DNA from: an uncultured Alphaproteobacteria bacterium
Lineage (GTDB): Bacteria > Pseudomonadota > Alphaproteobacteria > RF32 > CAG-239
Direction: 5' to 3'
Length of the DNA stretch: 64,000 nt
Assembly: GCA_944391465.1 (NCBI GenBank)
Contig: CALXTS010000001.1
Span: 26,441-90,440, forward strand
Part shown: positions 1-64,000 of the stretch, piece after piece
Numbering within the stretch: the stretch's first letter is position 1
Layout of the letters: each line of letters opens with the position of its first letter
The notes under the pieces: generated by a model
What the model saw: only the letters and a program-made list of their open reading frames with translations
What the model was told of the DNA's origin: nothing
Database searches by the model: none
Made by a program: the position numbers and the translations under genes

Positions 1-1536
1 AGTCAGGCTCAGGTGGAAAAGCGTAATTCTTTGTACGATATTATGGAATTTGCCGCAAAATTTTTTGAAAAAAGTTTAAAAATGCCGGAAGGGCGCTGCG
101 GTTTAGAGTATTTGTATAATCGTGGCTTTGATGATGACATTATCAGTAAGTTTCGTTTGGGATATGCTCCGAATAATAACGGTCTTAAGGCTCAGTTATC
201 TTCTAAAGGTGTTTCTGAAAAAGAAATGGCTGAGCTTGGGTTGATTGCTATTCCGGAAGATAAAAGCCGTAAGCCTCATGATTTTTTCAGAGAGCGCGTT
301 ATGATTCCGATTATGGATAAAAGGGGGCGCGTTATTGCTTTTGGCGGACGGTTGATGGTTGATGGTCAGCCTAAATATCTTAATTCTCCGGAAACACCGA
401 TTTTTAATAAACGTCGTGTGCTTTATAATTTAAATTATGCTCGCGATAAAGGTTATGAAAATAAGTCTTTGATTATTTGTGAAGGTTATATGGATGTTAT
501 TGCCATGGATAAGTTCGGTATCGGATATGCCGTGGCGCCTTTGGGAACGGCTTTGACGGAAGATCAGATCCAAGAGGCTTGGAAAGTCGTTAATGAACCG
601 ACATGTTGTTTTGACGGAGATAGTGCCGGTGTCAGGGCTGCGGTTCGGTCGGTTGACAGAGTCTTACCGATTTTGAAACCGGGATATTCTTTAAAATATG
701 CTTTTTTGCCAGATAAACAGGACCCTGATGAGTTTTTAAAAGCGCACGGACAAGAGGAATTTCTTAAAGTTGTAAATGATACAACGCCTCTTAATGATTT
801 GTTGTGGAAGAAAAATGTTGATTTGATGCAGAGTTTGGATACTCCTGAACAAAAAGCGCTTTTTGAAAAAAATATTAAAGAAGAAGTGGCTAAAATTACT
901 GATAAAACCGTCAGAAACTATTATGCCCAAAATATGCATGAACGTGTTTATAATGAATTGGGGAAGGGTGCTTGGCAACGAAAACTCTCCCAGAAATCGA
1001 ATTCATATAAAAATTTCAGACAAGCAGGGGGGGGCGAGAATAAAAAATATCCTCAAGTTTCTGCTGCCGGTATGCTAAAAACTGATTTGGATGATTTGGG
1101 TGCGCAGTATATCGTTTCGGCTTTGTATTGTTATCCGAATTTATTAGATGAATATGAAGAACGCTTGCTTGGTTTTGAAATCAAAAATAAAAATCTTAAA
1201 ACGATGCTGGATTTGATGTTTGAAGCCTCTCATGAAAGTGAAAAAACTTTAGATAATGCTCAAATTCAAAAGTATTTGGAAGATAAAAGTCAGAGCGAAA
1301 ATGTTAAAAAGTTTTTGGAAGTTAAGATGATGCTTAAATTAAATCACGATGTAATTACCATGCGTAAGAATCTTGATTTAAAAATTACGGAATTTCAATT
1401 GAAACAAATTGATTCTGAAATTAAAGACTGTCTTGCTAAATTAGAGGGCGACTCGTTTTCAGATGAACTTTATAAACGATACGAATCGTTGAAAAAAGAG
1501 CGAGAAACATTAATAAGTAATGAATATCCCGAATAA
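1..1536 (+). CDS. dnaG: DNA primase DnaG, 5'-partial. The reading frame is open from position 1, so the zinc-finger N-terminus lies upstream of the window.
   Basis: A TOPRIM-type block (LIICEGYMDVIAMDKFG) and the primase core (YNLNYARDKG) are present. The gene sits directly upstream of rpoD, the classic dnaG-rpoD arrangement. Confidence 0.85.
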   Translation, partial: SQAQVEKRNSLYDIMEFAAKFFEKSLKMPEGRCGLEYLYNRGFDDDIISKFRLGYAPNNNGLKAQLSSKGVSEKEMAELGLIAIPEDKSRKPHDFFRERVMIPIMDKRGRVIAFGGRLMVDGQPKYLNSPETPIFNKRRVLYNLNYARDKGYENKSLIICEGYMDVIAMDKFGIGYAVAPLGTALTEDQIQEAWKVVNEPTCCFDGDSAGVRAAVRSVDRVLPILKPGYSLKYAFLPDKQDPDEFLKAHGQEEFLKVVNDTTPLNDLLWKKNVDLMQSLDTPEQKALFEKNIKEEVAKITDKTVRNYYAQNMHERVYNELGKGAWQRKLSQKSNSYKNFRQAGGGENKKYPQVSAAGMLKTDLDDLGAQYIVSALYCYPNLLDEYEERLLGFEIKNKNLKTMLDLMFEASHESEKTLDNAQIQKYLEDKSQSENVKKFLEVKMMLKLNHDVITMRKNLDLKITEFQLKQIDSEIKDCLAKLEGDSFSDELYKRYESLKKERETLISNEYPE

Positions 1537-1614
1537 AATGTATGTTTTTTTATTTTAATTGTCGGTATCTTGATTTTTTTGTGTCGAATCGGTGTGATTT
1601 TTATCTTCTTGCCC

Positions 1615-1643
1615 TTGACAATAGAGTAAAAAATAATTAAAAG
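1615..1643 (+). promoter_or_regulatory. Putative sigma70-type promoter for rpoD: TTGACA, a 17-nt spacer, then TAAAAG.
   Basis: A consensus -35 hexamer at 1615-1620 and a -10-like hexamer at 1638-1643, about 55 nt upstream of the rpoD ATG. Confidence 0.3.
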
Positions 1644-1698
1644 TTTACCAGCTTGAAGTTTATTTAAATAAAATAAAACCGGTTTTTAAGGAATTTAA

Positions 1699-3780
1699 AT
1701 GTCAGATATTGAGAATCAGGACTTGTATGACGGAGCGTCTGCCGATGCGCCGTTAATTGACTCTTTGGGTACGGCTGTTAAACGGTTGATTGATAGAGGT
1801 AAAGTCCGCGGTTATATTACAATTGAAGAATTAAATAAAGCTCTCCCAATGGAGCGCGAATCGTCTGAAAATATTGAAGATATTATGGCTGGTATTTCTG
1901 ATATGGGTATCAGTATTATTGCCGAGTCGGATGTCGATAATTTTGAGGCGGATTCCGTTGAAGATGAAATCGTTGATGATGATGACGATGAAGGCGGAAA
2001 TTTTGATGAAAAAGAACTCGGCCGCAGTGATGATCCCGTCAGAATGTATTTGAAAGAAATGGGTACGGTGGAATTGCTCTCCAGAGAAGGGGAAATTGCA
2101 ATTGCAAAACGTATTGAAGCCGGTAAAACCGTTATGATTGACGGTTTGTGCGAAAGCCCGATGACTATTAAAGCTATTGCCGATTGGCGAGATGAGTTGC
2201 TTAACGGAACTATGCAACTGCGTGATATCGTCGATTTGGAAATGATGTATGGCGCTGATGTCGATGATATGGCTTTTGAAGAAGATGATAATTCAAATGT
2301 CGATGATTTGGATAAGGTGGCCGAAGAATTAGAGACCAAAGAAAGTCTTGATGATATTGATGATGATTTAGATGATGATATGGAGCTTGATAGCGCTGTT
2401 GATGAAGAAGATGATGATGAAATGGACAGCGATGATATGGAAGGCTCTGATGCCGAAGGTGATGATGCTTCCGGTGATGAAGATGATATGGATGGTAACG
2501 GTGGAAGAACTTCTGCATCCGTAGCTGCTATGGAAGAAGCTCTTAAAGAACCAGTACTTGATATCTTAAATAAAATCTCAAGCTATTATGATGATTTGAA
2601 AAAAATTCAAAATCAGCGCGTGGCTGCAATTATTGCCGGCAAAAATTTGACTCCGACTGTTGAGAAAAAATATCTTCAAGTTAAAAGAGAATTGGTTGAA
2701 TTAATGAGTTCTATTCATCTGAATTCTACTCGTATTGAGCAACTTGTAGAACAACTTAATTCTTTGAATAAACGCTTGATGGGGTTGGAAGGAAAATTGC
2801 TTCGTTATGCTTTATCTTGCAAAATTAAACGTGAGGATTTTCTTGCCGCATACCAAAAATCAGAGTTGGATCCAAATTGGCTTGAGAATATATCTCATAA
2901 AAAAGATAAGCATTGGCAAGCCTTTGTTGAAAAATATGGTTCCGAAATTCAAGAGTTGAGAGATTCCGTTGCTCAGATGGCTCAAGAATGCGGGTTGCCG
3001 ATTTCTGAATATCGCCGTATGGTCGATACAATTAAGAAAGGTGAGCGTGAAGCCGAATTTGCTAAAAAAGAAATGATTGAAGCAAACTTGCGTTTGGTTA
3101 TTTCTATTGCTAAAAAATACACAAATCGCGGATTACAGTTTTTGGATTTAATCCAAGAAGGAAATATTGGTTTGATGAAAGCCGTTGATAAATTTGAGTA
3201 TCGTCGCGGTTATAAATTTTCAACTTATGCTACTTGGTGGATACGTCAGGCGATTACTCGCTCAATAGCTGATCAGGCTCGTACCATTCGTATTCCTGTT
3301 CATATGATTGAGACGATTAATAAATTAGTACGTACTTCTCGGCAGATGTTGGCTGAAATGGGAAGAGAACCTGTTCCCGAGGAGTTGGCGCAAAGGTTGT
3401 CTATGCCGCTTGAAAAAGTACGAAAAGTTATGAAAATTGCTAAAGAGCCGGTTTCTTTAGAGGCTCCGGTCGGAGATGAAGAAGATTCTTCTTTGGGTGA
3501 TTTTATTGCTGATGATACTGCTTTGCAGCCGTTGGATTCTGCAATTCATTCAAATTTAAAAGAGACTTGTACCAGAATTTTATCTTCTTTGACACCAAGA
3601 GAAGAGCGTGTTTTAAGAATGCGTTTTGGTATCGGAATGAATACGGATCACACTTTGGAAGAAGTAGGACAACAATTTAATGTTACTCGCGAACGTATTC
3701 GTCAGATTGAAGCAAAAGCGCTTCGTAAATTAAAACATCCGAGTCGTTCAAGAAAATTACGGTCATTTTTGGATCAGTAA
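1699..3780 (+). CDS. rpoD: RNA polymerase sigma factor RpoD (sigma70) with a long poly-acidic non-conserved insertion.
   Basis: Region 2 ([30 protein letters not shown]) and region 4 ([16 protein letters not shown] ... [27 protein letters not shown]) are recognisable. A D/E-rich block occupies roughly aa 75-260. Confidence 0.95.
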
Positions 3781-3798
3781 TTATATTTTACATTGTAC

Positions 3799-3827
3799 AA
3801 AGCGCCGAAAATCGGCGCTTTTCTTTT
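3799..3827 (+). terminator. Rho-independent terminator after rpoD.
   Basis: agcgccga / aaa / tcggcgct hairpin followed by ttttctttt. Confidence 0.7.
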
Positions 3828-3904
3828 AAAGATTTATTGACAAAATCATGCTTAAGGGATAGTTTTACAAGAATGCATATTTACTATTAAAAAACAATTG
3901 TGAA

Positions 3905-4723
3905 ATGGAACATTTTGGAAATTTGAAAAAGTTCATGTTGGAAGCAGGAAGGCTTTCACTTGAAAAGAGAAACGCTAAACATGACCAGACTTTTAAAGGC
4001 CATGATGGTAAAGCAAATTTTTTGGTTACAGAAGTTGATTTGGAAATCAGCCGGAAATTTAAAGAATTTTTGGCGGAAAATTATTCTCATCTTAACTATA
4101 TGATTATTGATGAAGAAACAATCGGTAGTTTGGAAGGGACGGTTTTTGAAAAAGTAAAAGAAACCGAGTATCAATTTGTTATTGATCCGATAGATGGTAC
4201 GGTCAACTATGCCGCGGGTATTCCTTTGTTTGGGATTTCCATTGCGGTTATGAAGGACGGAAAAATGCTTGAGGGCTATTTATATGCTCCGGCTTTGGAT
4301 GAACTTGTTTATACCAATGGTAAAAACGTTTATCTGGAAAAAGATAACAAGATGCAGATACTGCCAAAAAATCTAAAATCAGACTCTCGTGTTTTGATGG
4401 GGCATTCGTGGTTCATTGAGGGGCAAAAACCTGATGTATTTATTTGGGAGGATTATTTCTCCGCGGTTATTTACTTTTTGTTTATTGCTCAACGTCGTCT
4501 TCGTGGTGCTGTCTTGAGAGCTAATTTATGGGATATTGCCGGTGGAATGGCTATTGTAAAAGTTTTGGGTATGGGACTTTATGATTGTGAAACTGCTGAA
4601 GAGATTGATGAATTCTCTGAAAAATGGTTTAATTCACAATGTAAAGTTAAAAAGCCTTATCTTATTTGTTTCAAAGATGATTTCGAGATTATTATGAATG
4701 CAGCCGGAAAAGTTAAGTATTAA
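3905..4723 (+). CDS. Inositol monophosphatase family protein (SuhB/CysQ-like).
   Basis: Metal-binding motifs (EVDLEI; VIDPIDGTVNYAAGIP; LWDIAGG). Confidence 0.75.
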   Translation: MEHFGNLKKFMLEAGRLSLEKRNAKHDQTFKGHDGKANFLVTEVDLEISRKFKEFLAENYSHLNYMIIDEETIGSLEGTVFEKVKETEYQFVIDPIDGTVNYAAGIPLFGISIAVMKDGKMLEGYLYAPALDELVYTNGKNVYLEKDNKMQILPKNLKSDSRVLMGHSWFIEGQKPDVFIWEDYFSAVIYFLFIAQRRLRGAVLRANLWDIAGGMAIVKVLGMGLYDCETAEEIDEFSEKWFNSQCKVKKPYLICFKDDFEIIMNAAGKVKY

Positions 4724-4763
4724 ATTTAAGGTTGTAAAGTTTAATTTCTAAAAATATTCAATT

Positions 4764-5174
4764 ATGAAAAGAGATTTAAAAGTCGCTTCAGATGAGCAAG
4801 CTGTTAAGTTGATGTTGTCATTTCTGGTGGCAAATATGTTGGACAATGAGTTGCAGGTTGAGGATCCGAAAGCAGAGCAGCCAAAGTATGTTGTTAAATA
4901 TGGTTGGTTGTCTCAAGCTAAGGATACAAAACAAAAGGTAGGTTGTCCGTGTTATGTGGCAGAATATGAAGGATATATTCCCGGTCATACTAAAGCGGTT
5001 AGAGCAATCCTCTATGTTAAGTCATTCGCTCAGAGGAATCCGACGATGACTAAGATGCGCATTGTTCCTGATGGAAACTATGATTTTGTTGAAATTGCCG
5101 ATGGTGATATCTTCAAGATGGATGATGGTCGCAAATACTTGCGAAAAGATGGCAAGGTTTCAGTAGTTGAATGA
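4764..5174 (+). CDS. Hypothetical protein, 136 aa.
   Basis: A clean ORF with a hairpin terminator downstream. No recognisable motif. Confidence 0.5.
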   Translation: MKRDLKVASDEQAVKLMLSFLVANMLDNELQVEDPKAEQPKYVVKYGWLSQAKDTKQKVGCPCYVAEYEGYIPGHTKAVRAILYVKSFAQRNPTMTKMRIVPDGNYDFVEIADGDIFKMDDGRKYLRKDGKVSVVE

Positions 5175-5187
5175 TTTTTGAGCCTGG

Positions 5188-5233
5188 AAAAGATTGGTTT
5201 TGTTCTGTTTAGAACAAAACCAATCTTTGTTTA
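5188..5233 (+). terminator. Long hairpin with about a 17-bp stem, a likely terminator.
   Basis: aaagattggttttgttct / gttt / agaacaaaaccaatcttt followed by gtttat. Confidence 0.5.
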
Positions 5234-5325
5234 TATGAAGATTTAAATTTAGGGCTTGACTATCGTAATTAATTATCTTATTTTCACATCTGTCAGTGAG
5301 CAGGAAATGTTTTCTGACTATTTGT

Positions 5326-5402
5326 GGGCCCTTAGCTCAGTTGGTTAGAGCAGGCCGCTCATAACGGTCTGGTCGTTGGTTCGAGTCCATCAGGGCCCAC
5401 CA
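5326..5402 (+). tRNA. tRNA-Met (anticodon CAT). This is an elongator type with a G1:C72 pair, but tRNA-Ile2 (lysidine-CAT) cannot be excluded.
   Basis: Cloverleaf GGGCCCT...AGGGCCCACCA with the anticodon loop ctCATaa. A genomically encoded CCA is present. Confidence 0.85.
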
Positions 5403-5406
5403 TAAA

Positions 5407-5438
5407 ATCCCTTCCCAAAGCGGAAGGGATTTTTTTTT
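5407..5438 (+). terminator. Rho-independent terminator after tRNA-Met.
   Basis: atcccttcc / caaagc / ggaagggat followed by T8. Confidence 0.8.
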
Positions 5439-5460
5439 GTACTCGACTTAATTATTAAAT

Positions 5461-6285
5461 TTATTCAGAAATATCTGTGTCCGATAAATCTATAGGCTCA
5501 TTAATGTAGCTTTCGTATTCTTCTGCTGTTAAGCAATTCGGATCTTTTTTGCTAATTGTGTCATATATTTCTAAAAAATCAGTGTGTGAAATTAAGGGTT
5601 CTGTGTTTTCATAATTTTTCATCATTTGAACATTGTAATCAGCAAATTCTTCTTTGCTGATGCAGTTATCTGCATTTTTATCCATTTGGTAAATATTTTC
5701 GGCTGTTTGCTCAACTTTGATGTTTTCTATTAAATTATCGACAAATTCTTGAGGGTCTATATTTTTTAATTGTTCGGTAGTTTCTTCCAGTCTATGCTTC
5801 ATTTCGTCCAGTTTGGCAAGGCTTTCTTCCATACTCGGAATATCTTGTTCGTTGTATATGCCGTCTTTATTGCGATCCATCTGGCGAAAACGTTCTTTTA
5901 TCATCCATTCTTGAATATCGTTCCAGAAATTAAGAAATTCTTGTTCTGATAATTTATTATCATTTGAGGTATCGGCTTTTTTAAAAAATTCCATAATTGT
6001 TTTTTGATTAGTTTGTTTTTGTTCATCGGTAAGTAGTTTGTTGTAATTTAATCCTTCAATGAATTTTGATGTTTCTCTGTCGGAGATATAGTGGTCATTA
6101 TTTATATCTAGCAATTGCATTGAGGATTGTAAAACTTCTTGATATTGCGGAGAATTTTTCATTGTATCTTTGAGGTTCTTTACCATTGTTTGTTCATCGA
6201 AAGAAAAAGTTGTTTGAGTAAAAGCAGTGTTTGTGTTTACGATGCTTATTATTCCAAGACAAAGTCCAAAATAAATTTTTTTCAT
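5461..6285 (-). CDS. Secreted calcium-binding protein with four EF-hand loops.
   Basis: An N-terminal signal peptide (MKKIYFGLCLGIISIVNTNTAFT). Four canonical 12-residue loops: DINNDHYISDRE, DTSNDNKLSEQE, DRNKDGIYNEQD, DKNADNCISKEE. Confidence 0.7.
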   Translation of the reverse strand: MKKIYFGLCLGIISIVNTNTAFTQTTFSFDEQTMVKNLKDTMKNSPQYQEVLQSSMQLLDINNDHYISDRETSKFIEGLNYNKLLTDEQKQTNQKTIMEFFKKADTSNDNKLSEQEFLNFWNDIQEWMIKERFRQMDRNKDGIYNEQDIPSMEESLAKLDEMKHRLEETTEQLKNIDPQEFVDNLIENIKVEQTAENIYQMDKNADNCISKEEFADYNVQMMKNYENTEPLISHTDFLEIYDTISKKDPNCLTAEEYESYINEPIDLSDTDISE

Positions 6286-6460
6286 AATTACTATCCTGTT
6301 TAGAAATGTTTTTTATGTATCTGATTGTAATAGCAAATAATATTAATCTCAAGAATAGGGTGATAAAATTTGTGTGTAAAAAAGATATGCCGTTGTAATA
6401 TGTTTTTTTTATAAGCTACACTGTCTGTAGAGAGTGTATTGTTTGAGTTATGAGGAAAAG

Positions 6461-8086
6461 ATGAAAGTTGTTGTTATAGGCGGAGGTGCCGGAGGTTCAA
6501 GTTTTGCAGCCAGAATGCGTCGCTTGGATGATAAGGCGCAAATTACGGTATTGGAAAAAAGTGCGGAAACTTCAATTGCCAGTTGCGGATTGCCTTATTT
6601 TATCGGTAATGTGATTACTGAACGGAGTAAAATGCAGGTAACTACTCCCGATGTTATGAAAAAGGTCTTTAATATTGATGTCAGACTGAATTCTGAGGCT
6701 GTAAAAATAGACGTCGTCAATAAAAAAGTTCTGACTAAGAATAACGAAGTTTTTGAGTATGATAAGTTGGTTCTTTCAACCGGGGCTAAGGCGTTTGTTC
6801 CTTCTATAGACGGTCTTGAAAATTTACCTTATTTTACGGTAAAAAGTTTGGCAGATGCAGATAAAATTAAAGCATATATTTCTTCTTATAAACCCCAGAC
6901 GGCTGTTGTTATCGGCGGAGGATTCATTGGTGTTGAAGTTGCTGAAAATCTTTGTCATTTGGGGCTAAAAACTTCTCTTGTTGAAGCAGTTCCTCAAGTG
7001 CTTTCTCCTTTAGATGAGGAAATGGCAGCGCCAATTCAACTTGAAATGAGAGAAAAAGGTGTACGGCTTTATTTGAATGACGGAGTACAAAAAGTTGAAA
7101 AAAATGTGCTCGTTCTTAATTCAGGTAAAAAGATTTCTGCTGAAATGTTGGTTTTGGCAATAGGTGTCAGGCCAGAAACGGAATTGGCAAAAGATGCCGG
7201 AATTAGGTTAACAGAAAAAGGCGCCATTGTTACAAACGAATATATGCAAACTAATATTGCTGATATTTATGCTTGTGGTGACAGTGTTGCCGTAACGGAT
7301 TTTGTATCCGGGCAATCAGCCATGATTGCTTTAGCTGGTCCCGCTAATCGGCAAGGGCGTTTGATTGCTGACCATATTGCTCAAAATCATCCGTATCCTT
7401 ATAAGGGAACCTTAGGAACCGGTATTGTTAAAGTTTTTGATTTGACAGCGGCTTTTACCGGTAATAATGAAAAACAACTTCAGCGGGCAGGGGTTGCTTA
7501 TCAAAAAATGATTATAACCTGTAGTTCTCATGCCGGATATTATCCGAAATCAGAAAATCTGATTCTAAAAGTTTTGTTTGATGAAACCGGAAAAATCTTG
7601 GGTGCTCAGGCTGTTGGTAAAGATGGTGTCGATAAAAGAATAGATGTAATTGCTACTGTTATTCGACTAAATGGAACAGTCTCTGATTTAAGAGATGCCG
7701 AACTTTGTTATGCTCCTCCTTATTCGGGTGCTAAAGATCCTATAAATATAATCGGAATGGCTATTGAAAATATGCAAAATGGTTTGAATAATCCTTATTT
7801 GGGAACGGATTTTTCCGATATGGCAATTGTAGATGTTCGCCCGCCTGAGGTCTATGCTCAAGGGCATATTGAAGGTGCGGTTAATATTCCGGCGGCACAA
7901 ATCAGAGCTCGATATCAAGAACTCCCTAAAAATAAACCAATAATGGTCTATTGTGTAAAGGGATATACAAGCTATGTTGTTTCAAGATTTTTGGCTCAAA
8001 ATGGTTTTGATAATGTCTTGAGTTATTCGGGAGGTTGGACGTTTTATAAAATTTTAAAAGATAATTTTGATAAAAGTACAGACTAA
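6461..8086 (+). CDS. CoA-disulfide reductase / NAD(P)H oxidase family flavoprotein with a C-terminal rhodanese domain (CoADR-RHD type). The ORF track starts at 6434; the start is more likely MKVVVIGGG at 6461.
   Basis: GGGAGG FAD motif, the active-site Cys in SCGLPY, a second GGGFIG NAD motif, and a C-terminal rhodanese module (VDVRPPEVY...YCVKGYTSY). Confidence 0.8.
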   Translation: MKVVVIGGGAGGSSFAARMRRLDDKAQITVLEKSAETSIASCGLPYFIGNVITERSKMQVTTPDVMKKVFNIDVRLNSEAVKIDVVNKKVLTKNNEVFEYDKLVLSTGAKAFVPSIDGLENLPYFTVKSLADADKIKAYISSYKPQTAVVIGGGFIGVEVAENLCHLGLKTSLVEAVPQVLSPLDEEMAAPIQLEMREKGVRLYLNDGVQKVEKNVLVLNSGKKISAEMLVLAIGVRPETELAKDAGIRLTEKGAIVTNEYMQTNIADIYACGDSVAVTDFVSGQSAMIALAGPANRQGRLIADHIAQNHPYPYKGTLGTGIVKVFDLTAAFTGNNEKQLQRAGVAYQKMIITCSSHAGYYPKSENLILKVLFDETGKILGAQAVGKDGVDKRIDVIATVIRLNGTVSDLRDAELCYAPPYSGAKDPINIIGMAIENMQNGLNNPYLGTDFSDMAIVDVRPPEVYAQGHIEGAVNIPAAQIRARYQELPKNKPIMVYCVKGYTSYVVSRFLAQNGFDNVLSYSGGWTFYKILKDNFDKSTD

Positions 8087-8171
8087 TCGCTCGGCAAAAG
8101 AGGATTGTTTTGCATGTTTTTTCAAAATGTGTTATAAATGAAAATATGAAAGAACTTCAAGAGAGGCGTAA

Positions 8172-9527
8172 ATGTCTAATCCATATGCTCGTATTTTTTA
8201 CAATGATTTTAAAGAACGTTTTTTGAAACCGGAAAATAAGTCCGATGATTTTGTCGTACCTGCTAAATTTCAGCGTTTTTTAGATAATATGAATAAGATT
8301 TTTCAAAAATCAGAAGATGACAAACAATTTAATATTAATCCTAAAGGGTATAAAATAGAGGCTAAGGATTTTGCTGATTTTGTGCTTAGCTTAGGAGCAA
8401 CAATGTTTGCAAGCGCCGGAAAGATTCCGAATTTAAATGAAAAAGACAGTCGCTCTCCAGAAATAATAGAGTTTTTTGAAAGTGTGAAGAATTTTTGCAT
8501 TCAGAATTCTACCAAGTTAAGCGAAGATTTTGATTATGAATTTTTTAAATTAAATTCTTCAACGGGAAAACTTGAATTGATGGAAGATTTGCCGAATGTT
8601 CAGAAAAAAGGAATTTTTTTCTTTGGCGTAAATCGTAGTAGTTTTAATAATATGGATGATGTGAATTGTTTTTTTAAGAAAGCAACCAAAGATATTTTTG
8701 ATAATGAGGCTTTTTTGGGTTCGGATATTTATTCTGTGGCTTTGCCAAAGTGCTTTCCTGAAGAAATTGCAATGTCAACTATTCTTAAAACAATTGAAAA
8801 TTCTGAATATATTAACAGTTATGACCGATTTTTTGTTGAGGAATATTGGAGCTCGTATATCGGTAAAGATTTGGAATTTGATGAAAATGGCTTGGTTATT
8901 GGCGGAAAGCCTTATTCTCAGGAAGTTTTGCAAGAAAATTTAAAAAATTTAAAAGTTTTTGGTTATTGTGCTGGGGCGGCTAATGCTCATAGATGTCTTA
9001 AGGCTCTTAAAAATATTGCGGGACAATTGTATGATGAAAAGTTTTTGGCAAAGGCTTGGAAAAATATTAAAGTTGTTAGCTATGCATTTCCTCTTGAGCA
9101 AGAAAAAATTGATTATAACTGCGTTTCCGTTATGAGTAATGACAAAAATCCCGATAATCCAGAAACTGTTATTTTAACGCTTTTTCCGAGCCAGTATCAT
9201 AAATTGTGCATTAAAGATGAAAATGCTGTTAAAATTACTGATGAAGAAAACTGTAAGTATGTTGCTTTAGAATTACCTAAGGAAATTTCAAAGATTGATA
9301 CGCAAGGCAGGCGCTTTTCTTGTGCGATTGATAACAGGAATGGTCATCGTTTGCAAAATGCAACAGCTAAAAATGATACTTCACATAACTTTGAGGCGGT
9401 TTGCTATATTTTAAAATGTTGCATGAATAATGAGCCCGTAAATAATGGAAAATTATGTAGAATTGCTCAGAATTTGTCTGCTGCGGATTTATGCAGTTAT
9501 AAATTGGGAAATCAGAAGTCATCGTAA
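8172..9527 (+). CDS. Hypothetical protein, 451 aa, with no recognisable domain. The C-terminus is Cys/His-rich.
   Basis: A long clean ORF in the same orientation as flanking genes. There is no signal peptide. Confidence 0.55.
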   Translation: MSNPYARIFYNDFKERFLKPENKSDDFVVPAKFQRFLDNMNKIFQKSEDDKQFNINPKGYKIEAKDFADFVLSLGATMFASAGKIPNLNEKDSRSPEIIEFFESVKNFCIQNSTKLSEDFDYEFFKLNSSTGKLELMEDLPNVQKKGIFFFGVNRSSFNNMDDVNCFFKKATKDIFDNEAFLGSDIYSVALPKCFPEEIAMSTILKTIENSEYINSYDRFFVEEYWSSYIGKDLEFDENGLVIGGKPYSQEVLQENLKNLKVFGYCAGAANAHRCLKALKNIAGQLYDEKFLAKAWKNIKVVSYAFPLEQEKIDYNCVSVMSNDKNPDNPETVILTLFPSQYHKLCIKDENAVKITDEENCKYVALELPKEISKIDTQGRRFSCAIDNRNGHRLQNATAKNDTSHNFEAVCYILKCCMNNEPVNNGKLCRIAQNLSAADLCSYKLGNQKSS

Positions 9528-9665
9528 AAAGATTCTTATAAAAGCTGTTTTGATAAAAAAACGGCTTTTGTTTTTTTGATATTGACAAAAACATAAAAAA
9601 GTTTAGCTTCTGATTAAAATAAGCTACTATTTATATCTTATTGTTTAATCTTAAAATTTATTGTT

Positions 9666-10154
9666 ATGTCTTTGTTTATGCTTCTTATTGTTGTTGTTTA
9701 TATAATAACGGCAATAATACTGTATCGTTCAGTGACTTCAGGTTTTTTTTATTGTGACAGCGCGGCCATATATAATGGTATTCTTTCGGTTATCTTTTTT
9801 ATCAAATTGATTTTGAAAGGTTTTGATGAAAATATTTTATGGATTTCTTTGATTATCGGAAGTATGTTTTGTGTTGTGGTTTATACGCTGATGCGTTTAA
9901 ATGTCGGTTATAAAGTAACTTCTCATTCCGGGCATTGTTGTAATAGCGGAGATGACAATGTTTCTGATTATTTGAGCTATCGGGAAGAGGAGTTGCTTAA
10001 GACAAATGCTGATTTGATTGAACGATTGGAGCGTTCAACCGGTGGAGTTAACACGCCTCATGATATCTATGATTCTGACGGGCAGGTTGACTTTAACAAG
10101 GTTGAGCAAAATAATGCGGATATGCAGACAGAGTTAGATATGTCTCGAGATTAA
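9666..10154 (+). CDS. Hypothetical small membrane protein with three predicted TM helices and an acidic C-terminal tail.
   Basis: Hydrophobic N-terminal half (LLIVVVYIITAIILY; ILSVIFFIKLIL; ISLIIGSMFCVVVYTL). Confidence 0.5.
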   Translation: MSLFMLLIVVVYIITAIILYRSVTSGFFYCDSAAIYNGILSVIFFIKLILKGFDENILWISLIIGSMFCVVVYTLMRLNVGYKVTSHSGHCCNSGDDNVSDYLSYREEELLKTNADLIERLERSTGGVNTPHDIYDSDGQVDFNKVEQNNADMQTELDMSRD

Positions 10155-10173
10155 GTATCCGTATCGTATATGC

Positions 10174-10210
10174 AAAAAAGGTGTTCATTTGAACACCTTT
10201 TTGTTTTTTT
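10174..10210. terminator. Bidirectional rho-independent terminator between convergent genes.
   Basis: aaggtgttc / attt / gaacacctt flanked by an A-run and a T-run. Confidence 0.75.
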
Positions 10211-11528
10211 ACTTTTCATTGCTTTGTTTTTTGAGTTTCATTAAATCTTTGAGATTATTAATGTGTTTCTTTTGTAAGTGTTTGGGCGCATGATTAAATT
10301 TACTGAAAGTAGATAATTTGCCATGATTCTTTTTCAAAGCCATTTGTTTGGCACCTTCACCTTTATTACCAACGGCTTTAATATCTTTTATCAGCTTTTG
10401 TTGTGCGGCCTCACTTAGTTTTTCAGAACTGTTTAAGGCTTTGCTCAGTGAAGAGGAAAGACCGTATTCTTTATATATTACATAACTGTACGCCATTTTT
10501 TCTTTGCTAATATCTTGGGGAAGGCTGAAGATGCCTTTGGCTATTTGTTGCTCAATTTGCTGATAGAGTTTTTCTTTTTTTGTTTTTGAACTCAGAATTT
10601 CTATCGTATTGTCATAATAACGGTTCCAGATACTTTGTTTGGAAATTTCTTGTTCAGATGTTTTTGAGCTCGAAAGATTGCTGACTTTTTGCCAGTGAAC
10701 TTCAGGAGCATATGTCTGAACAGTGTCTTGTTTTTGTTCTGAAATATTTTCTTGATGGTTGCTTGTGGTGTTTTCAGAAGAACAACCCGATTTTATACCA
10801 AACACACTTCCCAAAAGCGTTAATGTTGTTAAAGCGGCTATTTTAACTTTGTTTCCAAATCGAAAACGATTTGATTGTGTTTTTGATGGTTGAGGTTGGT
10901 TTTGTATAGATGTGTTTTCTTTAATTAAGGTGCGAATTTTTTGTTTTGCCTCTTCTTCAGTTTCTTCTGCCGGATGACAGATAACGCTGATATAATTCAT
11001 TGTTGCTTGATAGTCTTCCGGTTTTAAAATAATTTTATCTTTAACTATAGCGTCGGCATAGGCAGAAGCCTCGTTTTTTAATCTTTTAATTTCTTTTTTG
11101 CGTGATTGTCTGAAAAACATCGTCAGCCATATCTTTTTATGTAAAGAACGGTATCTTTCTGATTTTTTACGGAGTTTGTTTGAGGATAAATATTTTACGT
11201 CTTTTGATTTTGGATTAATTTTTTCCCAAAAAGTTTTGTTTGCTTCTTCCAGGTATTGTTTTATATCAAAATCGGCTTTTTTTTGCAGACGGTTTAAAAG
11301 TTCATCTTTTTGAAAATTTCCGAATATATTAACATAATCTGCCCATATTTTAATATCTTCTGCGGAAATCAGAATTTTATTTTTGGCAAGTTTATCAAGC
11401 AACTCATCTGCTCGATTATTAATTTCTTCCATTTTTGCGTATGTTTTAATTGAGAAACTTTTACTTCTAAGTTTTTTATATTTAGAAATATCCTGACGTA
11501 ATGATTTTATTAATTTTGTTTTATCCAT
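10209..11528 (-). CDS. Hypothetical Lys-rich protein, 439 aa, with a single central TM segment and an anti-sigma-like bitopic topology.
   Basis: A long ORF with a central hydrophobic stretch (KIAALTTLTLLGSVFGI). No catalytic motif was recognised. Confidence 0.5.
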   Translation of the reverse strand: MDKTKLIKSLRQDISKYKKLRSKSFSIKTYAKMEEINNRADELLDKLAKNKILISAEDIKIWADYVNIFGNFQKDELLNRLQKKADFDIKQYLEEANKTFWEKINPKSKDVKYLSSNKLRKKSERYRSLHKKIWLTMFFRQSRKKEIKRLKNEASAYADAIVKDKIILKPEDYQATMNYISVICHPAEETEEEAKQKIRTLIKENTSIQNQPQPSKTQSNRFRFGNKVKIAALTTLTLLGSVFGIKSGCSSENTTSNHQENISEQKQDTVQTYAPEVHWQKVSNLSSSKTSEQEISKQSIWNRYYDNTIEILSSKTKKEKLYQQIEQQIAKGIFSLPQDISKEKMAYSYVIYKEYGLSSSLSKALNSSEKLSEAAQQKLIKDIKAVGNKGEGAKQMALKKNHGKLSTFSKFNHAPKHLQKKHINNLKDLMKLKKQSNEK

Positions 11529-11656
11529 TGTTTTGCCGTAATTTGTTTTAATTTTTTAATGTCATAGGGGGCTTGTTATAAATGCTTGAAAACTTTTTGT
11601 CAAGCGCTTTGTTGTTTGCGAGAAGCCTTGCGGAAATTACAAGGCTTCTCTATTTT

Positions 11657-11932
11657 TTATTTTTTGGGATATTGTTTTTTTATTGAGCTAATAAAATCTT
11701 TCCATACCGTTGTATGATTAACCATATCATGGTATATCATATCTAATTGTTCGGCGAGAGGAGGGTACGCTAATTCTCTGTTTTGCCGATATCCTAGCGT
11801 ATCTTCTCGCGGAGAGACCATGCAGATATCATGGTTTTCCAATTCGCTAAGTTCTAAGCTCATCTTGGTTGCTTTGGCTGCAAAAGATGCGTATTGTTGT
11901 GCCGTGTAAGGGTATTTTAAAAGATTATCCAT
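11657..11932 (-). CDS. Hypothetical 91-aa protein downstream of the tail-fibre gene. A tail-fibre assembly or chaperone role is possible.
   Basis: The ORF starts 12 nt after the tail-fibre stop on the same strand. Confidence 0.4.
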   Translation of the reverse strand: MDNLLKYPYTAQQYASFAAKATKMSLELSELENHDICMVSPREDTLGYRQNRELAYPPLAEQLDMIYHDMVNHTTVWKDFISSIKKQYPKK

Positions 11933-11944
11933 TTTTTATTCCTT

Positions 11945-13381
11945 TCATGCTTGTTCCGCTCCATATCCATAGGCTCGCCAGATAATGCCCCATTCGCCTT
12001 CTTCTGTTGAAACGCTGCGAGTGCGAAAGCCCGTTGTTGTTTGTAGAAATGTATTACCATAGTAGTCTAGTTGGTTTGTGTAACATCTTAATGTTGTTTG
12101 AATGTGGTAATTGGTATCTCGGTAAGGTTGTAGCAAATTTACCGGAAATTTACTTAATGAATTGTCTGTCCAAAAAGCATAACCACCTTGTTCAAGCCAA
12201 CCACTTTTATATCTGCGGTACCAGCTCTCTCCTTCGCTCCAACTTTCAACAACAAAATCTATTCCGGGCATGACGTTGCTCAAGTCTGTTTTTACGGCTT
12301 CTCCAACTTTTTGGTCTATCAAATTTTGAATGCTGGCAAATTGAGCTTCACTGACATTTTCAAATTTGTTGGCAATGACAATATAAAAATATAAACCATT
12401 GTTTTCTTTATTGCCAAAATATGGAAGTCTTACACTTTTGTTTTCTTCATCTACTACATAAAAACGACAGTAACTATTGCCACTTTCATCAGTGTTGGCT
12501 AAAAGTTCTGCGGTGTATTCTTCTTGCGTTTTGGCGTATTGAGCATATTCTTCATTATTAATTGATAAGGCCCTTAGCCGTAACATTTCTGTCCAGAAAT
12601 CAGGATAGCCGCTATCACATCCACTTATTAAATATCCTTCAGCGTAATTTGGATCATTTAACGGAAGTAGGCCTGCGTATGATGCCGGATGATCAAAACT
12701 AATTATACTGCCAATATGTAAAAAACGACTTTCTCTAGAGGCTTGTTGAGCCAGTTGAGCTTCTTCTTTAGCTTTTTCAAATGCATTTTGAGATTCCGTT
12801 GCCGAGGTTTGCGCTGATGTTGCGCTTGCTTGGGCATTTTGAGCTGCATTGAGTGTTTCACTGTGGTATGTGGTCATCAAATCATTAAATTCATCAATTT
12901 GAATTTTTGAATTGGTTAATCCGGTTCCATCATTATTCCAGATAATGGCTTTATTTGGAGAAGGTTGCGGAAATTCTTTTTTAAGTCCGGAATTATTTGA
13001 ATAGACCGGAAGCAAAAAAGAGCGATTAAGTGCTTCGGCAATTTGTTGGGTGCAAGCTATTTGATAATTAAATTCATAATTGAGTGCTTTACTTCTTATT
13101 TCTCCGCCTTCTTGAAAGTCACTGACGCGTTTGATGCTTAGTTCTCTGACAATTGAAATGACGGTATCTTTAGCCGGAGGAGTTCCAAATATAACACTGC
13201 CTCCGGTTTCTGATGTTGAAAACTCAATGCTGAATCCTTCATTGGTTTTTATATTGTCAATATAAACGCAAATATTACCGCTTTCAAAGATTAAAAACGG
13301 AAAGACAAACGTGGTTTGAAGACCATCTGCGATATAGTTGATGTGCGGAATGGTCTCATCAATTGTAATATTTTTTTCCAT
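11945..13381 (-). CDS. Phage T7 gp17-like tail fibre protein (N-terminal tail-attachment domain plus a coiled-coil shaft).
   Basis: The N-terminus (YIADGLQTTFVFPFLIF...VISIVRELSIKRVSDFQEGGEIRSKALNYEFNYQIACTQQIAEAL) aligns by eye with the T7 gp17 N-terminal domain (YQLDGSNRDFNIPFEYL...[37 protein letters not shown]). It is followed by a Q/A/S-rich heptad region, as in gp17. Confidence 0.65.
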   Translation of the reverse strand: MEKNITIDETIPHINYIADGLQTTFVFPFLIFESGNICVYIDNIKTNEGFSIEFSTSETGGSVIFGTPPAKDTVISIVRELSIKRVSDFQEGGEIRSKALNYEFNYQIACTQQIAEALNRSFLLPVYSNNSGLKKEFPQPSPNKAIIWNNDGTGLTNSKIQIDEFNDLMTTYHSETLNAAQNAQASATSAQTSATESQNAFEKAKEEAQLAQQASRESRFLHIGSIISFDHPASYAGLLPLNDPNYAEGYLISGCDSGYPDFWTEMLRLRALSINNEEYAQYAKTQEEYTAELLANTDESGNSYCRFYVVDEENKSVRLPYFGNKENNGLYFYIVIANKFENVSEAQFASIQNLIDQKVGEAVKTDLSNVMPGIDFVVESWSEGESWYRRYKSGWLEQGGYAFWTDNSLSKFPVNLLQPYRDTNYHIQTTLRCYTNQLDYYGNTFLQTTTGFRTRSVSTEEGEWGIIWRAYGYGAEQA

Positions 13382-13403
13382 GAGTGTTCCTTGTATTAAA
13401 TTG

Positions 13404-13440
13404 CAAAAAAAAACTCTTTTCTGTGCAGAAAAGAGTTTTA
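13404..13440 (-). terminator. Rho-independent terminator after hpnE on the minus strand.
   Basis: aaactcttttctg / tgc / cagaaaagagttt hairpin. The plus-strand A9 run becomes a T9 run on the minus strand. Confidence 0.8.
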
Positions 13441-13511
13441 AAATGGCAAAATTATCCCTTTGCCGAAATAATCTATAACAAATTAAATTGATAAAGTCAA
13501 GGAAAATATTC

Positions 13512-14600
13512 CTATTTTTGCTTTTTCTCTTTGGTTAAAGCCGTCTTTACGGCTCGTCTTGCCGAAAGGATAGCCGCCTCAATGGAACATGGGAAATCTT
13601 TCATTGTCCAGTCTCCGGCAATAAACATATTTCCATATTTTGTTTGTGCGTTTTCAGGGCGGAGAATATTGTTATATACATCTTGTGCGATGGTTGCGTT
13701 TTGGTGAATAATAACTTTATGTGGAGGTAAAAAAGCTGAATTTACTCCACGAAGGATATCTAGTTGTTTCCAAAGTCTTTCGGGGAGGGCTTTTATTTCT
13801 TCAACTGTCATGCGAGCATCAGAAATTGTGAATGAAACAATATCTTCATTAATAAATACCCAATCGGCTAATCCGTTTATTATTCCCATATAGCCGGCTA
13901 ATTTAGGTAAATTTATTTCTTGTGACGTGCGAAAATGAACGTTGATTATGCTGTTAAAAGTAAAATCGCGACTTTGAAATATTTTTGAATAAGCAGCTGC
14001 GTCTAAAGCAACAATAACAATATCATTTTTATCTAACTCCAATATTCCTTTATTGAAGTGTAAGGTTGCTATTTTTCCAAATTCTACACCTACACTTTCT
14101 AAGCGATGTCCGTATTTTATTTCATCTGCGTAGATAAGCATTGGATTAATTAATCTTTGTGTTAAATCATTTTTTGAAAAATAGACGCCGAGTTGGTGTT
14201 TGCTCCACGGAAAAAGTTTCCAGCAGATATTTTTTATCATTTTGCGGGGAATATCTTCGGCTTGAGTGTTGCACATTGATTTGAGTATTTGTCGATGGTA
14301 TTTGAAAATTTTGCTGGTAATGGTGTCTTTTTCTGCATCCCAAAAGTAGGTTTGGGACGGCCAGCGATGAACTCCGGTCAGAGCTGAAGCCATTCTGTTT
14401 CCTCGCAAAATTACATGTGTCGCATTATCTAAGCGGCACCCCATTTCTTTGTCATCATATGAATAACAGCGTCCTCCGGGACGATTGTTTGCTTCATAGA
14501 TAATAATTTTGCTTTGCGGGCGTTGTTTTCTTAGAAAACGTGAACACATCAATCCGGCAATTCCGGCTCCTATAATATGATATGTCGGTTGGTTTGGCAT
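13512..14600 (-). CDS. hpnE: Squalene-associated FAD-dependent desaturase (hydroxysqualene dehydroxylase) HpnE.
   Basis: An N-terminal dinucleotide-binding motif (HIIGAGIAGLMCS) and amine-oxidase-like architecture. It is the third gene after two squalene/phytoene-synthase paralogues. Confidence 0.7.
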   Translation of the reverse strand: MPNQPTYHIIGAGIAGLMCSRFLRKQRPQSKIIIYEANNRPGGRCYSYDDKEMGCRLDNATHVILRGNRMASALTGVHRWPSQTYFWDAEKDTITSKIFKYHRQILKSMCNTQAEDIPRKMIKNICWKLFPWSKHQLGVYFSKNDLTQRLINPMLIYADEIKYGHRLESVGVEFGKIATLHFNKGILELDKNDIVIVALDAAAYSKIFQSRDFTFNSIINVHFRTSQEINLPKLAGYMGIINGLADWVFINEDIVSFTISDARMTVEEIKALPERLWKQLDILRGVNSAFLPPHKVIIHQNATIAQDVYNNILRPENAQTKYGNMFIAGDWTMKDFPCSIEAAILSARRAVKTALTKEKKQK

Positions 14601-14602
14601 TA

Positions 14603-15436
14603 TTATTTTTCCATATAGGCTTTGAGTGTCAAACAGAGTTTTAAAAATTTACTGACTTTTGGTTTGGGCGATATTATCTCCCATCCACGATTTTGCATGA
14701 TATCAAAATATCTTTTATAAACATATGCAATAGCTTTTACCGGACGGGCTATTTTTTTATCAAGTTTCTTTATTTGTCTGAAAGCCTCTTGATAATATTC
14801 ATCGGCAAGTTGAGCAAGATCCTCTCGAGCAATAGCTAAGTTTTTATCGACAACAACAGTCATCGGGTCCCTGGATATTATTCCCGCTTTTCGCAAGCAT
14901 TCTTCAGGGATGTAGAGCCGTTGCGCCATGGCGTCTTCTTTTACGTCACGTAAAATATTGGTAATTTGCAAAGCTGTTCCCAGCGAGGTGGACAAGTTTT
15001 CGATTTGTTTTTCGTCTTTGCATCCAAAAATTCTTAAAGATAAATTTCCGGGAACGCCGGCAACTCCTCGGCAATAACGTTTAAAATCTTCCATTGACGG
15101 GGCTTGAATAGGAAAGGGGAGATCCATGGCTATACTATCTATCATACGGATAAACTCTTCTTTGGGAAGACCAAATCTCATACAGTTTTTGTAAATGCGA
15201 CGGCCAATATCCGTGCTGGGCTGTTTTTTATCAAAAATATTGTCCATCTCTTCTCGCCAGTCGTTGATTATTTCCAGTTTTTCTTCAACACTGTCATTGC
15301 CGTCAACAATGTCATCTAAATGCCGAAACAAGGCGTATATGGTAAACATGGCATTGCGACGGGCGCGAGGCAAGAAACGCATGCTCCAAAAAAAAGATGT
15401 TCCTGATTTTTTTACCATGTTTTTGATGTTATTCAT
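14603..15436 (-). CDS. hpnD: Squalene/phytoene synthase family protein, probably presqualene diphosphate synthase HpnD. The start is taken at the internal MNNIKNM, which avoids overlap with the upstream gene.
   Basis: Trans-isoprenyl diphosphate synthase head-to-head motifs (YALFRHLDDIVDG; ...NILRDVKEDA). It is the second gene of the operon. Confidence 0.7.
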   Translation of the reverse strand: MNNIKNMVKKSGTSFFWSMRFLPRARRNAMFTIYALFRHLDDIVDGNDSVEEKLEIINDWREEMDNIFDKKQPSTDIGRRIYKNCMRFGLPKEEFIRMIDSIAMDLPFPIQAPSMEDFKRYCRGVAGVPGNLSLRIFGCKDEKQIENLSTSLGTALQITNILRDVKEDAMAQRLYIPEECLRKAGIISRDPMTVVVDKNLAIAREDLAQLADEYYQEAFRQIKKLDKKIARPVKAIAYVYKRYFDIMQNRGWEIISPKPKVSKFLKLCLTLKAYMEK

Positions 15437-16299
15437 TTTATTGTTCCGACAGTTCTTTTTCTGGTAAATAACCCTCTCATTCCTCCGATTATGGATGATT
15501 TTATCCAATCAGTACGGGATAGTTTAATTTCTTGTGAGAGAATATCATTCTTTTGTAGTTTTTTTATCATACAATTAGTTAAAGAAAGTATAATTCCGAG
15601 TTCTATTTTCAAACGTTTGTTTTTTACAATTGAGGGAAGAAGCTCGGCATCTTTGAGCATGGATTGTTGGCGGGCGAGAATTTCATTTTTGAGTTCTGTA
15701 AGCCCTGGTGTACTGTATGTCAGGTACAAATCACTATCTTGGACATCATAATGTTTACACATATCTTCAGGTAGATATATGCGTCGTAGCATCATCGCGT
15801 CATATTTTATATCTTGGATGTGGTTGACGATTTGTAGGACGGTACATAGTGTTGCGGCCGGAAGATAGGTTGATGGATTTTCATTGTGAATGGCCAACAT
15901 AAAACGTCCGACCGGTACTGCTGAATAGTTGCAATAATCTATGAGTTCATCCCAAATCCGAGGTCTGATATTCTCAGCATCTCGACGGAAGGCTTTTAAT
16001 AAATCCGTATAAAGTGAGGCGTCTAAATTTTCAGATTTAAATAACTGTCCGAGGGCACTGGCTTCGGTACTTGCTTTATTTTTTTGGGGATTTAAAAATG
16101 CTGTTTCATATTGGTTTAGAAGGTGTAATTTTTCGTCCGGACTTAATTCATTATTATCCGCAATATCATCGGCACTGCGCGCTGCTTTGTAATATGCCAT
16201 GACTAAAGGGCGCAGTTTTTTATTTATAAATTTACCGACGGTAAAATTTTCATCAGGTGCATTTTTTTTGCGTATTTTGTTCATATTGCCTCCAGCCAT
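15433..16299 (-). CDS. hpnC: Squalene/phytoene synthase family protein, probably hydroxysqualene synthase HpnC.
   Basis: ENFTVG near the N-terminus, [14 protein letters not shown] and [12 protein letters not shown] motifs. It is the first gene of the hpn operon. Confidence 0.7.
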
Positions 16300-17630
16300 T
16301 TTTGTAAATCAGCCAAAGCTCTTTGCGTATAGGCTTTTTTACGATCCATTCCTTTGATTTTATGAAATTTTCCGTTTGCTGTCGTTTCGCCGCTGATGGT
16401 CGGAAATATCCCAAAATTTATATTCATCGGTTGGAAGTTTTCAATATTTGTATCATCTCTTAAATGTTTTAACATTGCTCCAAACGCAGTTGTCTCCGGC
16501 GGAAGAATTGCTTCTTGTTTTAAAACTTCACAAGCTGTAAAATAACCAGCAAGCCATCCGATTGATGCACTTTCAATATATCCTTCACAGCCGGTGATTT
16601 GTCCGGCAAATCTGATGTGAGGTTTGCTTTTTAATCTCAGATAATTATCTAGTACTATCGGGCTTTTTATAAAAGTGTTTTTGTGTATTCCTCCCAAGCG
16701 AGCAAATTCGGCATTTTCAAGCCCCGGAATCATTCTGAAAATACGTTGTTGTTCTCCATATTTTAATTTGGTTTGGAAACCGACGATATTTCTTAAAGTA
16801 TCTTCCTTGTTATCTTGGCGGAGCTGTACAACGGCATGTGCTTTTATGTTGGGGCTGTGCGGATTGGTTAGTCCGACCGGTTTCATCGGACCATAGAGCA
16901 GGGTGTCGCGTCCTCTTTCTGCCATTACCTCAATCGGAAGGCAACCGTCAAAATATTCAGCTTTTTCAAAGTCATGGAATTCGACTTTATCTGCTTTGAG
17001 CAATTCCTCAATAAATTTTTCATATTGTTCTTTATTCATGGGGCAGTTGATATAATCAAATTTATCCCCTTTATCATATCGAGATTGATACCAGGCTTTT
17101 GTAAAGTCAATGCTATCTTTGTAAACAACAGGAGCGATGGCATCGTAAAAATTAAGATACTGATTGTTGGTTTCCTTGAGTATGGCTTTGATTAAGTTTT
17201 CAGATGTCAGTGGTCCGCTGGCTATAATGTATTTTTCATTGTTGTTTTCTGGTAGCTCGGTTACTTCTTCATTAATAAAACTTATGTATGGGTGTGCGTG
17301 CAGTTTCTCTGTTACCATATGGGCAAAGCCTTCTCTGTCAACGGCTAAGGCTCCTCCGGCGGGGACTTTACAGGCATCAGCGCATTGCATTATTAAAGAA
17401 TCGGCACGACGCATTTCTTCATGCATTAGTCCGACGGCATTGTGTTCGAAATCATCTGAACGAAGTGAATTGGAACAAACAAGTTCTGCACACCATTCAC
17501 TTTTATGTGCAGGAGAGAATTTTTTTGGGCGCATTTCATGAATGATGACCTCTATCCCTCTTTTGGCGAGTTGCCAAGCTGCTTCCGAGCCGGCTAATCC
17601 TGCTCCTACAATGTGAACTTTCTCTGCCAT
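16281..17630 (-). CDS. trmFO: Methylenetetrahydrofolate--tRNA-(uracil54-C5)-methyltransferase TrmFO (Gid).
   Basis: An FAD-binding N-terminus ([18 protein letters not shown]) and overall GidA-like, shorter TrmFO architecture. This protein is characteristic of alphaproteobacteria and Firmicutes. Confidence 0.85.
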
Positions 17631-17775
17631 TTTTATTACCTTCTTTATTTATGTTGGGTTTTTTATAAATTTATTCTTATCAAATGTAAATAAAAACTTC
17701 TTATGATAAGTTGTGCTTAATGTTTGCTATATTGAATTAAACTTAGTATATTTTATAAAAAATTGGCTGATTTTA

Positions 17776-18972
17776 ATGATGAATAAAAAGTTTTGTTTAT
17801 ATATATCAGGAGCATTGTGCTTTGCTTTTTTCTCTTCAATGGCTTTTGCCAGTGAAGACAGCGTGCCGTATATGTATGGCGGTGCGGTTAATTATGAGCA
17901 ACTTGAAATGGTAAATGCTCAGATGAGCAAAACTAAACCGGAATTTGAACAAGGCGATATTTTTGGTGCGGATACGTTTGATATCGGTGATGAAACACCT
18001 GTTTTGCCTCCTGAAAATAAACAAGAAGATATAACATCCGGTACGGAGTTGCCTTCACCAAATGCGACTCCTGAAGTTCCTATGCTTCAAGCTGATTCAG
18101 ATTCTCAAAAAGAACAGAAACTGCCGGAAAAAGAACTTAATCAGGAAAGTTTGAGTGAGAATTTTTCTGATACGGATGTTGCAGAAGAAAATGCTTTTGC
18201 CGGAGAGGAAGATTTCCTTTTATCCGAAGAAACAGCTGATGCCGGAAACAAGCAAACCTGGATTGATAAGATTTCAAGTGAGAAAGCTCTTTCTAAGTTT
18301 AAGGATTTATCATCAGGAGAAGATAGTTTGGAGGATTTGGTTGATAAGGCGCGTTCCGGAACTAATAAACGTTCAAATGCTTCGGTTTTTGATATTTCCG
18401 GTTTGATGTTACGTATGACTCTCAAGCAAGTTGATGGTATTATGCAAAACAGAGGGTTTAAAAAGGTTATGGAACGTCTTGAAATCCCTAATTTTATAAA
18501 ATGGAGAAATGAAGAAAAATGCCGAAACAGCGGTGTTGTCGGTTATGAAAGGTTGGAGGCCTGTGTGATACAAAAAGCTAAAGAAGACAAACATCAATAT
18601 GTGCAACATACAAAGTATGCCAAATATGATACAAAAGAAGAGATTGAGGTTTTCTTTACCAGTAATTTTACGGATAATAAGGCTTATAAAATTATGTATC
18701 AGAGTATGGCTTCGGCTCTTACCGGAAACAGTCCTAAGGCTATGTATCTTTACAATATAAAAGTTTATGATTTTTGGAGGCGAATTAATCGTAAATATGG
18801 GGTTCCCGATAATAAACAGATGGTTACATGGGGCTTGGGTAACGGAAAAGCCTATCTTAAAGCAAAAACCGGAGAATTGGTTTTGGAAGATCCTATGTTT
18901 AGGGAGCTTGATTATACGAGAATGTCACGCGAAGATCAGCGATATTTGGCAACGGATTTGTATAGTTTTTAA
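17776..18972 (+). CDS. Hypothetical secreted protein with an acidic low-complexity N-terminal region. The start is the internal MMNKKF, where the signal peptide begins.
   Basis: Signal peptide MMNKKFCLYISGALCFAFFSSMAFA, followed by a D/E/S-rich stretch. Confidence 0.55.
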   Translation: MMNKKFCLYISGALCFAFFSSMAFASEDSVPYMYGGAVNYEQLEMVNAQMSKTKPEFEQGDIFGADTFDIGDETPVLPPENKQEDITSGTELPSPNATPEVPMLQADSDSQKEQKLPEKELNQESLSENFSDTDVAEENAFAGEEDFLLSEETADAGNKQTWIDKISSEKALSKFKDLSSGEDSLEDLVDKARSGTNKRSNASVFDISGLMLRMTLKQVDGIMQNRGFKKVMERLEIPNFIKWRNEEKCRNSGVVGYERLEACVIQKAKEDKHQYVQHTKYAKYDTKEEIEVFFTSNFTDNKAYKIMYQSMASALTGNSPKAMYLYNIKVYDFWRRINRKYGVPDNKQMVTWGLGNGKAYLKAKTGELVLEDPMFRELDYTRMSREDQRYLATDLYSF

Positions 18973-18992
18973 TATTGAAAGAGTTTAGTAAA

Positions 18993-19607
18993 ATGAGTAA
19001 TGAATTGTCATCTGTTGAAATTGCCGAATTGATTTGTACCCGTATAAGTCATGATCTTGTCGGAAATGTCGGAGTTATTGCAAATGGTGTGGAATTGTTG
19101 GAAGAGGGTGATGTCGAGTTTTTAGATGATATTCGCTCTATTTTTAAAACGGGTTCCGGAGTTTTAGCGTCTCGTCTTAAATTTTTTCGGCTTGCTTTCG
19201 GACTAAATAACACTAATCTTGAAGATTTTGATTTTGTAAAGGAAATTGTAAATAACTATCTTCAGACACTTGGAAATAAAAATTATCCGATAATGCTTGA
19301 TTGGAAATTGGAAAATTCAACCTATACTAAAGCTGTTTTGGTTATGATTATGATTATGTCCGATATTTTTATTAGAGGTGGAAAAATTAACGTTGTTTCT
19401 GAAAATGGACGGGTTAGGGTATTTCCGATTTCTGATTATTCAATGTCAGATGAGAAAATAAAAACAGTAAAAAATATTTTAAATGGTGAAGAGACTGAAC
19501 CTTCGGCGCAATATGCTCCGGTTTATTTTTTAATTTCTTTATTAAGGAAACAAAAAATTAATCTTTATGTTATAAATTCCCCGAACTTGGAATTGGTAGT
19601 GGAGTAA
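18993..19607 (+). CDS. chpT: Histidine phosphotransferase ChpT. The ORF track starts at a TTG at 18975; an ATG at 18993 with an upstream AAAGAG is preferred.
   Basis: RISHDLVGNVGVIANGVELLEE ... SRLKFFRLAFG and MLDWKLE align well with the Caulobacter ChpT (RLCHDFISPASAIVSGLDLLED ... LLQFTRVAFG ... TLDWQIE). Confidence 0.8.
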   Translation: MSNELSSVEIAELICTRISHDLVGNVGVIANGVELLEEGDVEFLDDIRSIFKTGSGVLASRLKFFRLAFGLNNTNLEDFDFVKEIVNNYLQTLGNKNYPIMLDWKLENSTYTKAVLVMIMIMSDIFIRGGKINVVSENGRVRVFPISDYSMSDEKIKTVKNILNGEETEPSAQYAPVYFLISLLRKQKINLYVINSPNLELVVE

Positions 19608-19616
19608 AAAACTGAT

Positions 19617-19982
19617 ATGCCCAGATGTGTTATTGCTGATGACTCTAAAGTAATAAGGATGCTTTTAAGCCGAATTATGACGAATTTCGGTTTCGAGGTT
19701 TCTGAGGTTGAAGATGGTGAAGAATTATTGGAGAATTGCCTTACTACTCAGCCCGAATTGATTATCAGCGACTGGGAGTTGCCAGCAATGGATGGTATTG
19801 ATGTTTTGTATAAAATTCGTGGGTATTCTCGTTTAAAACAGCCGAAATTTGTTTTTTGTTCTTCTTTTAATGATATTTCAAAGGCTCAAGAAGCTGTTGA
19901 TGGTGGTGCGGATGATTATATCTTTCGCCCCTTTGATGAGGAAATTATTGCGACGAAATTAACTATTTTAGGGTTGTTGTAG
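19617..19982 (+). CDS. Single-domain response regulator (CheY/CpdR-like receiver).
   Basis: Acidic pocket DD (aa 8-9) and phospho-acceptor Asp in IISDWELP. An Arg replaces the conserved Lys in DYIFRPF. Confidence 0.8.
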   Translation: MPRCVIADDSKVIRMLLSRIMTNFGFEVSEVEDGEELLENCLTTQPELIISDWELPAMDGIDVLYKIRGYSRLKQPKFVFCSSFNDISKAQEAVDGGADDYIFRPFDEEIIATKLTILGLL

Positions 19983-19992
19983 GAGGGGAAAT

Positions 19993-20895
19993 ATGAGAAA
20001 AAGTGATTTTGAATTTTTGACCTCACTCCTGCGTCAGTATGCCGGTTGGGATTTTAATGAAGAACAGTATTTTGTTGTTGATAGAAAAATCTCTAATTTT
20101 ATTCGAGAAAAAAATTACCCCGATGTTGAAGATTTAATTGATGAACTTAAATTGGGTGCAAGAGCTTTGATTTCTCAAGTTGTTGAGAGTTTGGCGTTGT
20201 CTGATACTTCTTTTTATAGAGATTTTGACGTATTTCAGCGTTTTGAGACTATTTTGTTGCCAAATTTACGTGAAAACAACCGTTCCAGTAAAAAAATCCG
20301 TTTTTGGAGTTTGGGGTGTGCTACCGGTCAAGAAGCATATTCAATCGCGATGGCTGTAAAAAATACCGTTTTGGGGTTGGATGATTGGAATATTGAAATT
20401 TTGGGTAGTGATTTATCTGCGGAAGCTATCAATAAAGCTCAGAAAGGTATCTATAATAATTTTGAAGTTCAAACAGGTTTAAATGTGAAATCTATTCTGA
20501 AGTTTTTTCATCAGGAAGGTGCTAATTGGGTAATTAATGATGATATTAGAGGTATGGTAGATTTTCGTCGTTATAATCTTTTAGAGGATATTACTTTTTC
20601 AAATAAATTTGATGTTATCTTTTGTCGGAATGTTTTGCGTTTCTTTTCTCCGGAATATCAACAATTGCTTTTAGCAAAAATAAGTTCTTATCAGGCACAA
20701 GGCGGAATCCTCTATTTAGGGAAAAATGAGCATATTGAAGGTATTGAGGATTATTATAATAAATTACCCGGATTTAATTGTGTGTATGTTTCTAAGATTA
20801 CAACCGTACAGCAAGATATGTCTTTACAGAAGGTTTCTGGGAGTGAAACGGTAGAAGTTATGCCTAGTTTTGTCCGCCCTACAGGATTGTTGTAA
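19993..20895 (+). CDS. cheR: CheR-type chemotaxis protein methyltransferase.
   Basis: FFRDFDVFQ and the SAM-binding block IRFWSLGCATGQEAYSIAMAV, with overall CheR N- and C-domain organisation. Confidence 0.8.
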   Translation: MRKSDFEFLTSLLRQYAGWDFNEEQYFVVDRKISNFIREKNYPDVEDLIDELKLGARALISQVVESLALSDTSFYRDFDVFQRFETILLPNLRENNRSSKKIRFWSLGCATGQEAYSIAMAVKNTVLGLDDWNIEILGSDLSAEAINKAQKGIYNNFEVQTGLNVKSILKFFHQEGANWVINDDIRGMVDFRRYNLLEDITFSNKFDVIFCRNVLRFFSPEYQQLLLAKISSYQAQGGILYLGKNEHIEGIEDYYNKLPGFNCVYVSKITTVQQDMSLQKVSGSETVEVMPSFVRPTGLL

Positions 20896-20921
20896 AATGT
20901 ATTAGTGTTTTTGCATTTATT

Positions 20922-20957
20922 AAAATCCGTCGGAACGTTAATTCCGACGGATTTTTA
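20922..20957 (+). terminator. Rho-independent terminator after cheR.
   Basis: aaaatccgtcggaa / cgttaa / ttccgacggatttt followed by T5. Confidence 0.8.
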
Positions 20958-21182
20958 CTTGCTGCAATAAATTTTGTCCTTAGGATAAAATTATTTGTTG
21001 ACTCTGTGTTTTTGATGGGATATACTGAAGGAGTAATATGCTGGCGGATATTTTTAATGTTTAAGGATATTCGCATACTATGAACATATAAATAACTCTG
21101 ATAATATAAATATATTTTGGCGCCACCGAAATATAAATCTCCGTCCGTATATTACCTCAGTTTATTATTGAGGAGAACGGAC

Positions 21183-22271
21183 ATGCAGAAGCATATACAT
21201 CTTATTTCAGTATTCATCCTTAGTCTTTTTTTATTTATCTGCAAAGCCCAAGCGGCAGTTTTGTTTCTTCCTCATGCAAATTACGGATATGCGGAAACTT
21301 GTCTTCGTTTAGGTATGACCGATACGATGCGCAGCGGTTATGTCTGCGAGCAAAAAAGCGTTATTGATGAAATGAACAAAGAAAAGATAACGGTATGTTA
21401 TAAGAACTGTCGTGCGCAAAGCTGTAAAATCATCAATTCAAGTTACAAAACAAGTTCCGAGAAAAGTTCATATGAGATGAAAGGTTATAACTGTACGGAG
21501 AGTTCTGAGAAAAGTATCAGCGGCTCATGTTACAAGTGTGATTGTGATAACGGAAACGTTAAGAACGGTTATTGTTTATGTAGCTCAGGATATAGTCGCA
21601 AACAAGTTGACGGGGCATGGAGTTGTGTTTGTGAGGCGGTTGACCATAAAGAACTGATAAATGGCGCGTGTCGGTGTTCATCTGGTTATGTTATGGACGA
21701 CAAGAACAACTGTATTTGTGACGGAAGCGTCAATAAAGAAATTAAAGCCGACGGAAGTTGCGGCTGTATAGCCGGCACGGCGGAACAATCGGACGGAAGT
21801 TGTAAGAAGGTTGAATGTTTATCGGGTTATTATTTAGATAATTCGACCTGTATGGCGTGTCCGGAAGGGAGTTACAGTGAGGCTGGTTCGATTGGTATAG
21901 ACAGTTGTGAATACTGTCCGGAAGGTTACACGTTAGGATTAGGCAATTGCGAAAAAGAAGAGCATCCGGAAGGATTTGAATACAGTAACGCGGTAGATTC
22001 CAACAATATGCCGATATATTTGGGAAATCGGATATGCGGGAAGTGTGAAGAAAAGAAATGTACGGAACCGTACGGAAAGATAGACAGTTGTTCCGATGAC
22101 ACGAAAGCGCTTTTTTATAACGGAGAATATGCAGGAAACACGGCGTGCGGAGCATGTATCCAAATCAAGTGTGCGGAAGGCAAGATAGATTATGAGGCGT
22201 GTTATGAGGAAAGCGGCATAAACTACGGTGCGATTTCTGCGTGGGTATCCATGGGCAGTTTGGTTGAATAG
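21183..22271 (+). CDS. Secreted cysteine-rich repeat protein with ephrin-receptor-like / GCC2-GCC3-type CxxCPxGxY modules. The start is MQKHIHL, which has a GAGGAG RBS.
   Basis: Signal peptide (LISVFILSLFLFICKAQA) and more than 50 Cys residues in repeated CxC...SGY and C..CPEGSYS / CEYCPEGYT modules. Confidence 0.65.
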   Translation: MQKHIHLISVFILSLFLFICKAQAAVLFLPHANYGYAETCLRLGMTDTMRSGYVCEQKSVIDEMNKEKITVCYKNCRAQSCKIINSSYKTSSEKSSYEMKGYNCTESSEKSISGSCYKCDCDNGNVKNGYCLCSSGYSRKQVDGAWSCVCEAVDHKELINGACRCSSGYVMDDKNNCICDGSVNKEIKADGSCGCIAGTAEQSDGSCKKVECLSGYYLDNSTCMACPEGSYSEAGSIGIDSCEYCPEGYTLGLGNCEKEEHPEGFEYSNAVDSNNMPIYLGNRICGKCEEKKCTEPYGKIDSCSDDTKALFYNGEYAGNTACGACIQIKCAEGKIDYEACYEESGINYGAISAWVSMGSLVE

Positions 22272-22292
22272 TAACAAGGACGGAGAAAGGCG

Positions 22293-23552
22293 ATGAAAGA
22301 TTACAGAAAGTATGCGTTATGGTATGGGGTTGGTTGTTTGATATTACCGCAAATAAGCTATGCGATGACTTGTGAAGAAGCTCCGGATTGTACGGCGCTC
22401 GGGTTTAAGGTTTCCGGCTCGGAGGTTAAGAGTAAGTGCAACGGATTGAGCCGAATGAAGTGTCCTTTCGGGGATTATTACTTCTGCTCCGAGAAAAAAT
22501 GCGAAGAAGATGATTATCCTTATACCAAAAGCAACTGCAGCTATACTCTTGCCGGAAGTACCTGTGAAGATGCACAAGGAACTCATTATAAGGAATGTAT
22601 TCAGTCTTGTGATACATCAAAATATCCTTATACGTCATCAAACTGTGAAGGTTCAGTTTCAGGAACGACGTGTAGAGACAGCAGCGGAACGCACTACAGT
22701 GCTTGTGTTTGTGGTTATACATATACCACCAGCAATTGCACTTCTCCTAAAGAACCAAGCGGAAAATCTTGTTATGACGGAACACAGTATAAACATGAAT
22801 ATTGTACATGTCCGAGCGATTATAAATATTATAGCTATACTTGTAGTGGTACCTTAGGCGGCGGTTCTTGTTGTAAAAGCGAAGATTATAGTGGGAAATG
22901 TATTAGTGAATCTTATAAATCTTGTGATTGCGGCGATGAATACAAATATACTATAGACAATTGTTCTGGTAATATCAGTGGCTCTATTTGTGTAAGTAGG
23001 TACGTTGATAACAGAATATCTAGTTATCCAGGAACCGATTATGCAACGGAGTGTTGCACAAGCGGATGTTGTATCGGATATTTTTACTATAGTGATGATA
23101 CTTGCGGAAAAGAAGAAACAAAATCAGGGACAAAAACTTTAGGAGTAGTGGTCGCTTCCGGAAAAGTATTAAATGTGGAAAAAAATGCAGTATCTCAAAT
23201 TAGTGCTATTGAAGATTTTACTTTGGCTTGCAGCATTTATAATGAAGGAGGAAAATCTTGGTATGCACCTTCCATCAGCGATTTACAATCAATCAGAATT
23301 GATATTTTGAATGCGGATGGAACTTATGATAATAATTTTAGAGAAACCGATTATTATATTTCTGCAACAGGAACTGCTTCTCAAATATACATGTATAAAG
23401 CAGCAAACACTTATACACACAAAGGTGGTGTATCTGCTACGAAAGGAATGGTGACGACAAAATCTTTACCTATAGAAGAAACTGGATATCAGCCAGATAT
23501 GAGTGATTATGTTGCAATACATGCATATGCCAGTTGTATGTTCAACTTTTGA
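22293..23552 (+). CDS. Secreted cysteine-rich protein with tandem ~35-aa YPYT-SNC...G-TC-D--GTHY--C modules and a non-Cys C-terminal domain of about 150 aa.
   Basis: Signal peptide (YALWYGVGCLILPQISYA). The module is repeated at least three times (DDYPYTKSNCSYTLAGSTCEDAQGTHYKEC; SKYPYTSSNCEGSVSGTTCRDSSGTHYSAC; YTYTTSNCTSPKEPSGKSCYDGTQYKHEYC). Confidence 0.65.
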   Translation: MKDYRKYALWYGVGCLILPQISYAMTCEEAPDCTALGFKVSGSEVKSKCNGLSRMKCPFGDYYFCSEKKCEEDDYPYTKSNCSYTLAGSTCEDAQGTHYKECIQSCDTSKYPYTSSNCEGSVSGTTCRDSSGTHYSACVCGYTYTTSNCTSPKEPSGKSCYDGTQYKHEYCTCPSDYKYYSYTCSGTLGGGSCCKSEDYSGKCISESYKSCDCGDEYKYTIDNCSGNISGSICVSRYVDNRISSYPGTDYATECCTSGCCIGYFYYSDDTCGKEETKSGTKTLGVVVASGKVLNVEKNAVSQISAIEDFTLACSIYNEGGKSWYAPSISDLQSIRIDILNADGTYDNNFRETDYYISATGTASQIYMYKAANTYTHKGGVSATKGMVTTKSLPIEETGYQPDMSDYVAIHAYASCMFNF

Positions 23553-23565
23553 GATGTTTTATAAT

Positions 23566-23593
23566 CAAAAAGCCCCTCAAACGAGGGGCTTTG
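23566..23593. terminator. Bidirectional hairpin terminator between the Cys-rich gene and recA.
   Basis: aaaagcccctc / aaac / gaggggcttt. Confidence 0.55.
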
Positions 23594-23611
23594 GAGTTAG
23601 TTAGTCCGAGG

Positions 23612-24646
23612 TTAGTCCTCATCTACCGATGTTTCTTCATTATCTCCGATTAATTCACTGCTTAAGTGTCCGGCATCGGCTTTGATTTTGTTCTCAATTT
23701 CTTGAGCTACGTCCGGATGATCTTTAAGGAATTGTTTGGCATTTTCTCTGCCTTGGCCGAGCTTTTCTCCATTGTAGGCAAACCATGAGCCTGATTTTTC
23801 AACAACGTTGGCTTTAATTCCTAAATCTAACAACTCTCCCGTTTTGGAAATTCCTTCACCGTACATGATATCAAAATCAATAACTTTGAACGGAGGAGCT
23901 ACTTTATTTTTAACAATCTTTACACGCGTTTGGCTACCAATAATATCTTCTTTGTCTTTAAGTTTGCCGATACTGCGAATGTCTATACGAACAGAGGCAT
24001 AAAATTTAAGAGCGTTACCTCCGGTAGTGGTTTCCGGATTACCAAACATAACGCCGATTTTCATGCGAATCTGATTAATGAAAATGATAAGTGTATTGGA
24101 GCGGGCTACTGTTGAAGTTAATTTTCGGAGTGCCTGACTCATCAAACGAGCTTGCAGTCCCATATGAGAATCGCCCATTTCTCCTTCAAGCTCCGCTTTG
24201 GGAACCAAGGCGGCAACCGAATCGACAACCAGAACATCTATTGCTCCGGAGCGAACCAGAGTATCTGTGATTTCCAATGCTTGTTCTCCTGCATCCGGTT
24301 GAGATATCAGCAGATTTTCAATATCAACGCCGATTTTTTTAGCATAAGAGGGGTCCAGAGCATGCTCAGCATCAATAAAAGCGCAAGTGCCGCCTTTTTT
24401 TTGGGCTTGAGCAATAACACTGAGGGCTAAGGTTGTTTTTCCGGAACTTTCCGGACCATAAATTTCAACAATTCGTCCGCGGGGCATTCCACCGATACCG
24501 AGAGCTAAATCCAATCCTAAAGAGCCGGTGGAGATTGCCTCAATATCTACATGTGCATTATCTTGTCCGAGTCTCATGATTGAGCCTTTGCCGAAGGCTT
24601 TTTCAATTTGGCTTAATGCCGCGTCAAGAGCTTTATCTTTATCCAT
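23612..24646 (-). CDS. recA: Recombinase RecA.
   Basis: Walker [23 protein letters not shown], and the L2 loop region. Confidence 0.97.
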
Positions 24647-24752
24647 ATTATTCTACCTTATAATAAAGTTTATATTATATTTCCGTTATATCCGAGTTGT
24701 TGAAAAATACAATTTCAGACTCTCAGTTATCCCTTGTTAAAAGTAATATGTT

Positions 24753-25706
24753 CTATTTTTGTTCTTTTGGCAAGGGTTTTTTTATATGATAATACTTTTT
24801 TTTACGCGGATAGAGGTTTTCTCCGGTTTTGGCTGCTTCTTGAAATGTTTTGAAATCTTTGAATTCCGATAATGATGCTGTAATGATAGCTCCGAAGATT
24901 ACGACAATCCAAGTACAATAAATCCAAATTAACAGTACCGGTATTGCGGCCATGGTACCGTATAATGTTTTGTATAAAGCTCCGGCTGACATAACAGAAC
25001 CAAAAAATTTGCGCAGTATCAAAAACATTATGAGGGCGGCTAAAGCTCCCAGGCATCCGTGCCAAAAAGGAACTTTTTTATTGGGAACTAAAACATATAA
25101 AAGAATTAGAGCCAATAAAGTGAAAATGCTCGGAATTACAGAACTTAGATAAAATTCTGAACTGATTATGTATTCAGGCATGAATTTTTGCAGTGTATAA
25201 ACGTATCCACGCAAGGAAAAAGCTGTTCCCAATAACAAAGGTCCTAATGTAATGACGGTCCAGTAAAGAGTAATCTTTGTTTTTATATTACGCGCTTTGT
25301 GTACTTTGAATATAAAATTAAGGCTGTTTTCTATCGTCGAAAGCATTAAAATCGCCGTTATGGCTATTCCGATAACGCCGATTGTCGTTAATTGTGCTGT
25401 CGCATTCACAAAATCAGCAAAGTATTGGCTCAATTCTTGTTCTATATCCGGTACAAAATTACGGAGAATAATTTCTTGCATTTGTTCTTTGGCGCCTCTG
25501 AATACCGGAAAAGCCGAAAATATTGCCAATCCGATTGCAAGCAACGGTACTATTGCAATTAATGAAGTATAACTTAATGAGGCGGCTACCCGAAATATTG
25601 TATCATCTTTGGTTCTGATAAAAAGGTATCTGATGTATTCTTTTAATGTTTTTTGCAGATTTGAAAACTTTATTTTCAATGGTTGAGTTGAGTTTTTAAT
25701 ATACAT
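24753..25706 (-). CDS. YihY/BrkB family inner-membrane protein.
   Basis: VAASLSYTSLIAIVPLLAI and multiple TM helices typical of the YihY/virulence-factor BrkB family. Confidence 0.75.
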   Translation of the reverse strand: MYIKNSTQPLKIKFSNLQKTLKEYIRYLFIRTKDDTIFRVAASLSYTSLIAIVPLLAIGLAIFSAFPVFRGAKEQMQEIILRNFVPDIEQELSQYFADFVNATAQLTTIGVIGIAITAILMLSTIENSLNFIFKVHKARNIKTKITLYWTVITLGPLLLGTAFSLRGYVYTLQKFMPEYIISSEFYLSSVIPSIFTLLALILLYVLVPNKKVPFWHGCLGALAALIMFLILRKFFGSVMSAGALYKTLYGTMAAIPVLLIWIYCTWIVVIFGAIITASLSEFKDFKTFQEAAKTGENLYPRKKKYYHIKKPLPKEQK

Positions 25707-25805
25707 TCGACACCCTTAAAAAAAGTTATTTACAAATTGCTTTTAATTCTATAAAAATCTGGATAGAATTCAAGATATATTTAATTAATAGTAAAGGAAA
25801 AAGAT

Positions 25806-26633
25806 ATGACTGCGACTACAGCTTTGATGGCTGGTAAAAAAGGCCTGATTATGGGTCTGGCAAATGACAAGTCTATTGCTTGGGGAATTGCTCAGGCTTT
25901 GAACAGTCAGGGTGCTCAATTGGCAATTTCTTACCAAAATGAGGCTTTGGAGAAAAGAGTTCAACCTTTGGCAGCTCAGTTGGATAAAGAGGCTTTGCTG
26001 ATTAAATGTGATGTCTCCGATTCAGCAAGTGTTGAAAACTGCTTTAAAGAATTGGGTGAAAAATGGGGAAAAATTGATTTTGTTGTACATGCAATTGCTT
26101 TCTCTGATAAAAATCAGCTTAAAGGTCGCACAATCGATACAACTCGCGATAACTTCAAAATGACCATGGAGATTTCTTGCTTCTCTTTCCTTGAGGCTTG
26201 CAAATATGCTTCTCCGATTATGAATGAAGGTGGTTCTATCGTTACTTTGACTTATATGGGTAGTGAGAGAGTTTTGCCTAACTACAATATTATGGGTGTG
26301 GCTAAAGCCGCATTAGAGGCTTCTGTCAGATATGCCGCTATGGATATGGGAAAACAAGGTGTGCGTGTTAATGCCATTTCTGCCGGCCCGATTAAAACTT
26401 TGGCTGCTTCGGGAATCGGCGATTTTCGTAAAATCTTGCATTGGAATGAATTAAACGCTCCGTTGTTGCGTAATGTTACTCAAGAAGAAGTCGGAATGGC
26501 TGCATTAGGTCTTCTTTCTGCTTGCGGAACAGGTATTACCGGTGAAGTTATTCATGTTGACTGCGGTTATCACATTCAGGGGATGTTGAATCTGGATAAT
26601 ATTCCGGCAACTGCAGCAATGCTCAGCGAATAA
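25806..26633 (+). CDS. fabI: Enoyl-[acyl-carrier-protein] reductase (NADH) FabI.
   Basis: GKKGLIMGLANDKSIAWGIA N-terminus and the SDR fold, with Tyr/Lys catalytic residues in context (TYMGSERVLPNYNIMGVAKAALE). Confidence 0.9.
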   Translation: MTATTALMAGKKGLIMGLANDKSIAWGIAQALNSQGAQLAISYQNEALEKRVQPLAAQLDKEALLIKCDVSDSASVENCFKELGEKWGKIDFVVHAIAFSDKNQLKGRTIDTTRDNFKMTMEISCFSFLEACKYASPIMNEGGSIVTLTYMGSERVLPNYNIMGVAKAALEASVRYAAMDMGKQGVRVNAISAGPIKTLAASGIGDFRKILHWNELNAPLLRNVTQEEVGMAALGLLSACGTGITGEVIHVDCGYHIQGMLNLDNIPATAAMLSE

Positions 26634-26650
26634 GTATTTCGAAATCTTTG

Positions 26651-26688
26651 AAAGCCTTCTTCCTTGTTTGGGAGAAGGCTTTTTGTTT
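26651..26688 (+). terminator. Rho-independent terminator after fabI.
   Basis: aagccttcttcc / ttgtttg / ggagaaggctt followed by tttgtttt. Confidence 0.7.
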
Positions 26689-26784
26689 TATAGAATTTTT
26701 TGGGAGTGTAACTCTTAAAATGTGCTTGTGAATGAATGATATTTTATTAAAATAACTGCAAAGCTGTTTTATAATGAGGAAAAT

Positions 26785-28596
26785 ATGGTTGAGGTTAGTA
26801 CTCCGTTTCCGGAAAGGAAATTACGCAGAAAAAAAGTCATTAATACCAAAATATTAATTAAATCTTTGGTTTATGCTTTTGCTATTTTCGGATTGTTATT
26901 TATTATCTTTTTGCTTTCTATTATCGGCTTGTTGCGGCAAGAAACGGGGGCTCCTGCGGCTGTTCCGTCTTCTGCAATATTAACAATTGATTTTGATGAT
27001 GATTATAGTGAAGTTCGTAAAGACAATTTATTAACCGAAATCAGCGAAACGCGGAGTATTGCTTTTTATGATTTAATTAAAGCCATTAATGTTGCGGCGA
27101 TTGATAAAAGAATTAAAGTCTTGGTGGCAAATATCGGCATATCTAATCTTGGGATTGCTCAGATTCAGGATTTGAGAAAGGCAATTAAAGGTTTTAGAAA
27201 AACCGGAAAAAAAGCATATATGTTTTCTAACGGCTTTGGTCCTTTAGGGCAGGGAACTTCAGAATACTATCTTGCCGGAAGTTTTGATAAGATTTATATG
27301 CAACCAAACAGTGAGGTCGGAATTACCGGAATTGCCATTGAAGTTCCTTTTGCGCGGCAATTTTTAAATAAAATCGGTGTGTTTCCTGAGTTTTATTCTC
27401 GTTATGAATATAAAACAGCGGCGGCAAGTTTGACGGATGCTCAAATGTCTGTTCCGTTCAGACGTCAGCTTGAAGATTTGGGAAAAAGTATTTTTAATCA
27501 ATTTATCAGTGATATCAGTTCTGATAGAAATATTGAGGAAAGCGTTCTCAGAAATTTGGTTAATCAAGCACCGTTATCCGCAGAAACTGCTTTGAAAAAT
27601 AAATTGATTGACGATGTCATTTATCGGCAGGATTTATTTAATCAGCTAGCTAAAGAGTATCATGCCGAAGAAATCAGTGTGGGGGATTATATTTCAAATT
27701 TCAGTCGCGCCAAGGCATCAAAACAAATTGCTTTTTTGGTAATTGACGGAACTATTAATGATGGAAAGAGTATTGATAATCCTGTAAACGGGGAAACAGT
27801 AGTCGGTTCGGAAACTGTTGTCTCTCAATTGGAGGAAATTGGCAAAAATTCAAAAATCAAGGCCTTGGTTGTCAGAGTTAATTCTCCGGGAGGAAGCTAT
27901 ATTGCCTCTAAGGAAATATGGCATGCTTTGAATAAATTAAAATCCGATAAAAAAATACCAATTATCGTCTCAATGGGAGATTATGCCGCAAGTGGCGGGT
28001 ATTTTGTGGCTTTGGCCGGAGATAAAATCGTGGCGGCTCCGTCAACCGTAACAGGTTCTATCGGTGTTTTGGGCGGAAAATTGGTTTTTAAGGATTTATG
28101 GAAAAAGTTAGATATTAATTGGAGCGAGGTAGATTTTGGTAGCAATGCCGGAATTTTGAGCGTAAATAGAACTTTTTCAAATCAAGAAAAAAGTATATTT
28201 AACAAATCATTAGATTCTATATATGAAGATTTTACTTTAACAGTTTCTCAGGAGAGAAATATTCCTCTTGATCGTGTTAAAAATTTGGCTAAAGGACGAG
28301 TTTGGAGTGGCGAAGATGCTTATAAGTTTAAATTGATTGATGATATCGGTGGTATTGATAAATCTTTGGAATTAGCTAAAGAATTGGCAGCTATCGCTTC
28401 TGATGAGAAATACAGCATCGTTTATTATCCGAAACCTAAAACTCTTCAAGAAAAAATTATGGAAGTTATAAAATCTTCACCTTCGGTCTCAATTAATCAG
28501 CTTAAAGCGCAATTAGGTCTTGAAAATGACGCTTTTTCTGTGCTACAAAGACTGAAATATAATTTGGCGTTGCCGCCGTTTATTATGAATATCTGA
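26785..28596 (+). CDS. sppA: Signal peptide peptidase SppA (protease IV, 67K type).
   Basis: An N-terminal TM, two ClpP/crotonase-like halves, and catalytic Ser context (SMGDYAASGGYFVALAGDKIVA). Confidence 0.85.
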   Translation: MVEVSTPFPERKLRRKKVINTKILIKSLVYAFAIFGLLFIIFLLSIIGLLRQETGAPAAVPSSAILTIDFDDDYSEVRKDNLLTEISETRSIAFYDLIKAINVAAIDKRIKVLVANIGISNLGIAQIQDLRKAIKGFRKTGKKAYMFSNGFGPLGQGTSEYYLAGSFDKIYMQPNSEVGITGIAIEVPFARQFLNKIGVFPEFYSRYEYKTAAASLTDAQMSVPFRRQLEDLGKSIFNQFISDISSDRNIEESVLRNLVNQAPLSAETALKNKLIDDVIYRQDLFNQLAKEYHAEEISVGDYISNFSRAKASKQIAFLVIDGTINDGKSIDNPVNGETVVGSETVVSQLEEIGKNSKIKALVVRVNSPGGSYIASKEIWHALNKLKSDKKIPIIVSMGDYAASGGYFVALAGDKIVAAPSTVTGSIGVLGGKLVFKDLWKKLDINWSEVDFGSNAGILSVNRTFSNQEKSIFNKSLDSIYEDFTLTVSQERNIPLDRVKNLAKGRVWSGEDAYKFKLIDDIGGIDKSLELAKELAAIASDEKYSIVYYPKPKTLQEKIMEVIKSSPSVSINQLKAQLGLENDAFSVLQRLKYNLALPPFIMNI

Positions 28597-28609
28597 AAAG
28601 GAATAAGTT

Positions 28610-28897
28610 ATGGCTATTGATACGGAAACCGTAAAAAGAATCGCGTTCTTGTCTCGTTTGAGAGTGGATGATGATAAAATTGAAGTGACCGAAAATGAGT
28701 TTAATAAAATTTTGCAATGGGTTGAGCAACTTAATGAAGTTGATGTTTCCGATGTTGAACCTCTGATTTCTGTTAACGAAAATACTTTATCTTTGAGAGA
28801 TGATGAAGTTACCGAAGGAAATCAAAGTCAGGCCGTTTTAGCGAATGCTCCTATGCAAGAATATGGTTATTTCGCTGTTCCGAAAGTTGTCGAATAA
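28610..28897 (+). CDS. gatC: Glu-tRNA(Gln)/Asp-tRNA(Asn) amidotransferase subunit C.
   Basis: A 95-aa protein (VKRIAFLSRLRVDDDK...) sitting immediately upstream of gatA-gatB. Confidence 0.9.
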   Translation: MAIDTETVKRIAFLSRLRVDDDKIEVTENEFNKILQWVEQLNEVDVSDVEPLISVNENTLSLRDDEVTEGNQSQAVLANAPMQEYGYFAVPKVVE

Positions 28898-28954
28898 ACT
28901 TTTATGTGTTTGAAATCTTTGCTCTCTTTATGATTTAATTTGAAAGATTTAAAA

Positions 28955-30412
28955 ATGTCTGATTTAACAAATTTAACTATTGCCGAAGCCAGAGATGGGC
29001 TTAAAAAGAAAGAATTTACAACAATTGAGTTGACAGAGGCTTATATTGCCAAAATGAACGATTGTCGCAAACTTAATGCCTTTGTTTGTGAAACTCAAGA
29101 ACATGCTTTGGAACAAGCGAAACTCAGTCAAGAAAAGTATAATAATAATACGGCAGGTGAATTAGAGGGGATTCCTCTGGGAATTAAGGATTTGTTTTGC
29201 ACCAAAGGAATCGCAACAACTGCTTGTTCTAATATTCTTAAAGGTTTTATTCCTCCGTATGAATCTACTGTTAGCGAAAAGTTATTGGCTGCAGGGGCTT
29301 CTTTTTTGGGAAAACTTAATTTGGATGAGTTTGCTATGGGTGGCAGTAATGAGACCTCGGCTTTCGGTCCGGTTGTAAATCCGTGGAGTAAAAATGTACC
29401 TTTGGTTGCCGGTGGGTCTTCCGGAGGATCGGCTGCTGCCGTTGCCGCAAATATGTGTGCGGGAGCGACAGGTACGGATACCGGAGGTTCTATTCGTCAG
29501 CCTTCATCATATTGCGGAGTTACCGGTATTAAACCAACTTATGGGCGTTGTTCTCGGTACGGAATTATTGCTTTTGCATCTTCTTTGGATCAGGCAGGAC
29601 CAATCGCAAAAGATGTTCGTGATTGCGCCATTATGCTGAAAAATATGGCCGGATATGATCCTAAAGACAGTACCTCAGCTAAAGTTGATGTTCCTGATTT
29701 TGAAAAATTTATCGGACAGGACATCAAAGGTATGAGAATCGGGATTCCAAAAGAATTCAGAGTTGATGCTTTGGATAAAGAAGTTGATGCTTATTGGATG
29801 AAGTCTGCAGAAATCCTTAAACAACGTGGTGCTGAGATTGTTGAGATTTCTTTGCCTCATACCAAATATGCTTTAGCGACTTATTATATTGTTGCTCCGG
29901 CTGAGGCTTCTTCTAATTTGGCTCGTTATGACGGTCTTCGCTATGGAAATCGTGTCAATGGACAGCATTTGGATGATATGTATATTAATTCTCGCACCGC
30001 CGGTTTTGGTAAAGAAGTTAAAAGACGAATTATGATTGGTACTTATGTTCTTTCTGCCGGATATTATGATGCGTATTATCTGAAAGCTCAGAAAGTGCGT
30101 CGGCTTATTCGTGATGATTTTATTAAAGCTTTTGAAAAATGTGATTTGATTTTAACTCCGACGGCTCCGACAGCGGCTTTCCCGATAGGAGATAAGTCTA
30201 TGAATGAGAATCCTATTTTGATGTGGTTGAATGATATCTTTACGGTTTCAATCAGTTTGGCCGGACTTCCGGCAATGAGTTTGCCTGTTGGTTTGTCTGC
30301 TGAGGGGTTGCCTCTTGGAATGCAGGTTGTTGGAAAAGCCTTTGATGAGGCTTCAATATTTAAAGCGGCGAGCGCTTTGGAAAAAGATGTTGATTTTAGA
30401 AAGGTAAGATAA
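28955..30412 (+). CDS. gatA: Glu-tRNA(Gln) amidotransferase subunit A. The ORF track begins at a TTG at 28940; the ATG at 28955 is preferred.
   Basis: Amidase signature [13 protein letters not shown] and the catalytic Ser in [16 protein letters not shown]. Confidence 0.95.
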
Positions 30413-30413
30413 A

Positions 30414-31871
30414 ATGACAGGGATGATTATTCAGGGAAAAACCGGAAATTGGGAAGTTGTCTGCGGTTTGGAAATCCACTGCCAGATTATTTCAAAATCT
30501 AAAATGTTTTCTGGGGCTTCAACTCATTATGGATCTGATCCTAATGAGAATGTTTCTTTTGTTGATGCCGGAATGCCCGGTATGTTGCCGACGTTAAATA
30601 AAGAATGTGTTCGTCAGGCCGTGAAAACCGGATTAGGGTTAAATGCGGTTATTAATAAATATTCAGAGTTTGCTCGTAAGAACTATTTTTATGCCGATTT
30701 ACCTCAGGGGTATCAGATAAGCCAATTTAAGTATCCGATTGTCGGGGAAGGTTTTGTTAAAATTGATTTGGAGGACGGAAGTTCTAAAAATATCGGTATT
30801 GAACGTTTGCATATTGAGCAAGATGCCGGAAAGTCTATTCATGATATTTCCCCTGATAAAAGTTTTATTGATTTGAATCGTGCCGGGGTCGGTTTAATGG
30901 AGATTGTTACAAAACCAGATTTTCGTTCTCCGGAAGAAGCGGGTGCTTTTTTGCGTAAGTTGCGTTCAATTGTTCGTTATTTGGGAACTTGTGACGGAAA
31001 TATGGATGAAGGTTCTATGCGTTGTGATGTCAACGTTTCTGTTCGCAAGGTTGGAGAGGAAGCATATCGTACACGTTGCGAAATGAAAAACGTTAACTCT
31101 GTTAAATTTGTGATGCAGGCGATTGAAACAGAAGCTCATCGTCATGTGGAGACTTATGAAAATGGCGGGGTTATTGAACAGGAGACACGTCAGTTTGATC
31201 CGGTGAAAGGTATCAGCAAAGTTATGCGTAAAAAAGAATTTGCTCATGATTATCGTTATTTTCCGGAGCCGGATTTGTTGCCTCTGGTTCTAGATGATGA
31301 TTTTATTAATCAGGTTCGTTCAGAAATGGTTGAATTACCTGATGCCAAAAAATCTCGTTTTGTTCATGATATGGGGCTAACGCCTTATGATGCAGATGTC
31401 TTGTGTGAAAGTCGAGAAACTGCAGAATTTTTTGAAAAAGCGGCTAAAGGTAGAGATGCTAAGAAGGTTGCAAACTGGATGATGGGTGATTTCTTTGCGA
31501 TGCTTAATGAAAAGAAAATAACATTAGAAGAAAGTCCCGTTAGTGCTGAAAACCTTGGAAAATTGGTCGATTTGATTACATCTGATGTTATAAACGGAAA
31601 AACGGCCAAAGATGTTTTTGTCATTATGACAGAGACAGGTGATAATCCGGAGAAGATTGTTGAAGAAAAAGGCTTAAAACAGGTTACGGATACCGGAGCC
31701 ATTGAAGCTGTTATTGATGAAGTTATCAGTGCGAATCCTGATAATGTTGCCGCATATAAGGCCGGAAAGGTTGCTTTGATGGGGTGGTTTGTCGGACAGG
31801 TTATGAAAGCCTCTAAAGGCAAAGCTAATCCGGGAATTGTTAATAAAATATTGGCAGAAAAGCTGAAGTAG
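30414..31871 (+). CDS. gatB: Glu-tRNA(Gln) amidotransferase subunit B.
   Basis: [14 protein letters not shown]-terminus with a C-terminal GatB/YqeY domain. Confidence 0.95.
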
Positions 31872-31886
31872 ATTGTATTTATTTCT

Positions 31887-31920
31887 AAAAAGAAGCCCCT
31901 ATGTAGGGGCTTTTTGTTTT
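31887..31920. terminator. Bidirectional terminator between gatB and the DUF192 gene.
   Basis: agcccct / atgta / ggggct flanked by an A-run and a T-run. Confidence 0.7.
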
Positions 31921-31927
31921 GAAATTT

Positions 31928-32668
31928 TTATTGTGCCGGAACCGGAATGGGTGCAGGAATTGGCTTGGGGACTTCAATAGGAGCTTTTTGAGCGCCGGTT
32001 ATTGAAGCGGGTAAGGGCAACGGGCCATTTCCGTTTGCCGGTGCGGTCGGTTTTGCGCCGGTTATTGAAGCAGGTAAGGGCAACGGGCCATTTCCGTTTG
32101 CCGGTGCGGTCGGTTTTTCAATATTTAGTTTAGGGACAGGGATTGCATCAGCCTGATTTTCTGGTGCTGCAGGAGCTGCTATCGGAGCAGGGGATGGAGC
32201 TTCAGATGTATCTAAGAGGCTTTTAAACATAGCGTGCGTGATTTTATCGCCGACTTTGATGGCGTTTTTATTAATTTGCCCCGCATTTAGTTCAATAACG
32301 GCACGAACAGGTTCTCTGCAGATGATAAGCTCTTCAGACATTGGCGTTGCATTTTCTTTTAGCATGATTACTGATGCATCTGGTCCTACAAAGAGCATAT
32401 CCAGAGGTATCTTGGTATTTTTCATCCACATGGCGACCGGACGAACTGGATAAATGTTGAAAATCATTCCGCTGTTGAAATCCAATTTTTCTCTTTTCAT
32501 TAACCCTGCCTCAAGTTCTTTTGGGGTGTTGGCGGTTTCTACCATGAAACGGACTTCTCCGTTGGTGGTTTTTATGACTAGCGGTGTCAGCGGTTTTTGT
32601 TGAACCGGTTCTTCTGAACAACTGATGACCAATAAAGTAAGCGCAAAGAGCTTAAATATTTTGTGCAT
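31928..32668 (-). CDS. Secreted DUF192 (COG1430) domain protein with a C-terminal Pro/Ala-rich tail that contains an exact 21-aa duplication.
   Basis: Signal peptide MHKIFKLFALTLLVISCSE. DUF192 core (GLMKREKLDFNSGMIFNIYPVRPVAMWMKNTKIPLDMLFV...VIELNAG) and the tail KPTAPANGNGPLPLPASITGA repeated twice. Confidence 0.7.
   Translation of the reverse strand: MHKIFKLFALTLLVISCSEEPVQQKPLTPLVIKTTNGEVRFMVETANTPKELEAGLMKREKLDFNSGMIFNIYPVRPVAMWMKNTKIPLDMLFVGPDASVIMLKENATPMSEELIICREPVRAVIELNAGQINKNAIKVGDKITHAMFKSLLDTSEAPSPAPIAAPAAPENQADAIPVPKLNIEKPTAPANGNGPLPLPASITGAKPTAPANGNGPLPLPASITGAQKAPIEVPKPIPAPIPVPAQ
31992..32117. repeat. 63-bp direct tandem repeat in two copies with one mismatch, inside the DUF192 gene.
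   Basis: gcgccggttattgaagc(g/a)ggtaagggcaacgggccatttccgtttgccggtgcggtcggtttt at 31992-32054 and 32055-32117. Confidence 0.9.
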
Positions 32669-32672
32669 TCTG

Positions 32673-33236
32673 TTACTCCTTAGTTTTTTTGCTGTTTTTT
32701 AGCGAAAGTTTTCGCGGGCTCCATTGTGAAACAACAACGGGACCGTTTTGTGAAATTAAAATCTTTTTAGGCGCGTTTCCCTTGCTTTGATTAAAAGATT
32801 CATTTCTTAAATTATCTTTGAATTCAAAAGCAATATTACTTACATCTACAATATTTCGGCGTCCGGATTGGTAATGTTTTGTATAGCCGGATGTCTTTTT
32901 TATAAAATCAGCCAATGCTTTAATGCTTAATGGAGAGTATTTTTGCCATATCAAGTCTAAAAAATTGTTTATCGGTTCTGAAAATTCGGGAATTTCCATT
33001 AACGGGCGGCCAAATGAAAGTGCTTTTTGGAGTGTGGGTTCTACAAAACCGCTGTGATCACAAATAAAAAGGCTTGGAAACAAGTAATTTCCGTCATTGA
33101 GCAGTGAATAGTGCATTTGTGCAAGAAAGATAAGGTGTTGGAGTTTTTCGGGCTCGAGGTAAAACCCTTCGCTTTCCGATTTTTTTAAAAACCAGTTAGC
33201 AGCATCAAAAGCAGAATTGATTGCAGGTGTCGGCAT
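32673..33236 (-). CDS. Panacea-domain (DUF4065, SocA-like) protein, a putative antitoxin-type module.
   Basis: FDAANWFLKK ... LEPEKLQHLIFLAQMHYSLLNDGNYLFPSLFICDHSGFVEP matches the Panacea core pattern (KLQKLLYFAQ ... F.DE.F.AW..GPV). It lies 4 nt upstream of the DUF192 gene on the same strand. Confidence 0.55.
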   Translation of the reverse strand: MPTPAINSAFDAANWFLKKSESEGFYLEPEKLQHLIFLAQMHYSLLNDGNYLFPSLFICDHSGFVEPTLQKALSFGRPLMEIPEFSEPINNFLDLIWQKYSPLSIKALADFIKKTSGYTKHYQSGRRNIVDVSNIAFEFKDNLRNESFNQSKGNAPKKILISQNGPVVVSQWSPRKLSLKNSKKTKE

Positions 33237-33421
33237 CAGAGTTTTCTCCGCGGTTTATGAATGTCTAGATTATAATATATCTCTTCTCAAATACAAATAA
33301 ATATTTTAAGTATTCAACTATAATTAAATTGCTAAAAAATTTTTTTTATGCTTGTGTTATATTCATAAATATAATATCTATACTTTTAGACGTCGTATTT
33401 TTTTTGATTAAGGATTTATCA

Positions 33422-34204
33422 ATGCTGAACTTGAAAAGTTTAAAATTATTAACGCTTTTATTTAGTTTTTCTTTTATGCTTAGTGCTTGTAACAGCGTTA
33501 TTTTTCCTGAAATAGATGAAAATGAGGAAGATATTGTTGTTCATGAGGGTGGGCGAGTTGATAAAACTAGTGGCTCTGTCGAGGAAGATGATGCTATAAA
33601 ATCTGATGCCGAGAATGCTGCTTATGAAGGGCAGGATGATGAAGAGGTTGATGAAGAACCTGAGCTTCCGGCAGATGTCAGTTCTGAAGACACTGAAATT
33701 CCTGAAGAGGATAAGGTAACACCGGCGAAGACTACTCCCGTGGCTGTGGAAGATGGTATAAGTTCAGCTGAACAAGTTGCTGAAAATCAGCAAGCTAAGT
33801 CAGATGCCTTGATTGATGAAATGCTTGGAAATTCTGATGAGCCCAGTGTAAATTATCGAGCTGAAACTATTTTGTTTGAGAATGGTAGTGCTGTTGTTGA
33901 CAGCAAATATAATGCAGCTTTAAGCAATTTAGTTAAACAGGCAAAGGCTCATAATGCGACTTTGAAGGTTTATGGATATGCTTCCAGCAGAACACGAAAT
34001 ACCGATATCGTTTCTCATAAAATGGCTAACTTTAAGGTTTCTTTACAAAGAGCTGAAAATGTTGCCGCTGTTTTAAAAAGAGCCGGTCAGCCTGCTGATA
34101 AAATTGTGATAGAGGCTTTGTCTGATTCTGCTCCGCTTTACAAAGAGGTTATGCCAGAGGGCGAAAGATTGAATCGTCGCGCCGAGGTTTATATCGTTTA
34201 TTAA
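33422..34204 (+). CDS. OmpA/Pal-family peptidoglycan-binding lipoprotein with an acidic linker.
   Basis: Lipobox LLFSFSFMLSAC. C-terminal OmpA-like domain (ILFENGSAVVDSKY ... LKVYGYASSRTRN ... SLQRAENVAAVLK ... NRRAEVYIV). Confidence 0.75.
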   Translation: MLNLKSLKLLTLLFSFSFMLSACNSVIFPEIDENEEDIVVHEGGRVDKTSGSVEEDDAIKSDAENAAYEGQDDEEVDEEPELPADVSSEDTEIPEEDKVTPAKTTPVAVEDGISSAEQVAENQQAKSDALIDEMLGNSDEPSVNYRAETILFENGSAVVDSKYNAALSNLVKQAKAHNATLKVYGYASSRTRNTDIVSHKMANFKVSLQRAENVAAVLKRAGQPADKIVIEALSDSAPLYKEVMPEGERLNRRAEVYIVY

Positions 34205-34270
34205 AAGTTTTGGGAATTTTTAAAGCGGTTTTGCGGCTTTTTGTAATATAAATGCTGTAAAATCGCTTTT

Positions 34271-36070
34271 TTGTATTTTGAGATATTGGAAAAAAAAGTG
34301 GATAATTCAGTTACCGAAATTAAGTCATTGGGCGGAAATTTGTGGAATGTTGCCCAAGCAGATGAAAGAATTGTTGAACTTATGGTTCAGCGTTACAATC
34401 TTCCCTATATTATGGCAAAAATTTTAGTTTTGCGCGGTGTAAATGTTGATGAGGTGCCTGCCTATCTTGATCCGAAAATTCAAAATCTGATGCCGAATCC
34501 TTTTGTCCTTAAGGATATGCAAAAGGTTTCTCAGCGGCTTGCAGAGGCTGTTATAAAAAAGCAAAAAGTGGCAATTATCGGGGATTATGATGTTGATGGT
34601 GCAACATCATCTTCCGTGTTGATGTTGTTTCTACGTGCGGTGGGGCTTGAACCCTTGATACATATTCCTGAACGAGATGAAGGTTATGGACCGAGTAAAA
34701 AAGCTGTTGATGATTTTAAAGCTCAAGGTGCTGAAGTTTTGGTTACGGTTGATTGCGGAACAACGGCTTTTGAGGTTTTGGAATATGCAACCTCTCAAGG
34801 AATGGAGGTTATGGTTATTGACCATCACGAAGCGGAGGCTTCCTTACCTAAAATATTCGGTGTTGTTAATCCTAAACGTTTAGACGAAGACAATGATTAT
34901 CCTTATCTGCGTTATATGGCTGCGGTTGGTGTTGTTTTTTTGACCGTGGTTGCTATTAACAGAGAATTGAGAGAAAAAGGTTTTTATAAAGCTGATATTA
35001 AAGAGCCTGATTTGATGAAGTGGCTCGATTTGGTTGCTTTGGGGACGGTTTGCGATGTTGTGCCTTTGAAAGGTTTAAATCGGGCTTATGTTAAGCAAGG
35101 GCTTAAGGTTATGGCTAATCGCGGTAATCTAGGTTTAACAGCTTTGATTGATAAGGCCGGATTGACCGAAACGCCAAGTGCTTTCCATCTCGGATATGTC
35201 TTGGGTCCGCGTATTAATGCCTGTGGTCGTGTCGGGGAATCGTATATGGGCAATAAGTTGCTTTGTGAAACGAATTCTTATCAGGCTGATTTAATGGCTG
35301 AAAAATTATGCGAATTTAATGTCCAACGTAAAGATATAGAAGCCTATGTTATGTTATCGGCTATTGAAATATTGGAAGGTAATCCTAATAAATATCCGAT
35401 AGCATTTGTTTATGCAAAAGATTGGCATCAGGGCGTTATCGGAATAGTTGCCGGAAAATTAAAGGAAAGATATAATCTGCCGTCTTTTGTGATGTCTATT
35501 GAAGATGATGAAGTTAAAGGTTCGGCTCGTTCCATTCCGCAGGTTGATTTAGGGGCTTTGGTTATGGCCGCTAAAGAAAAGGGAATCTTAACAAAGGGCG
35601 GTGGGCATACCATGGCAGCGGGTTTTTCTTTAACGGAAGACAAAATTGAAGAGTTTTATGAGTTTGCCGGACAATATGTTGTTGAGAAAATCGGCGGAGA
35701 AGCTCTTACGCCGACAATAGAAGTTGATGCAACGCTTGATGCAATGGGTATTAATTTTGAATTGGCAGATTATTTGGAAAAATTGGAGCCTTTTGGTGCC
35801 GGAAACAGCGAGCCGAAACTTTTATTAAAAAATGTAAGAGTTTCTAAATCCTCAATTGTTGGGGTGGGGCATGTTCGTTGTATTTTATCATCGGCAAACG
35901 GCGGTAGTTTGAAAGCTATGGCTTTTCGTGTGGCTGATAATGAAATCGGGAAGGCTTTACTGCAAGCAAAAGGTGATACTTTTGATGTTATCGGTGTTTT
36001 AAGAAAGGATAACTGGCAAGGAAGAAATAATCTGCAATTTATTATAGAAGATATTCGAAAACCGGTTTAA
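34271..36070 (+). CDS. recJ: Single-stranded-DNA-specific exonuclease RecJ.
   Basis: DHH motifs (VAIIGDYDVDGATSSSVL; VDCGTT; MVIDHHE) and a DHHA1 region (GGGHTMAAG). Confidence 0.92.
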   Translation: MYFEILEKKVDNSVTEIKSLGGNLWNVAQADERIVELMVQRYNLPYIMAKILVLRGVNVDEVPAYLDPKIQNLMPNPFVLKDMQKVSQRLAEAVIKKQKVAIIGDYDVDGATSSSVLMLFLRAVGLEPLIHIPERDEGYGPSKKAVDDFKAQGAEVLVTVDCGTTAFEVLEYATSQGMEVMVIDHHEAEASLPKIFGVVNPKRLDEDNDYPYLRYMAAVGVVFLTVVAINRELREKGFYKADIKEPDLMKWLDLVALGTVCDVVPLKGLNRAYVKQGLKVMANRGNLGLTALIDKAGLTETPSAFHLGYVLGPRINACGRVGESYMGNKLLCETNSYQADLMAEKLCEFNVQRKDIEAYVMLSAIEILEGNPNKYPIAFVYAKDWHQGVIGIVAGKLKERYNLPSFVMSIEDDEVKGSARSIPQVDLGALVMAAKEKGILTKGGGHTMAAGFSLTEDKIEEFYEFAGQYVVEKIGGEALTPTIEVDATLDAMGINFELADYLEKLEPFGAGNSEPKLLLKNVRVSKSSIVGVGHVRCILSSANGGSLKAMAFRVADNEIGKALLQAKGDTFDVIGVLRKDNWQGRNNLQFIIEDIRKPV

Positions 36071-36108
36071 TATATGAGAAATTTTCAAGTTTAATAAAGA
36101 GTAATGGT

Positions 36109-36813
36109 GTGAAAATGACGGATAATGCAAAAGAGCGGGCTAATAATATTAAACATATTCGTATGGAGCGGAAAAAGGCTGTTTTTATGCAGCTGGGAGC
36201 TAAACTTCGGGCTTACTTGTTTTCGGGAATTTTAGTTACGGCTCCGGTTGCTATAACTTTTTATATGGCCTATAAATTTATTTTTTGGGTCGATCGTCTG
36301 GTCAATCAAATGTTGCCGCCGCAGTATCAGTTTGATAATGTTTTTCCGTATGCCATTCCCGGTCTTGGTTTGTTGGTTTTAATTGTCTTTTTGATTATTG
36401 TCGGAATGTTTACGGCAGGTTTTTTAGGCGGTTTTTTGGTTCGGTTGGGAGAGTGGATTGTGAATAAGGTTCCGCTTATTTCCAGTGTCTATTCTCTTCT
36501 TAAACAAGTTTTTGAGACTATTTTTTCTAATAAAACTCAGGCTTTTTCTAAAGTTGTAATGTTGGAATATCCCAGAAAAGGAATTTGGATACTTGGTTTT
36601 GTCAGTGCGGAGTTAAAAGGTGAGGTCAGGGGGCATTTTCAAGAAGAAATGTTGAATATCTTTATTCCGACGACGCCAAACCCAACATCAGGTTTTTTAA
36701 TCTTTGTTCCTAAAAAAGATACTATTGAATTGAAAATGACCGTGGAAGAAGGGATTAAATTTGTGATTTCCGGTGGTTTGGTCGAACCGGAAAATATGCC
36801 GCGGAAAAAATAA
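36109..36813 (+). CDS. DUF502 (COG2928) family membrane protein.
   Basis: TM helices and the conserved LLKQVFE ... GIWILGFV ... IFIPTTPNPTSGFLIFVP block typical of DUF502. Confidence 0.65.
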   Translation: MKMTDNAKERANNIKHIRMERKKAVFMQLGAKLRAYLFSGILVTAPVAITFYMAYKFIFWVDRLVNQMLPPQYQFDNVFPYAIPGLGLLVLIVFLIIVGMFTAGFLGGFLVRLGEWIVNKVPLISSVYSLLKQVFETIFSNKTQAFSKVVMLEYPRKGIWILGFVSAELKGEVRGHFQEEMLNIFIPTTPNPTSGFLIFVPKKDTIELKMTVEEGIKFVISGGLVEPENMPRKK

Positions 36814-36936
36814 ATTATGTTTCTTGTTTGGGTAAATCTATTATTTTAAAGAGCTTTTTTGTAATAAATTAAAAAAAATACTTGATTATTTTTTTCAGGT
36901 GCTTTATTTGTAAGCACAGCTTAATTGAAGATTAAT

Positions 36937-37022
36937 GCGCTCGTGGCGGAATTGGTAGACGCGTAACGTTGAGGTCGTTATGGGCTAAGCCCGTGAAAGT
37001 TCGAGTCTTTTCGAGCGCACCA
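36937..37022 (+). tRNA. tRNA-Leu (anticodon GAG).
   Basis: GCGCTCG acceptor, a long variable arm (atgggctaagcccgt), the anticodon loop ttGAGgt, and a 3' CCA. Confidence 0.85.
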
Positions 37023-37108
37023 TCTTTTGATTAAGTTATTTTTTTATTCATTTTACAGGTTCAGAATCGGCACGATATATTTCAACTTTTAAATTTGAGG
37101 AGGGAATT

Positions 37109-38545
37109 ATGAGTAAAAAGCACAACAAAAGCCTCTTCAATCATAAAAGAAAAATTCTGAACAGAAAGAAAAAAATTCAAAATAAAAATCAGTCCGGATA
37201 TTTATTGGGAATTGGACCGCACATGGTTAATTCCATTGAAGTCGCTTTGCGAGAGGGCGACGATATTCATGTACGGAAAATTGTTGAAGGGCTTGATGAA
37301 TATGAACTTGCCAAGTTGATAGAAGTTCTTGATTTCAGTTCTCGTAAAAAGTTGATAGAAATTTTGGGAGATCGGATTAATCCTGATGTATTTCCCGAAT
37401 TAAACGATGTTGTTCAGGAACAGGTTATTGAAACCTTAGACGAACCTCAGATTGTTAAAATTGCTAATGAACTTGATTCTGATGAAGTTGTCGAAATCTT
37501 GGAACATATGGATGAAGATGAGCAGAATCATATTATTGCGCAACTTGATCCGGAATTAAAATATCAGGTTCAGTCTTCCTTATCTTATCCCGAAGATTCT
37601 GCAGGGCGTTTGATGACGCGCGAATTTGTTGCGATGCCTGATGGTTGGACGGTTAAAGATGCCAAAGAATATCTTTTGAAAAATCAAGAATTGCCGGAAG
37701 ATTTTTATGAAATATTTTTAACGGATGATAAGTATCATCCTACAGGGCAGATTGCTTTGGATAAACTTTTGCGAGCAAAACCTTCTCAACGTTTGTATGA
37801 TATTATGGATGGTGAGATTGTTCCGATTGATGTTGACACCGACCAAGAGGAAGTCGCTCATATGTTTAGAGAGTATGGTTGGATGTCGGCAATGGTAGTT
37901 GATAAACGAGGACATTTAATCGGCGCAATCAATATTGACGAGGTTGTTGATGTTATTCATGAAGAAGTTTCTGAAGATATCATGCACTTGTCGGGAACTG
38001 AGGAAGGTGATGTTTATAGATCCGTATTTTCTATCTTTCGTTCAAGGGTTGTTTGGTTGATTACTAATTTGTTTGCAACCATTTTAGCGGCATCTGTAGT
38101 AAAAGGTTTTCAAGATATTATTGCGCAGGTTTCCATTTTGGCTGTATTGATGCCGATTGTTGCTTCAATGGGCGGAACAACCGGAAATCAAACCTTGGCG
38201 GTTGTGGTTCGGGCTTTGGCTACAAAAGAATTAACTTCTTGTAATACGCTGAGAGTTATCGGAAAAGAATTTTTGGTTGGTTTATCAAACGGAATGTTGT
38301 TTGCCGGATTGATTGCCTTGATTACGCATATTTGGTTTCCCGAACACCAAATCATCAGCTTGATTATTGCAATTGCCATGCTCATAAATTTGACAATTGC
38401 AAGTTTGGCTGGAATTCTAATTCCTTTATTACTTAATAAACTTAAGGTTGATCCGGCAATCTCTTCGGGAGTATTTTTAATTGCAATTACTGATTCCGGC
38501 GGTTTCTTTGTCTTTTTAGGTTTGGCTAAGTTGTTTTTGTTCTAA
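37109..38545 (+). CDS. mgtE: Magnesium transporter MgtE.
   Basis: An N-domain, tandem CBS domains and a C-terminal MgtE TM domain (PIVASMGGTTGNQ ... ITDSGGFFVFLGLA). Confidence 0.9.
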   Translation: MSKKHNKSLFNHKRKILNRKKKIQNKNQSGYLLGIGPHMVNSIEVALREGDDIHVRKIVEGLDEYELAKLIEVLDFSSRKKLIEILGDRINPDVFPELNDVVQEQVIETLDEPQIVKIANELDSDEVVEILEHMDEDEQNHIIAQLDPELKYQVQSSLSYPEDSAGRLMTREFVAMPDGWTVKDAKEYLLKNQELPEDFYEIFLTDDKYHPTGQIALDKLLRAKPSQRLYDIMDGEIVPIDVDTDQEEVAHMFREYGWMSAMVVDKRGHLIGAINIDEVVDVIHEEVSEDIMHLSGTEEGDVYRSVFSIFRSRVVWLITNLFATILAASVVKGFQDIIAQVSILAVLMPIVASMGGTTGNQTLAVVVRALATKELTSCNTLRVIGKEFLVGLSNGMLFAGLIALITHIWFPEHQIISLIIAIAMLINLTIASLAGILIPLLLNKLKVDPAISSGVFLIAITDSGGFFVFLGLAKLFLF

Positions 38546-38591
38546 ATTTTATATGAATATCTTTGAGTTAATGCTTTTTATTTAGAGCTGA

Positions 38592-39122
38592 TTGGCATAT
38601 AGTGGTATCGTTATTTGGATTTTTAAGGGAGAAGTTGACGTGCGGCTAGGGCTGTTAGTGGCGTTGGGTGTGATTGTATCTGACCAATTTACGAAATATT
38701 TTGTTTTGAATCTTTTGTTGGATGAACGCGCCGGAATTGTTTATTCGTCTTTTTTTAATGTTGTGAGAGCTTGGAATACCGGTGTCAGTTTTTCAATGTT
38801 TAATAATTACGGAAATCTTGGTGCAATTGTTTTATCTGTGATTGCTTTTGCGATTGTTGCTTTTTTGGTTTATTGGTTACGAAGTGAAAAAAGTCGCTTG
38901 GCTCAGGTGTCCCTTGGGTTTATTATAGGCGGAGCTCTCGGAAATGTAATTGATAGGGTGCGCTTTGGAGCTGTTTTTGATTTTTTGGATTTTCATATCG
39001 GAGAAAATCATTGGCCGGCATTTAATTTAGCTGACAGCTTTATTTGTGTCGGCGCGACTCTGTTGATTGCGCAGAGCCTTTTTGAAATATGGGCAAAAAA
39101 AGAGGTGAAAAATGAAAATTAA
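38592..39122 (+). CDS. lspA: Lipoprotein signal peptidase II (LspA). The true start is uncertain and may be a GTG near 38640.
   Basis: Conserved WNTGVSFSMF and FNLADSFICVGATLL (catalytic Asp) motifs. Confidence 0.8.
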   Translation: MAYSGIVIWIFKGEVDVRLGLLVALGVIVSDQFTKYFVLNLLLDERAGIVYSSFFNVVRAWNTGVSFSMFNNYGNLGAIVLSVIAFAIVAFLVYWLRSEKSRLAQVSLGFIIGGALGNVIDRVRFGAVFDFLDFHIGENHWPAFNLADSFICVGATLLIAQSLFEIWAKKEVKNEN

Positions 39123-39363
39123 GCAATGGATGTTTATATGTTTGCTGTTTTGTATCTTTTTGTCAGGTTGCAAAAATACAACTAAAGCGGATTTGGGGTT
39201 GGCAAATCAGGCTCCTGATGAGTTTATGGTCATGCCTCGCAAACCGTTATCTCTTCCTCCTGAGTTTGATTTGCGTCCGGTAAGTGAGTCGCAAAATGGA
39301 GAAAATGCGTCTCTTTCTGATGCAGAAGCGGGGTTAATTGATCAACTGAAAGGCAATAAATAG
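39112..39363 (+). CDS. Small lipoprotein (DUF3035-like).
   Basis: Lipobox IFLSGC. The gene overlaps the lspA stop. Confidence 0.5.
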   Translation: MKIKQWMFICLLFCIFLSGCKNTTKADLGLANQAPDEFMVMPRKPLSLPPEFDLRPVSESQNGENASLSDAEAGLIDQLKGNK

Positions 39364-39369
39364 AGCTGT

Positions 39370-40701
39370 ATGGTAAGATATTTTGCATATATTTTATTCT
39401 TGCTGATGCTTGTGTCGGTTAGGCCGACGCAAGCAAAGCTGTTTAATGGTGAGGAGTTTTATTTGGAAAACGGCTTGCAAGTAATTGTCGTGCCGAATCA
39501 TAGGGTTCCGATTATCAAACATATGTTATGGTATAAATCCGGAAGTGCCGATGAACCTCTCGGAAAAGGCGGTGTTGCTCATTTATTGGAGCATCTGATG
39601 TTTAGAGGAACGCACAAAATTCCAGATAATAAGTTTAATGAAATTATGGATGATAACGGTGCTGAAAGTAATGCTTTTACCAGTCTTGATATGACGACAT
39701 ATCATCAGAGTTTGGATATTTCTCGCTTGGAAATGGCTATGTTTTTGGAAGCTGATCGTATGCAGAATCTTAATTTTAGTAAAGAGGCTTTTGAGGCGGA
39801 AAAAAATATTGTTTTTCAAGAAAGAAAACAGAGAGTTGATAATAATCCGGCGGCTTATTTCGGTGAGGCAATGCGTCGCGGATTGTGGCAAAATCATCCT
39901 TATAGCCGTCCGGTTACAGGAACTGATGAGGAAATTTTAAGCCTAACGCCTCAAGATGTTATGGATTTTTATAAAAAACATTATACTCCCAACAATGCTG
40001 TTTTGGTTCTCTCCGGTGATATAGATGTTTATACGGCCAAAAAATTGGCCGAAAAGTATTATGGCGGAATATCTAAAGGGAAAAAAATCGAAAAATCAGA
40101 TACTCCGGTAATTGAGCCTAGTTTGCGTCAAGAGATTTCGATGTCTCGTCCTCAGATTAACAGTGTGAGTGTGGTGAAGACATACGCTGCGCCGTCGTTT
40201 AATTTTATGCCTGAATATCAGTATGCTTTAAGTGTGTTGGCATCGTATATGGGGGATGGCGATACATCAAAACTTTATAAAAAACTTGTATTGAGAGATA
40301 AAAAAGCTCTGGTAGTTTCTGTTTCTTATGACGGAGTTGCTGACAGTTATGGTACTTTCAGCATATCTGCGGTTCCTCAAGACGGCATAACCCCTGATGA
40401 ATTGATTGTTTCTATCAATAATGCCTGGGCAGAGGCTTTGGCCGAACTTGATGAAAAAGAGCTTTCCAGAATTAAGCAAAAGTTACTCGCCGGTTTGGTC
40501 TATTTGAAAGATAATCCTAAGGATGCGGCTTATATCGTCGGTTCAATGGCGGTTGTCGGAATCCCGTTGGAGGAAATTGAAAAACAATCTGATAAAATAA
40601 AAGAGGTTCGCCTTGTTGATATGAAAAAAGCTGCGGCATTATTAGAAAAAAAATCTCCGCAGATTACGGGCGTTTTATTGCCTGATGGAGGTGCTGAATG
40701 A
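39370..40701 (+). CDS. M16 family zinc peptidase (pitrilysin-like), the active subunit.
   Basis: Inverted zinc motif HLLEHLMFRGT with a downstream Glu (LEAD...E). Confidence 0.85.
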   Translation: MVRYFAYILFLLMLVSVRPTQAKLFNGEEFYLENGLQVIVVPNHRVPIIKHMLWYKSGSADEPLGKGGVAHLLEHLMFRGTHKIPDNKFNEIMDDNGAESNAFTSLDMTTYHQSLDISRLEMAMFLEADRMQNLNFSKEAFEAEKNIVFQERKQRVDNNPAAYFGEAMRRGLWQNHPYSRPVTGTDEEILSLTPQDVMDFYKKHYTPNNAVLVLSGDIDVYTAKKLAEKYYGGISKGKKIEKSDTPVIEPSLRQEISMSRPQINSVSVVKTYAAPSFNFMPEYQYALSVLASYMGDGDTSKLYKKLVLRDKKALVVSVSYDGVADSYGTFSISAVPQDGITPDELIVSINNAWAEALAELDEKELSRIKQKLLAGLVYLKDNPKDAAYIVGSMAVVGIPLEEIEKQSDKIKEVRLVDMKKAAALLEKKSPQITGVLLPDGGAE

Positions 40702-42098
40702 GTAGGCGTCCAATTTATATGAGGTCTTCACACAGGGGCTTGAAGACGTTTTTTGTCTTAGCTTTATGTGTTTGGGGCGGTTGGTATTTGTATAAAAATA
40801 CATTTGTTTTTGATATTCAGAAAGTTATTGATGCGTCTATTTTAAAAGAAAAGTTTTTTGAAGCTGATGTAAAAGAAATCGTATCTCCTAAATATGGTAT
40901 TAAGGCGTATTTGTTGGAGGATCATACAAATCCGATTATAAGTTTGAATTTTTCATTTAAAAATGCCGGATATGCCGCAGATGATGAAAATGCTCAAGGA
41001 GTGGCTGTCTTGAGCTCTTCGTTGTTAACGGAAGGTGCCGGAAAATATAATTCTCAAGCATTTAAAGAAATACTTGAAAATAAGGCAATCGGCTTGTCTT
41101 TTGCCGCAGACAGAGAGGATTTGAACGGGAGTTTGTTAACAACGAAGCCCAATCGTCGGATAGCCTATGAGCTTTTGCGCGAGGCTTTGATTCATCCGCG
41201 TTTTGATGCTGAAGATGTTGAACGAAACAAATTACAAATGTTGGAAGCATTGAAACGACAAAAAGAACATCCCGAAAATGTTTTGAGTTTGTCCGTGGCT
41301 AAAGAAGTTTATGGGACACATCCTTATGCTCGTAATCCGTTGGGAAAAGAGAGGGATATTCGTCAGATTAATGCAGAGCAACTTAAAAGTTTTGTAAAAA
41401 ATAATTTAACTCGCTCTAATTTGATTGTGGGTATTGCAGGGGATATTTCTTCAATTGAGGCAAGAAACATGTTGGATAATGTTTTTGGTGCTTTGCCTGA
41501 AAACGGTAATGCCAACTTTGTTAGAGATGTTAAAATTAATTTTGATGGTCGAAATAAAGAAATAAAGTTGGATTCAGGGCAAAATATGATAATGAAAGTT
41601 GCTCAAGGTGTTGCTCGAAATGATGCCGATTTTTATCCTTTGTTTATTGCTAATCATATTTTGGGCGGTTCTGGGCTTAATTCTAAACTTTCTCAGGAGA
41701 TAAGAGAAAAAAGGGGTTTAACTTACGGTGTTTATTCTTATATGTCGATTGATGGTAAGGCTCCGTTGCTGGTGGGTGCTTTTTCAGCAACGGCAGATAA
41801 ATTTACTCAGGCTGATGAGCTTTTTGAAAAGGTATGGCTTGATTTTGGCGAAAACGGTGTTTCTCAAGCTGAGCTTGATAAGGCTAAAAAGTTTTTGACA
41901 GCCTCTTATAATTTGCGTTTTGCCTCTATTCAGAATATATCTGAAATTTTGTTGGCTATGCAAAAATATGATTTGGGGTTGGATTTTCTAAAAAAACGTA
42001 ATTCTTATGTAAAAAAAGTAAAATTAGATGATGTGAATCGTGCAGCAGAAAAGTATTTTAATAATAATTTGATTAGTGTTGCGGTGGGAAGTTTTTAG
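40698..42098 (+). CDS. M16 family peptidase paralogue, probably a non-catalytic partner because it lacks HxxEH.
   Basis: M16 fold similarity (GVAVLSSSLLTEGAGKYN...). A 4-nt ATGA overlap with the upstream gene suggests translational coupling. Confidence 0.75.
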   Translation: MSRRPIYMRSSHRGLKTFFVLALCVWGGWYLYKNTFVFDIQKVIDASILKEKFFEADVKEIVSPKYGIKAYLLEDHTNPIISLNFSFKNAGYAADDENAQGVAVLSSSLLTEGAGKYNSQAFKEILENKAIGLSFAADREDLNGSLLTTKPNRRIAYELLREALIHPRFDAEDVERNKLQMLEALKRQKEHPENVLSLSVAKEVYGTHPYARNPLGKERDIRQINAEQLKSFVKNNLTRSNLIVGIAGDISSIEARNMLDNVFGALPENGNANFVRDVKINFDGRNKEIKLDSGQNMIMKVAQGVARNDADFYPLFIANHILGGSGLNSKLSQEIREKRGLTYGVYSYMSIDGKAPLLVGAFSATADKFTQADELFEKVWLDFGENGVSQAELDKAKKFLTASYNLRFASIQNISEILLAMQKYDLGLDFLKKRNSYVKKVKLDDVNRAAEKYFNNNLISVAVGSF

Positions 42099-42107
42099 TA
42101 AAGTGGA

Positions 42108-43769
42108 GTGACGAAAATGTTTATGAGCAGTAAAGAAGTTAATAAGTCTAGAATTTGGAAAAAGTTAGAGCGCCATTATAAAAGTTTTCGCAAGACAGAA
42201 ATGCGCGATATGTTTAAAAAAGACCCTCAGCGAGCAGAAAAATTCAGTATTTCTTTAGATAATTTGACTTTTGATTATTCTAAAAACCGAATTAACGAAC
42301 GGACAATGAAATATTTGCTGACATTGGCAAAGGAAAGGAAGGTTGCCGAGAAAATTCAGCAAATGTTCAGTGGTGAAAAAATAAATAAGACAGAGAATCG
42401 TTCGGTTTTACACATCGCTTTACGTAATCGAGCCAATACACCGATTTATGTTGACGGACAAAATGTTATGCCAAAGATTAATGATGTACTTGCAAAAATG
42501 CGTAAATTTACTGAGGCTGTTCGTTTGGGTGAATTTAAGGGGCATACCGGCAAAAAACTGACGAATATTGTTAATATCGGTATCGGAGGCTCTGATTTGG
42601 GGCCTAAAATGGCGGTAGAAGCTCTGAAAAAGTATTGGGCTAAGGATACTAACTGTTATTTTATTTCTAATATTGATGGAACAGCTTGTGCAGAAGTTTT
42701 GAATAAAGTTGATCCGGAAACAACATTATTTATTGTGTCTTCCAAAACTTTTACAACAATTGAAACTCTTACTAATGCCAAAACCTGTCGTAAATGGTTG
42801 GTCGATGCTCTTGGCGAGCATGCCGTTGCCAAACATTTTGTGGCTGTTTCCACAAATGTTAAAGAGGTTGAAAAATTTGGTATTAATCCTGAAAATATGT
42901 TTGAGTTTTGGGATTTTGTCGGCGGAAGATATTCCATGTGGTCGGCTATCGGGTTATCAATTGCCATTGCTATCGGTATGGATAATTTTGAAAAAATGCT
43001 TGAGGGTGCGTTTGCTATGGATAATCACTTTAAAACAGCACCTTTGGCGGAGAATATTCCGGTGATTATGGCTTTGTTGGGCGTTTGGTATAACAACTTT
43101 TTTGGATTTAAAAGTATTGCGGTTATTCCATATGATCAATATTTGCAGTATTTACCGGCTTATTTGCAACAATTGGATATGGAAAGCAATGGTAAACATG
43201 TTTCTTTGGATAATCAGTATATCAAATACTCAACGGCTCCGGTTTTGTTTGGCGGAGCGGGAACAGATGTTCAACATTCTTTCTTCCAGATGATCCATCA
43301 GGGTACATCAATTGTTCCGTGTGATTTTATTGTTCCGGCTATTTCTCATAATGAGATTGGTGAGCATCATGAGATTTTGTTAGCTAACGTTTTGGCGCAA
43401 GGAGAAGCTCTGATGCGCGGAAAAACCGTTAAAGAAGCGGTTGAAGAATTGAAAAAATCCGGAAAAAGTAAAGAGGAAATTGAAGAGCTTAAAAAATATA
43501 AAAGTTTTCCAGGAAACAGACCTTCAAATACAATTGTTCTTAAAAAAGTTGATCCGTATTCTTTGGGTATGTTGGTTGCCATGTATGAACATAAGGTATT
43601 TGTTGAAGGGGTTATTTGGGATATTAACTCTTTTGACCAAATGGGTGTTGAACTCGGAAAACAAATGGCTCTCAGCATTTTACCTGAACTCGGTGGAAAT
43701 GCAACGGGGCTTTCTCATGACAGTTCAACGTCTCGTTTAATCGAATTGATTAGAAAACTTCGTAAGTAG
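42108..43769 (+). CDS. pgi: Glucose-6-phosphate isomerase.
   Basis: IGIGGSDLGP, VSSKTFTTIETLTNA, and the catalytic region (GGRYSMWSAIGL ... ESNGK). Confidence 0.93.
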   Translation: MTKMFMSSKEVNKSRIWKKLERHYKSFRKTEMRDMFKKDPQRAEKFSISLDNLTFDYSKNRINERTMKYLLTLAKERKVAEKIQQMFSGEKINKTENRSVLHIALRNRANTPIYVDGQNVMPKINDVLAKMRKFTEAVRLGEFKGHTGKKLTNIVNIGIGGSDLGPKMAVEALKKYWAKDTNCYFISNIDGTACAEVLNKVDPETTLFIVSSKTFTTIETLTNAKTCRKWLVDALGEHAVAKHFVAVSTNVKEVEKFGINPENMFEFWDFVGGRYSMWSAIGLSIAIAIGMDNFEKMLEGAFAMDNHFKTAPLAENIPVIMALLGVWYNNFFGFKSIAVIPYDQYLQYLPAYLQQLDMESNGKHVSLDNQYIKYSTAPVLFGGAGTDVQHSFFQMIHQGTSIVPCDFIVPAISHNEIGEHHEILLANVLAQGEALMRGKTVKEAVEELKKSGKSKEEIEELKKYKSFPGNRPSNTIVLKKVDPYSLGMLVAMYEHKVFVEGVIWDINSFDQMGVELGKQMALSILPELGGNATGLSHDSSTSRLIELIRKLRK

Positions 43770-43788
43770 TTGAAATTTGGAGTTTTTT

Positions 43789-45624
43789 ATGCCTATCAGA
43801 ATTTTACCATCAAATCTGGTGAATCAAATCGCGGCAGGAGAGGTTGTTGAAAGGCCGGCCTCTGTTATTAAAGAGTTGGTTGAAAATGCCATAGATGCCG
43901 GTGCAACTTCTATTGAAGTTCGTTTGGTTGACGGTGGAAAGAGTTTAATTACCGTTACGGATAATGGTAAAGGTATGATGCCTGAAGAGTTATCTTTGGC
44001 TGTAGAAAGGCATGCAACATCAAAATTACCAAATGATGATTTATTTAATATAAATTTTCTCGGGTTTCGAGGTGAGGCTTTGCCTTCTATTGCCTCTGTT
44101 TCCAGAATGGCAATTATTTCAAGAGTAAAAGATGCCGACAGTGCTTGGAAAATTGAGGTTAATGGCGGTGAAAAGTCTGAGCCTCTTCCGGTTGCCGCAC
44201 CACAAGGTACCAGAATTGAGGTTAGAGATTTGTTCTATGCAACGCCGGCTCGTTTGAAATTTTTGAAAACCGGAAGTTCTGAGACGGCTCAGTGTGTTGA
44301 TATTTTGAATAGAATAGCGTTAGCAAATCCTTCAATATCTTTTAGCCTCTATGACGGAGATAAGAAAAAAATATTTTTGCAGCCGTGCAACGGAGATTTA
44401 TTTGATGCTCGTTTGGAACGTTTGTCCGCGGTTATGGGAAAAGAATTTGGTGAAAATTCTATTTTGATTAATGCGGAACGCGAGAGTGTAAAAATAAGCG
44501 GGTATGTTTCTTTGCCGACACTTAATAAAGCAAATTCATTGTCTCAGTTTTTGTTTGTGAATAATCGTCCGGTAAGAGATAAGTTGTTATTGGGAGCTAT
44601 TCGCGGCGCTTATCAAGATGTTTTGGCCTCAAATCGGTATCCGATGTGTGCTTTGTTTTTTGATGTTGAACCGAAATATGTTGATGTTAATGTGCATCCG
44701 GCAAAAGCGGAGGTTCGTTTTTATGACAACGCTTTGGTTCGAGGTTTGTTGGTAAGCGCTATTCGAAATGGTTTGCAAGAATTTTCTAATAAGACATCTA
44801 ATACGATTAATTTGCAAGAGCTCCTTCAAGATAGTGTTCCGAATTTTGAAAAATCTTCTGAAATGAGTTCTGAAAGTATTTTTTTGCGAGATAGTCGTTC
44901 TTTTGTATCCCAATCTTCTGCGTATAATTTTCAGTCCAGACCCTCGAAGGGTTCTTCTTATAAGTCTCAAGCCATGTTACCGGAATTGGAGCGTAATTTT
45001 TCTCTTCGGGTAGAAAATGTGGAAGATGTGGTTGAACGTAGTGATATCGGTCCTTTGGGGTTAGCTAAGGCTCAGTTCCATGATACCTATATTATTTCTC
45101 AGAGCGAAGATAGCATTATTATTACGGATCAACATGCCGCTCATGAGAGAATTGTAATGGAAAAACTTAAAGAGAGCCTGCTCAAAGGAAATCCAGCGAC
45201 ACAAATGTTGCTCATTCCTGAAATAGTAGATTTAGACGCTTGTGAAAAAGATCGAATTTTAACGGCAGCAGAAGAATTGAAAAAACTTGGTCTCGTGGTT
45301 GAAGAATTTGGTTCTACTGCCGTGATTATTCGGGAAATTCCGGCTCTGATTAGCGGAGCGGACGTTAAGGCGCTTATAAAAGATATTGCTCAAGAAATGT
45401 CAGAGTGGGGGACGGGGTTTGAACTTACCGAAAAATTACATTTGGTTTGTGCTACAATTGCGTGTCATGGTTCGGTTCGAGCCGGAAGACGGCTTAATAT
45501 TGAAGAGATGAATCATTTATTAAGAGATATGGAAAAGACGCCTCATTCAGGACAATGCAATCATGGACGTCCAACTTATGTAGAACTTAAAATCTCTGAT
45601 ATTGCAAAATTGTTTGACAGATGA
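43789..45624 (+). CDS. mutL: DNA mismatch repair protein MutL.
   Basis: GHKL ATPase N-terminus (ANQIAAGEVVERPASVIKELVENAIDAGAT ... VTDNGKGM) and a C-terminal dimerisation domain. Confidence 0.93.
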   Translation: MPIRILPSNLVNQIAAGEVVERPASVIKELVENAIDAGATSIEVRLVDGGKSLITVTDNGKGMMPEELSLAVERHATSKLPNDDLFNINFLGFRGEALPSIASVSRMAIISRVKDADSAWKIEVNGGEKSEPLPVAAPQGTRIEVRDLFYATPARLKFLKTGSSETAQCVDILNRIALANPSISFSLYDGDKKKIFLQPCNGDLFDARLERLSAVMGKEFGENSILINAERESVKISGYVSLPTLNKANSLSQFLFVNNRPVRDKLLLGAIRGAYQDVLASNRYPMCALFFDVEPKYVDVNVHPAKAEVRFYDNALVRGLLVSAIRNGLQEFSNKTSNTINLQELLQDSVPNFEKSSEMSSESIFLRDSRSFVSQSSAYNFQSRPSKGSSYKSQAMLPELERNFSLRVENVEDVVERSDIGPLGLAKAQFHDTYIISQSEDSIIITDQHAAHERIVMEKLKESLLKGNPATQMLLIPEIVDLDACEKDRILTAAEELKKLGLVVEEFGSTAVIIREIPALISGADVKALIKDIAQEMSEWGTGFELTEKLHLVCATIACHGSVRAGRRLNIEEMNHLLRDMEKTPHSGQCNHGRPTYVELKISDIAKLFDR

Positions 45625-45686
45625 TTTTTTCTTTTCTATTACAGATATAATTTCAAAGAATAAGATAAGAAAGGAAAGCTAATCTT

Positions 45687-46463
45687 ATGTTTAATCAGGT
45701 TTTTATTCAAGGATTAATAGCGTCTGCTTTTGCCGGATTGGTTACCGGTTTGGGTGGTTTTATGATTTTTTTAAAACGACGCTATTCTCAAAAAGATATA
45801 GATTTTATGCTTAATTTGGCAGCCGGAGTAATGTTATCGGCATCTTTCTTTTCTTTATTGGTGCCGGCAATGGGAAAAATTTTGACTTTTGATCCTGATG
45901 TTCATGTTGCCGGATTTTGGTATGCTTTGGCTGTGTTTACCGGGGTGGCTTTGGTTTGGATACTGAATGCGATTTTGCCTCATGAGCATAATAATATGGG
46001 ACATCATGGTCCTCATTTTAGTTTAAGGGCTGCTTGGTTATTTATTATAGCCATAACTTTGCATAAGTTGCCGGAAGGGTTGGCTGTGGGTGTTGCTTTT
46101 AGTGCCGAAGATTTTATGAATCCGGATAGTTTGGTTATTGGTATTGCTTTACATAATATTCCCGAAGGTTTGACTATTGCGATTTCTTTGGTTGCCGCAA
46201 ATTGTTCTAAATTAAAAGCCGCAACAACGGCTTTGTTGATAGGTCTGGTTCAACCTTTGGGCGCTATTATCGGGTTATTAACCATGGGATTCAGTGATAA
46301 AATTGTTCCTTTGGGAATGGCAATGGCCGGCGGAACTTTATTGTTTGTGGTTATAAATGAGATATTACCGGAAACTTACGGTACAAAGCAAACCGAGCGA
46401 TCGGCTTTTGCTGTTTTTGTTGGTTTTATTTTTATGACATATTTAAAAATTGTTTTAGATTAA
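45687..46463 (+). CDS. zupT: ZIP family zinc transporter ZupT.
   Basis: Motifs HKLPEGLAVG and HNIPEGLTIA with 8 TM helices. Confidence 0.85.
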   Translation: MFNQVFIQGLIASAFAGLVTGLGGFMIFLKRRYSQKDIDFMLNLAAGVMLSASFFSLLVPAMGKILTFDPDVHVAGFWYALAVFTGVALVWILNAILPHEHNNMGHHGPHFSLRAAWLFIIAITLHKLPEGLAVGVAFSAEDFMNPDSLVIGIALHNIPEGLTIAISLVAANCSKLKAATTALLIGLVQPLGAIIGLLTMGFSDKIVPLGMAMAGGTLLFVVINEILPETYGTKQTERSAFAVFVGFIFMTYLKIVLD

Positions 46464-46475
46464 ACATACTAAATA

Positions 46476-46506
46476 AAAAATCCCCTTTATAAAGGGGATT
46501 TTTTAT
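46476..46506. terminator. Bidirectional terminator shared by zupT and tRNA-Ser.
   Basis: aaaaaatcccctttat / aaaggggatttttt palindrome. Confidence 0.75.
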
Positions 46507-46594
46507 TGGCGGAGAGTACAGGACTCGAACCTGTGCATCGTTATTCACGATGACGGATTAGCAATCCGCTGCATTACCACTCTGCCAACTCTCC
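46507..46594 (-). tRNA. tRNA-Ser (anticodon GCT).
   Basis: Reverse complement GGAGAGTTGGCAGAGTGGTAATGCAGCGGATTGCTAATCCGTC... with a long variable arm, an ACTCTCCGCCA 3' end, and the anticodon loop ttGCTaa. Confidence 0.85.
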
Positions 46595-47018
46595 ATCTGT
46601 GGTACGGACTTATATTTATATTATGTTTTTAGCTCCGTCAATAGCTTTTTTGAAATTTGTGCAACTTATTTTGTTTTTGAGTAAAATTTATTGTTTTTTA
46701 TTGAGTTTGGTTTGTTCTTTTTTTTGATTTTACAAATTTGATATAAAATGTTATATTGTCGCTGTCTAAAATTTTGAAAGTTGTTTTGTTGGTTTTAGAA
46801 GATGAAAAACTTATTATCGATATCGAAAGATACTTTTCGGGAGCTTTGAAAAAGTTAAAACATCTTGTAAATTTTTATAATATACTTAAAAACAAAAATA
46901 AAAATTCTGTATTTGTAGATAGATTCTTATTATCCGGCCTGGGGAGAGAATGAGGCTATTTTTTGTGTCCTTATGGGGCTTTAGTTGAAAATAGGTTTTT
47001 CATGATTATTCTAAAATT

Positions 47019-48296
47019 ATGAAAGAAGAGGGGTTGCTCATGGCTAAAAAATTTGATTATGAACGTATTTGTAAAAAATTTTATAAGCTCAATGTTGGTG
47101 CTTTATTTGTGAAAATGGGTCCCGAAAAACTTAAAATTGTTTTTAATATCATAAAAAAAGTTAAAGATGATATTGATTATGTTATTTGGATTGCTCCTTC
47201 TCAGTATTTGGCTACTAAAATTTATATGGAAGATATTGCGTATGTTGCAGGGGAGGATATTGCCAGTAAAATTTGTTTCTTTTCCATGGAAAATATTTCA
47301 GTCAAAGATAATGAATATTTAAAACTTTATAATATAAGTGACCGAAATAAGGTTTTTTGTGTTGTCGATGAGAGTATTAATATCAAAAATACTAAAACCG
47401 GACGAACCAAACGTCTGATTGCCATGAAAAACAAGTTTGATTATCGTTTAATTTTGTCGGGAATGATGCTTACTCAAGGTTTGGCTGATTTATATTCTCA
47501 GGTGCAATTTTTGGATTCTGCTATTCTTAATATGACTAAAACTCAGTTTATGCATACGTTTATGCCTTATTATGAAGATGATTTTGAGGTGTCTAAACGT
47601 TGGTCAACTCCCCAAAATGAAGCAAGGTTGATTAAGATGATTCGTCCTTATATCTTGGCTTTTGATTTAAGAGATGATTTTAAAATTATTTATCACAGTA
47701 CTGATTTTCAATTAACTCCGAAGGAAAAAGAATCTTATCAACAGGAAAAAGATGCTTTTTTAAAAGGACGTGACAGAGTGGCTTTTTTACAAGTCGTTCA
47801 GCGTTTCCAATATTTTTATACTATTAGCAGTGATAAGGTTAAGGCTTTAATCAAACTTGTCGATGAAATTCAAAAACGTAATGAAAAAGTTATTATTTAT
47901 ACAAAATATTTGAGTGAAATTAAGTTTTTTAAAGAGGCTCAATTGCTGGGAAAAAACAAATATGTGATTATGTCCGGTAATACTAACAAACTTAACGCTT
48001 TAAAACGGTTTGAAAAAAATGTGGATATTATGTTGTGCACATATAAAGTTGAAGCGCCTCGTTTGAATCTTACCGGTTTTAATAATATTATCTATTTTAC
48101 TCAAACCTATGATTATAAAGATAAAATTCAAACTCTGAATAATTTTTATAATAATAATATCAAAGAAATAAACGTTTATGACTTTTGGGTGGATACAAAA
48201 TTAGAAGGCTTGATTAAAGATAATTTACTTCGCAAAAAAAATGTGCTAAATAATGTTTGTAGTGTTATGTCAAAAAATGAGGCCTTGGAACTATGA
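47019..48296 (+). CDS. SNF2/DEAD-like helicase-family protein with degenerate ATPase motifs. It has no canonical GxGKT, and motif VI lacks the arginines.
   Basis: Motif II DESINIKN (cf. DEAHRIKN), motif III RLILSGMMLTQGLADLYSQVQFL (cf. RLLLTGTPLQN.L.ELW.LL.FL), and helicase-C blocks (KVIIYTKYLSEIKFF; MLCTYKVEAPRLNLTGFNNIIYF). The Walker-A position reads MGPEKLK. Confidence 0.55.
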   Translation: MKEEGLLMAKKFDYERICKKFYKLNVGALFVKMGPEKLKIVFNIIKKVKDDIDYVIWIAPSQYLATKIYMEDIAYVAGEDIASKICFFSMENISVKDNEYLKLYNISDRNKVFCVVDESINIKNTKTGRTKRLIAMKNKFDYRLILSGMMLTQGLADLYSQVQFLDSAILNMTKTQFMHTFMPYYEDDFEVSKRWSTPQNEARLIKMIRPYILAFDLRDDFKIIYHSTDFQLTPKEKESYQQEKDAFLKGRDRVAFLQVVQRFQYFYTISSDKVKALIKLVDEIQKRNEKVIIYTKYLSEIKFFKEAQLLGKNKYVIMSGNTNKLNALKRFEKNVDIMLCTYKVEAPRLNLTGFNNIIYFTQTYDYKDKIQTLNNFYNNNIKEINVYDFWVDTKLEGLIKDNLLRKKNVLNNVCSVMSKNEALEL

Positions 48297-49594
48297 AGAT
48301 ATATAAAGATAAAAATGTTTATGACGCAACTATTGATAGAATTAAATTTGCGTTTGATAACTTTGATAATGTTTATGTATCTTTTTCCGGTGGTAAGGAC
48401 AGCGGCTTGTTGCTAAGTATGGTGCTTGATTATAAACGTCAGCACAATATTTCTAAAAAAATAGGGGTGTTTCATCAGGATTTTGAAGCTCAATATGAAT
48501 TGACAACCGAATATGTTACCAAAATGTTTGAGGAAAATATTGATGATATTGAACCTTATTGGGTTTGTTTGCCGATGGGGTCAAGGTGTGCGGTAAGCAA
48601 CTACCAGATGTATTGGTATCCGTGGGATGATGAAAAAGAAGAACTTTGGGTTCGTGAAATGCCTAAAATGCCTTATATCATCAATTTAAAAAACAATCCG
48701 TTTGATTTTTATAAATACAAAATGTCTCAAGAAGATTTGTATGCCGAGTTTGGGCAATGGTATGCCAGAACGCATAAGGGAAAAACAATTTGTCTTTTGG
48801 GTATTAGAGCTGATGAGTCTATTAATCGTTATCGCGCTTATGCTAATACTCGGAAAGTGTTAATGAAAAATTCTCAGTGGACGACCAAAATGGGAAAAAA
48901 TTTTTATAATGCTTATCCTATGTATGATTGGTCAACAAAAGATGTTTGGATTGCTAATGGAAAATTTGGCTATGAATATAACAAAATTTATGACTTGTAT
49001 TATAAAGCCGGTTTGTCTATTAATCAAATGAGAGTTTCAAGTCCATATCACGAAAACGCTAAGGAAAGTCTCAATTTGTACAGAGTCTTAGAACCTGCTA
49101 CTTGGGCTAAAGTCGTTTCTCGTGTTAATGGTGCTAATTTTGCGGCAATGTATGGAAAATCTAAGTTAATGGGGGTTGGAAAGATTACTTTGCCGGCAGG
49201 GCATACCTGGCGTTCTTATGTCAAATTCCTGTTGGCAACTTTACCCAATGATATTAGAGAAAATTATATTGCCAAATTTAAAACTTCCATCCGCTTTTGG
49301 TGGAAAAAAGGTGGCGTCGTTAGTGATCAAGCGTTGGAGGAGTTGGAGGCTTGCAATTATCGTATTCGACACAATGGTCGCAGTGGGTATAATAAAGAAA
49401 AAGACAGAATCTTATTCTTGGGGACTCCTGATAATACTGATGATATAAAATCGACTATTGATATTCCGTCTTGGAAGAGAATGGCCGTTTGTATTCTCAA
49501 AAATGACCATTTATGTAAGTATATGGGGTTTGCTCAGACTAAAAAACAAACTCAACGTGAAAAGGAATTAATTGAGAAATATAAAAGTTTGTGA
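48293..49594 (+). CDS. PAPS-reductase-like PP-loop ATP pyrophosphatase family protein with a DUF3440-like C-terminal region (IbrA/DndC-like).
   Basis: PP-loop VYVSFSGGKDSGLLLSMV, a length of about 430 aa, and a 4-nt overlap (ATGA) with the upstream SNF2-like gene. Confidence 0.65.
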   Translation: MKIYKDKNVYDATIDRIKFAFDNFDNVYVSFSGGKDSGLLLSMVLDYKRQHNISKKIGVFHQDFEAQYELTTEYVTKMFEENIDDIEPYWVCLPMGSRCAVSNYQMYWYPWDDEKEELWVREMPKMPYIINLKNNPFDFYKYKMSQEDLYAEFGQWYARTHKGKTICLLGIRADESINRYRAYANTRKVLMKNSQWTTKMGKNFYNAYPMYDWSTKDVWIANGKFGYEYNKIYDLYYKAGLSINQMRVSSPYHENAKESLNLYRVLEPATWAKVVSRVNGANFAAMYGKSKLMGVGKITLPAGHTWRSYVKFLLATLPNDIRENYIAKFKTSIRFWWKKGGVVSDQALEELEACNYRIRHNGRSGYNKEKDRILFLGTPDNTDDIKSTIDIPSWKRMAVCILKNDHLCKYMGFAQTKKQTQREKELIEKYKSL

Positions 49595-49603
49595 GGAATA
49601 ATA

Positions 49604-50119
49604 ATGGCTGATTTTGTTAGTCCGGTTTATAATGTCATGGCTGTACCTGTTGAGAAGGTTTTTGCTAATGACTATAATCCGAATAAAGTGGCACCACCGG
49701 AGATGAAATTGTTAGAGCTTTCCATTTGGGAAGATGGTTTTACTCAGCCGGTTGTGTGTTATTATGACAAAGAGGGGGATAAATATATTGTTGTTGATGG
49801 TTTCCATCGTTATACAATTATGAAAACCAGCGAACGGATTTATGCCAGAGAACACGGAAAACTTCCTATTGTGGTCATTGATAAGGATTTAGGTGAAAGA
49901 ATGGCCTCCACGATTCGACATAATCGCGCCAGAGGTAGTCATAATGTTGATTTGATGAGTAATATTGTGGCTGAGTTGGTTGAAATGGGAAAAAGTGATA
50001 GTTGGATTTGTAAGAATATCGGTATGTCTGCCGACGAGTTGTTACGAATGAAACAAGTAACCGGTTTGGCGGCTTTATTTAAAGACGATGAGTTTTCCTT
50101 GAGTTGGGAAACTAAATAA
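49604..50119 (+). CDS. ParB-like nuclease-domain (ParB/Srx, DGQHR-type) protein (IbrB/DndB-like).
   Basis: KYIVVDGFHRYTIMK (cf. DG.HR) and TIRHNRARGSHN blocks. It sits 9 nt downstream of the PP-loop gene. Confidence 0.6.
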   Translation: MADFVSPVYNVMAVPVEKVFANDYNPNKVAPPEMKLLELSIWEDGFTQPVVCYYDKEGDKYIVVDGFHRYTIMKTSERIYAREHGKLPIVVIDKDLGERMASTIRHNRARGSHNVDLMSNIVAELVEMGKSDSWICKNIGMSADELLRMKQVTGLAALFKDDEFSLSWETK

Positions 50120-50135
50120 AGTGCAATGTTATAAC

Positions 50136-50168
50136 AAAAAAGCGCAGTTTAAAAACTGCGCTTTTTTG
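50136..50168 (+). terminator. Rho-independent terminator closing the three-gene cassette.
   Basis: aaaaaagcgcagttt / aaaa / actgcgctttttt. Confidence 0.8.
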
Positions 50169-50243
50169 TATCGGATTCTCTTTAAGCTATAAAGATACTG
50201 ATTATATACTGAGGGGAAAGTTAATTGTTTTATAGAGGAAAGT

Positions 50244-51158
50244 ATGATGAAACAAGTACAATTAAATACCGGAAGTATGATTCCGATTATAGGGTTAGGA
50301 ACGTGGAAATCAATGCCTGGCGAATTATATTCGGCTATTCGGTGGGCTATTAAACTTGGTTATAAGCATTTTGATTGTGCGGCTATTTACGGAAATGAAA
50401 AAGAGGCTGGTCAAGCGTTAGCAGATGCAATTAAAGAAGGAGATGTTAAACGAGAAGAATTGTTTGTAACATCGAAATTATGGAATGATGCTCATGCCGC
50501 GCAAGATGTGGCTCCGGCTTTGGAAAATACTTTGCGGGATTTGCAATTGGATTATTTGGATTTGTATTTGATTCATTGGCCGGTGGCTCAAAGAAAAGGG
50601 ACAGGTATTCCTGAAAATTCTGATGATATTTTAAATATTCCGGAGGAAGTGACTTGGGCAGAAATGGAAAAACTTTATCTCTTGGGTAAGACAAAATCTA
50701 TAGGTGTTTCTAATTTCAGTATTAAAAAGCTACAACAATTAATACAAAAGGCTGATATCATTCCCGCTGTAAACCAGATAGAATCGCATCCGTTTTTACA
50801 ACAGAAAAAGATGATTGATTTTTGTAAGCAAAATAATATCGCCATTACGGCTTATTCTCCGCTCGGTTCCGGAGGAGATAGTAATAGAAGCGTGCTAGAT
50901 AATCAGATTATTAAAGAGATTGCATGGCGTGTTAAAGCTACTCCGGCTCAAGTTGTTTTGGCTTGGCAAGTGCTTCGAGGTGTTATTGTTATTCCTAAAT
51001 CTATCCATGAAGAACGTTTGCGTGAAAATTTATCCGCATTAAATATTGAACTTGATGCAACTGATATTGAAAAGATTAATGGGTTAGATGAAAATTATCG
51101 TTTTATTGACGGAAAAGACTTCCTTTATGGAAGTGAAGATTTGTGGGATGAAGACTGA
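50244..51158 (+). CDS. Aldo/keto reductase family oxidoreductase.
   Basis: AKR catalytic tetrad context (IPIIGLGTWK; HFDCAAIYGNE; LYLIHWP; IGVSNF). Confidence 0.85.
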   Translation: MMKQVQLNTGSMIPIIGLGTWKSMPGELYSAIRWAIKLGYKHFDCAAIYGNEKEAGQALADAIKEGDVKREELFVTSKLWNDAHAAQDVAPALENTLRDLQLDYLDLYLIHWPVAQRKGTGIPENSDDILNIPEEVTWAEMEKLYLLGKTKSIGVSNFSIKKLQQLIQKADIIPAVNQIESHPFLQQKKMIDFCKQNNIAITAYSPLGSGGDSNRSVLDNQIIKEIAWRVKATPAQVVLAWQVLRGVIVIPKSIHEERLRENLSALNIELDATDIEKINGLDENYRFIDGKDFLYGSEDLWDED

Positions 51159-52132
51159 CTTAATAAAAAATTCAAAACATCTTGTGGCTTTTCCCATTGA
51201 ATACTGATTTCTAAAACATTAATTCCTTCTTGTAAATCGGATGGGATCTTAACAAAATCTTTTGCGGTGGTATAAAGAACAGCATCTTGTTCTTTTGCTA
51301 CCGCTTTTAGTTTTAATAATTCTTCTCGATTGTAGAAATGGTGGTCTGGAAAGTCAAATGATTGAACAATCTCAAAACCACACTCTCTTAATGATTGATA
51401 GAATTTAGATGGGCGGCCGATACCTGCAAAGGCAATGACTGATTTGTTTTTTATATCTTGTTTTTGTGGGGAGATATGTCCATAAAAAACAGGGATATTT
51501 TTAAATTTCTCGGCAATATGGTATTTGTCTTCACCAATAATGGCTACAGCGGAAACTCTTTTTATACCTTGAGAGAAAAATTCTCGCATCGGACCGGCAG
51601 GGATACACAAACCATTTCCTAAACCAAATTGTCCGTCAATAACCAGAAGTGAAATATCTTTATATAAATAGGGGTTTTGAAAGCCGTCATCCATGATGAT
51701 AAAGTCTGCTCCAAGTGAACAGGCTTTTTGAGCAGCCTCAAAACGTTTATGATTAACTATAACCGGAGCCTGTCTTGCCAAAAGAAGAGGTTCATCGCCG
51801 ACATCTTGAGCTGAGTGCTTGTTTTTATCAACCTGGATATTTTGTAATTTTCCGCCATATCCTCTGGTTATGAAGTAAGGGATTTTATCTGCATGTTGTA
51901 ATAATTGAGCTATAGAGACGGCAATTGGGGTTTTCCCTGTCCCTCCGGCAGTGAGATTTCCGATACAAATGACTTTAGATGGGCATTTTTGAGGTTTGAT
52001 TAATTTGATTCTCAGGGCTGTCGCCAAGCCATATATTAACCCGAGAGGGCTTAATATAAAAGACAATAAATTCATGTCTTTCCAATGGCTTGGCGTGCGC
52101 ATCTTAAATATACTCTTTAACTTTTTCAACAA
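51125..52132 (-). CDS. lpxK: Tetraacyldisaccharide 4'-kinase LpxK.
   Basis: P-loop VICIGNLTAGGTGKTP. Confidence 0.85.
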   Translation of the reverse strand: MLKKLKSIFKMRTPSHWKDMNLLSFILSPLGLIYGLATALRIKLIKPQKCPSKVICIGNLTAGGTGKTPIAVSIAQLLQHADKIPYFITRGYGGKLQNIQVDKNKHSAQDVGDEPLLLARQAPVIVNHKRFEAAQKACSLGADFIIMDDGFQNPYLYKDISLLVIDGQFGLGNGLCIPAGPMREFFSQGIKRVSAVAIIGEDKYHIAEKFKNIPVFYGHISPQKQDIKNKSVIAFAGIGRPSKFYQSLRECGFEIVQSFDFPDHHFYNREELLKLKAVAKEQDAVLYTTAKDFVKIPSDLQEGINVLEISIQWEKPQDVLNFLLSQSSSHKSSLP

Positions 52133-53363
52133 TACTGTCTAATACTTTAGCCTCGCTGGTTGCCCAGTTGTATGCCAGACTGCATTTGGCTTCAAGTAAG
52201 TCTTTGTTGCTTAAGAGTTGACGAATTTGTTCTTCTAACTCTACAGTATCATTTACTTGTATAAGAGCATCGGCTTTTTTTGCTCTGTTTACGGCATCCG
52301 TAAAATTATGCATATACGGACCGACTATTGTGGCATCTCTGACACGTGATGGTTCAATAAAGTTTTGACCTCCGTGCGGGATTAAAGAACCTCCGATAAA
52401 TACAATCTTTGAAATGTCATACCAAATGCCCATTTCTCCAATGGTATCGGCAATATAAACATCCGTACTTGTTGTAATTTTTTCATTTTTAGAGCGTAAA
52501 GCCGTTTTTAATCCCATTTCATTGATTTGTTGTTGAATTTCTGTTCCACGGGGAGGGTGTCTCGGGGCGATAATCGTTAATAGATTCGGAAATTCTTCTT
52601 TTAAGCGTTTATGAATTGAAGCGGCTTTGATTTCTTCATCGTTATGTGTTGAGCTAGCCAGCCATAGCGGACGCTTTCCGATTTGACTTAAAATATCATT
52701 TTTTTTGTTTTCATCAATCGGCAGGGGCAATCCGGAATATTTCAAATTACCGAGGCAGATTGCATTTTCAGCTCCGAGAACTCTCAATCTGTAAGCATCT
52801 TCTTCTGATTGTCCGAGGCAAAGGGTGAAACAATTAAGCAATTCTTTGCAGACGAAATCAAATTGCTGCCAACGTTTAAAACTTTTGTTAGAGATTCTAC
52901 CATTGATTAAAATCAGTGGAATATTGCGCTTTTTTATACTTGAAAGAATCGCAGGCCAAAGTTCAGATTCAAACCATAATGCAACATCGGGTTTCCAATA
53001 CTTTAAGAATCTTCTGGTGAAAATAGGGTTATCTATAGGAATATATTGATGAAAAGCTCGTTCAGGGAGGCGTTTATTCATAACGTCTGCAGAAGTAACG
53101 GTTCCTGTTGTAACCATTACATGAACATCGGGATACGTTTCCAAAATTTTATGAATTAACGGGAGCATAGAGATTGATTCTCCGACAGAGGCGCCGTGCA
53201 ACCATATTAAGCGACCTTCCGGACGTTTTAATGTTGGTTTGCCAATACGTTCATTAAAGCGTTTTATATCTTCTTTCCCTCGTTCTTGGCGTTTTTTTAT
53301 GTAGCCACGAATGGCTATGGGGTAAAGAATAGTTATCAGTGCATTGTATATATTAATAAACAT
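52104..53363 (-). CDS. waaA: 3-deoxy-D-manno-octulosonic acid (Kdo) transferase WaaA/KdtA.
   Basis: Glycosyltransferase GT30 N-terminus (LIWLHGASVGESISMLPLI) and C-terminal GT-B blocks (VFIGGSLIPHGGQNFIEP). Confidence 0.85.
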   Translation of the reverse strand: MFINIYNALITILYPIAIRGYIKKRQERGKEDIKRFNERIGKPTLKRPEGRLIWLHGASVGESISMLPLIHKILETYPDVHVMVTTGTVTSADVMNKRLPERAFHQYIPIDNPIFTRRFLKYWKPDVALWFESELWPAILSSIKKRNIPLILINGRISNKSFKRWQQFDFVCKELLNCFTLCLGQSEEDAYRLRVLGAENAICLGNLKYSGLPLPIDENKKNDILSQIGKRPLWLASSTHNDEEIKAASIHKRLKEEFPNLLTIIAPRHPPRGTEIQQQINEMGLKTALRSKNEKITTSTDVYIADTIGEMGIWYDISKIVFIGGSLIPHGGQNFIEPSRVRDATIVGPYMHNFTDAVNRAKKADALIQVNDTVELEEQIRQLLSNKDLLEAKCSLAYNWATSEAKVLDSIVEKVKEYI

Positions 53364-53378
53364 ATCTTTTTTCCTTAT

Positions 53379-54125
53379 TTAACGATGCTTTTTAACTTTG
53401 GGTTTATCTTCATCCGGTATGACCGGTATCATTTCTAATTCTTTATCTATGCGCATGCAAGTTTCATTAAAATCTTTTTCTATCTTTTTACGATATTCTT
53501 CTAGTTGTTCGGGGGAAGAATCTTGCGGAATATAAATTGGTTCGGATATATTGAAAATCCCTTTGGAAAAAGGTACCGGAATCATCATTTTATCCCAGGC
53601 TTTTTCTATAACAAATGAGTTGGCTATACTGTATGTCATGGTTACGATTGGTTTTCCGGTTTTGTGTGCATAATAAATCGGAGATTTGCCTAAACGCATT
53701 CTTGGTCCGCGAGGTCCGTCAGGGACGATAAAAATAGACGTATTGTCCTTTTGTAAGGTGCGCATAAGTTCTAATGCAGCACTGCTTGCATTTTCATTGC
53801 TGGAACCATCAATTGTTTTGATGCCGAAGTTTTTCAGGAGTTTAGCAATAAGTTGTCCGTCTCGGTGAGGAGATACCAAGGCATAAAGATCACAATACTC
53901 TGTCTTGAAAAAAACAGGAAGCATAACGGCTCTACCGTGCCATGCAATACAAACGGCTCCCGTATCTTTGATGTTGATGAAATTCTCCAAACCTTCAATT
54001 TTCCATTTGGTTGTCTTTTGAACCATTCGAATATAGTTGCATAGAGTTGAACTTATGAGATTGCTGCAAATATTAGAATTGAGCAAGCGGCGGGTTTGAT
54101 GTCTGATAAATTTGCGTAAAGTCAT
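53379..54125 (-). CDS. DUF374 / lysophospholipid-acyltransferase-like protein commonly found upstream of kdtA.
   Basis: IAWHGRAVMLP ... VSPHRDGQLIAKLL ... IVPDGPRGPR blocks. Confidence 0.7.
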   Translation of the reverse strand: MTLRKFIRHQTRRLLNSNICSNLISSTLCNYIRMVQKTTKWKIEGLENFINIKDTGAVCIAWHGRAVMLPVFFKTEYCDLYALVSPHRDGQLIAKLLKNFGIKTIDGSSNENASSAALELMRTLQKDNTSIFIVPDGPRGPRMRLGKSPIYYAHKTGKPIVTMTYSIANSFVIEKAWDKMMIPVPFSKGIFNISEPIYIPQDSSPEQLEEYRKKIEKDFNETCMRIDKELEMIPVIPDEDKPKVKKHR

Positions 54126-54136
54126 TTCTTAATTAT

Positions 54137-54427
54137 CTATCTTGGGTTTGTATCTATAACGTTAACACCAATACTTTCATTATCGGTGACGACAACTTCT
54201 CCGTGTCCGATGAGGACATTGTTGGCATATATGTCAACATAGTCATTAATGCCGCGATCAAGTTCAACAACTGCTCCGCGTCCGAGTTTTAAAAGTTGGT
54301 TTACGCGCAGATCTGCGGTACCCAGAGTGATTGAAACTTCAACCAGAATATCATCTTCAGAATTTGCTTTTTTATTAAAAGCCATATATTTGCTCCTGAT
54401 TCCTACAAAATTATTTTTTACAGACAA
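54137..54427 (-). CDS. fliN: Flagellar motor switch protein FliN (SpoA domain), short form.
   Basis: ILVEVSITLGTADLRVNQLLKLGRGAVVELDRGINDYVDIYANNVLIGHGEVVVTDNESIGVNV aligns closely with the FliN C-terminal SpoA domain. Confidence 0.75.
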   Translation of the reverse strand: MSVKNNFVGIRSKYMAFNKKANSEDDILVEVSITLGTADLRVNQLLKLGRGAVVELDRGINDYVDIYANNVLIGHGEVVVTDNESIGVNVIDTNPR

Positions 54428-54642
54428 CTTTTCGCGTTTATCATATAAGATATTTTTGAAACTGCAAATTTTTTCTGCATACTTATTTACACTTATTTTG
54501 AATAAAAAATATTTTTGTGGATTATAAAGTTATTCGTTGCGGGAAATACTTATCTGTGGCAAAAAAGTTAGTGCTTTGATGTTGCAGATGCAATATCTCT
54601 TTCTTATATTAAAGGTGTGTTTAATTTATTATAGGTGTTGAA

Positions 54643-56976
54643 ATGGCTTTGAAAAAAGAAAAGTATCCGGTGTTGCCGCTTAGGGATATTGTTGTTTATC
54701 CGAAAATGATTGTACCTTTGTTCGTCGGTCGAGAAAAGTCTATCAACGCTTTGCAAGAAGTGGTCGATAATGACCAAAATATCATTCTTGCGACTCAAAA
54801 AGATGCTACGGTTGAAGATCCTACCGATGACGATATTTATTATGTCGGTACTATTGGTACGGTTTTGCAGCTTTTGCGTCTTCCCGATGGTACGGTTAAA
54901 GTTTTAATTGAGGGGCTTGAACGCGTTAAGATTGATAAATTTTATAAAAATCAGTCTTATATTGAGGCCAGTGTTACGATTTTGCCGGACTCGGATAAAA
55001 ATACTCAAGAGTTAGAAGCCTTGGTAAGAGCTGTTTTATCTCAGTTTGAAGAGTATGTTAAACTTTCTAAAAAAACGCCTCCTGAGGTGTTGGTTGCCGT
55101 TAATCAAATAGATGATTACAGTAAACTTGCCGATACGATAGCTTCTCATCTCTCTCTTAAAATTGCCGATAAGCAGGCTTTGTTAGAGGGGGCTACTCTT
55201 AATGAACGTTTTGAAAAGATTTTAGGCTTTATGGATGCGGAAATTACCTTGCTTGAGGTTGAGAATAAAATTAAAACCCGCGTCAAAAAACAAATGGAAA
55301 AAAGCCAGAAAGAATATTATCTGAATGAACAGATGAAGGCTATTCAGAAAGAACTCGGTGATGGTGATGAAGATGCCGAGATTTCTGAGTATATGAAAAA
55401 AATTGAAAAGACTAAACTTTCCAAAGAGGCTAAGGATAAGGCTCTGGCAGAAGTTAAAAAACTTAAAAATATGAGTGTGATGTCTGCCGAGGCTACGGTT
55501 GTCAGAAATTATCTGGATTGGTTGTTGGATATTCCATGGAAAAAGAAATCTAAAGTTAATAAAGATTTGAATAAAGCCATGGATGTTCTTGAAAAAGATC
55601 ATTACGGTCTTGAGGAAGTGAAAGAGCGTATTGTTGAATATCTTGCTGTTCAATCAAGAGCAGATAAAGTAAAAGGTCCGATTTTGTGTTTGGTTGGTCC
55701 TCCGGGGGTTGGAAAAACATCTCTCGGAAAGTCGATTGCAAAGGCTACAGGTCGCAATTTCGTCAGAGCATCGCTCGGCGGAATGCGTGATGAGGCTGAA
55801 ATTCGTGGTCACAGAAGGACATATATAGGCTCCATGCCGGGAAAAATTATTAAAGGTATGAAAAAAGCCGGTACGTCTAATCCTTTGTTCTTGTTAGATG
55901 AAATAGATAAAATGGGGAATGATTATCGCGGAGATCCGGCTTCTGCTTTGCTTGAAGTTTTGGATCCGGAGCAAAATGCCGCATTTAATGATCATTATCT
56001 TGAAGTGGATTATGATTTGTCTGATGTGATGTTTGTGACTACGGCTAACTCTATGGATATGCCGCGGCCGTTGCTTGACCGTATGGAGGTTATCAGACTT
56101 TCGGGTTATACGGAAGATGAGAAACTTCAAATTGCTAAAAAACATTTGATGCCGAAGATATTTGCCGAGAACGCGGTTAAACCGACGGAACTTGAAATTA
56201 CCGATGATGCTATTTGCAGTATAATTCGTTATTATACGCGAGAGGCCGGTGTGCGTAATTTGGAAAGAGAAATTTCAAAACTTGCTCGTAAGGCGGTAAA
56301 AGAAATTTTACTTTCTAAAGAAAAAAGAGTGCGCGTTACCGAAAAGAACATTGATAAGTATCTCGGTGTTATCAAATATCGTTTCGGAGAAGCCGAAGAG
56401 CAGGATCATGTCGGTGTAACAACCGGTTTGGCTTGGACGGAAGTCGGTGGAGATATTTTGTTTATTGAAGCTGTTGATATGCCGGGGAAGGGAATCGTTA
56501 AGCAAACGGGAAAACTCGGTGATGTGATGAAAGAATCTATCGAAACGGCTTATTCCGTTGTTCGAGCTCATGCCAAAGATTTGGGAATCGAGCCTGAAGT
56601 GTTTGAAAAAACAGACATTCATGTTCATGTTCCTGAAGGGGCTACACCTAAAGATGGTCCGTCTGCCGGTATAGCCATGTACACGACTTTGGTTTCAACG
56701 TTAACAAAAATTCCGGTCCGTAAAGATGTGGCAATGACCGGAGAAATAACTTTGCAGGGTAGGGTGCTTCCTATCGGAGGGTTAAAAGAAAAGTTACTTT
56801 CTGCTCTGCGTGGGGGAATTAAAACCGTAATTATTCCGAAAGAGAATGAGAAAGATTTGAAAGAAATTCCTAAAAATGTTTCGGAATGCTTAAAAATCGT
56901 TCCGGTTTCGGAGGTCAGCGAAGTTCTAAAAATTGCTCTGAACGGAAAGCTCAAACCTTTAAAGAGTAAAAACTAG
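54643..56976 (+). CDS. lon: ATP-dependent protease Lon.
   Basis: Lon N-domain, AAA+ Walker A GPPGVGKTS, and protease domain catalytic Ser (PKDGPSAGIAMYTTLVS). Confidence 0.97.
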   Translation: MALKKEKYPVLPLRDIVVYPKMIVPLFVGREKSINALQEVVDNDQNIILATQKDATVEDPTDDDIYYVGTIGTVLQLLRLPDGTVKVLIEGLERVKIDKFYKNQSYIEASVTILPDSDKNTQELEALVRAVLSQFEEYVKLSKKTPPEVLVAVNQIDDYSKLADTIASHLSLKIADKQALLEGATLNERFEKILGFMDAEITLLEVENKIKTRVKKQMEKSQKEYYLNEQMKAIQKELGDGDEDAEISEYMKKIEKTKLSKEAKDKALAEVKKLKNMSVMSAEATVVRNYLDWLLDIPWKKKSKVNKDLNKAMDVLEKDHYGLEEVKERIVEYLAVQSRADKVKGPILCLVGPPGVGKTSLGKSIAKATGRNFVRASLGGMRDEAEIRGHRRTYIGSMPGKIIKGMKKAGTSNPLFLLDEIDKMGNDYRGDPASALLEVLDPEQNAAFNDHYLEVDYDLSDVMFVTTANSMDMPRPLLDRMEVIRLSGYTEDEKLQIAKKHLMPKIFAENAVKPTELEITDDAICSIIRYYTREAGVRNLEREISKLARKAVKEILLSKEKRVRVTEKNIDKYLGVIKYRFGEAEEQDHVGVTTGLAWTEVGGDILFIEAVDMPGKGIVKQTGKLGDVMKESIETAYSVVRAHAKDLGIEPEVFEKTDIHVHVPEGATPKDGPSAGIAMYTTLVSTLTKIPVRKDVAMTGEITLQGRVLPIGGLKEKLLSALRGGIKTVIIPKENEKDLKEIPKNVSECLKIVPVSEVSEVLKIALNGKLKPLKSKN

Positions 56977-56984
56977 TATGTTTA

Positions 56985-57018
56985 GAGAAGGCGCAATGAG
57001 CGCCTTCTTTGTTTTTTT
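56985..57018 (+). terminator. Rho-independent terminator after lon.
   Basis: gaaggcgc / aatga / gcgccttc followed by tttgttttttt. Confidence 0.8.
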
Positions 57019-57253
57019 ATAAGAATCGCAAAATCAGTTTTTTAGCTTTTGAATCTCTTCAGAATCCTTTTATTTTCAAGCATTAGCTGTGAATAACTCT
57101 TAAAAAATCTTTTTTTTGGGAAAAAAATACCTTTTTTTGTTTGTAAACGTTGATTTTGTTTGACTTATAAAAAAATAAAGGCTTAAATTTCTTTGTAGCC
57201 GGGGAGTGTTTCTCCGCTGGTTTATTTTAACTTATATTAGAGGAGTTACCGTC

Positions 57254-57526
57254 GTGAATAAAAACGAATTGATTGCTAGTATTGCTAGCGAAACAGGTTT
57301 GACTAAAACTGATTCTGCAAAAGCTTTGGATGCTTTTGTTTCTTCTGTTACCAGTGCTTTGAAAAAAGGTGATGAAGTTCGTTTGATTGGTTTTGGTACT
57401 TTTGCAGTTTCTAAACGTTCTGCTACAACTGGTCGCAATCCGCGTACCGGTGCCGAAATCAAAATCCCGGCTCGTAAGCAGGCTAAATTCAAAGCTGGTA
57501 AAGCTCTTCAGGATTCTGTAAACTAA
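57254..57526 (+). CDS. hupB: DNA-binding protein HU. The GTG start at 57254 is preferred; the ORF track extension from 57206 is unlikely.
   Basis: VNKNELIASIASETGLTKTDSAKALDAF ... GFGTFAVSKRSATTGRNPRTGAEIKIPARKQAKFKAGKAL is a canonical HU. It is followed by two tandem hairpin terminators (57538-57560 and 57576-57607). Confidence 0.9.
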   Translation: MNKNELIASIASETGLTKTDSAKALDAFVSSVTSALKKGDEVRLIGFGTFAVSKRSATTGRNPRTGAEIKIPARKQAKFKAGKALQDSVN

Positions 57527-57575
57527 TATAAGCGATGGGGCTGACGATTGTTCAGCCCTTAGGTTTATGTTTTTA

Positions 57576-57607
57576 TAAAAACGGGGTTTTATATCCCGTT
57601 TTTTTTG
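57576..57607 (+). terminator. Rho-independent terminator, the second of two after hupB.
   Basis: aaaaacgggg / ttttatat / cccgt followed by T8. Confidence 0.8.
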
Positions 57608-57752
57608 ATGTCTTATGAATGGAAAATATTAATTAGTTGAGTAATTTATGGGATTTATGCCTGTTTGGAGCTTTTATTTTATTAAAAAATCTCTTTATTT
57701 GTTTGATATATTGATGTTTTCTAAAAAAAAATAAAAAATGTGATTTTTTTAC

Positions 57753-57781
57753 TTGATTAATTTTTTTTGTGAGTGTATAAA
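57753..57781 (+). promoter_or_regulatory. Putative sigma70 promoter for tRNA-Val: TTGATT, a 17-nt spacer, then TATAAA.
   Basis: Hexamers at 57753-57758 and 57776-57781, about 19 nt before the mature tRNA 5' end. Confidence 0.4.
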
Positions 57782-57799
57782 GTTCTTCGTAAACAAGAT

Positions 57800-57875
57800 G
57801 GGCGCTTAGCTCAGCTGGAAGAGCATCTCGTTTACACCGAGAGGGTCGGGAGTTCGAACCTCTCAGCGCCCACCA
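57800..57875 (+). tRNA. tRNA-Val (anticodon TAC).
   Basis: GGGCGCTTAGCTCAGCTGGAAGAGCATCTCGTTTACACCGAGAGGGTCGGGAGTTCGAACCTCTCAGCGCCCACCA, with the anticodon loop ttTACac. Confidence 0.88.
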
Positions 57876-58021
57876 ATCAAAGCCTTTGGTCAAGACCGAA
57901 GGCTTTTGTTTTATCTATAAATATCCCCATATATAAGCTACCAAATAGCTACCTATAATATTTTATAAATATAAGATGCTATATAATGAAAAAGCCCTGA
58001 ATTGAATTCAGAGCTTTTCTT

Positions 58022-58801
58022 TTACTTTCCTGTATGGAATTTTATTTTATTCTTTCCACCTATATTTAAAAGTGCTTTTTCTGTGTTTTCGGTTAATGCA
58101 ACCAAATTTTTTCCATATTTGGATGAACAAGCCCCAAGGCTTCCACTAATTTTCAGGGTTTCTTTTTTATTTATCTTAAATGATAGTTTTTCTATATTTT
58201 CTAAAAGACGCTTTGCTACTATCTTTGACCCTTTTTCATCGGAATTAGCTAAGAAAATTATAAATCTTTCCTCGTCTAAACGGGCAACCAAGTCACTGTT
58301 TCTTAAATCCTTTTCTAAAATGTTGCCGGATTGTTTTAGAACTTTGTTGACTGTTTTTGTGCCATATTGTTCTTTAATTTGAGATATTTCATTTATTTTT
58401 ATCATCATAATTGCAAAATTTTGCTTTTCTTGCAGTGCTTGATTAATTTTTTCAGATGCCGCTTCCGTAAAATATTTATAATTATATACGTTTGTGATGT
58501 CATCTCGACGAGCTTTTTCTATTTTATCTTCGGCATCATAATACAAAATCATCATGAGAATGATGAATGTGCAAAAAAATGTTATTAAGTTTGATATAAT
58601 CAAAATGTAAGATTCTATGTAAACGCCATATGCAAACCAACAAACAAGTCCAAGACTGTATATTGTGTACATGTAGCTCGACATGTTTGTAACGTTTTTG
58701 GTCTCAATTATGCGCAGAATTTGTATTGTAAAAGTCAGGATAGTTGCTAATCCGGCCGCATATCCGATATAGGTAAATAAAGTCTCTTCATCAAATAACA
58801 T
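58022..58801 (-). CDS. Fusion protein: an N-terminal PQ-loop (SemiSWEET-like, 3-TM) membrane domain plus a C-terminal degenerate GGDEF domain (A-site LDEER) with an intact RxxD I-site.
   Basis: The N-terminus (TFTIQILRIIETKNVTNMSSYMYTIYSLGLVCWFAYGVYI) fits the PQ-loop repeat. The GGDEF-domain blocks read DITNVYNYKYF, IKINEISQIKEQYG, and RNSDLVARLDEERFIIFL (cf. RxxD-LVAR-GGEEF). Confidence 0.6.
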   Translation of the reverse strand: MLFDEETLFTYIGYAAGLATILTFTIQILRIIETKNVTNMSSYMYTIYSLGLVCWFAYGVYIESYILIISNLITFFCTFIILMMILYYDAEDKIEKARRDDITNVYNYKYFTEAASEKINQALQEKQNFAIMMIKINEISQIKEQYGTKTVNKVLKQSGNILEKDLRNSDLVARLDEERFIIFLANSDEKGSKIVAKRLLENIEKLSFKINKKETLKISGSLGACSSKYGKNLVALTENTEKALLNIGGKNKIKFHTGK

Positions 58802-58891
58802 TTCAGCACTCCCGAATTTATTTTTTTTAGACTAGTCTATTACTCTTTAATTAAAAGTTAAATTTATTAGAATATCCTCAGGATACTTAAA

Positions 58892-59401
58892 TTGTGTTTG
58901 GTAAAAAATTTGAAAAAATATGCTTTTAAATTAGATATAACCTCTTTATATTCTTATGTTTATGAGAATAAAATAATGCTTTATCCGGTATTACTTTATA
59001 TATCGGCAAGGTTTTTTAATGCTTTTTCTGTTTTGTCCGAAATTGTTTATCGAATTTCATTTTCAGATAATAAATCAGTTGGTTACTCAAAAATTAATTT
59101 TACAGAACATTTTGCTGATTTTTATAATTTATATATTTGGGATTACTGGAACATTTCTCAAAATGAAAAGTTTGAAACAGATATTGAGCTTTTAAAACAT
59201 TTTTTGACGATTTCTTTTGATGAAGATGAACTCTTAAAACAATCATCGGATTATCCAAGATTTATTTGGGATAAGCCACAAAATGTTAATGATAAATGTT
59301 TAATCGATTTGTTTGTTCTTGATCCTTCAGGAGAATTGGATGTTTTGCATTTTCAAGAAAACCTGCAAAAAATTATAGACGATTTTTTAGAATGGATTTA
59401 A
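58892..59401 (+). pseudogene. Chloramphenicol-acetyltransferase (CAT) family-like ORF. It appears truncated and lacks the catalytic His region. The ORF track start is a TTG.
   Basis: KLDITSLYSYVYENKIMLYPVLLYISARFFNA matches CAT type-A [32 protein letters not shown]. No HHAVCDG motif is present, and the ORF is only 169 aa. Confidence 0.4.
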
Positions 59402-59484
59402 GGATAATTATGTTTCTGTAATTGACTATTCAATTAACTTAGGTTACAAAAAAACTCAGTTTTTATCTAGCAAAGGATTATATT

Positions 59485-60447
59485 ATGGAAAAAATTCGGG
59501 ATTTGTTTACGAATCATTATGTGTTGCCAGAGAGTTGGCTATGGGTGATTTTTGGAATCGCTGTTGTTATTTTATTGGCGTGGGATTTGTTTTTCTTTAA
59601 TCGAAAAAATGAGGTTCCGAATTTTATTCATACTTTAGTTCTTTGTATTGTATATATTTTGGCGGCTTGTGTCTTTGGCGTCTTTGTGATGTATGAAGAG
59701 GGGTTTGATAAAGGTATGTTATTCTTTACCGGTTTCTTGGTGGAGAAGAGCTTGTCTCTTGATAATATCTTTATTATTTCCGTTGTTTTCACAAGTTTGG
59801 GAATTCCTCGGATGTATCAGCATAGAGTCTTGTTTTGGGGAATCTTAGGGGCAATTGTTATGCGTGCCGTCTTAATCGGTGTCGGTGGTGCTCTTATCTC
59901 AAACTTCCATTGGGTCTTATATCTGTTCTCAGCTTTTTTGGTTTATACCGGTGTCAAAATGTTGGTTACAAAGCATGATGAAGAAGGCAAGTTTGAAGAC
60001 AGTCGCTTATATAATTTTATGCGTAAGATTTTTCATGTGACGCATGAAATTCGTGGAGAGCATTTCTTTGTTAAAGAAAACGGAAAACATTACATTACGC
60101 CTTTGTTCTTTGCTCTGGTTACGATTGAGACAATGGACGTTATTTTTGCTTTGGACAGTATTCCGGCCATTTTCTTGCTGACTCAAGATATCTTTATTGT
60201 TTATACAAGTAATATTTTCGCAATTTTGGGTTTGAGAGCGTTATATTTCTTGCTTGAAGCGGCCGTTCATAAATTTACATATCTTAAACCGGCACTTTCT
60301 ATTATTTTGATATTTATCGGGTTAAAGATATTTGCTCCACATTTGGGAATAGAGTTGCAGGCTTGGCATTCTCTTAGTGTAACATTTGGTTTGCTGTTTG
60401 CCGCAATTGTTATGTCTTTGTTGAAAAGTGATAAGAAAATAGCTTAA
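59485..60447 (+). CDS. TerC family integral membrane protein (Alx/YkoY-like).
   Basis: LSLDNIFIISVVF and ALDSIPAIFLLTQDIFIVYTSNIFAILGLRALYF duplicated TerC motifs. Confidence 0.8.
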   Translation: MEKIRDLFTNHYVLPESWLWVIFGIAVVILLAWDLFFFNRKNEVPNFIHTLVLCIVYILAACVFGVFVMYEEGFDKGMLFFTGFLVEKSLSLDNIFIISVVFTSLGIPRMYQHRVLFWGILGAIVMRAVLIGVGGALISNFHWVLYLFSAFLVYTGVKMLVTKHDEEGKFEDSRLYNFMRKIFHVTHEIRGEHFFVKENGKHYITPLFFALVTIETMDVIFALDSIPAIFLLTQDIFIVYTSNIFAILGLRALYFLLEAAVHKFTYLKPALSIILIFIGLKIFAPHLGIELQAWHSLSVTFGLLFAAIVMSLLKSDKKIA

Positions 60448-60458
60448 TTGGATGAAAT

Positions 60459-60893
60459 ATGGGAGTGAATAAAATAAAAATGTGGGCTGTTTATGCTTTG
60501 TTGTCGGCTTTTTTTGCTGCCGCAACTTCGATTTTGGCAAAAATCGGAATTGAAAATGTTGATTCCAATTTAGCTACGGCAATTCGAACCGTTGTAATTA
60601 TGTTTTTGGCGGCGGGAATTGTTTATGTTACCGGTGTACATCATCAAATTCCCGAAATATCTTCTAAAAGTTGGTTGTTTTTGGTTTTATCAGGAATTGC
60701 AACCGGATTGTCCTGGTTGTTTTATTTTAAGGCCTTGCAAATGGGAGAGGCTTCAAAGGTTGTTCCGGTTGATAAGTTTAGTGTGGTTATCAGCATGATT
60801 ATGGCTTTTGTCTTTTTGCATGAGGCTGTTACTCTTAAAGTTGTTTGTGGCGGTCTTTTAATTACTCTCGGAACTTTTATTCTGATTTTGTAG
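60459..60893 (+). CDS. Small EamA-like (DMT superfamily) 4-TM transporter.
   Basis: A 144-aa protein with 4 TM helices and a single EamA-like half-domain. Confidence 0.6.
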   Translation: MGVNKIKMWAVYALLSAFFAAATSILAKIGIENVDSNLATAIRTVVIMFLAAGIVYVTGVHHQIPEISSKSWLFLVLSGIATGLSWLFYFKALQMGEASKVVPVDKFSVVISMIMAFVFLHEAVTLKVVCGGLLITLGTFILIL

Positions 60894-60959
60894 TTGCAAG
60901 TTCTAAAAAAAATCCCTCTCTTTGATTATATTTACCAAATATAATTGAGGAGAGGGGCT

Positions 60960-61457
60960 ATGACTGTTTTTGTTAATGATAAAATGCAGCGTAATTATAC
61001 CTATGAGCTCAGTGAACCAGAAGGGGAAAATTTTGCTGATGATTTCAAACCTGAGTTTTCTCCTCAAAAGATGTTGGAACTCGGCGTATTTGAGGGAAAA
61101 TATTTAAATGATTGCCGCGGAGAATTTCCTAAATCTTGGTTTGAAAATGCAAAACTTTCTTTAGGTGATGGTGATATTAATTGTAATTTCTTTAAAGTGA
61201 AATCTCGGTTGCCTTTATCGCTATGGCAAAGAAAAGGTTGGATTATTGATCCTGATCCCAGAGGGTGGTTTCAGTGGTATTGTCGTTATTACAGAGGACG
61301 CAGAATTCCTGAGGTCGATGATATTCAGATTAAACGGTGGCGTTCATTTAAACGGCATCAGGCGCAGATTATAAAAAATTGCCTGCCTTATGATTTGGAT
61401 TGTCGTAAAAAACAAAGGCAGGCTTTACTTCAATGGGCATATAATCCATTTATTTGA
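60960..61457 (+). CDS. Conserved hypothetical protein with a Trp/Arg-rich motif (GWFQWYCRYYRGRR). No function is assigned.
   Basis: A clean ORF. The start is taken at MTVFV. Confidence 0.5.
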   Translation: MTVFVNDKMQRNYTYELSEPEGENFADDFKPEFSPQKMLELGVFEGKYLNDCRGEFPKSWFENAKLSLGDGDINCNFFKVKSRLPLSLWQRKGWIIDPDPRGWFQWYCRYYRGRRIPEVDDIQIKRWRSFKRHQAQIIKNCLPYDLDCRKKQRQALLQWAYNPFI

Positions 61458-61461
61458 ATGA

Positions 61462-62877
61462 TTATTCCGCAGGAGTACTTTCTAAATTAATTTTATGCGG
61501 CATAGGTTGTATTTTTTGCGCCTTCCATTTGATTGCCAGTTTTGAACGTCTGTGGCTGAGTTTGCGTATGGTTACAATGTAACCTATAAAGACAACTGAT
61601 GAAGCGGCAATCCAAGCAATCGGTCCTGCATAGCAAATACCGACATATCCTAATTTGGGTGCAAGATAAGCTGCGGCAAATGAGCGCATAACTAACTCCA
61701 TGATTCCCGCTATTAAAGGAATAATCGAATCCCCCATTCCTTGAAGTGTATTCCTATATATAAATATTTGTCCGAGGAAAAAGTAAAATAGAGTACTTAT
61801 ATTAAGATACTGTCTGGCTGTATCAATGATAATCGGATTTTCCCCTTCAATAAAAATTCCAACCATTCCTTCTCCAACAAAGCGTACCAACAAAGCTATA
61901 AAGATACTGAAGGAAAGTGATATCAAAGAGCTGTTTTGTACTCCCGTACGGATACGTCCAATCATTCCGGCTCCGCAGTTTTGGGCGGTGTATGTGGCCA
62001 TTGCTATTCCCAAAGCGACCATCGGTTGGGTTGCCAATTGTTCAATACGCAAAGCGGCCGTGAATGCAGCGATAGTGTCTGCTCCGAAAGAATTGCAGAC
62101 GCTTTGGACAAACATTAATCCTAATGATAAAATGGAAAATTGAATTGCCATCGGGATAGCAATATTTAAATGTGCCATCATGTATTTACGGTCGAGTTTC
62201 CAGTCTTGTTTGCGTATTCTTAATAAGGGATATTTTTTACGCATATAAATCATACAACTAACTGCTGAGAACGTCATAGCTATGGCGGTTCCGATTGCTG
62301 AGCCGACAACTCCAAAATTAAGAAAATAAATCAGACAGAAGTTTAAAATGATGTTCAAGATTGTTGAAAATATTAAAAAATAAAGAGGGGTTTTGCTATC
62401 GCCCAAAGCGCGTATAAATCCAGATAAAAGGTTATAGCCAACAATCATTATTAATGAATAAGATAAGACAATCATAAAGTTGTATGCATCTTCCATAATT
62501 TCTGCAGGAACATTCATCAATTGTAAAAGTTTACGCATGAAAGTTATCAGAAAAATTGTCATTATCAGGCTTAGCCCTAATGCAGCCGTTAAACTATGTG
62601 TGACTGATTTGCGAACGCCTTCGGCATCTTTGGCTCCGAAACGTTGTGCCGTTATTACGGTTAAACCTCCCGTAAATCCAAGAGTTACCAATATAACAAC
62701 GAAAAATATCGGGGCAGAAGCTCCGACTGCCGCTAATGCATTAATGCCAATCAGCCGTCCGACTATAATAATGTCAGAAATTTGATATAGTTGCTGAAAT
62801 ATGTTGCCAATTAAAAGCGGAACTGCAAATTTTAGTATTAATTTGGTCGGATTGCCGGCCGTCATGTCTTTTATCAT
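61462..62877 (-). CDS. MATE family efflux transporter (NorM-like).
   Basis: 12 TM helices and an N-terminal LLIGNIFQQLYQISDIIIVGRLIG motif typical of MATE. Confidence 0.85.
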   Translation of the reverse strand: MIKDMTAGNPTKLILKFAVPLLIGNIFQQLYQISDIIIVGRLIGINALAAVGASAPIFFVVILVTLGFTGGLTVITAQRFGAKDAEGVRKSVTHSLTAALGLSLIMTIFLITFMRKLLQLMNVPAEIMEDAYNFMIVLSYSLIMIVGYNLLSGFIRALGDSKTPLYFLIFSTILNIILNFCLIYFLNFGVVGSAIGTAIAMTFSAVSCMIYMRKKYPLLRIRKQDWKLDRKYMMAHLNIAIPMAIQFSILSLGLMFVQSVCNSFGADTIAAFTAALRIEQLATQPMVALGIAMATYTAQNCGAGMIGRIRTGVQNSSLISLSFSIFIALLVRFVGEGMVGIFIEGENPIIIDTARQYLNISTLFYFFLGQIFIYRNTLQGMGDSIIPLIAGIMELVMRSFAAAYLAPKLGYVGICYAGPIAWIAASSVVFIGYIVTIRKLSHRRSKLAIKWKAQKIQPMPHKINLESTPAE

Positions 62878-63036
62878 TCTGATTTCCTGTCTTTTTTCTT
62901 AAGAATCTCTTTTATTTTTAAAGCCAATGGAATTTAAGGCTATATCTTTTAAATGTAAAGTATAAATTTACATTATTTTAGTATGTTAAAGGTATATTTA
63001 GGTATAAATTTTAGTTTTATAACCAAAGGAGATAAT

Positions 63037-63333
63037 ATGCATATTATATTGTTGTTTGCTGTAATTTATATTGGGATTGCAGAATGGCGGATTGCAGATT
63101 TAAGAAAAAAACTCAAAGGGTATCGTCAACTTAGTATAAAACTTGATAAAGATCAGAGTGTTTGGTATTCCGGCGTGTTGCCTAAAGCTGAAGCGCTGTG
63201 CTTGTTTCAAGAAACAAATGGAACTTATTTACTTTCAAAATTATCTGATAAACATTGGTTAAAAAAAGATGGACAGGTCGATTTTGAAAAAATAAAAAGA
63301 TGGGCTTATGTTGATGATTTGGACAAAATTTAA
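63037..63333 (+). CDS. Hypothetical small protein with one N-terminal TM helix.
   Basis: GGAG RBS upstream of MHIILLFAVIYIGI. Confidence 0.4.
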   Translation: MHIILLFAVIYIGIAEWRIADLRKKLKGYRQLSIKLDKDQSVWYSGVLPKAEALCLFQETNGTYLLSKLSDKHWLKKDGQVDFEKIKRWAYVDDLDKI

Positions 63334-63404
63334 GATTGACTCATTATCTAAAAAGCAATAAGTTTCAAAATATTCAACAAAATATTGGTGAAAATGAACG
63401 TAAA

Positions 63405-64000
63405 ATGAAACAAGAACTTTTGGCTCCTGCCGGAGATATTAACGCCGGATATGCAGCTCTTTATTATGGCGCAGATGCCGTTTATTTGGGATTGCAACAG
63501 TTTTCGGCACGGGCAACCGCGGTTAATTTTAGTGATGAAAACTTAGATGAATTTGTCGGCTTTGCTCACTCTTTAGGGCGTAAGGTATATGTTACGATTA
63601 ATACTCTGGTGCAAGAAAAAGAACTCTCTGATTTGCTTAAAACATTAGACGTTTGTTCAAAATACAAAGTTGATGCCATTATTTTGCAAGATTTGGGTGT
63701 TGCCGGAATTATTCGCAAATATTATCCGGAGCTTGAATTGCATGCAAGTACTCAAATGGCGGTTCATAATAAAGAAGGGGCTTTAGCTTTACAGAAAATT
63801 GGTTTTTCCAGAGTTGTGTTGGCTCGAGAATTGACTTTGCCGGAAATTACGGAAATCGCTCAGATTCCAAATTTGGAAACCGAGGCTTTTATTCATGGGG
63901 CATTATGTTATTCTTATAGCGGATTGTGTTTGTTTTCTTCTGTTTTAACCGGAAAAAGTGCTAATCGCGGTAAATGTCTGTATCCGTGTCGCTCTTGTTT
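63405..64000 (+). CDS. Peptidase U32 family protein (RlhA/TrhP-like), 3'-partial. The gene runs off the window.
   Basis: MKQELLAPAGDINAGYAALYYGADAVYLG ... ELHASTQM ... CYSYSGLC, the signature of the U32 family. Confidence 0.8.
   Translation, partial: MKQELLAPAGDINAGYAALYYGADAVYLGLQQFSARATAVNFSDENLDEFVGFAHSLGRKVYVTINTLVQEKELSDLLKTLDVCSKYKVDAIILQDLGVAGIIRKYYPELELHASTQMAVHNKEGALALQKIGFSRVVLARELTLPEITEIAQIPNLETEAFIHGALCYSYSGLCLFSSVLTGKSANRGKCLYPCRSC

Follow-up and report, generated by a model that had tools for sequence, protein, structure and literature searches.

The two-gene cassette examined here, on the minus strand of a 64-kb stretch of DNA (hereafter, the window), is best explained as the receptor-binding locus of a domesticated, podovirus-derived particle resembling a gene transfer agent (GTA), which would be encoded elsewhere in the chromosome, unlinked to the cassette and co-regulated with it. 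We assign this reading a probability of roughly 0.6. It is built on the identity of the fibre domains, on the conservation of the cassette and the selection acting on it, on a leader shared with particle clusters, and on the presence of such clusters, fibre-less and at a fixed position, in related bacteria. The cassette is connected to the cluster by lineage and by a cis-element shared between relatives, rather than by finding both parts in one genome. From this evidence, we infer that the genome from which the window comes has a cluster of its own, that the fibre docks on the particle it encodes, that its late genes are under antitermination control, and that the particle packages host DNA.

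A tail fibre with a podovirus-type anchor and its small partner

The cassette consists of two ORFs, both on the minus strand, as are all features described below: a complete tail-fibre coding sequence of 478 aa plus stop codon (11945..13381) and, after a gap of 12 nt, a downstream ORF of 91 aa (11657..11932). It is bordered on one side by hpnCDE-like genes of the squalene/hopanoid type (two SQS_PSY matches and an amine oxidase by Pfam) and on the other by ORFs without any family match. Both ORFs, their coordinates, the 12-nt gap, and the position between hopanoid genes and unannotatable ORFs had been reported in a preliminary description and were re-derived here. The same description had stated that the window has no capsid, terminase, portal, or integrase gene; no other phage gene was found beside the cassette or by targeted profile searches of the window. 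Specifically, the five ORFs nearest the cassette, i.e., those covered by individual scans, matched no phage family in Pfam or PHROG, and a six-frame translation of the window gave no match to profiles of related elements (portal, scaffold, capsid, adaptor, nozzle, and terminase); no particle cluster was found in the 64 kb. The composition of the cassette is that of its surroundings, its flanks contain no meaningful direct or inverted repeats that could serve as mobile-element borders, and no tRNA gene is adjacent. A search of the window against Rfam returned only 4 tRNAs, with no known RNA family matching the leader. Just 3′ of the small ORF, a stem-loop without a T-run (GAGAAGCCTTG-N9-CAAGGCTTCTC; 11620..11650), read from the sequence, is probably where transcription of the cassette ends; the gene after the cassette has its own promoter, which reads TTGACA-17-TATAAC.

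The 478-aa protein is a true podovirus-type fibre, in which an N-terminal anchor of the T7 gp17 class is joined through a coiled coil to a C-terminal foot that is R-pyocin/gp53-like. Residues 1–160 (12902..13381), identified by profiles and fold, form the particle-attachment (adaptor/nozzle-docking) domain. The preliminary description held that this domain aligns convincingly with T7 gp17; the class proved correct, but the adverb is too strong for a single sequence because the match to PF03906 (Phage_T7_tail), the Pfam check that the description had proposed, is sub-threshold (E 0.013 and 15.7 bits over residues 14–114, compared with a gathering score of 25.2 bits). PF03906 is nevertheless matched by 16 of 24 family members at E < 0.01 (best E 6.8e-9), and residues 6–127 of the window fibre match PHROG tail and tail-fibre families (E 4e-13 to 1e-3). 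When compared with the PDB, the family profile matched the N-termini of podovirus fibres and tailspikes, among them Dpo31/Dpo36 (E 4e-19) and LME-1 orf22 (E 3e-14). Foldseek searches with the AlphaFold model led to fibre anchors within solved podovirus tail complexes, namely those of LME-1 (9efk_AE, E 1.1e-8), Carin-1 (8ck1_B, 5.6e-5), Kp7, PhiM1, and T7 (7ey9/7boz, E 1e-3 to 2e-2, probability 1.0), with the model having a pLDDT of ~74–87 at residues 11–80 and of <50 at residues 83–95 and 114–122, both inside the anchor domain. The domain contains 36 invariant columns among 16 homologues.

The anchor is followed by an A/Q-rich coiled-coil shaft at residues 161–218 (12728..12901), in agreement with the Q/A-rich coiled coil described earlier; in the AlphaFold model, residues 162–218 form one continuous helix, and both the length and the sequence of the shaft differ between homologues. 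Residues 219–340 (12362..12727; FLHIGSII...YPDFW), delimited by an alignment of homologues, constitute a middle domain (pLDDT 82–95) that is related to the phage tail "Collar"-type region of relatives, one of which matches Pfam Collar. Residues 341–478 (11948..12361; IDFVVESW...WYRRYKSGWLEQGG), defined by profiles and fold, comprise a helix and a C-terminal beta-sandwich "foot." Five relatives match PF21882 (Gp53-like_C), and the fold of the foot matches the C-termini of R1/R2 pyocin fibres (6ct8, 6cl6, 6cl5, and 6cxb). This foot is the probable receptor-binding domain (RBD) and belongs to the Gp53-like_C/R-pyocin fibre foot class. Homology to the tail fibre or head spikes of RcGTA, the GTA of Rhodobacter capsulatus, was considered and rejected: apart from a generic pyocin/gp53-like foot there is no sequence link, and PF10983 (DUF2793) was matched neither by the window fibre at E ≤ 1 nor by the 24-member family at E ≤ 0.01.

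In the 91-aa partner, the conserved part is the C-terminal half (residues 43–91), with the motif AYPPLAEQLDMIY...W..FI..IKKQYPK. The partner ORF lies directly downstream of the fibre (0–25 nt) in 39 of 65 non-redundant loci, and a DUF4376 protein takes its place in 10. It matches PHROG 9114 (E 8e-12) and PHROG 1787, both families of unknown function; it has no Pfam match and falls outside the known chaperone families Caudo_TAP, DUF4376, and gp38-like. A single-sequence AlphaFold model shows two helices at low confidence (pLDDT 64). Phages MEP301 and HTVC010P have homologues of it in their tail modules, and the ORF accompanies several different types of fibre C-terminal domain. A homologue is also present after the gene termed f172 in the fibre-less clusters described below, which argues against an RBD-specific chaperone. 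The ORF is a conserved partner of the fibre, with homologues in phage tail modules, for which a chaperone role is an unproven candidate.

Conservation of the cassette and exchange of its distal part

We found the cassette at 70 loci in ~65 species, nearly all of them metagenome-assembled genomes (MAGs) of gut/rumen Alphaproteobacteria, with the ORFs intact. It stands among housekeeping genes, in many chromosomal contexts that differ between species. The anchor is under strong purifying selection, with dN/dS values of 0.04–0.17 vs 0.2–0.65 for the rest of the fibre, and the distal part evolves faster than the anchor. Between the window and its nearest relative, the fibre (dN 0.14, with dS saturated) has 80.5% aa identity, compared with 76% for the adjacent hpnE. 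The preliminary description had offered, as one explanation, that a podovirus prophage has decayed here and left only this gene. Such a remnant would be drifting to loss, and both the lack of any other phage gene beside the cassette or by targeted profiles in the window and the variable chromosomal context agree with such an origin. It is contradicted, however, by the intact ORFs in ~65 species, the low dN/dS of the anchor, the higher conservation of the fibre than of its hpnE neighbour, a conserved regulatory leader (see below), and a composition that matches the surroundings, and we consider it very improbable.

No phage structural genes were detected within 10 kb of the cassette in gut-lineage loci, and no sheath, tube, or baseplate genes near any cassette, while glycosyltransferase/surface-polysaccharide genes often adjoin it (26 of 65 loci). 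The absence of particle genes within 10 kb, this neighbourhood, and the lectin-like C-terminal foot would suit a stand-alone domesticated fibre, where only the fibre and the small protein were kept to function, with no particle, for instance in adhesion, as a decoy, or as a lectin-like bacteriocin. The most constrained part of the protein, however, is its virion-docking domain, for which we know of no role outside a tail. Moreover, the protein has neither a signal peptide nor an accompanying secretion gene by sequence inspection, the leader is common to capsid/portal late operons, and fibre-less clusters exist in the same lineage; a fibre acting alone is, therefore, unlikely. The "domesticated fibre" of the preliminary description was apt in spirit, but the stand-alone adhesin or tailocin role that it attached to the term is not favoured because conservation is highest in the docking domain, the leader also fronts the late operon of a fibre-less cluster, and sheath, tube, and baseplate genes are missing. 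We also rejected the identification as a tailocin fibre, as capsid, portal, and terminase genes are present in the associated clusters and only the foot is R-pyocin-like.

In some cassettes, the module of RBD and downstream ORF is almost the same as that of a gut myophage (E 7e-105 and 3e-72), evidence that exchange with phages is ongoing. A search of 50,697 phage genomes retrieved no close relative of the fibre N-domain (best identity, ~27–30%); free podophages commonly have N-domains of this class, and those nearest to the N-domain of the window fibre are found in conserved chromosomal clusters. One could, therefore, imagine a host-encoded fibre module that superinfecting or helper podophages pick up to swap host range, or that interferes with their assembly, and the myophage-like RBD modules as well as the frequency of the N-domain class among free podophages are compatible with it. 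Nonetheless, the N-domain has its closest kin in chromosomal clusters instead of in any of the phages searched, and the cassette promoter is identical to the late promoter of a cluster, making this idea quite unlikely.

A leader shared with particle clusters of related bacteria

Upstream of the fibre, the window contains a compact leader. It starts with an operator-like palindrome, TAGGAATATTTTCCTTGAC (13496..13514; the exact and sole match in the window), the TAG of which also terminates the reading frame of the hpnE-like gene upstream. The palindrome overlaps the −35 hexamer TTGACT (13495–13500), and the −10 box TATAGA (13472..13477) follows 17 nt past the −35 box; other leaders have TATAAT-like boxes at the same spacing. 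The leader hairpin GGCAAA-GGGATAAT-TTTGCC (13445..13464) is situated where the transcript is predicted to begin, and an intrinsic-terminator-like hairpin (AAAACTCTTTTCTG/CAGAAAAGAGTTTT) with a T-run (13401..13439) comes next, ending ~20 nt before the fibre ATG, with a ribosome-binding site, AAGGAA, at 13387..13392. The −10 box, the leader hairpin, and the ribosome-binding site were read directly from the letters. In short, the cassette leader is a TAGGAA-N5-TCCTTGAC operator/promoter, followed by a 5′ hairpin and then an intrinsic terminator. A leader of this promoter/hairpin/terminator type is conserved at each of the 55 gut-lineage loci examined.

Related loci totalling 2.13 Mb contain 38 copies of the motif AGGAA-N4-7-[AT]TCCTTGAC, each of them upstream of a fibre gene (38/38). 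Its copy in the window is identical to the one before the portal operon of a fibre-less cluster (L295), and the leader of a second cluster (L124) has one half of the motif, TCCTTGAC/−35, with the same hairpin and terminators after it. In a scan of IMG/VR with a 14-base leader motif, 120 matches were found, mostly by chance, and only L295 was clean: there, the motif stands immediately before a complete, correctly oriented fibre-less cluster. As for the 5′ hairpin, CACTTG-N4-7-AGTGTRTY had 9 matches, all in fibre leaders, vs 0 elsewhere in 2.1 Mb, and an equivalent element (CACTTGCTGG[TA]AGTG[TC][GA]TC) is located upstream of the putative-TerS/TerL genes in clusters. A comparison of 20 leaders, from fibres as well as clusters, showed covariation in the hairpin stem and no variation in the loop TATC. 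The window hairpin aligns with the CACTT-GGGATAA-GTGTATC and GTGTATC-loop hairpins of fibre leaders and cluster late operons as a divergent copy, in which GGGATAA is kept and GTGTATC is missing. A hairpin with a T-run precedes the fibre in 55/55 gut-lineage loci vs 0/6 cluster-embedded fibres; within clusters, terminators likewise stand directly before late genes. At the level of cis-elements, the fibre cassette thus appears to be co-regulated with the main cluster, and the architecture of these leaders suggests a repressor acting at the operator-like palindrome and antitermination at the hairpin and terminator.

The clusters themselves are podovirus-like and, in the same gut alphaproteobacterial lineage, ~10.5 kb long, fibre-less, and placed at a fixed locus. 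Their gene order is CI-like S24 repressor, two small ORFs, putative small terminase, TerL, cell-wall hydrolase, holin, portal, Bbp19, scaffold, capsid, adaptor, nozzle, f172, and a small ORF. No fibre, integrase, replication, or partition genes were found in the gut-lineage clusters, nor were internal-core (ejection) proteins recognisable; matches to GTA_holin_3TM were weak. Head-tail-packaging-lysis clusters devoid of integrase and replication genes are present in the relatives L118, L124, L165–L181, and L295. The locus, yhdP...esterase-SBP-mlaC-gltX-cysS, is the same in at least four species, its flanks are shared by species with nozzle proteins that are only ~60% identical, and cluster proteins and flanking host proteins show a similar degree of divergence. 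In these relatives, the cluster is, therefore, vertically inherited at a conserved chromosomal site. According to the preliminary description, an intact prophage found elsewhere could account for the gene; an element would indeed account for it, but as a non-mobile, vertically inherited particle cluster and not as a prophage.

Five free-living relatives (L059, L075, L077, L079, and L080) have a homologous fibre within the cluster itself, where it immediately follows nozzle and f172, so that adaptor and nozzle genes adjoin this fibre; these two genes are also part of the fibre-less gut-lineage clusters. In L059, the fibre is followed by a homologue of the small ORF, as in the gut cassettes, with E values between the two of 1e-63 for the fibre and 1e-28 for the small ORF. 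Partial evidence for cassette and cluster genes on the same contig comes only from L030 and L015. On one MAG contig (L030), the cassette lies ~7 kb from a homologue of the CI-like repressor and ~9 kb from a homologue of orf1, both at the edge of a stretch that ends after orf1.

A fibre that belongs to the chromosomal cluster could also equip a particle other than a GTA, i.e., a bacteriocin-like killer or a defective self-transmissible satellite. The clusters do combine a CI-like repressor with lysis genes, as inducible elements do, and their internal-core proteins were not recognised. Portal, terminase, and capsid are conserved, however, which indicates that DNA packaging has been retained, and known tailocins are devoid of heads. 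The lack of integrase, replication, and partition genes at a locus fixed across species is, in turn, evidence against a satellite, and we give either kind of particle only a small chance.

Near-full-length nozzle proteins of 632–636 aa numbered >3,000, in Rhodospirillales-like and gut Alphaproteobacteria. Azospirillum, which carries a related cluster, releases particles with ~10 kb of random host DNA (PMC3899980). Somewhat short of even odds, we place the broader proposal that, behind the orphan fibre, there is a large family of GTAs of podovirus origin that has apparently not been described. Such a family would be typified by a compact, vertically inherited cluster in Rhodospirillales-like and gut Alphaproteobacteria with a CI-like repressor, an antitermination-type leader, and fibre cassettes that relocate and swap RBDs, and it would be a possible source of the 10-kb particles of Azospirillum.

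Proposed mechanism and comparison with known systems

In our model, the fibre and the small partner protein would form a self-contained late transcription unit of the domesticated particle. Once the repressor is relieved, early cluster products would turn on the late leaders, each composed of a promoter (TAGGAA-N5-TCCTTGAC/−10), a 5′ hairpin whose loop is conserved, and a terminator needing read-through. Because the same leader precedes the unlinked fibre cassette, the fibre would be produced alongside heads and tails. It would then trimerize via its coiled coil and dock at the adaptor-nozzle junction through the T7 gp17-like N-domain, while the pyocin-fibre-like foot may bind a surface receptor, probably a glycan, on related cells. 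The particle, freed by lysis, would most likely be a GTA-like vehicle. If so, a second alphaproteobacterial GTA-like particle, short-tailed and evolutionarily independent of RcGTA, is carried by a common group of gut/rumen Alphaproteobacteria as well as by many free-living Rhodospirillales, and genes have one more route by which to be exchanged in the gut. The host-range determinant would reside in a detachable cassette exchangeable with phages, and unlinking would keep the receptor-binding module of a domesticated virus evolvable. TAGGAA-N5-TCCTTGAC, hairpin, and terminator could then serve as a regulatory signature by which every locus that the element has in a genome can be located, and "orphan" tail-fibre genes should not be dismissed as prophage debris.

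Like T7 gp17, LME-1 orf22, and Dpo31/Dpo36, the window fibre has an N-terminal beta-rich domain plus helix with an adaptor/nozzle-docking fold, and it shares the trimeric coiled-coil shaft and distal RBD of podovirus tail fibres. It is only marginally similar in sequence to its T7 counterpart, however, and ends in an R-pyocin/gp53 foot instead of the T7 tip. Unlike podovirus fibre genes, it lies away from adaptor and nozzle genes, in a bacterial chromosome and under host-like selection. The leader (promoter, structured 5′ element, intrinsic terminator, and late genes), repeated at several late transcription units, resembles lambdoid late control (PR′-qut-tR′ with Q, nut/boxB with N, and HK022 put RNA) and GafYZ control of the Caulobacter GTA (PMC11150451). 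It differs from both in that homologues of Q, N, and GafZ were not identified, with neither of the small early cluster ORFs matching a family, and in that read-through is deduced from sequence.

In the literature on tail fibres that are orphan or stand alone, on GTAs in RF32, and on podovirus-like alphaproteobacterial GTAs, only FpGTA and the old reports on Azospirillum particles proved relevant. FpGTA of Faecalibacterium prausnitzii is podovirus-like and experimentally supported, with particles containing 8.5–9 kb of host DNA, and is split into two loci, a head/packaging operon and a second operon with the tail fibre/receptor-binding protein (PMC12946183). The element described here likewise combines, in its gene layout, a gut-bacterial GTA-like nature, short-tailed-phage-like genes, and a separate fibre locus. 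It belongs to a different host phylum, has its lysis genes in the main cluster rather than with the fibre locus, and is a predicted particle, whereas FpGTA particles have been seen.

RcGTA and FpGTA are precedents for GTAs that are spread over several loci and have unlinked fibre genes. RcGTA resembles a siphovirus and has a fibre that attaches to the "megatron" baseplate protein through a DUF2793 N-terminus, in contrast to the podovirus-type anchor of the window fibre; the cluster of the gut lineage is also unrelated to the RcGTA head-tail cluster. The RcGTA tail fibre (rcc00171) and head spikes (rcc01079/01080) are, however, unlinked to the head-tail cluster and co-regulated with it, and these receptor-binding genes evolve fast, are exchanged with phages, and often lie beside polysaccharide-synthesis genes (PMC5026251). 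In addition, the foot of the RcGTA fibre is related to R-pyocin/AP22 gp53 (PMC7296036). The cassette resembles these accessory loci in being unlinked, in its fast-evolving distal part, in its exchange with phages, in its polysaccharide-gene neighbours, and in its pyocin/gp53-type foot.

The fibre cassette and its selection

The cassette lies on the minus strand of the window and comprises a 478-aa fibre ORF (11945-13381) and, starting 12 nt after it, a 91-aa small ORF (11657-11932). The preliminary description of a lone tail-fibre gene with a small downstream ORF was borne out: a six-frame search of the 64-kb window with profiles from related elements revealed no match for portal, scaffold, capsid, adaptor, nozzle or terminase. 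Upstream of the fibre lie three squalene/hopanoid-type genes (two SQS_PSY and one amine oxidase), the ORFs downstream of the cassette matched nothing in Pfam or PHROG, and the base composition of the cassette is the same as that of its surroundings. Three sizeable ORFs beside the cassette (8172-11528; 451 aa on the plus strand, 162 aa plus and 439 aa minus) likewise matched no Pfam or PHROG family. Contig L002, whose fibre is identical, has the 451-aa and 439-aa ORFs beside its cassette as well and lacks a called 162-aa gene; in the other species these ORFs do not recur as a neighbour family of the cassette. GC skew is positive almost throughout positions 1-64000, with the cumulative skew climbing monotonically to 11.5, and the plus strand holds most genes, so the window falls within one replichore, with the cassette and hpn genes on the lagging-strand side.

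The T7 gp17-type N-terminal domain proposed earlier held in most comparisons, although the window fibre alone matched Phage_T7_tail below the Pfam threshold (E 0.013). Specifically, residues 6-127 matched PHROG tail-fibre families (up to E 4e-13), 16 of 24 fibre homologues matched PF03906, and a fibre-family profile aligned with the N-terminal parts of podovirus fibres and spikes of known structure (E 4e-19, 3e-14). The AlphaFold model (mean pLDDT 74) resembles the anchors in solved podovirus tails (LME-1, Carin-1, Kp7, PhiM1 and T7) and has a single long helix at residues 162-218. By fold comparison, its last ~110 residues form a beta-sandwich matching the foot of R1/R2-pyocin fibres, a region corresponding to the Pfam Gp53-like_C domain in relatives. 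What the gene specifies is thus a podovirus-type fibre with all its parts: anchor, shaft and receptor-binding foot.

Close fibre homologues were found at 100, 81, 77 and 69% identity, with many further ones at about 40%. In all six homologue contexts examined, housekeeping genes (dxs, recA, nrdD, glycosyltransferases) surround the fibre, a small ORF follows it and phage genes are lacking in the vicinity. Scanning a single genome for each species yielded 70 cassette loci, nearly all from MAGs labelled 'Alphaproteobacteria bacterium' from the guts of humans, ruminants and other hosts, with two copies in some genomes. When all flanking ORFs of the 65 non-redundant loci were clustered, the small ORF was immediately 3′ of the fibre in 39 and was replaced by a DUF4376 protein in 10. 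Sugar-modification or glycosyltransferase genes were common near cassettes; GT2 glycosyltransferases occurred in 26/65 loci, 2-8 kb from the fibre (loci L012-L074), and further surface-polysaccharide neighbours included a GalE-like epimerase, DegT aminotransferase, ArnT/PMT_2 and GtrA. At one locus only (L006, 3187-6828), a serine recombinase (Resolvase/Recombinase/Zn_ribbon_recom) and then a reverse transcriptase (RVT_1) lie ~3-7 kb upstream of the fibre.

Over the first 160 fibre residues, dN/dS was 0.04-0.17, compared with 0.2-0.65 over the rest, where dN was several-fold higher, which shows the predicted virion-docking domain to be the most constrained part. In the nearest relative, L302, the cassette likewise sits beside hpnCDE; the L302 fibre is 80.5% identical to that of the window (dN 0.14, dS saturated), better kept than the adjacent hpnE (76%). 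Together with the low dN/dS, these values rule out a decaying prophage remnant, and the suggestion that the gene is the last trace of a degraded prophage was accordingly rejected.

Podovirus-like clusters with and without a fibre

The most distant scan hits (L059, L075, L077, L079 and L080) belong to bacteria that are free-living and Rhodospirillales-like; there the homologous fibre lies within a compact podovirus-like cluster ordered portal, scaffold, capsid, f47, adaptor, nozzle (Pfam Phage_nozzle), f172, fibre, f48 (a putative small terminase) and TerL. In L059, a small-ORF homologue follows the fibre, and the two match their gut counterparts at E 1e-63 (fibre) and E 1e-28 (small ORF). The nozzle is a strikingly uniform protein: more than 3,000 were found, almost all of 632-636 aa, with mutual identities of 50-60%. 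Their contigs are chromosomal, reach 3 Mb and include Azospirillum and Magnetospirillum; thousands of other Alphaproteobacteria also carry this cluster family. The Azospirillum soli cluster (L084, JAGINQ010000007.1) has a host GGDEF/EAL gene inserted and no integrase or replication genes; two pectate-lyase-type spikes stand in place of the fibre. Azospirillum has been reported to release particles that carry random host DNA of about 10 kb (PMC3899980); this cluster family could be their source.

Many IMG/VR cluster copies hold the fibre between f172 and f48/TerL; it is missing from L124, L125, L121, L100 and L103, displaced by several genes in L111 and L115, and absent from L118, a 35%-GC element. 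A search with the L118 nozzle brought up many relatives that are 60-98% identical to it, some of them highly prevalent, in sequence clusters of 270-513 members. Around these relatives, one and the same roughly 10.5-kb arrangement recurs at a fixed chromosomal position in four or more species (L165-174, L175, L176-179 and L180-181): yhdP, a divergently transcribed CI-like S24 repressor, two small ORFs, f48, TerL, a 95-aa ORF, Hydrolase_2, holin, portal, Bbp19, scaffold, capsid, an 85-aa ORF, adaptor, nozzle, f172, a 64-71-aa small-ORF homologue, and then esterase, SBP, mlaC, gltX and cysS. The holin matched GTA_holin_3TM weakly and also a PHROG holin, and the adaptor matched a PHROG tail protein (E 8e-54). 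These clusters (L165-L181) lack fibre, integrase and replication genes. Identities are 39-81% for their proteins and 41-79% for the host proteins on either side, a similar degree of divergence, as vertical inheritance would predict. The fibre-less cluster (L165-L181, L118, L124 and L295) looks like an undescribed GTA-like element, and our searches of the accessible literature turned up no account of the alphaproteobacterial cluster.

At two loci, homologues of cluster genes lie on the same contig as a fibre. On the MAG contig L030 (CAKQGY010000004.1), the cassette is followed by rpsU, lon, a pilin gene, lnt, a CI-like S24 repressor that shares 47% identity with its L124 counterpart and, at the very end of the stretch examined, a homologue of the first small ORF of the cluster. 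L015 has a repressor homologue 9.4 kb upstream of its fibre, where the locus ends. Both loci are truncated, and these genes at their edges are suggestive of fibre and cluster residing in the same genome.

A late leader common to fibres and clusters

A hairpin with a T-run was found 5′ of the fibre in 55/55 gut-lineage loci, within 220 nt and mostly no more than about 100 nt from the ATG, and upstream of 0/6 cluster-embedded fibres. The fibre leaders share a sigma-70-type promoter whose -35 box sits inside the palindrome TAGGAA-N5-TCCTTGAC, and directly after the -10 box a conserved element, either CACTT-GGGATAA-GTGTATC or a stem around a GTGTATC loop. In 2.13 Mb of loci, searched on both strands, all 38 occurrences of AGGAA-N4-7-[AT]TCCTTGAC were upstream of fibre genes; CACTTG-N4-7-AGTGTRTY occurred nine times in fibre leaders and nowhere else, and RGTNTATCY was enriched 40-fold in leaders. 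On the minus strand of the window, the operator motif (13496-13514, its sole copy there) is followed by the -10 box TATAGA (13472-13477), the hairpin GGCAAAGGGATAATTTTGCC (13445-13464), a terminator with a 14-bp stem and T-run (13401-13439), and then the RBS and ATG. The L302 operator is identical, and its terminator carries compensatory changes.

Related signals precede particle genes. In L118, L165, L175, L176 and L180, CACTTGCTGG[TA]AGTG[TC][GA]TC (consensus CACTTGCTGGTAGTGTGTC) and then a terminator lie upstream of f48-TerL, with more terminators directly 5′ of other late genes, and the fibre-less clusters L295 and L124 have a full leader 5′ of the portal operon (in L295, TAGGAAAATAATCCTTGACA, TATAAG, hairpin CCAGAAGTGTATCTGG, terminator). 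RNAalifold on 20 leaders, including L295 and L124, gave a 7-bp stem with compensatory changes in five pairs and an invariant TATC loop. Processive antitermination in lambdoid phages likewise uses a promoter, a structured 5′ element and a terminator before late genes, at several units, and from sequence we infer that these late leaders may work by antitermination. The Caulobacter GTA is another known case of this architecture (PMC11150451).

Further structures were noticed in the related loci. Just 3′ of the cluster small ORF, L118 has two tandem ~70-nt units (12546-12660), each with hairpin CTCGGGTTTATCCCGAG, a GTNTATC loop variant, which may be further late leaders for short ORFs. In L013, L016, L049, L069, L070 and others, an outer helix (GTTAAC...GTTAAC, GATTAGC...GCTAATC, GGTATAA...TTATACC) seems to surround the conserved inner hairpin and U-run, with changes that look compensatory; such a terminator-sequestering structure could be part of the switch. 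Between the CI-like S24 repressor gene and orf1 lies a perfect 12-bp palindrome, ATTCCTAGGAAT (L176 1504-1515, L175 1447-1458), which has the AGGAAT half-site in common with the fibre-leader operator, the half-sites being in opposite arrangement.

Phage exchange and comparison with known systems

Some cassettes have the distal fibre and downstream DUF4376 gene in common with a gut myophage (E 7e-105, 3e-72), the pair being gut-metagenome myophage L082/L083 and chromosomal cassettes L057/L058 with a podovirus-type anchor. The distal parts are nearly identical, which reflects recent modular exchange of an RBD, together with its partner gene, between different tail types. Receptor-binding modules aimed at the same hosts typically swap in this way. 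The C-terminal half of the 91-aa ORF has homologues among the tail-module genes of Methylophilales phage MEP301 and Pelagibacter phage HTVC010P, and also in cyanomyophages; its homologue in fibre-less clusters argues against a putative role as an RBD-specific chaperone.

We put at roughly 0.6 the probability that the cassette encodes the receptor-binding part of a domesticated podovirus-like particle, most probably GTA-like, at a locus unlinked to the other particle genes and co-regulated with them, and thus the detached fibre of such an element. Of the domesticated fibre proposed earlier, domestication stands, refined to a detached fibre of a GTA-like element. The partner cluster was seen in related bacteria and is assumed for the window's own genome.

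One precedent is RcGTA of Rhodobacter capsulatus, whose genes for the tail fibre and the head spikes lie off the main cluster, near polysaccharide genes, and are exchanged with phages (PMC5026251, PMC7296036); those genes adjoin EPS and capsule genes, as the cassettes here often lie beside surface-polysaccharide genes. The other precedent is FpGTA of Faecalibacterium, which is podovirus-like, has two loci and was named in its paper the first podovirus-like GTA (PMC12946183).

Follow-up and report, generated by a model that had tools for sequence, protein, structure and literature searches.

The chpT-cheY-cheR gene order of an uncultured gut alphaproteobacterium is an old alphaproteobacterial inheritance

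Why is a ChpT-like phosphotransferase of the cell-cycle relay encoded beside a CheY-like receiver and a CheR methyltransferase? Here, we address this question for a locus in a 64-kb stretch of DNA, referred to as the window, from an uncultured gut alphaproteobacterium. We conclude that the chpT-cheY-cheR linkage is not confined to this genome. The gene order is old and inherited, is known from Caulobacter and other Alphaproteobacteria and is functionally unstudied, and the locus is an ordinary added member. We consider it probable (∼60%) that the linkage is the inherited remnant of a chemosensory operon that lay beside chpT, and that cheY and cheR are conventional chemotaxis accessories. Our literature searches found no paper on a chpT/che linkage and nothing useful on gut "RF32" Alphaproteobacteria and chemotaxis. 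The locus comprises the following features:

17631..17775, + strand: intergenic stretch separating the first operon gene from the divergent trmFO (− strand); houses the promoter candidate
17776..18972, + strand: up419, a 398-aa secreted protein with no assigned function; probably the operon's first gene
18993..19607, + strand: chpT, divergent histidine phosphotransferase ChpT, 204 aa, assigned by sequence and fold; phospho-acceptor His20 in RISHD
19617..19982, + strand: single-domain CheY-like receiver of the Caulobacter CC3471 type, 121 aa, assigned by profile, identity and tree
19993..20895, + strand: cheR, CheR-family SAM-dependent methyltransferase, 300 aa, assigned by Pfam profiles and PDB match
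20922..20960, + strand: intrinsic terminator with a perfect 14-bp stem and a 6-nt loop followed by a U-run

Several observations support the idea that these genes form one transcription unit. An ORF check of the window confirmed chpT, the receiver gene and cheR as three consecutive ORFs on the + strand, with gaps of 9 nt and 10 nt, respectively, and a strong Shine-Dalgarno sequence (AGGAGG) before cheR. Between chpT and cheR, no sigma-70-like site scores above chance level. RNA folding reveals a hairpin downstream of cheR (arms 20922-20935 and 20942-20955; ΔG −24.8 kcal/mol; z = −4.89), and none of 200 shuffled sequences is as stable; this hairpin is visible through folding, while a scan for consensus terminators gave no match. 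The three genes are almost certainly co-transcribed, in agreement with the initial annotation, which had proposed an operon ending in a single terminator after cheR. What it had missed is that the operon probably begins one gene earlier, with up419. We therefore suggest a + strand operon of four genes, which encode the secreted protein, ChpT, the CheY-like receiver and CheR; it probably starts in the intergenic region next to trmFO and is closed by the hairpin. The sole promoter-like site 5' of the operon (TTGCTA-17-TATATT; 17724-17752) matches the consensus at 9/12 positions, which is chance level, and is a candidate only. No CtrA box (TTAA-N7-TTAA) lies near the operon or within the trmFO-proximal intergenic region, and the entire window contains two such boxes against 8.3 expected; hence, nothing here points to control by CtrA.

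The up419 gene, which the initial annotation had not recognized as the first gene, ends 20 nt before the ATG of chpT, and its reading frame is open from a GTG at 17713. The protein carries a signal peptide (MMNKKFCLYISGALCFAFFSSMAFA); its N-terminal half is acidic and disordered, and its C-terminal domain of ∼190 aa is strongly conserved. Searches of Pfam, NCBIfam and the PDB gave no match, and the AF2 model, which is poor outside residues 210-370, gave no significant Foldseek match. The family has ∼700 members, exclusively in uncultured Alphaproteobacteria, and up419 is a clade-specific protein. It is encoded directly 5' of chpT in 11/11 gut-clade loci examined, including six loci that lack the receiver gene and cheR, and the three up419-chpT gaps measured in gut-clade loci are 7-14 nt.

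The ChpT assignment made in the initial annotation was borne out. The two sequence blocks on which it rested, HDL..N and FxRLAFG, are present as RISHDLVGN and LKFFRLAFG. His20 (RISHDL) aligns with RICHDI of Brucella and RLCHDF of Caulobacter and does not vary across 48 clade members, and the PDB sequence matches of the protein are Brucella and Caulobacter ChpT only. In the AF2 model (pLDDT 91.4; helices 7-37 and 41-69), the protein has a DHp-like helical hairpin with the H-box His, a C-terminal CA-like α/β domain and the overall ChpT fold. The best seven Foldseek matches of this model are all ChpT structures (4qpj, 4qpk, 4fmt and 4fpp) at TM 0.73-0.80, followed by histidine kinases at TM ≤0.52. 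The sequence shows neither a DxGxG nor a GxGxG ATP-lid motif. The only families matched are ChpT models, although all scores are below the curated cut-offs, i.e., 17.5 bits for Pfam HPTransfase PF10090 (gathering score 22.9) and 68.7 and 49.9 bits for NCBIfam NF046018 and NF046025 (cut-offs 240 and 225, respectively); many clade members of ChpT carry a precomputed PF10090 match. A TTG start further upstream at 18975 is unlikely for chpT because homologues are mostly 202-205 aa long. Judged by sequence and predicted fold, the identification as a genuine but divergent ChpT holds. The protein would then be the phosphotransferase from CckA to CtrA and CpdR in this bacterium, and it may serve CtrA, whose gene is found directly after cheR in sister species.

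The second gene of the trio encodes a receiver (REC) domain only (Pfam Response_reg, 83.5 bits), and its best PDB matches are CheYs. The initial annotation had considered that it might be a CpdR-type receiver, i.e., a ClpXP adaptor, that adjoins cheR by coincidence. This idea has some appeal because CpdR is a known phosphorylation target of ChpT and, as a member of the CckA-ChpT pathway, likewise consists of one receiver domain (∼120 aa). However, the window receiver is only 18% identical to CpdR, as judged with a reference sequence validated at 209.8 bits on the NCBIfam equivalog NF046022 (cut-off 180), and 24% identical to E. coli CheY. The 25 best NCBIfam families of the receiver do not include the CpdR model, which thus scores below 43.5 bits. 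In a phylogeny, the receiver falls into a clade with 98% bootstrap support that is separate from CpdR, DivK and CtrA and consists solely of chpT-adjacent single-domain receivers, namely, the Caulobacter CC3471 type, the cheY of the Sneathiella and Pedomonas che clusters and the small Rhizobiales receiver encoded between chpT and ctrA. Moreover, adjacency to cheR recurs in distant orders. We therefore rule out CpdR identity and give a chance neighborhood of CpdR and cheR next to no credence. By sequence, the receiver is an orthologue of the chpT-linked Caulobacter CC3471-type receivers; it is 41-43% identical, over its full length and ungapped, to the chpT-linked receivers of Caulobacter, Sneathiella and Pedomonas. 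With regard to the conserved CheY positions D12, D13, D57, T87 and K109, it retains the acidic residues as D8, D9 and D52 and has Ser at the T87 position. At the K109 position, Arg replaces Lys in the window (IFRPF) and in the sister species L005 and L089 (3/6 species), while L006, L090 and L091 have Lys; this substitution had escaped the initial annotation.

CheR contains the catalytic domain (PF01739, 170.9 bits) and the N-terminal all-alpha CheR_N domain (PF03705, 27.3 bits; GA 27) and matches P. aeruginosa CheR1 (5xly) over its full length at 134 bits. Orthology with the chpT-linked CheRs is weakly supported by these comparisons: the protein is 41-42% identical to the linked CheRs vs. 33% to P. 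aeruginosa CheR1, and the linked CheRs are monophyletic with 47% bootstrap in a tree with three outgroups only. In Salmonella numbering, R98 and Y235 are key catalytic residues (PMC3447774). Arg98 is conserved (FYRD), while Tyr235 is replaced by Phe (CRNVLRFF vs. CRNVMIYF) in 6/6 gut-clade species; this position is Gly or Ala in the Caulobacter orthologues, and IYF is kept by CheRs inside full che clusters and by the UBA6038 CheR. All six gut-clade species also share a C-terminal extension of ∼40 aa that ends in MPSFxRP. Neither the Tyr235 substitution nor the tail had been noted in the initial annotation.

Gene order in relatives, for which the initial annotation had called, proved to be conserved. 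The four-gene unit is retained in five gut-clade sister species: L089, L090 and L091 repeat the tight gaps (8-11 nt for the three computed) with ChpT proteins 47-56% identical to that of the window, and L005 and L006 have the same four genes in identical order. The recurrence of the tight spacing and the four-gene order indicates that the arrangement is under selection and not due to chance. In three of these five species, ctrA (NCBIfam CtrA, 401 bits vs. a cut-off of 350) and fliI-fliJ follow directly after cheR, a neighborhood also absent from the initial annotation. Flagellar genes therefore exist in this lineage, i.e., fliI/fliJ in relatives and a fliN-like ORF in the window; ctrA itself is absent from the 64-kb window.

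We scanned genomes for chpT loci with an alignment of three ChpT sequences; the neighborhoods sampled lie outside Rhodospirillales, Rhodobacterales, Hyphomonadaceae and Rickettsiales. In Caulobacter spp., chpT is followed by a 121-aa receiver and then CheR. In Caulobacter crescentus, these genes correspond to CC3470, which is chpT (PMC3433190), and to CC3471 and CC3472, which are cheY and cheR, respectively (PMC2529317; PMC7534056). The order and orientation of CC3470-CC3471-CC3472 are those in the window, with cheR immediately after the gene for the receiver ("CheYIV"), which has the same length as the window receiver and is 41-42% identical to it. Both lineages have also lost the catalytic Tyr235 of CheR. 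The two loci differ in that Caulobacter lacks up419, in whose place lie divergent genes for a DUF3553 protein and inositol monophosphatase, its receiver keeps Lys109, its CheR lacks the MPSFxRP tail and its ChpT is only ∼21-30% identical to that of the window. In UBA6038, chpT, the receiver gene and cheR are likewise contiguous. By contrast, Sneathiella chinensis has a full cluster, cheA(-REC), cheW, cheY, cheB and cheR, which begins ∼235 nt downstream of chpT and in which the canonical catalytic residues are preserved, and tblastn suggests that Pedomonas and L019 probably have a similar layout. Outside the gut clade, the nearest relatives of the window cheY and cheR are their counterparts in Sneathiella and Pedomonas (41-43% identity), which follow chpT in the same orientation. 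The Sneathiella-type order presumably resembles that of the Che1 operon of Azospirillum brasilense. In Rhizobiales (Mesorhizobium, Brucella/Ochrobactrum, Rhizobium and Agrobacterium), chpT is followed by a small single-domain receiver of the same clade and then by ctrA on the opposite strand. Unlike the window, these loci lack cheR. Just past the receiver, ctrA is in convergent orientation, as is the ctrA that follows cheR in the gut-clade sister species. Degeneration of the Rhizobiales receivers shows in Leu at the T87 position and, in Rhizobium and Agrobacterium, also in Ser for the second acidic residue.

Because the receiver clade is made up only of chpT-adjacent receivers, we interpret the linkage as ancestral synteny, and inherited gene order is a simpler explanation than a new wiring of the CckA-ChpT relay. 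We suggest that an ancestral alphaproteobacterial cheA-cheW-cheY-cheB-cheR operon lay directly downstream of chpT, that it stayed intact in Sneathiella and Pedomonas, that it was cut down to cheY-cheR in Caulobacter, UBA6038 and the gut clade, and that all that is left of it in Rhizobiales is one degenerate receiver flanked by chpT and ctrA. The window receiver and CheR would then be orthologues of the CC3471/CC3472 pair. The chemotaxis role of the pair is inferred, and the window itself contains no MCP, CheA, CheW or CheB; the receiver would be phosphorylated by a CheA encoded elsewhere, and CheR would methylate chemoreceptors. Co-transcription would place cheY and cheR in an expression program shared with cell-cycle and motility regulators and need not imply direct phosphotransfer from ChpT to CheY.

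Judged by these substitutions, the two proteins may have lost the canonical functions of CheR and CheY. The pair could have been repurposed, with the Phe235 CheR and its MPSFxRP tail, together with the Lys109Arg receiver, acting on another substrate or as a scaffold tied to the CtrA/flagellar locus. This scenario fits the absence of Tyr235, one of two residues key to catalysis, from the gut-clade and Caulobacter CheRs, the conservation of the extension in all six species and the lack of MCP and CheA genes within 64 kb. However, CheR retains Arg98, the SAM-binding motifs, the β-subdomain region and the basic N-terminal helix; Tyr to Phe is a conservative substitution with which activity may persist; and the flagellar genes of the lineage keep a conventional role in chemotaxis plausible. 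We therefore regard repurposing as unlikely. Somewhat less likely still is that ChpT passes phosphate to the receiver as its third acceptor, or that the receiver serves as a phosphate sink or a modulator of CckA-ChpT, in an operon that wires the cell cycle to motility or methylation; such wiring was the second alternative of the initial annotation. Adjacency of chpT and the receiver gene is kept in Caulobacterales, the gut clade, UBA6038 and Rhizobiales, the gaps are as short as 8-10 nt, and a Caulobacter CC3471 deletion strain was among those chosen for morphology imaging (PMC1233412). The persistence of the Rhizobiales receiver beside chpT and ctrA with no che gene left hints at a chpT-related function beyond that of a passive relic. 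On the other hand, the orthologous receiver lies inside a complete cheA-cheW-cheY-cheB-cheR cluster in Sneathiella and Pedomonas, which implies CheA as its kinase, and the specificity residues in the α1 helix of the window receiver look CheY-like: in the alignment, this helix (SKVIRMLLSRIMT) has 5/13 residues in common with T. maritima CheY, two with CpdR and none with the CtrA of the clade. A 2006 phosphotransfer profile of ChpT against all Caulobacter receivers reportedly picked out only CtrA and CpdR. These two proteins are also the only ChpT targets given in the literature consulted (PMC2877005; PMC4575426). A broader version, to which we assign a lower probability again, holds that the chpT-linked receiver is an overlooked component, as third acceptor or sink, of the CckA-ChpT-CtrA pathway throughout the Alphaproteobacteria, and that the Tyr235-less CheR with its MPSFxRP tail acts on a target other than chemoreceptors, thereby coupling cell-cycle state to motility. 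If true, this would explain why the receiver is retained beside chpT and ctrA in Rhizobiales, in which the locus is otherwise stripped of its che cluster.

Altogether, we favor the inherited che-operon relic beside chpT as a simple evolutionary account of this locus, which adds an uncultured gut lineage to an arrangement known from the model genome of Caulobacter. Three comparative patterns emerge. One receiver clade is tied to chpT over several orders, its receiver is kept beside ctrA in Rhizobiales, and the catalytic Tyr of CheR is eroded in the gut clade and Caulobacter, i.e., in two of the three lineages with cheY-cheR only, while UBA6038 keeps IYF. These patterns point to a question that can be asked in Caulobacter or Brucella/Ochrobactrum, namely, whether ChpT or CheA passes phosphate to CC3471-type receivers.

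The chpT, receiver and cheR reading frames of the initial annotation were called on the + strand at exactly its coordinates, and the short spacing it described was measured as gaps of 9 nt and 10 nt, with AGGAGG 5' of cheR. We place the chpT start at ATG 18993 rather than TTG 18975, since databases list an identical protein of 204 aa and relatives are mostly 202-205 aa long; the identical ChpT is present on metagenome contigs.

Features of the chpT operon and its 3' side (window coordinates)
17776-18972, + strand: secreted-protein gene, ORF of 398 aa
18993-19607, + strand: chpT, ORF of 204 aa
19617-19982, + strand: single-domain receiver, ORF of 121 aa
19993-20895, + strand: cheR, ORF of 300 aa
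20922-20935 with 20942-20955, 3' of cheR: terminator hairpin stem, from folding
21117-22271, + strand: Cys-rich secreted ORF of 384 aa, signal peptide
22293-23552, + strand: Cys-rich secreted ORF of 419 aa, signal peptide

The terminator noted after cheR was recovered as a hairpin: although a pattern scan reported none, positions 20890-20975 fold into a perfect 14-bp stem followed by U's (dG -24.8 kcal/mol, z = -4.9), and 0/200 shuffles fold equally well. A promoter separating cheR from the preceding genes, which the initial annotation had allowed for, did not emerge, as a promoter scan gave no promoter-like site above chance in the chpT-cheR stretch; the sole candidate promoter lies in the 145-nt region common to the operon and the divergent trmFO. 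The operon probably extends one gene upstream, to the gene for a protein with the signal peptide MMNKKFCLYISGALCFAFFSSMAFA, which ends 20 nt before chpT. An orthologue lies directly 5' of chpT in 11/11 loci recovered (L005-L012, L089-L091) from the gut clade to which the window organism belongs, with gaps of 7-14 nt in the sister-species loci L089-L091, and six of these loci without receiver and cheR still carry it. Its family has ~700 members, all unnamed and all from uncultured Alphaproteobacteria. The protein has no match in Pfam, NCBIfam, PADLOC or PDB, and its structure model, confident for residues 210-370 only, gave no significant match in a fold search. The C-terminal domain is rich in invariant positions, and the protein is clade-restricted.

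The ChpT assignment made from sequence stands, for a protein that is divergent in profiles. Both motifs quoted for it, RISHDLVGN and LKFFRLAFG, are present. The only NCBIfam families matched are the two ChpT equivalogs, at 68.7 and 49.9 bits and far under their cut-offs of 240 and 225 bits, and Pfam HPTransfase scores 17.5 bits, under its gathering score of 22.9; these sub-threshold scores mark ChpT as divergent. By sequence, PDB yields matches to ChpT alone, from Brucella (4qpj, E = 4e-11) and Caulobacter (4fmt, 4fpp), with whose phospho-His His20 aligns. An AlphaFold model from an alignment of 48 clade sequences has a pLDDT of 91.4; its best seven Foldseek matches are all ChpT structures (TM 0.73-0.80), and ordinary histidine kinases reach TM 0.52 at most.

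The receiver consists of a REC domain and nothing more (83.5 bits), and its best relatives among solved structures are CheYs. The suggestion that a CpdR-type receiver lies beside cheR by coincidence is rejected. Identity to CpdR is 18%, and the NCBIfam CpdR model is absent from the receiver's best 25 families (25th, 43.5 bits). A neighbour-joining tree (119 columns, 200 bootstraps) puts the window receiver, along with its two nearest relatives, into a 98%-support clade of exclusively chpT-adjacent receivers. The other members are two receivers from Caulobacter, that of UBA6038, the cheY products of Sneathiella, Pedomonas and locus L019, and the small Rhizobiales receivers. CpdR lies outside this clade, as do DivK (19%), CtrA receivers (21-25%), CheB and CheA receivers, E. 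coli CheY (24%) and T. maritima CheY (31%); of the reference CheY, Spo0F, DivK and CpdR sequences, CpdR alone was validated by a profile (209.8 bits on the NCBIfam CpdR equivalog, cut-off 180). Aligned without gaps over all 121 residues, the window receiver is 41-43% identical to its Caulobacter and Sneathiella counterparts.

The order chpT-receiver-cheR, whose conservation was the further question raised by the initial annotation, recurs in Caulobacter, UBA6038 and five sister species. We scanned genomes for chpT loci (80 loci; synteny by tblastn, Pfam checks), in a sample that excludes Rhodospirillales, Rhodobacterales and Rickettsiales.

Genes 3' of chpT in relatives (coordinates are those of each locus)
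UBA6038: receiver and cheR, contiguous
Sneathiella chinensis: cheA(-REC), cheW, cheY, cheB, cheR; Pedomonas and L019 alike by tblastn
About 50 Rhizobiales: small receiver, then a convergent gene, without cheR
Sphingomonadales: nothing related
Sister species, L005 9828-10517: ctrA, convergent to cheR, NCBIfam 401 bits (cut-off 350)
Sister species, L090 8141-8830: ctrA, convergent to cheR, NCBIfam 401 bits (cut-off 350)
Sister species, L091 8011-8703: ctrA, convergent to cheR, 98% identical by tblastn

Caulobacter chpT is CC3470 (PMC3433190), CC3471 is one of 12 cheY genes (PMC7534056), and CC3471 and CC3472 are CheYIV and CheR, a pair shared with Phenylobacterium (PMC2529317). In two Caulobacter genomes, chpT is followed by genes for a 121-aa Response_reg protein and CheR, which overlap by 4 nt. 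CC3470-72 thus has the same arrangement as the window locus, to which the gut clade adds the upstream secreted protein, a CheR tail, Y235F and K109R. The full set of secreted protein, chpT, receiver and cheR is retained in six gut-clade species, with ChpT identity of 47-100%, and six more distant ones (39-45%) have secreted protein and chpT only. In three gut-clade species, cheR is followed by convergent ctrA and then fliI-fliJ, a block that continues to sodB in L005, L090 and L091. The ctrA-fliI-fliJ block is lost or moved in the window genome, where the two Cys-rich ORFs and recA occupy its place; the sole Pfam match of the ORF pair is weak and TNFR-like, and the first ORF is seemingly frame-shifted or started differently on L001, a strain contig. 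In the Rhizobiales Mesorhizobium, Ochrobactrum/Brucella, Rhizobium and Agrobacterium (L022-L084), the small receiver, of the CC3471 clade, is located ~300-450 nt 3' of chpT, with ctrA on its other side; the convergent gene of Brucella haematophila (L025) was confirmed as ctrA (420.6 bits). Active-site positions of these receivers are degenerate, with Leu at the T87 position of CheY and, in Rhizobium and Agrobacterium, Ser replacing the second Asp. Some Brucella and Bartonella have no small receiver.

The window (G+C ~37%) is otherwise housekeeping in content (dnaG, rpoD, trmFO, recA, fabI, gatAB, recJ, mgtE, pgi, mutL, lpxK, kdtA, lon, HU). The nearest genomes are MAGs, and several isolate labels suggest gut origin (MGBC, MGYG-HGUT, Roe_deer_Colon). 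Next to trmFO, the stretch 13512-16299 (-) carries an amine-oxidase gene and two genes of the squalene/phytoene-synthase family, a neighbourhood kept 5' of the chpT operon in L089-L091. Co-oriented genes for an SNF2-related helicase, a PAPS_reduct/DUF3440 protein and a ParB_N protein follow tRNA-Ser at 47040-50119 (+) and may form a mobile or defence-like module. An 82-aa ORF at 54137-54385 (-), shortly 5' of lon and apart from other flagellar genes, encodes a FliN/FliMN_C domain. All 2-kb bins show positive GC skew, with a monotonic cumulative rise, and the + strand carries the majority of the genes, as would fit one leading-strand segment of a replichore. TTAA-N7-TTAA sites number 2 against 8.3 expected.

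Inheritance is the simplest account of the chpT-cheY-cheR linkage. An early alphaproteobacterium would have carried a chemosensory operon beside chpT, near ctrA, and lineages would have trimmed this operon to differing extents. Two observations point to CheA as the receiver's kinase: its orthologue sits inside a cheA operon, and, of 13 residues in its alpha-1 helix, 5 are shared with T. maritima CheY, 2 with CpdR and 0 with CtrA of the clade. The original ChpT profiling reportedly picked out CtrA and CpdR as the sole ChpT targets. PMC2877005 and PMC4575426 likewise name only these two. Flagellar genes occur in this lineage, and the 64-kb window has no second receiver, CheA, CheW, CheB, MCP or ctrA. 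We favor a scenario in which ChpT serves CtrA, and in which cheY-cheR, co-expressed with chpT, assist a chemotaxis system whose other genes lie elsewhere.

Two minority hypotheses are that the pair is functionally linked to the ChpT/CtrA circuit, or that CheR has been repurposed. The window CheR matches the two domains expected of a CheR (170.9 and 27.3 bits) and aligns full-length with P. aeruginosa CheR1 (134 bits). In Salmonella numbering, checked against the 1af7 chain, and with the roles of R98 and Y235 taken from PMC3447774, catalytic Tyr235 is Phe in all six gut-clade CheRs, which read CRNVL[RH]FF (6/6) versus CRNV(L/M/F)IYF in canonical enzymes; Caulobacter orthologues have Gly or Ala, and both substitutions count among the grounds for these minority hypotheses. 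Tyr235 is kept in the full-cluster CheRs of Sneathiella and Pedomonas and in the UBA6038 CheR; orthology of the chpT-linked CheRs is weakly supported (47% bootstrap). The minority hypotheses also draw on the C-terminal extension common to gut-clade CheRs, ending in MPSF(V/I/K)(R/K)P, on the change of receiver Lys109 (CheY position) to Arg in 3/6 gut-clade species, on the degenerate receiver copy beside chpT and ctrA in Rhizobiales with no che gene left, and on the CC3471 deletion being among strains picked for morphology imaging in a systematic Caulobacter screen (PMC1233412).

The chpT-cheY-cheR pattern is not expected to be a great surprise to specialists. We found no discussion of the linkage in the literature, and the comparative pattern is, therefore, perhaps under-appreciated.

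Follow-up and report, generated by a model that had tools for sequence, protein, structure and literature searches.

Organization of the locus

Two tandem open reading frames on the forward strand, P1 (21183-22271, 362 aa) and P2 (22293-23552, 419 aa), lie within the 64-kb stretch of DNA that was analysed here and is called the window. The two genes form one unit, preceded by a promoter-like site and a structured leader and bounded by terminators, and the segment 20966-23592 is a self-contained operon of promoter, structured leader, P1, P2 and terminator:

20922-20955, + strand: intrinsic terminator of the upstream cheR, a perfect 14-bp stem with a T-run behind it (dG -20.2 kcal/mol, z -6.1)
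20998-21026, + strand: sigma-70-like promoter of the P1-P2 operon, TTGACT-17-TATACT, matching the consensus at 10/12 positions
21027-21182, + strand: long structured 5' leader (MFE z -3.6; the leader of L087 has z -3.4)
21183-22271, + strand: P1, exported protein of 362 aa with 34 Cys in the mature form (ORF)
22293-23552, + strand: P2, exported protein of 419 aa whose mature form has an odd number of Cys, 33 (ORF; homologues)
23569-23592, both strands: bidirectional terminator common to P2 and the convergent recA, a 10-bp stem with 6 GC pairs

The cassette shared with other loci begins at about 20966, just past the cheR terminator, where similarity between L086 and the window sets in. Its 3' end is the terminator at 23569-23592, and the same hairpin follows P2 in L086 and L003 despite different downstream genes; the DNA common to the cassettes spans from just past one terminator to the next. 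The TTGAC box of the promoter is preserved in all four genomic contexts compared (4/4), and the -10 hexamer differs in the lineage at 70% identity. Within the leader the Shine-Dalgarno sequence sits inside a hairpin, and two boxes, GTAATATGC and G(C/T)ATATTACC, are kept across lineages on sequence comparison. No Rfam family matched the leader, and an RNAalifold alignment of four leaders, in which the 3' box was misplaced, gave no information. Shine-Dalgarno sequences precede both genes (GAGGAG 7 nt upstream of the P1 ATG, GGAG upstream of the P2 ATG). Along with the reading frames and AxA cleavage sites, they bear out an earlier note on this DNA, which had described two tandem genes with signal peptides and good ribosome binding sites; the hairpins at 20922-20955 and 23569-23592 are the two terminators between which that note had placed them.

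The GC content of P1 (42%) and P2 (38%) falls inside the range of neighbouring genes, and GC3 is slightly high in P1 only. Recent duplication at the DNA level, which the earlier note had proposed to look for, was not found within the genes, where the longest internal repeats reach at most 30 nt at ~70% identity. Nor were paralogues of P1 or P2 found elsewhere in the window.

P1 is a modular cysteine-rich protein with a single Ephrin_rec_like unit

The following parts of P1 could be distinguished:

21183-21254, + strand: signal peptide, aa 1-24, of Sec type with an AxA site, cleaved between CKAQA and AV (read from the sequence)
21255-21527, + strand: N-terminal domain, aa 25-115, with the family motif AVLFLPH at its start and its end near SCYKCDC
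21528-21815, + strand: EGF-like CxC beta-hairpin mini-repeats, aa 116-211 (Cys spacing)
21816-21950, + strand: Ephrin_rec_like/GCC2_GCC3 (TNFR-like) unit CLSGYYLDNSTCMACPEGSYSEAGSIGIDSCEYCPEGYTLGLGNC, aa 212-256 (Pfam on the excised segment, hhalign)
21915-22172, + strand: two modules of ~40 aa, CPxGYTxGLxNC...G..CGKCxxKxC, aa 245-330 (profile matches and alignment with P0044)

The exact P1 protein has also been called on metagenome contigs, and P1 is nearly invariant between strains (99% identical in L085 and L086, 70% in L087). Its junction, AQA followed by AVLFLPHAN, is invariant among homologues, and the counterpart of AVLFLPH in relatives is WFLPDW or YWLPDY. This N-terminal motif was seen in P0010, P0011, P0021, P0022, P0026, P0029, P0033, P0037 and P0044. 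Cysteine makes up 9.7% of P1 (35/362) rather than the roughly 15% given in the earlier note; ~14% is reached within aa 116-256 only.

The CxC mini-repeats have a period of ~14-16 aa and a super-period of ~29-32 aa, and the segment CRCSSGYVMDDKNNC fits, by eye, the EGF signature C-x-C-x2-G-Y-x(4,8)-C. In the AF2 model of P1, which is no better than moderate in aa 80-250, the region is predicted as serial hairpins (pLDDT ~75). Profile searches found it to resemble, indirectly, P0016, a Teneurin-EGF/VWA protein (E 3e-9), and P0027. The Pfam EGF families cEGF, hEGF and EGF_TEN remained sub-threshold on aa 116-211 (cEGF E 0.39, the others >0.9).

On profile evidence, P1 contains a single genuine Ephrin_rec_like/GCC2_GCC3 unit of ~45 aa. 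An excised 62-aa segment (aa 198-259) matched PF07699 over profile positions 1-36 of 48 (E 1e-5) and scored 25.6 bits, above the gathering score of 23.1 bits; the orthologous segment of P0002 scored 22.0 bits, just under that cut-off. Full-length scans did not return the family: P1 (E<=10) gave no PF07699 match and listed only PF23091 (16.6 bits), DPBB_1 and cEGF, and P0002 gave PF23091 alone (20.3 bits). PF23091 (TNFR_ELAPOR1_6th) did not reach its threshold of 33.2 bits in any scan (16.6-25.4 bits). By hhalign, the P1 unit aligned with the units of P0012, a true Ephrin_rec_like protein, at a probability of 96.9% (E 1.3e-10). An exhaustive search of 1.84 billion proteins with the P1 A1 profile retrieved P0012, P0014, P0017, P0020, P0023 and P0025 at E 5e-13 to 1e-4, and these are undisputed members of PF07699 (E 1e-19 to 1e-49). 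Foldseek with the P1 model ranked the folds of RANK, CD40, EphB6, EphA2/A4 and Elapor1 best, all of them weak (E >= 4e-3, rounded); the top match, RANK, had E 3.9e-3 and TM-scores of 0.18/0.33, and none attained E<=1e-3. The ephrin-receptor/GCC2-GCC3 modules announced for P1 reduce to this one unit at aa 212-256; the scan of the whole protein reached only the sister family PF23091, below its cut-off.

The modules further downstream link P1 to a wider group of proteins. Profile matches at P1 query positions 244-333 came from P0015, P0018, P0022, P0026, P0029 and P0033, and BLASTP aligned P1 with P0044 over aa 24-332 (1e-14). Together with P0021, P0037 and P0044, those six make up an undescribed family of secreted modular Cys-rich proteins, presumably bacterial, and by shared motifs and repeats P1 belongs to this family, marked by a (W/Y)(F/W)LPD motif and Cys-rich repeats (P0044-like). 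NCBIfam held nothing for P1 or P2, and a PDB sequence search with P1 returned nothing. Weak Pfam matches to DPBB_1, Sushi_2, HisK_sensor and Imm47 were taken as chance.

P2 combines a conserved N-terminus with repeats and a cysteine-poor C-terminal domain

P2 is likewise exported and modular:

22293-22364, + strand: signal peptide, aa 1-24, with a Sec-type AxA site cleaved between ISYA and MTC (read from the sequence)
22365-22502, + strand: conserved N-terminal module MTCEEAPDCTALGFKV...RMKCPFGDYYFCSEKKC, aa 25-70, near-invariant in 8/8 variants
22515-23054, + strand: five YPYT-type modules, aa 75-254 (regular expression, Cys spacing C-x8-C-x10-C)
23055-23552, + strand: CC-x3-CC linker and Cys-poor C-terminal domain with the motif KSWYAPSISDLQSI, aa 255-419 (hhalign, Pfam)

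The AxA/MTC junction is kept in all P2 variants although their h-regions differ. Inspection by eye showed no lipobox of the form [LVI][ASTVI][GAS]C: A-M-T precedes C27, with a non-canonical T at -1, and G-V-G precedes C15. Neither P1 nor P2 carries a recognised outer-membrane anchor, lipobox or dedicated secretion signal, so both could remain periplasmic.

The N-terminal module stays near-invariant even in variants with unrelated C-termini, and found no match in Pfam, NCBIfam or PDB. Of the repeats that follow, two are canonical (aa 75-102 and 111-138) and three degenerate (aa 142-171, 177-211 and 217-254); the claim of at least three YPYT-SNC...GTHY..C repeats stands for YPYT-type modules in general, of which there are five, and fails for the canonical form. 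P0010 and P0011 contain the YPYT module too, following an N-terminus of P1 type. The last ~150 aa, described earlier as Cys-free, are instead Cys-poor and hold C271, C313 and C415, all invariant across alleles.

This C-terminal domain is possibly a divergent Lcl_C/DUF1566 (C-type-lectin-like) domain. The match to Pfam Lcl_C (PF07603) was sub-threshold (13.5 bits, E 0.091, against a cut-off of 34.9 bits) and appeared in one of four alleles. Alignment by hhalign with the Lcl_C-like C-termini of P0018 and P0015 gave E 4.5e-4 but a probability of 33%, and HMMER alone gave 8-11 bits on the first 40 positions, which is not significant. The AF2 model of P2 is unusable (pLDDT 29.5), and a PDB sequence search with the P2 profile returned one chance match (MerP-like, E 0.2). 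The mature Cys count is odd in all eight P2 variants (8/8) and even in four of five P1 copies as well as in P0010 and P0011, a pattern that would agree with a modified Cys or a single intermolecular disulfide.

The cassette recurs at several loci and varies in P2

P1-P2 cassettes were found in at least four genomic contexts, with P1 and P2 adjacent in each one found:

cheR/recA: the window, L085, L093
AsmA/NTP-transferase: L086, L094
tsf/rpsB: L003
ftsI: L087-L090
further context: L092

Contigs that break inside the cassette suggest several copies per genome. The P1/P2 family is tiny and lineage-restricted: patterns of the P2 family found no relative in GTDB species representatives, JGI metagenomes or viral contigs. 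The nearest RecA relatives, at 87% identity, both belong to MAGs of uncultured Alphaproteobacteria, and the cassette is absent from the recA neighbourhood of the closest one (L005).

One region of the cassette stands out between near-identical strains:

22700-23560, + strand: hypervariable mosaic region of P2 (identity to L085, dS, site partitions)

In the flanks, 99-100% of nucleotides agree with L085, and in this region 70-90% do. The N-terminal 140 aa of P2 are conserved and the remainder is hypervariable. At loci whose P2 is down to 76% identity, or carries other sequence over its C-terminal two-thirds, P1 keeps 99% identity. In the variable part dS amounts to 0.35-0.8 and dN/dS to 0.3-0.6, against a dN/dS of 0.09-0.18 in the N-terminal part; as the overall dN/dS is <1, positive selection on P2 is undemonstrated. 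The alleles support three 2-2 site partitions (31/27/17 sites) that are spatially clustered (permutation p<1e-4). All P2 reading frames are intact despite 24% amino-acid divergence, and Cys columns are conserved (14/14 and 14/17) while loop residues vary, which rules out that the repeats are generic low-complexity sequence. Comparison of the alleles indicates that those of P2 are old, mosaic and recombinant and that P1 is constant. Judged from the same loci, the cassette is mobile, and the constancy of P1 stands against the mosaic hypervariability of P2.

The combination of a conserved P1 with a hypervariable mosaic P2 in a cassette at several loci is a property that the earlier note had not mentioned.

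Possible functions of P1 and P2

We put forward with moderate confidence that P1 and P2 form a surface-exposed or secreted variable complex for binding or adhesion. The association of the two proteins, their surface location and a binding function are all inferred. They would be two Sec-exported, disulfide-scaffolded modular proteins acting jointly outside the cytoplasm. P1 would be the constant component, a rod of small beta-hairpin disulfide modules made up of EGF-like CxC repeats, one Ephrin_rec_like/TNFR-like unit and two GYTxGL...CGKC units. P2 would be the variable component, whose N-module and two canonical YPYT repeats may dock to P1 or to the cell envelope, followed by a variable repeat stalk and an exchangeable C-terminal head, possibly lectin-like (Lcl_C/DUF1566-like) in the present strain. 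Homologous recombination between alleles, and probably also between several cassette copies, would reshuffle P2, and the exposed head could be under frequency-dependent selection by host immunity, phage or ligand diversity.

The strongest competitor, although in our view unlikely, is that both are structural, redox or metal-binding proteins of the periplasm or envelope, the diversity of P2 reflecting relaxed constraint on a dispensable gene. The high Cys content, the dN/dS below 1, the tiny lineage-restricted family and the fact that no anchoring or secretion signal was recognised beyond Sec would all suit such a role. However, the Cys are spaced as in disulfide modules of the EGF, TNFR and Ephrin_rec_like kinds and not as in metal clusters, every allele retains an intact reading frame and its Cys at 24% amino-acid divergence, relatives have varied, adhesin-like C-terminal regions, and mosaic recombination with sharp identity boundaries is typical of selected variable surface loci. 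Alternatively, P1 could stem from a eukaryotic host through horizontal gene transfer and imitate Eph/TNFR-type ectodomains to disturb host signalling. The Ephrin_rec_like domain is held to be eukaryotic in origin and its sporadic bacterial cases are put down to such transfer (PMC6993872), and the genuine unit in P1, its profile matches to true Ephrin_rec_like proteins and the receptor folds heading the Foldseek results (RANK, CD40, EphB6, EphA2/A4, Elapor1) agree with this. Yet only ~45 of the 362 residues of P1 are of this type and the rest aligns with bacterial-looking secreted modular proteins; GC content lies within the neighbour range, with P1 GC3 slightly high; the signal is plain Sec, with no T3SS, T4SS or other effector signal recognised; the fold matches are all at E >= 4e-3 with low TM-scores; and there is no known host. 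We therefore consider mimicry quite improbable. The earlier proposal of eukaryote-like host-interaction proteins in a symbiont was not borne out here: most of P1 is homologous to presumably bacterial proteins, the GC content is ordinary, and no tie between the two genes and a host was seen.

A conserved N-terminus with swappable C-termini at several loci also recalls polymorphic toxin loci, in which case the P2 N-terminus would serve export, its variable C-terminus would be toxic as in a bacteriocin, and P1 would be an accessory or delivery factor. This seems very improbable, since no gene lies downstream of P2 in any of five contexts (5/5); a terminator and then a convergent housekeeping gene follow, which leaves no immunity gene. 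Toxin, immunity and defence families were undetected in Pfam and NCBIfam apart from a chance-level match to Imm47 (E 0.086), the variable C-termini consist of Cys-rich repeats or a lectin-like domain, and P1 does not co-vary with P2. Variability concentrated toward the C-terminus of a possibly lectin-like domain would further be expected of the variable target of a diversity-generating retroelement, or of another hypermutation system, and this reading is effectively refuted. No part of P2 has a template-repeat copy within the 64-kb window (best secondary match 15 nt), no reverse transcriptase is found among the flanking genes scanned (cheY, cheR, recA, brkB and fabI), the differences include indels, extend over >1 kb and come with high synonymous divergence, and the mosaic blocks point to recombination.

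A more elaborate form of the variable binding complex can be imagined, which we regard as speculative and rather doubtful. In it, complete P1-P2 units would be present several times per genome, at chromosomal sites unrelated to each other, and gene conversion would use their near-identical P1 genes and the conserved 5' ends of P2 as homology arms to shuffle segments of the P2 stalk and head. A repertoire of interchangeable, disulfide-scaffolded binding heads would then be presented on a constant P1 scaffold, perhaps joined to it through the single unpaired P2 Cys, in what is possibly a gut-dwelling alphaproteobacterium.

If the proposed complex is correct, poorly known uncultured Alphaproteobacteria have a lineage-specific route to variable extracellular binding proteins built from small disulfide modules. 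With P1 the Ephrin_rec_like module, mostly a eukaryotic one, gains a bacterial case, set among modules that are presumably bacterial and not brought in by wholesale transfer. Two undescribed module types, the P2 N-module and the YPYT repeat, for which no curated family exists, are defined here, and so is a broader family of secreted proteins that lacks annotation. P2 distinguishes strains sharply, and its locus is a natural candidate for an interface with host immunity, phage or glycans. Until their localisation and ligand are known, P1 and P2 are of modest practical value.

Comparison with known systems

Like members of the P0044-like family, P1 has a signal peptide, the (W/Y)(F/W)LP(D/H) motif and a CY.C.C element, and these proteins in turn carry the ~40-aa CPxGYTAGLxNC...GDxxCGKCTxKxC repeats found in P1. 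Each of them is one chain, 550-900 aa long, whose C-terminal part is a large functional region (Lcl_C-like or other), whereas P1 ends after the repeats and a separate gene, P2, provides the repeat stalk and head. P1 also differs from them by its added EGF-like CxC repeats and Ephrin_rec_like unit. The parts that are split between P1 and P2 occur fused elsewhere: P0010 and P0011 join a P1-type N-terminus to YPYT repeats, P0044 and P0018 join a P1-type N-terminus and repeats to an Lcl_C-like C-terminus, and in other relatives the C-terminal regions are long and varied and, by eye, resemble adhesins.

In common with PF07699, and also PF23091 and PF00020 (TNFR_c6), aa 212-256 of P1 follow the pattern C..C..G.Y....C..CP.G.Y......G.....C..CP.G, and the predicted fold of P1, a stack of disulfide-bonded beta-hairpins, resembles that of these modules. 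Ephrin_rec_like proteins, however, contain arrays of the unit, whereas P1 has one only and its remaining modules are of other kinds; they are also mostly eukaryotic, whereas P1 is a bacterial Sec-exported protein.

The DUF1566 domain of Legionella Lcl (PF07603) forms a C-type-lectin-like head that binds glycosaminoglycans (PMC11162425). P2 similarly combines a repetitive stalk with a putative C-type-lectin-like C-terminal head. The Lcl C-terminal domain lacks disulfides (PMC11162425), whereas the P2 domain keeps three invariant Cys. The Lcl_C hallmark W-x-x-P-S-x-x-x-L is present in the P2 C-terminus, where profile similarity is weak and sub-threshold. The stalks differ as well, consisting of collagen repeats in Lcl and of disulfide modules in P2.

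Surface proteins whose variation is driven by recombination include those changed by gene conversion of the pilin or Msp2 type and adhesins with mosaic alleles. P2 matches such systems in its conserved 5' part, hypervariable 3' part and mosaic blocks, as well as in old alleles within otherwise identical genomes and related cassettes at several loci. Silent or promoterless donor cassettes, as would be expected in pilin- or Msp2-type systems, were not seen here: each copy encountered runs complete from promoter to terminator and includes a P1 of its own.

Organization of the P1-P2 operon

ORF calling recovered two tandem genes on the + strand exactly where the earlier note had placed them. Its claims that both products carry signal peptides and that the pair lies between two terminators also held, the former by reading of the sequence and the latter from the hairpins on either side.

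Features of the P1-P2 operon in the window
20922-20955: cheR terminator (dG -20.2, z -6.1), 5' flank of the pair
20998-21026: promoter-like TTGACT-17-TATACT
21027-21182: 5' leader of the operon
21183-22271, + strand: P1, 362 aa
22293-23552, + strand: P2, 419 aa, in tandem with P1
23569-23592: bidirectional terminator shared with the convergent recA gene, 3' flank of the pair

ATG 21183 of P1 has a GAGGAG Shine-Dalgarno sequence 7 nt upstream, opens a signal peptide of the classical type (MQKHIHLISVFILSLFLFICKAQA, then AV past the cleavage site) and is also annotated as the P1 start on independent metagenome contigs, so that the alternative TTG at 21117 is an unlikely start. The AxA/MTC junction of the P2 signal peptide is constant among variants with differing hydrophobic cores, and the residues A-M-T that precede the first mature Cys do not form a canonical lipobox.

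The leader is ~155 nt long in the window versus ~230 nt in a 70%-identity lineage, and was also located on contigs L087 (6660-6876) and L092 (~1010-1235). It folds better than shuffled sequences (z -3.6 and -3.4), places the Shine-Dalgarno sequence inside a hairpin, and contains two boxes complementary to each other, GTAATATGC and G(C/T)ATATTACC, retained by both lineages. An Rfam search of the leader matched zero families; it may be a regulatory leader.

Strain variation of P2

Across 16.8 kb, metagenome contig L085 matches the window at 99-100% identity except in the interior of P2, where nucleotide identity is 70-90% with indels, returning to 100% just past the stop codon. P1 is 99% identical to the window copy in both L085 and contig L086, while the P2 of L085 has 76% identity and that of L086 differs over its C-terminal two-thirds. 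Among four full-length alleles, dS is 0.05-0.16 and dN/dS 0.09-0.18 in the first 140 codons of P2, and dS 0.35-0.8 and dN/dS 0.3-0.6 in the variable part, values that show the alleles to be old and not products of fresh mutation. The 2-2 site partitions of these alleles, of which three are possible, occur at near-equal frequency (31/27/17) and cluster in space along the gene (permutation p<1e-4), and the window P2 matches that of contig L093 at 99% over 23145-23235 and at about 60% over 22833-22968; P2 is thus a mosaic produced by recombination. Its three regions conserve their Cys columns (14/14, 14/17 and 3/3) while 45-53% of the non-Cys columns in the variable parts differ, the signature of a disulfide scaffold with variable loops.

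Modules and relatives of P2

P2 (8.1% Cys) matched no family in Pfam, NCBIfam or PDB, and its AF2 model was unusable (pLDDT 29.5). Where at least three YPYT modules (the ~35-aa YPYT-SNC...GTHY..C repeat) had been claimed, two canonical and three degenerate copies were found; recent duplication at the DNA level was checked for and none was found. The C-terminal ~150 aa, previously described as Cys-free, contain three invariant Cys.

Only nine relatives of P2 were found among 5.8 billion clusters. Three are full-length alleles at 74-76% identity. In four others the common part is limited to the signal peptide and the N-terminal module (consensus MTC[ED]xxPDCxALGFK...RMKCPFGD[YF]YFCSE), plus one or two YPYT modules; past these, the C-termini are Cys-rich and unrelated. 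The last two (P0010 and P0011) are single chains in which a P1-type N-terminus (KVYWLPDYLG...) precedes YPYT modules. The number of mature Cys is odd in 8/8 P2 variants (range 25-37; window, P0003-P0009, L003, L086, L087 set) and even in four of the five P1 copies (L086, with 35, being the exception) as well as in P0010 and P0011. This pattern would fit a single Cys that is unpaired, modified or engaged in an intermolecular disulfide.

The C-terminal domain of P2 (aa 255-419, containing GYFYYSDDTCGKE...TLGVVVA and KSWYAPSISDLQSI) weakly matched the Lcl_C-like C-termini of the secreted proteins P0018 and P0015 (hhalign E 4.5e-4 at probability 33%) and Pfam Lcl_C itself at E 0.091, HMMER alone not being significant. 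We regard this relationship as a lead and not as a finding. The Lcl DUF1566 domain is a C-type-lectin-like head on a repetitive stalk and binds glycosaminoglycans (PMC11162425).

P1 and a wider secreted family

The Cys content of P1 was measured at 9.7% and not at about 15% as the earlier note had it, with ~14% in aa 116-256 only. The assignment to ephrin-receptor/GCC2-GCC3-type modules proved right for a single unit. In a full-length Pfam scan the sole match was sub-threshold (PF23091 TNFR_ELAPOR1_6th, aa 212-248, 16.6 bits versus a 33.2 cut-off), while the excised segment aa 198-259 scored 25.6 bits with PF07699 Ephrin_rec_like, whose gathering score is 23.1 bits. The same segment aligned to the repeat units of P0012, a protein built wholly of Ephrin_rec_like units (E 1e-40), at an hhalign probability of 96.9% (E 1.3e-10). 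An exhaustive search by profile through 1.84 billion representatives gave 23 distant matches for P1, six of them bona fide Ephrin_rec_like repeat proteins matching aa ~195-260. The AF2 model of aa 80-250 was moderate (pLDDT about 75) with serial beta-hairpins, and its top Foldseek matches in PDB were RANK, CD40, Pfs28, EphB6, Elapor1 and EphA2/A4, none of them as good as E 1e-3.

The remaining matches belong to an unannotated secreted family (P0015, P0018, P0021, P0022, P0026, P0029, P0033, P0037, P0044), presumably bacterial as judged from signal peptides and architecture. Its members have in common a signal peptide, an N-terminal (W/Y)(F/W)LPD motif, a 'CY.C.C' element and tandem ~40-aa 'CPxGYTAGLxNC...GDxxCGKCTxKxC' repeats, and carry large, diverse C-terminal regions, on which Lcl_C matched below threshold in P0018 and P0044 (E 1e-4). 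P1 aligns with P0044 across aa 24-332 (BLASTP E 1e-14), which makes it a short member of the family; its version of the LPD motif is AVLFLPH, immediately past the cleavage site. Beyond what defines the family, P1 contains the Ephrin_rec_like unit and, at aa 116-211, CxC mini-repeats of EGF-like type. These mini-repeats matched the Teneurin-EGF/VWA protein P0016 (E 3e-9), with Pfam EGF models sub-threshold. Secreted proteins of 550-1570 aa with the LPD motif and 'GYTAGL...CGKCTxKxC' repeats include P0013, P0021, P0026, P0029, P0033, P0037 and P0044; by eye, the C-terminus of P0013 (...LGLKYNF) is outer-membrane beta-barrel-like.

Genomic contexts of the cassette

P1 and P2 were adjacent in every case where either had placeable context.

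Contexts of the P1-P2 cassette
cheR/recA: window, L085, L093, L001
beside NTP-transferase/AsmA: L086, L094
beside tsf/rpsB: L003
after ftsI (P1 at 70% identity): L087-L090
other: L092

The DNA common to these contexts extends from 20966, just past the cheR terminator, to the 23569-23592 hairpin, bounds that mark the recurring element as a complete promoter-to-terminator unit. Four long contigs begin or end at the cassette or no more than ~350 nt from it (L003 1-70; L094 1-136; L086 1-351; L087 8738-8775), as repeated or strain-variable segments do in assemblies, which hints at several copies per genome. Both genes are restricted to a very small clade, P1 sequences numbering about 30 among 15 billion; a search of viral contigs found no relatives.

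The cassette is surrounded by cheY, cheR, recA, brkB/yihY, fabI, sppA and gatCAB. Against GTDB species representatives RecA reached at most 87% identity, the best two being uncultured Alphaproteobacteria MAGs, and the names of related MAGs and samples alone suggest a gut origin. Genome GC is ~37%; P1 (42%) and P2 (38%) are not compositional outliers, with GC3 of P1 somewhat high. In the closest sequenced relative (L005 3623-7029, RecA 87%) tsf, dnaJ and recA are adjacent without the cassette, which abuts tsf in L003 (1338-3160 compared with L005) and recA in the window; its sites may therefore be tied to rearrangements of the tsf/dnaJ/recA region.

Elsewhere in the window, an amine-oxidase-type flavoprotein adjoins two squalene/phytoene-synthase-family ORFs (13512-16299, - strand), a cluster that resembles hpnC/D/E-type squalene synthesis. 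Directly 5' of cheY and cheR lie two + strand ORFs (17713-18972, 419 aa; 18975-19607, 210 aa) that had no match in a Pfam scan, the latter with a histidine-phosphotransferase-like HDLVGNVG motif judged by eye.

Proposed role of P1 and P2

Sec export signals, disulfide-module architecture, strict adjacency, the constancy of P1 and the P2 N-terminus against the exchangeable mosaic remainder of P2, and single-chain relatives fusing P1-type with P2-type parts together point to one extracellular or surface assembly of P1 and P2, to which we give an even chance. P1 and the P2 N-terminal module would be its invariant scaffold or docking part, and the P2 stalk and head the exposed part, binding a ligand and under selection.

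Alternatively, the pair could have a periplasmic role with relaxed constraint, although we consider this unlikely. The Ephrin_rec_like domain is regarded in the literature as eukaryotic, and rare bacterial cases have been put down to horizontal gene transfer (PMC6993872); a eukaryote-derived mimicry effector is a still more doubtful reading of the cassette. A polymorphic toxin system is likewise improbable, since P2 is not followed by a gene in any context and neither toxin nor immunity families were detected. That P2 is a DGR target can practically be dismissed, as no template repeat was found in the 64 kb, no reverse transcriptase occurs among the genes scanned around the cassette, and the divergence of P2 involves indels as well as high dS.

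No curated family takes in P1 or P2, except for the single Ephrin_rec_like unit. To our knowledge, there is no earlier description of a two-gene cassette with one constant and one variable member that recurs at several loci, while variable repeat-stalked bacterial surface or binding proteins diversified by recombination are, as a general kind, known.
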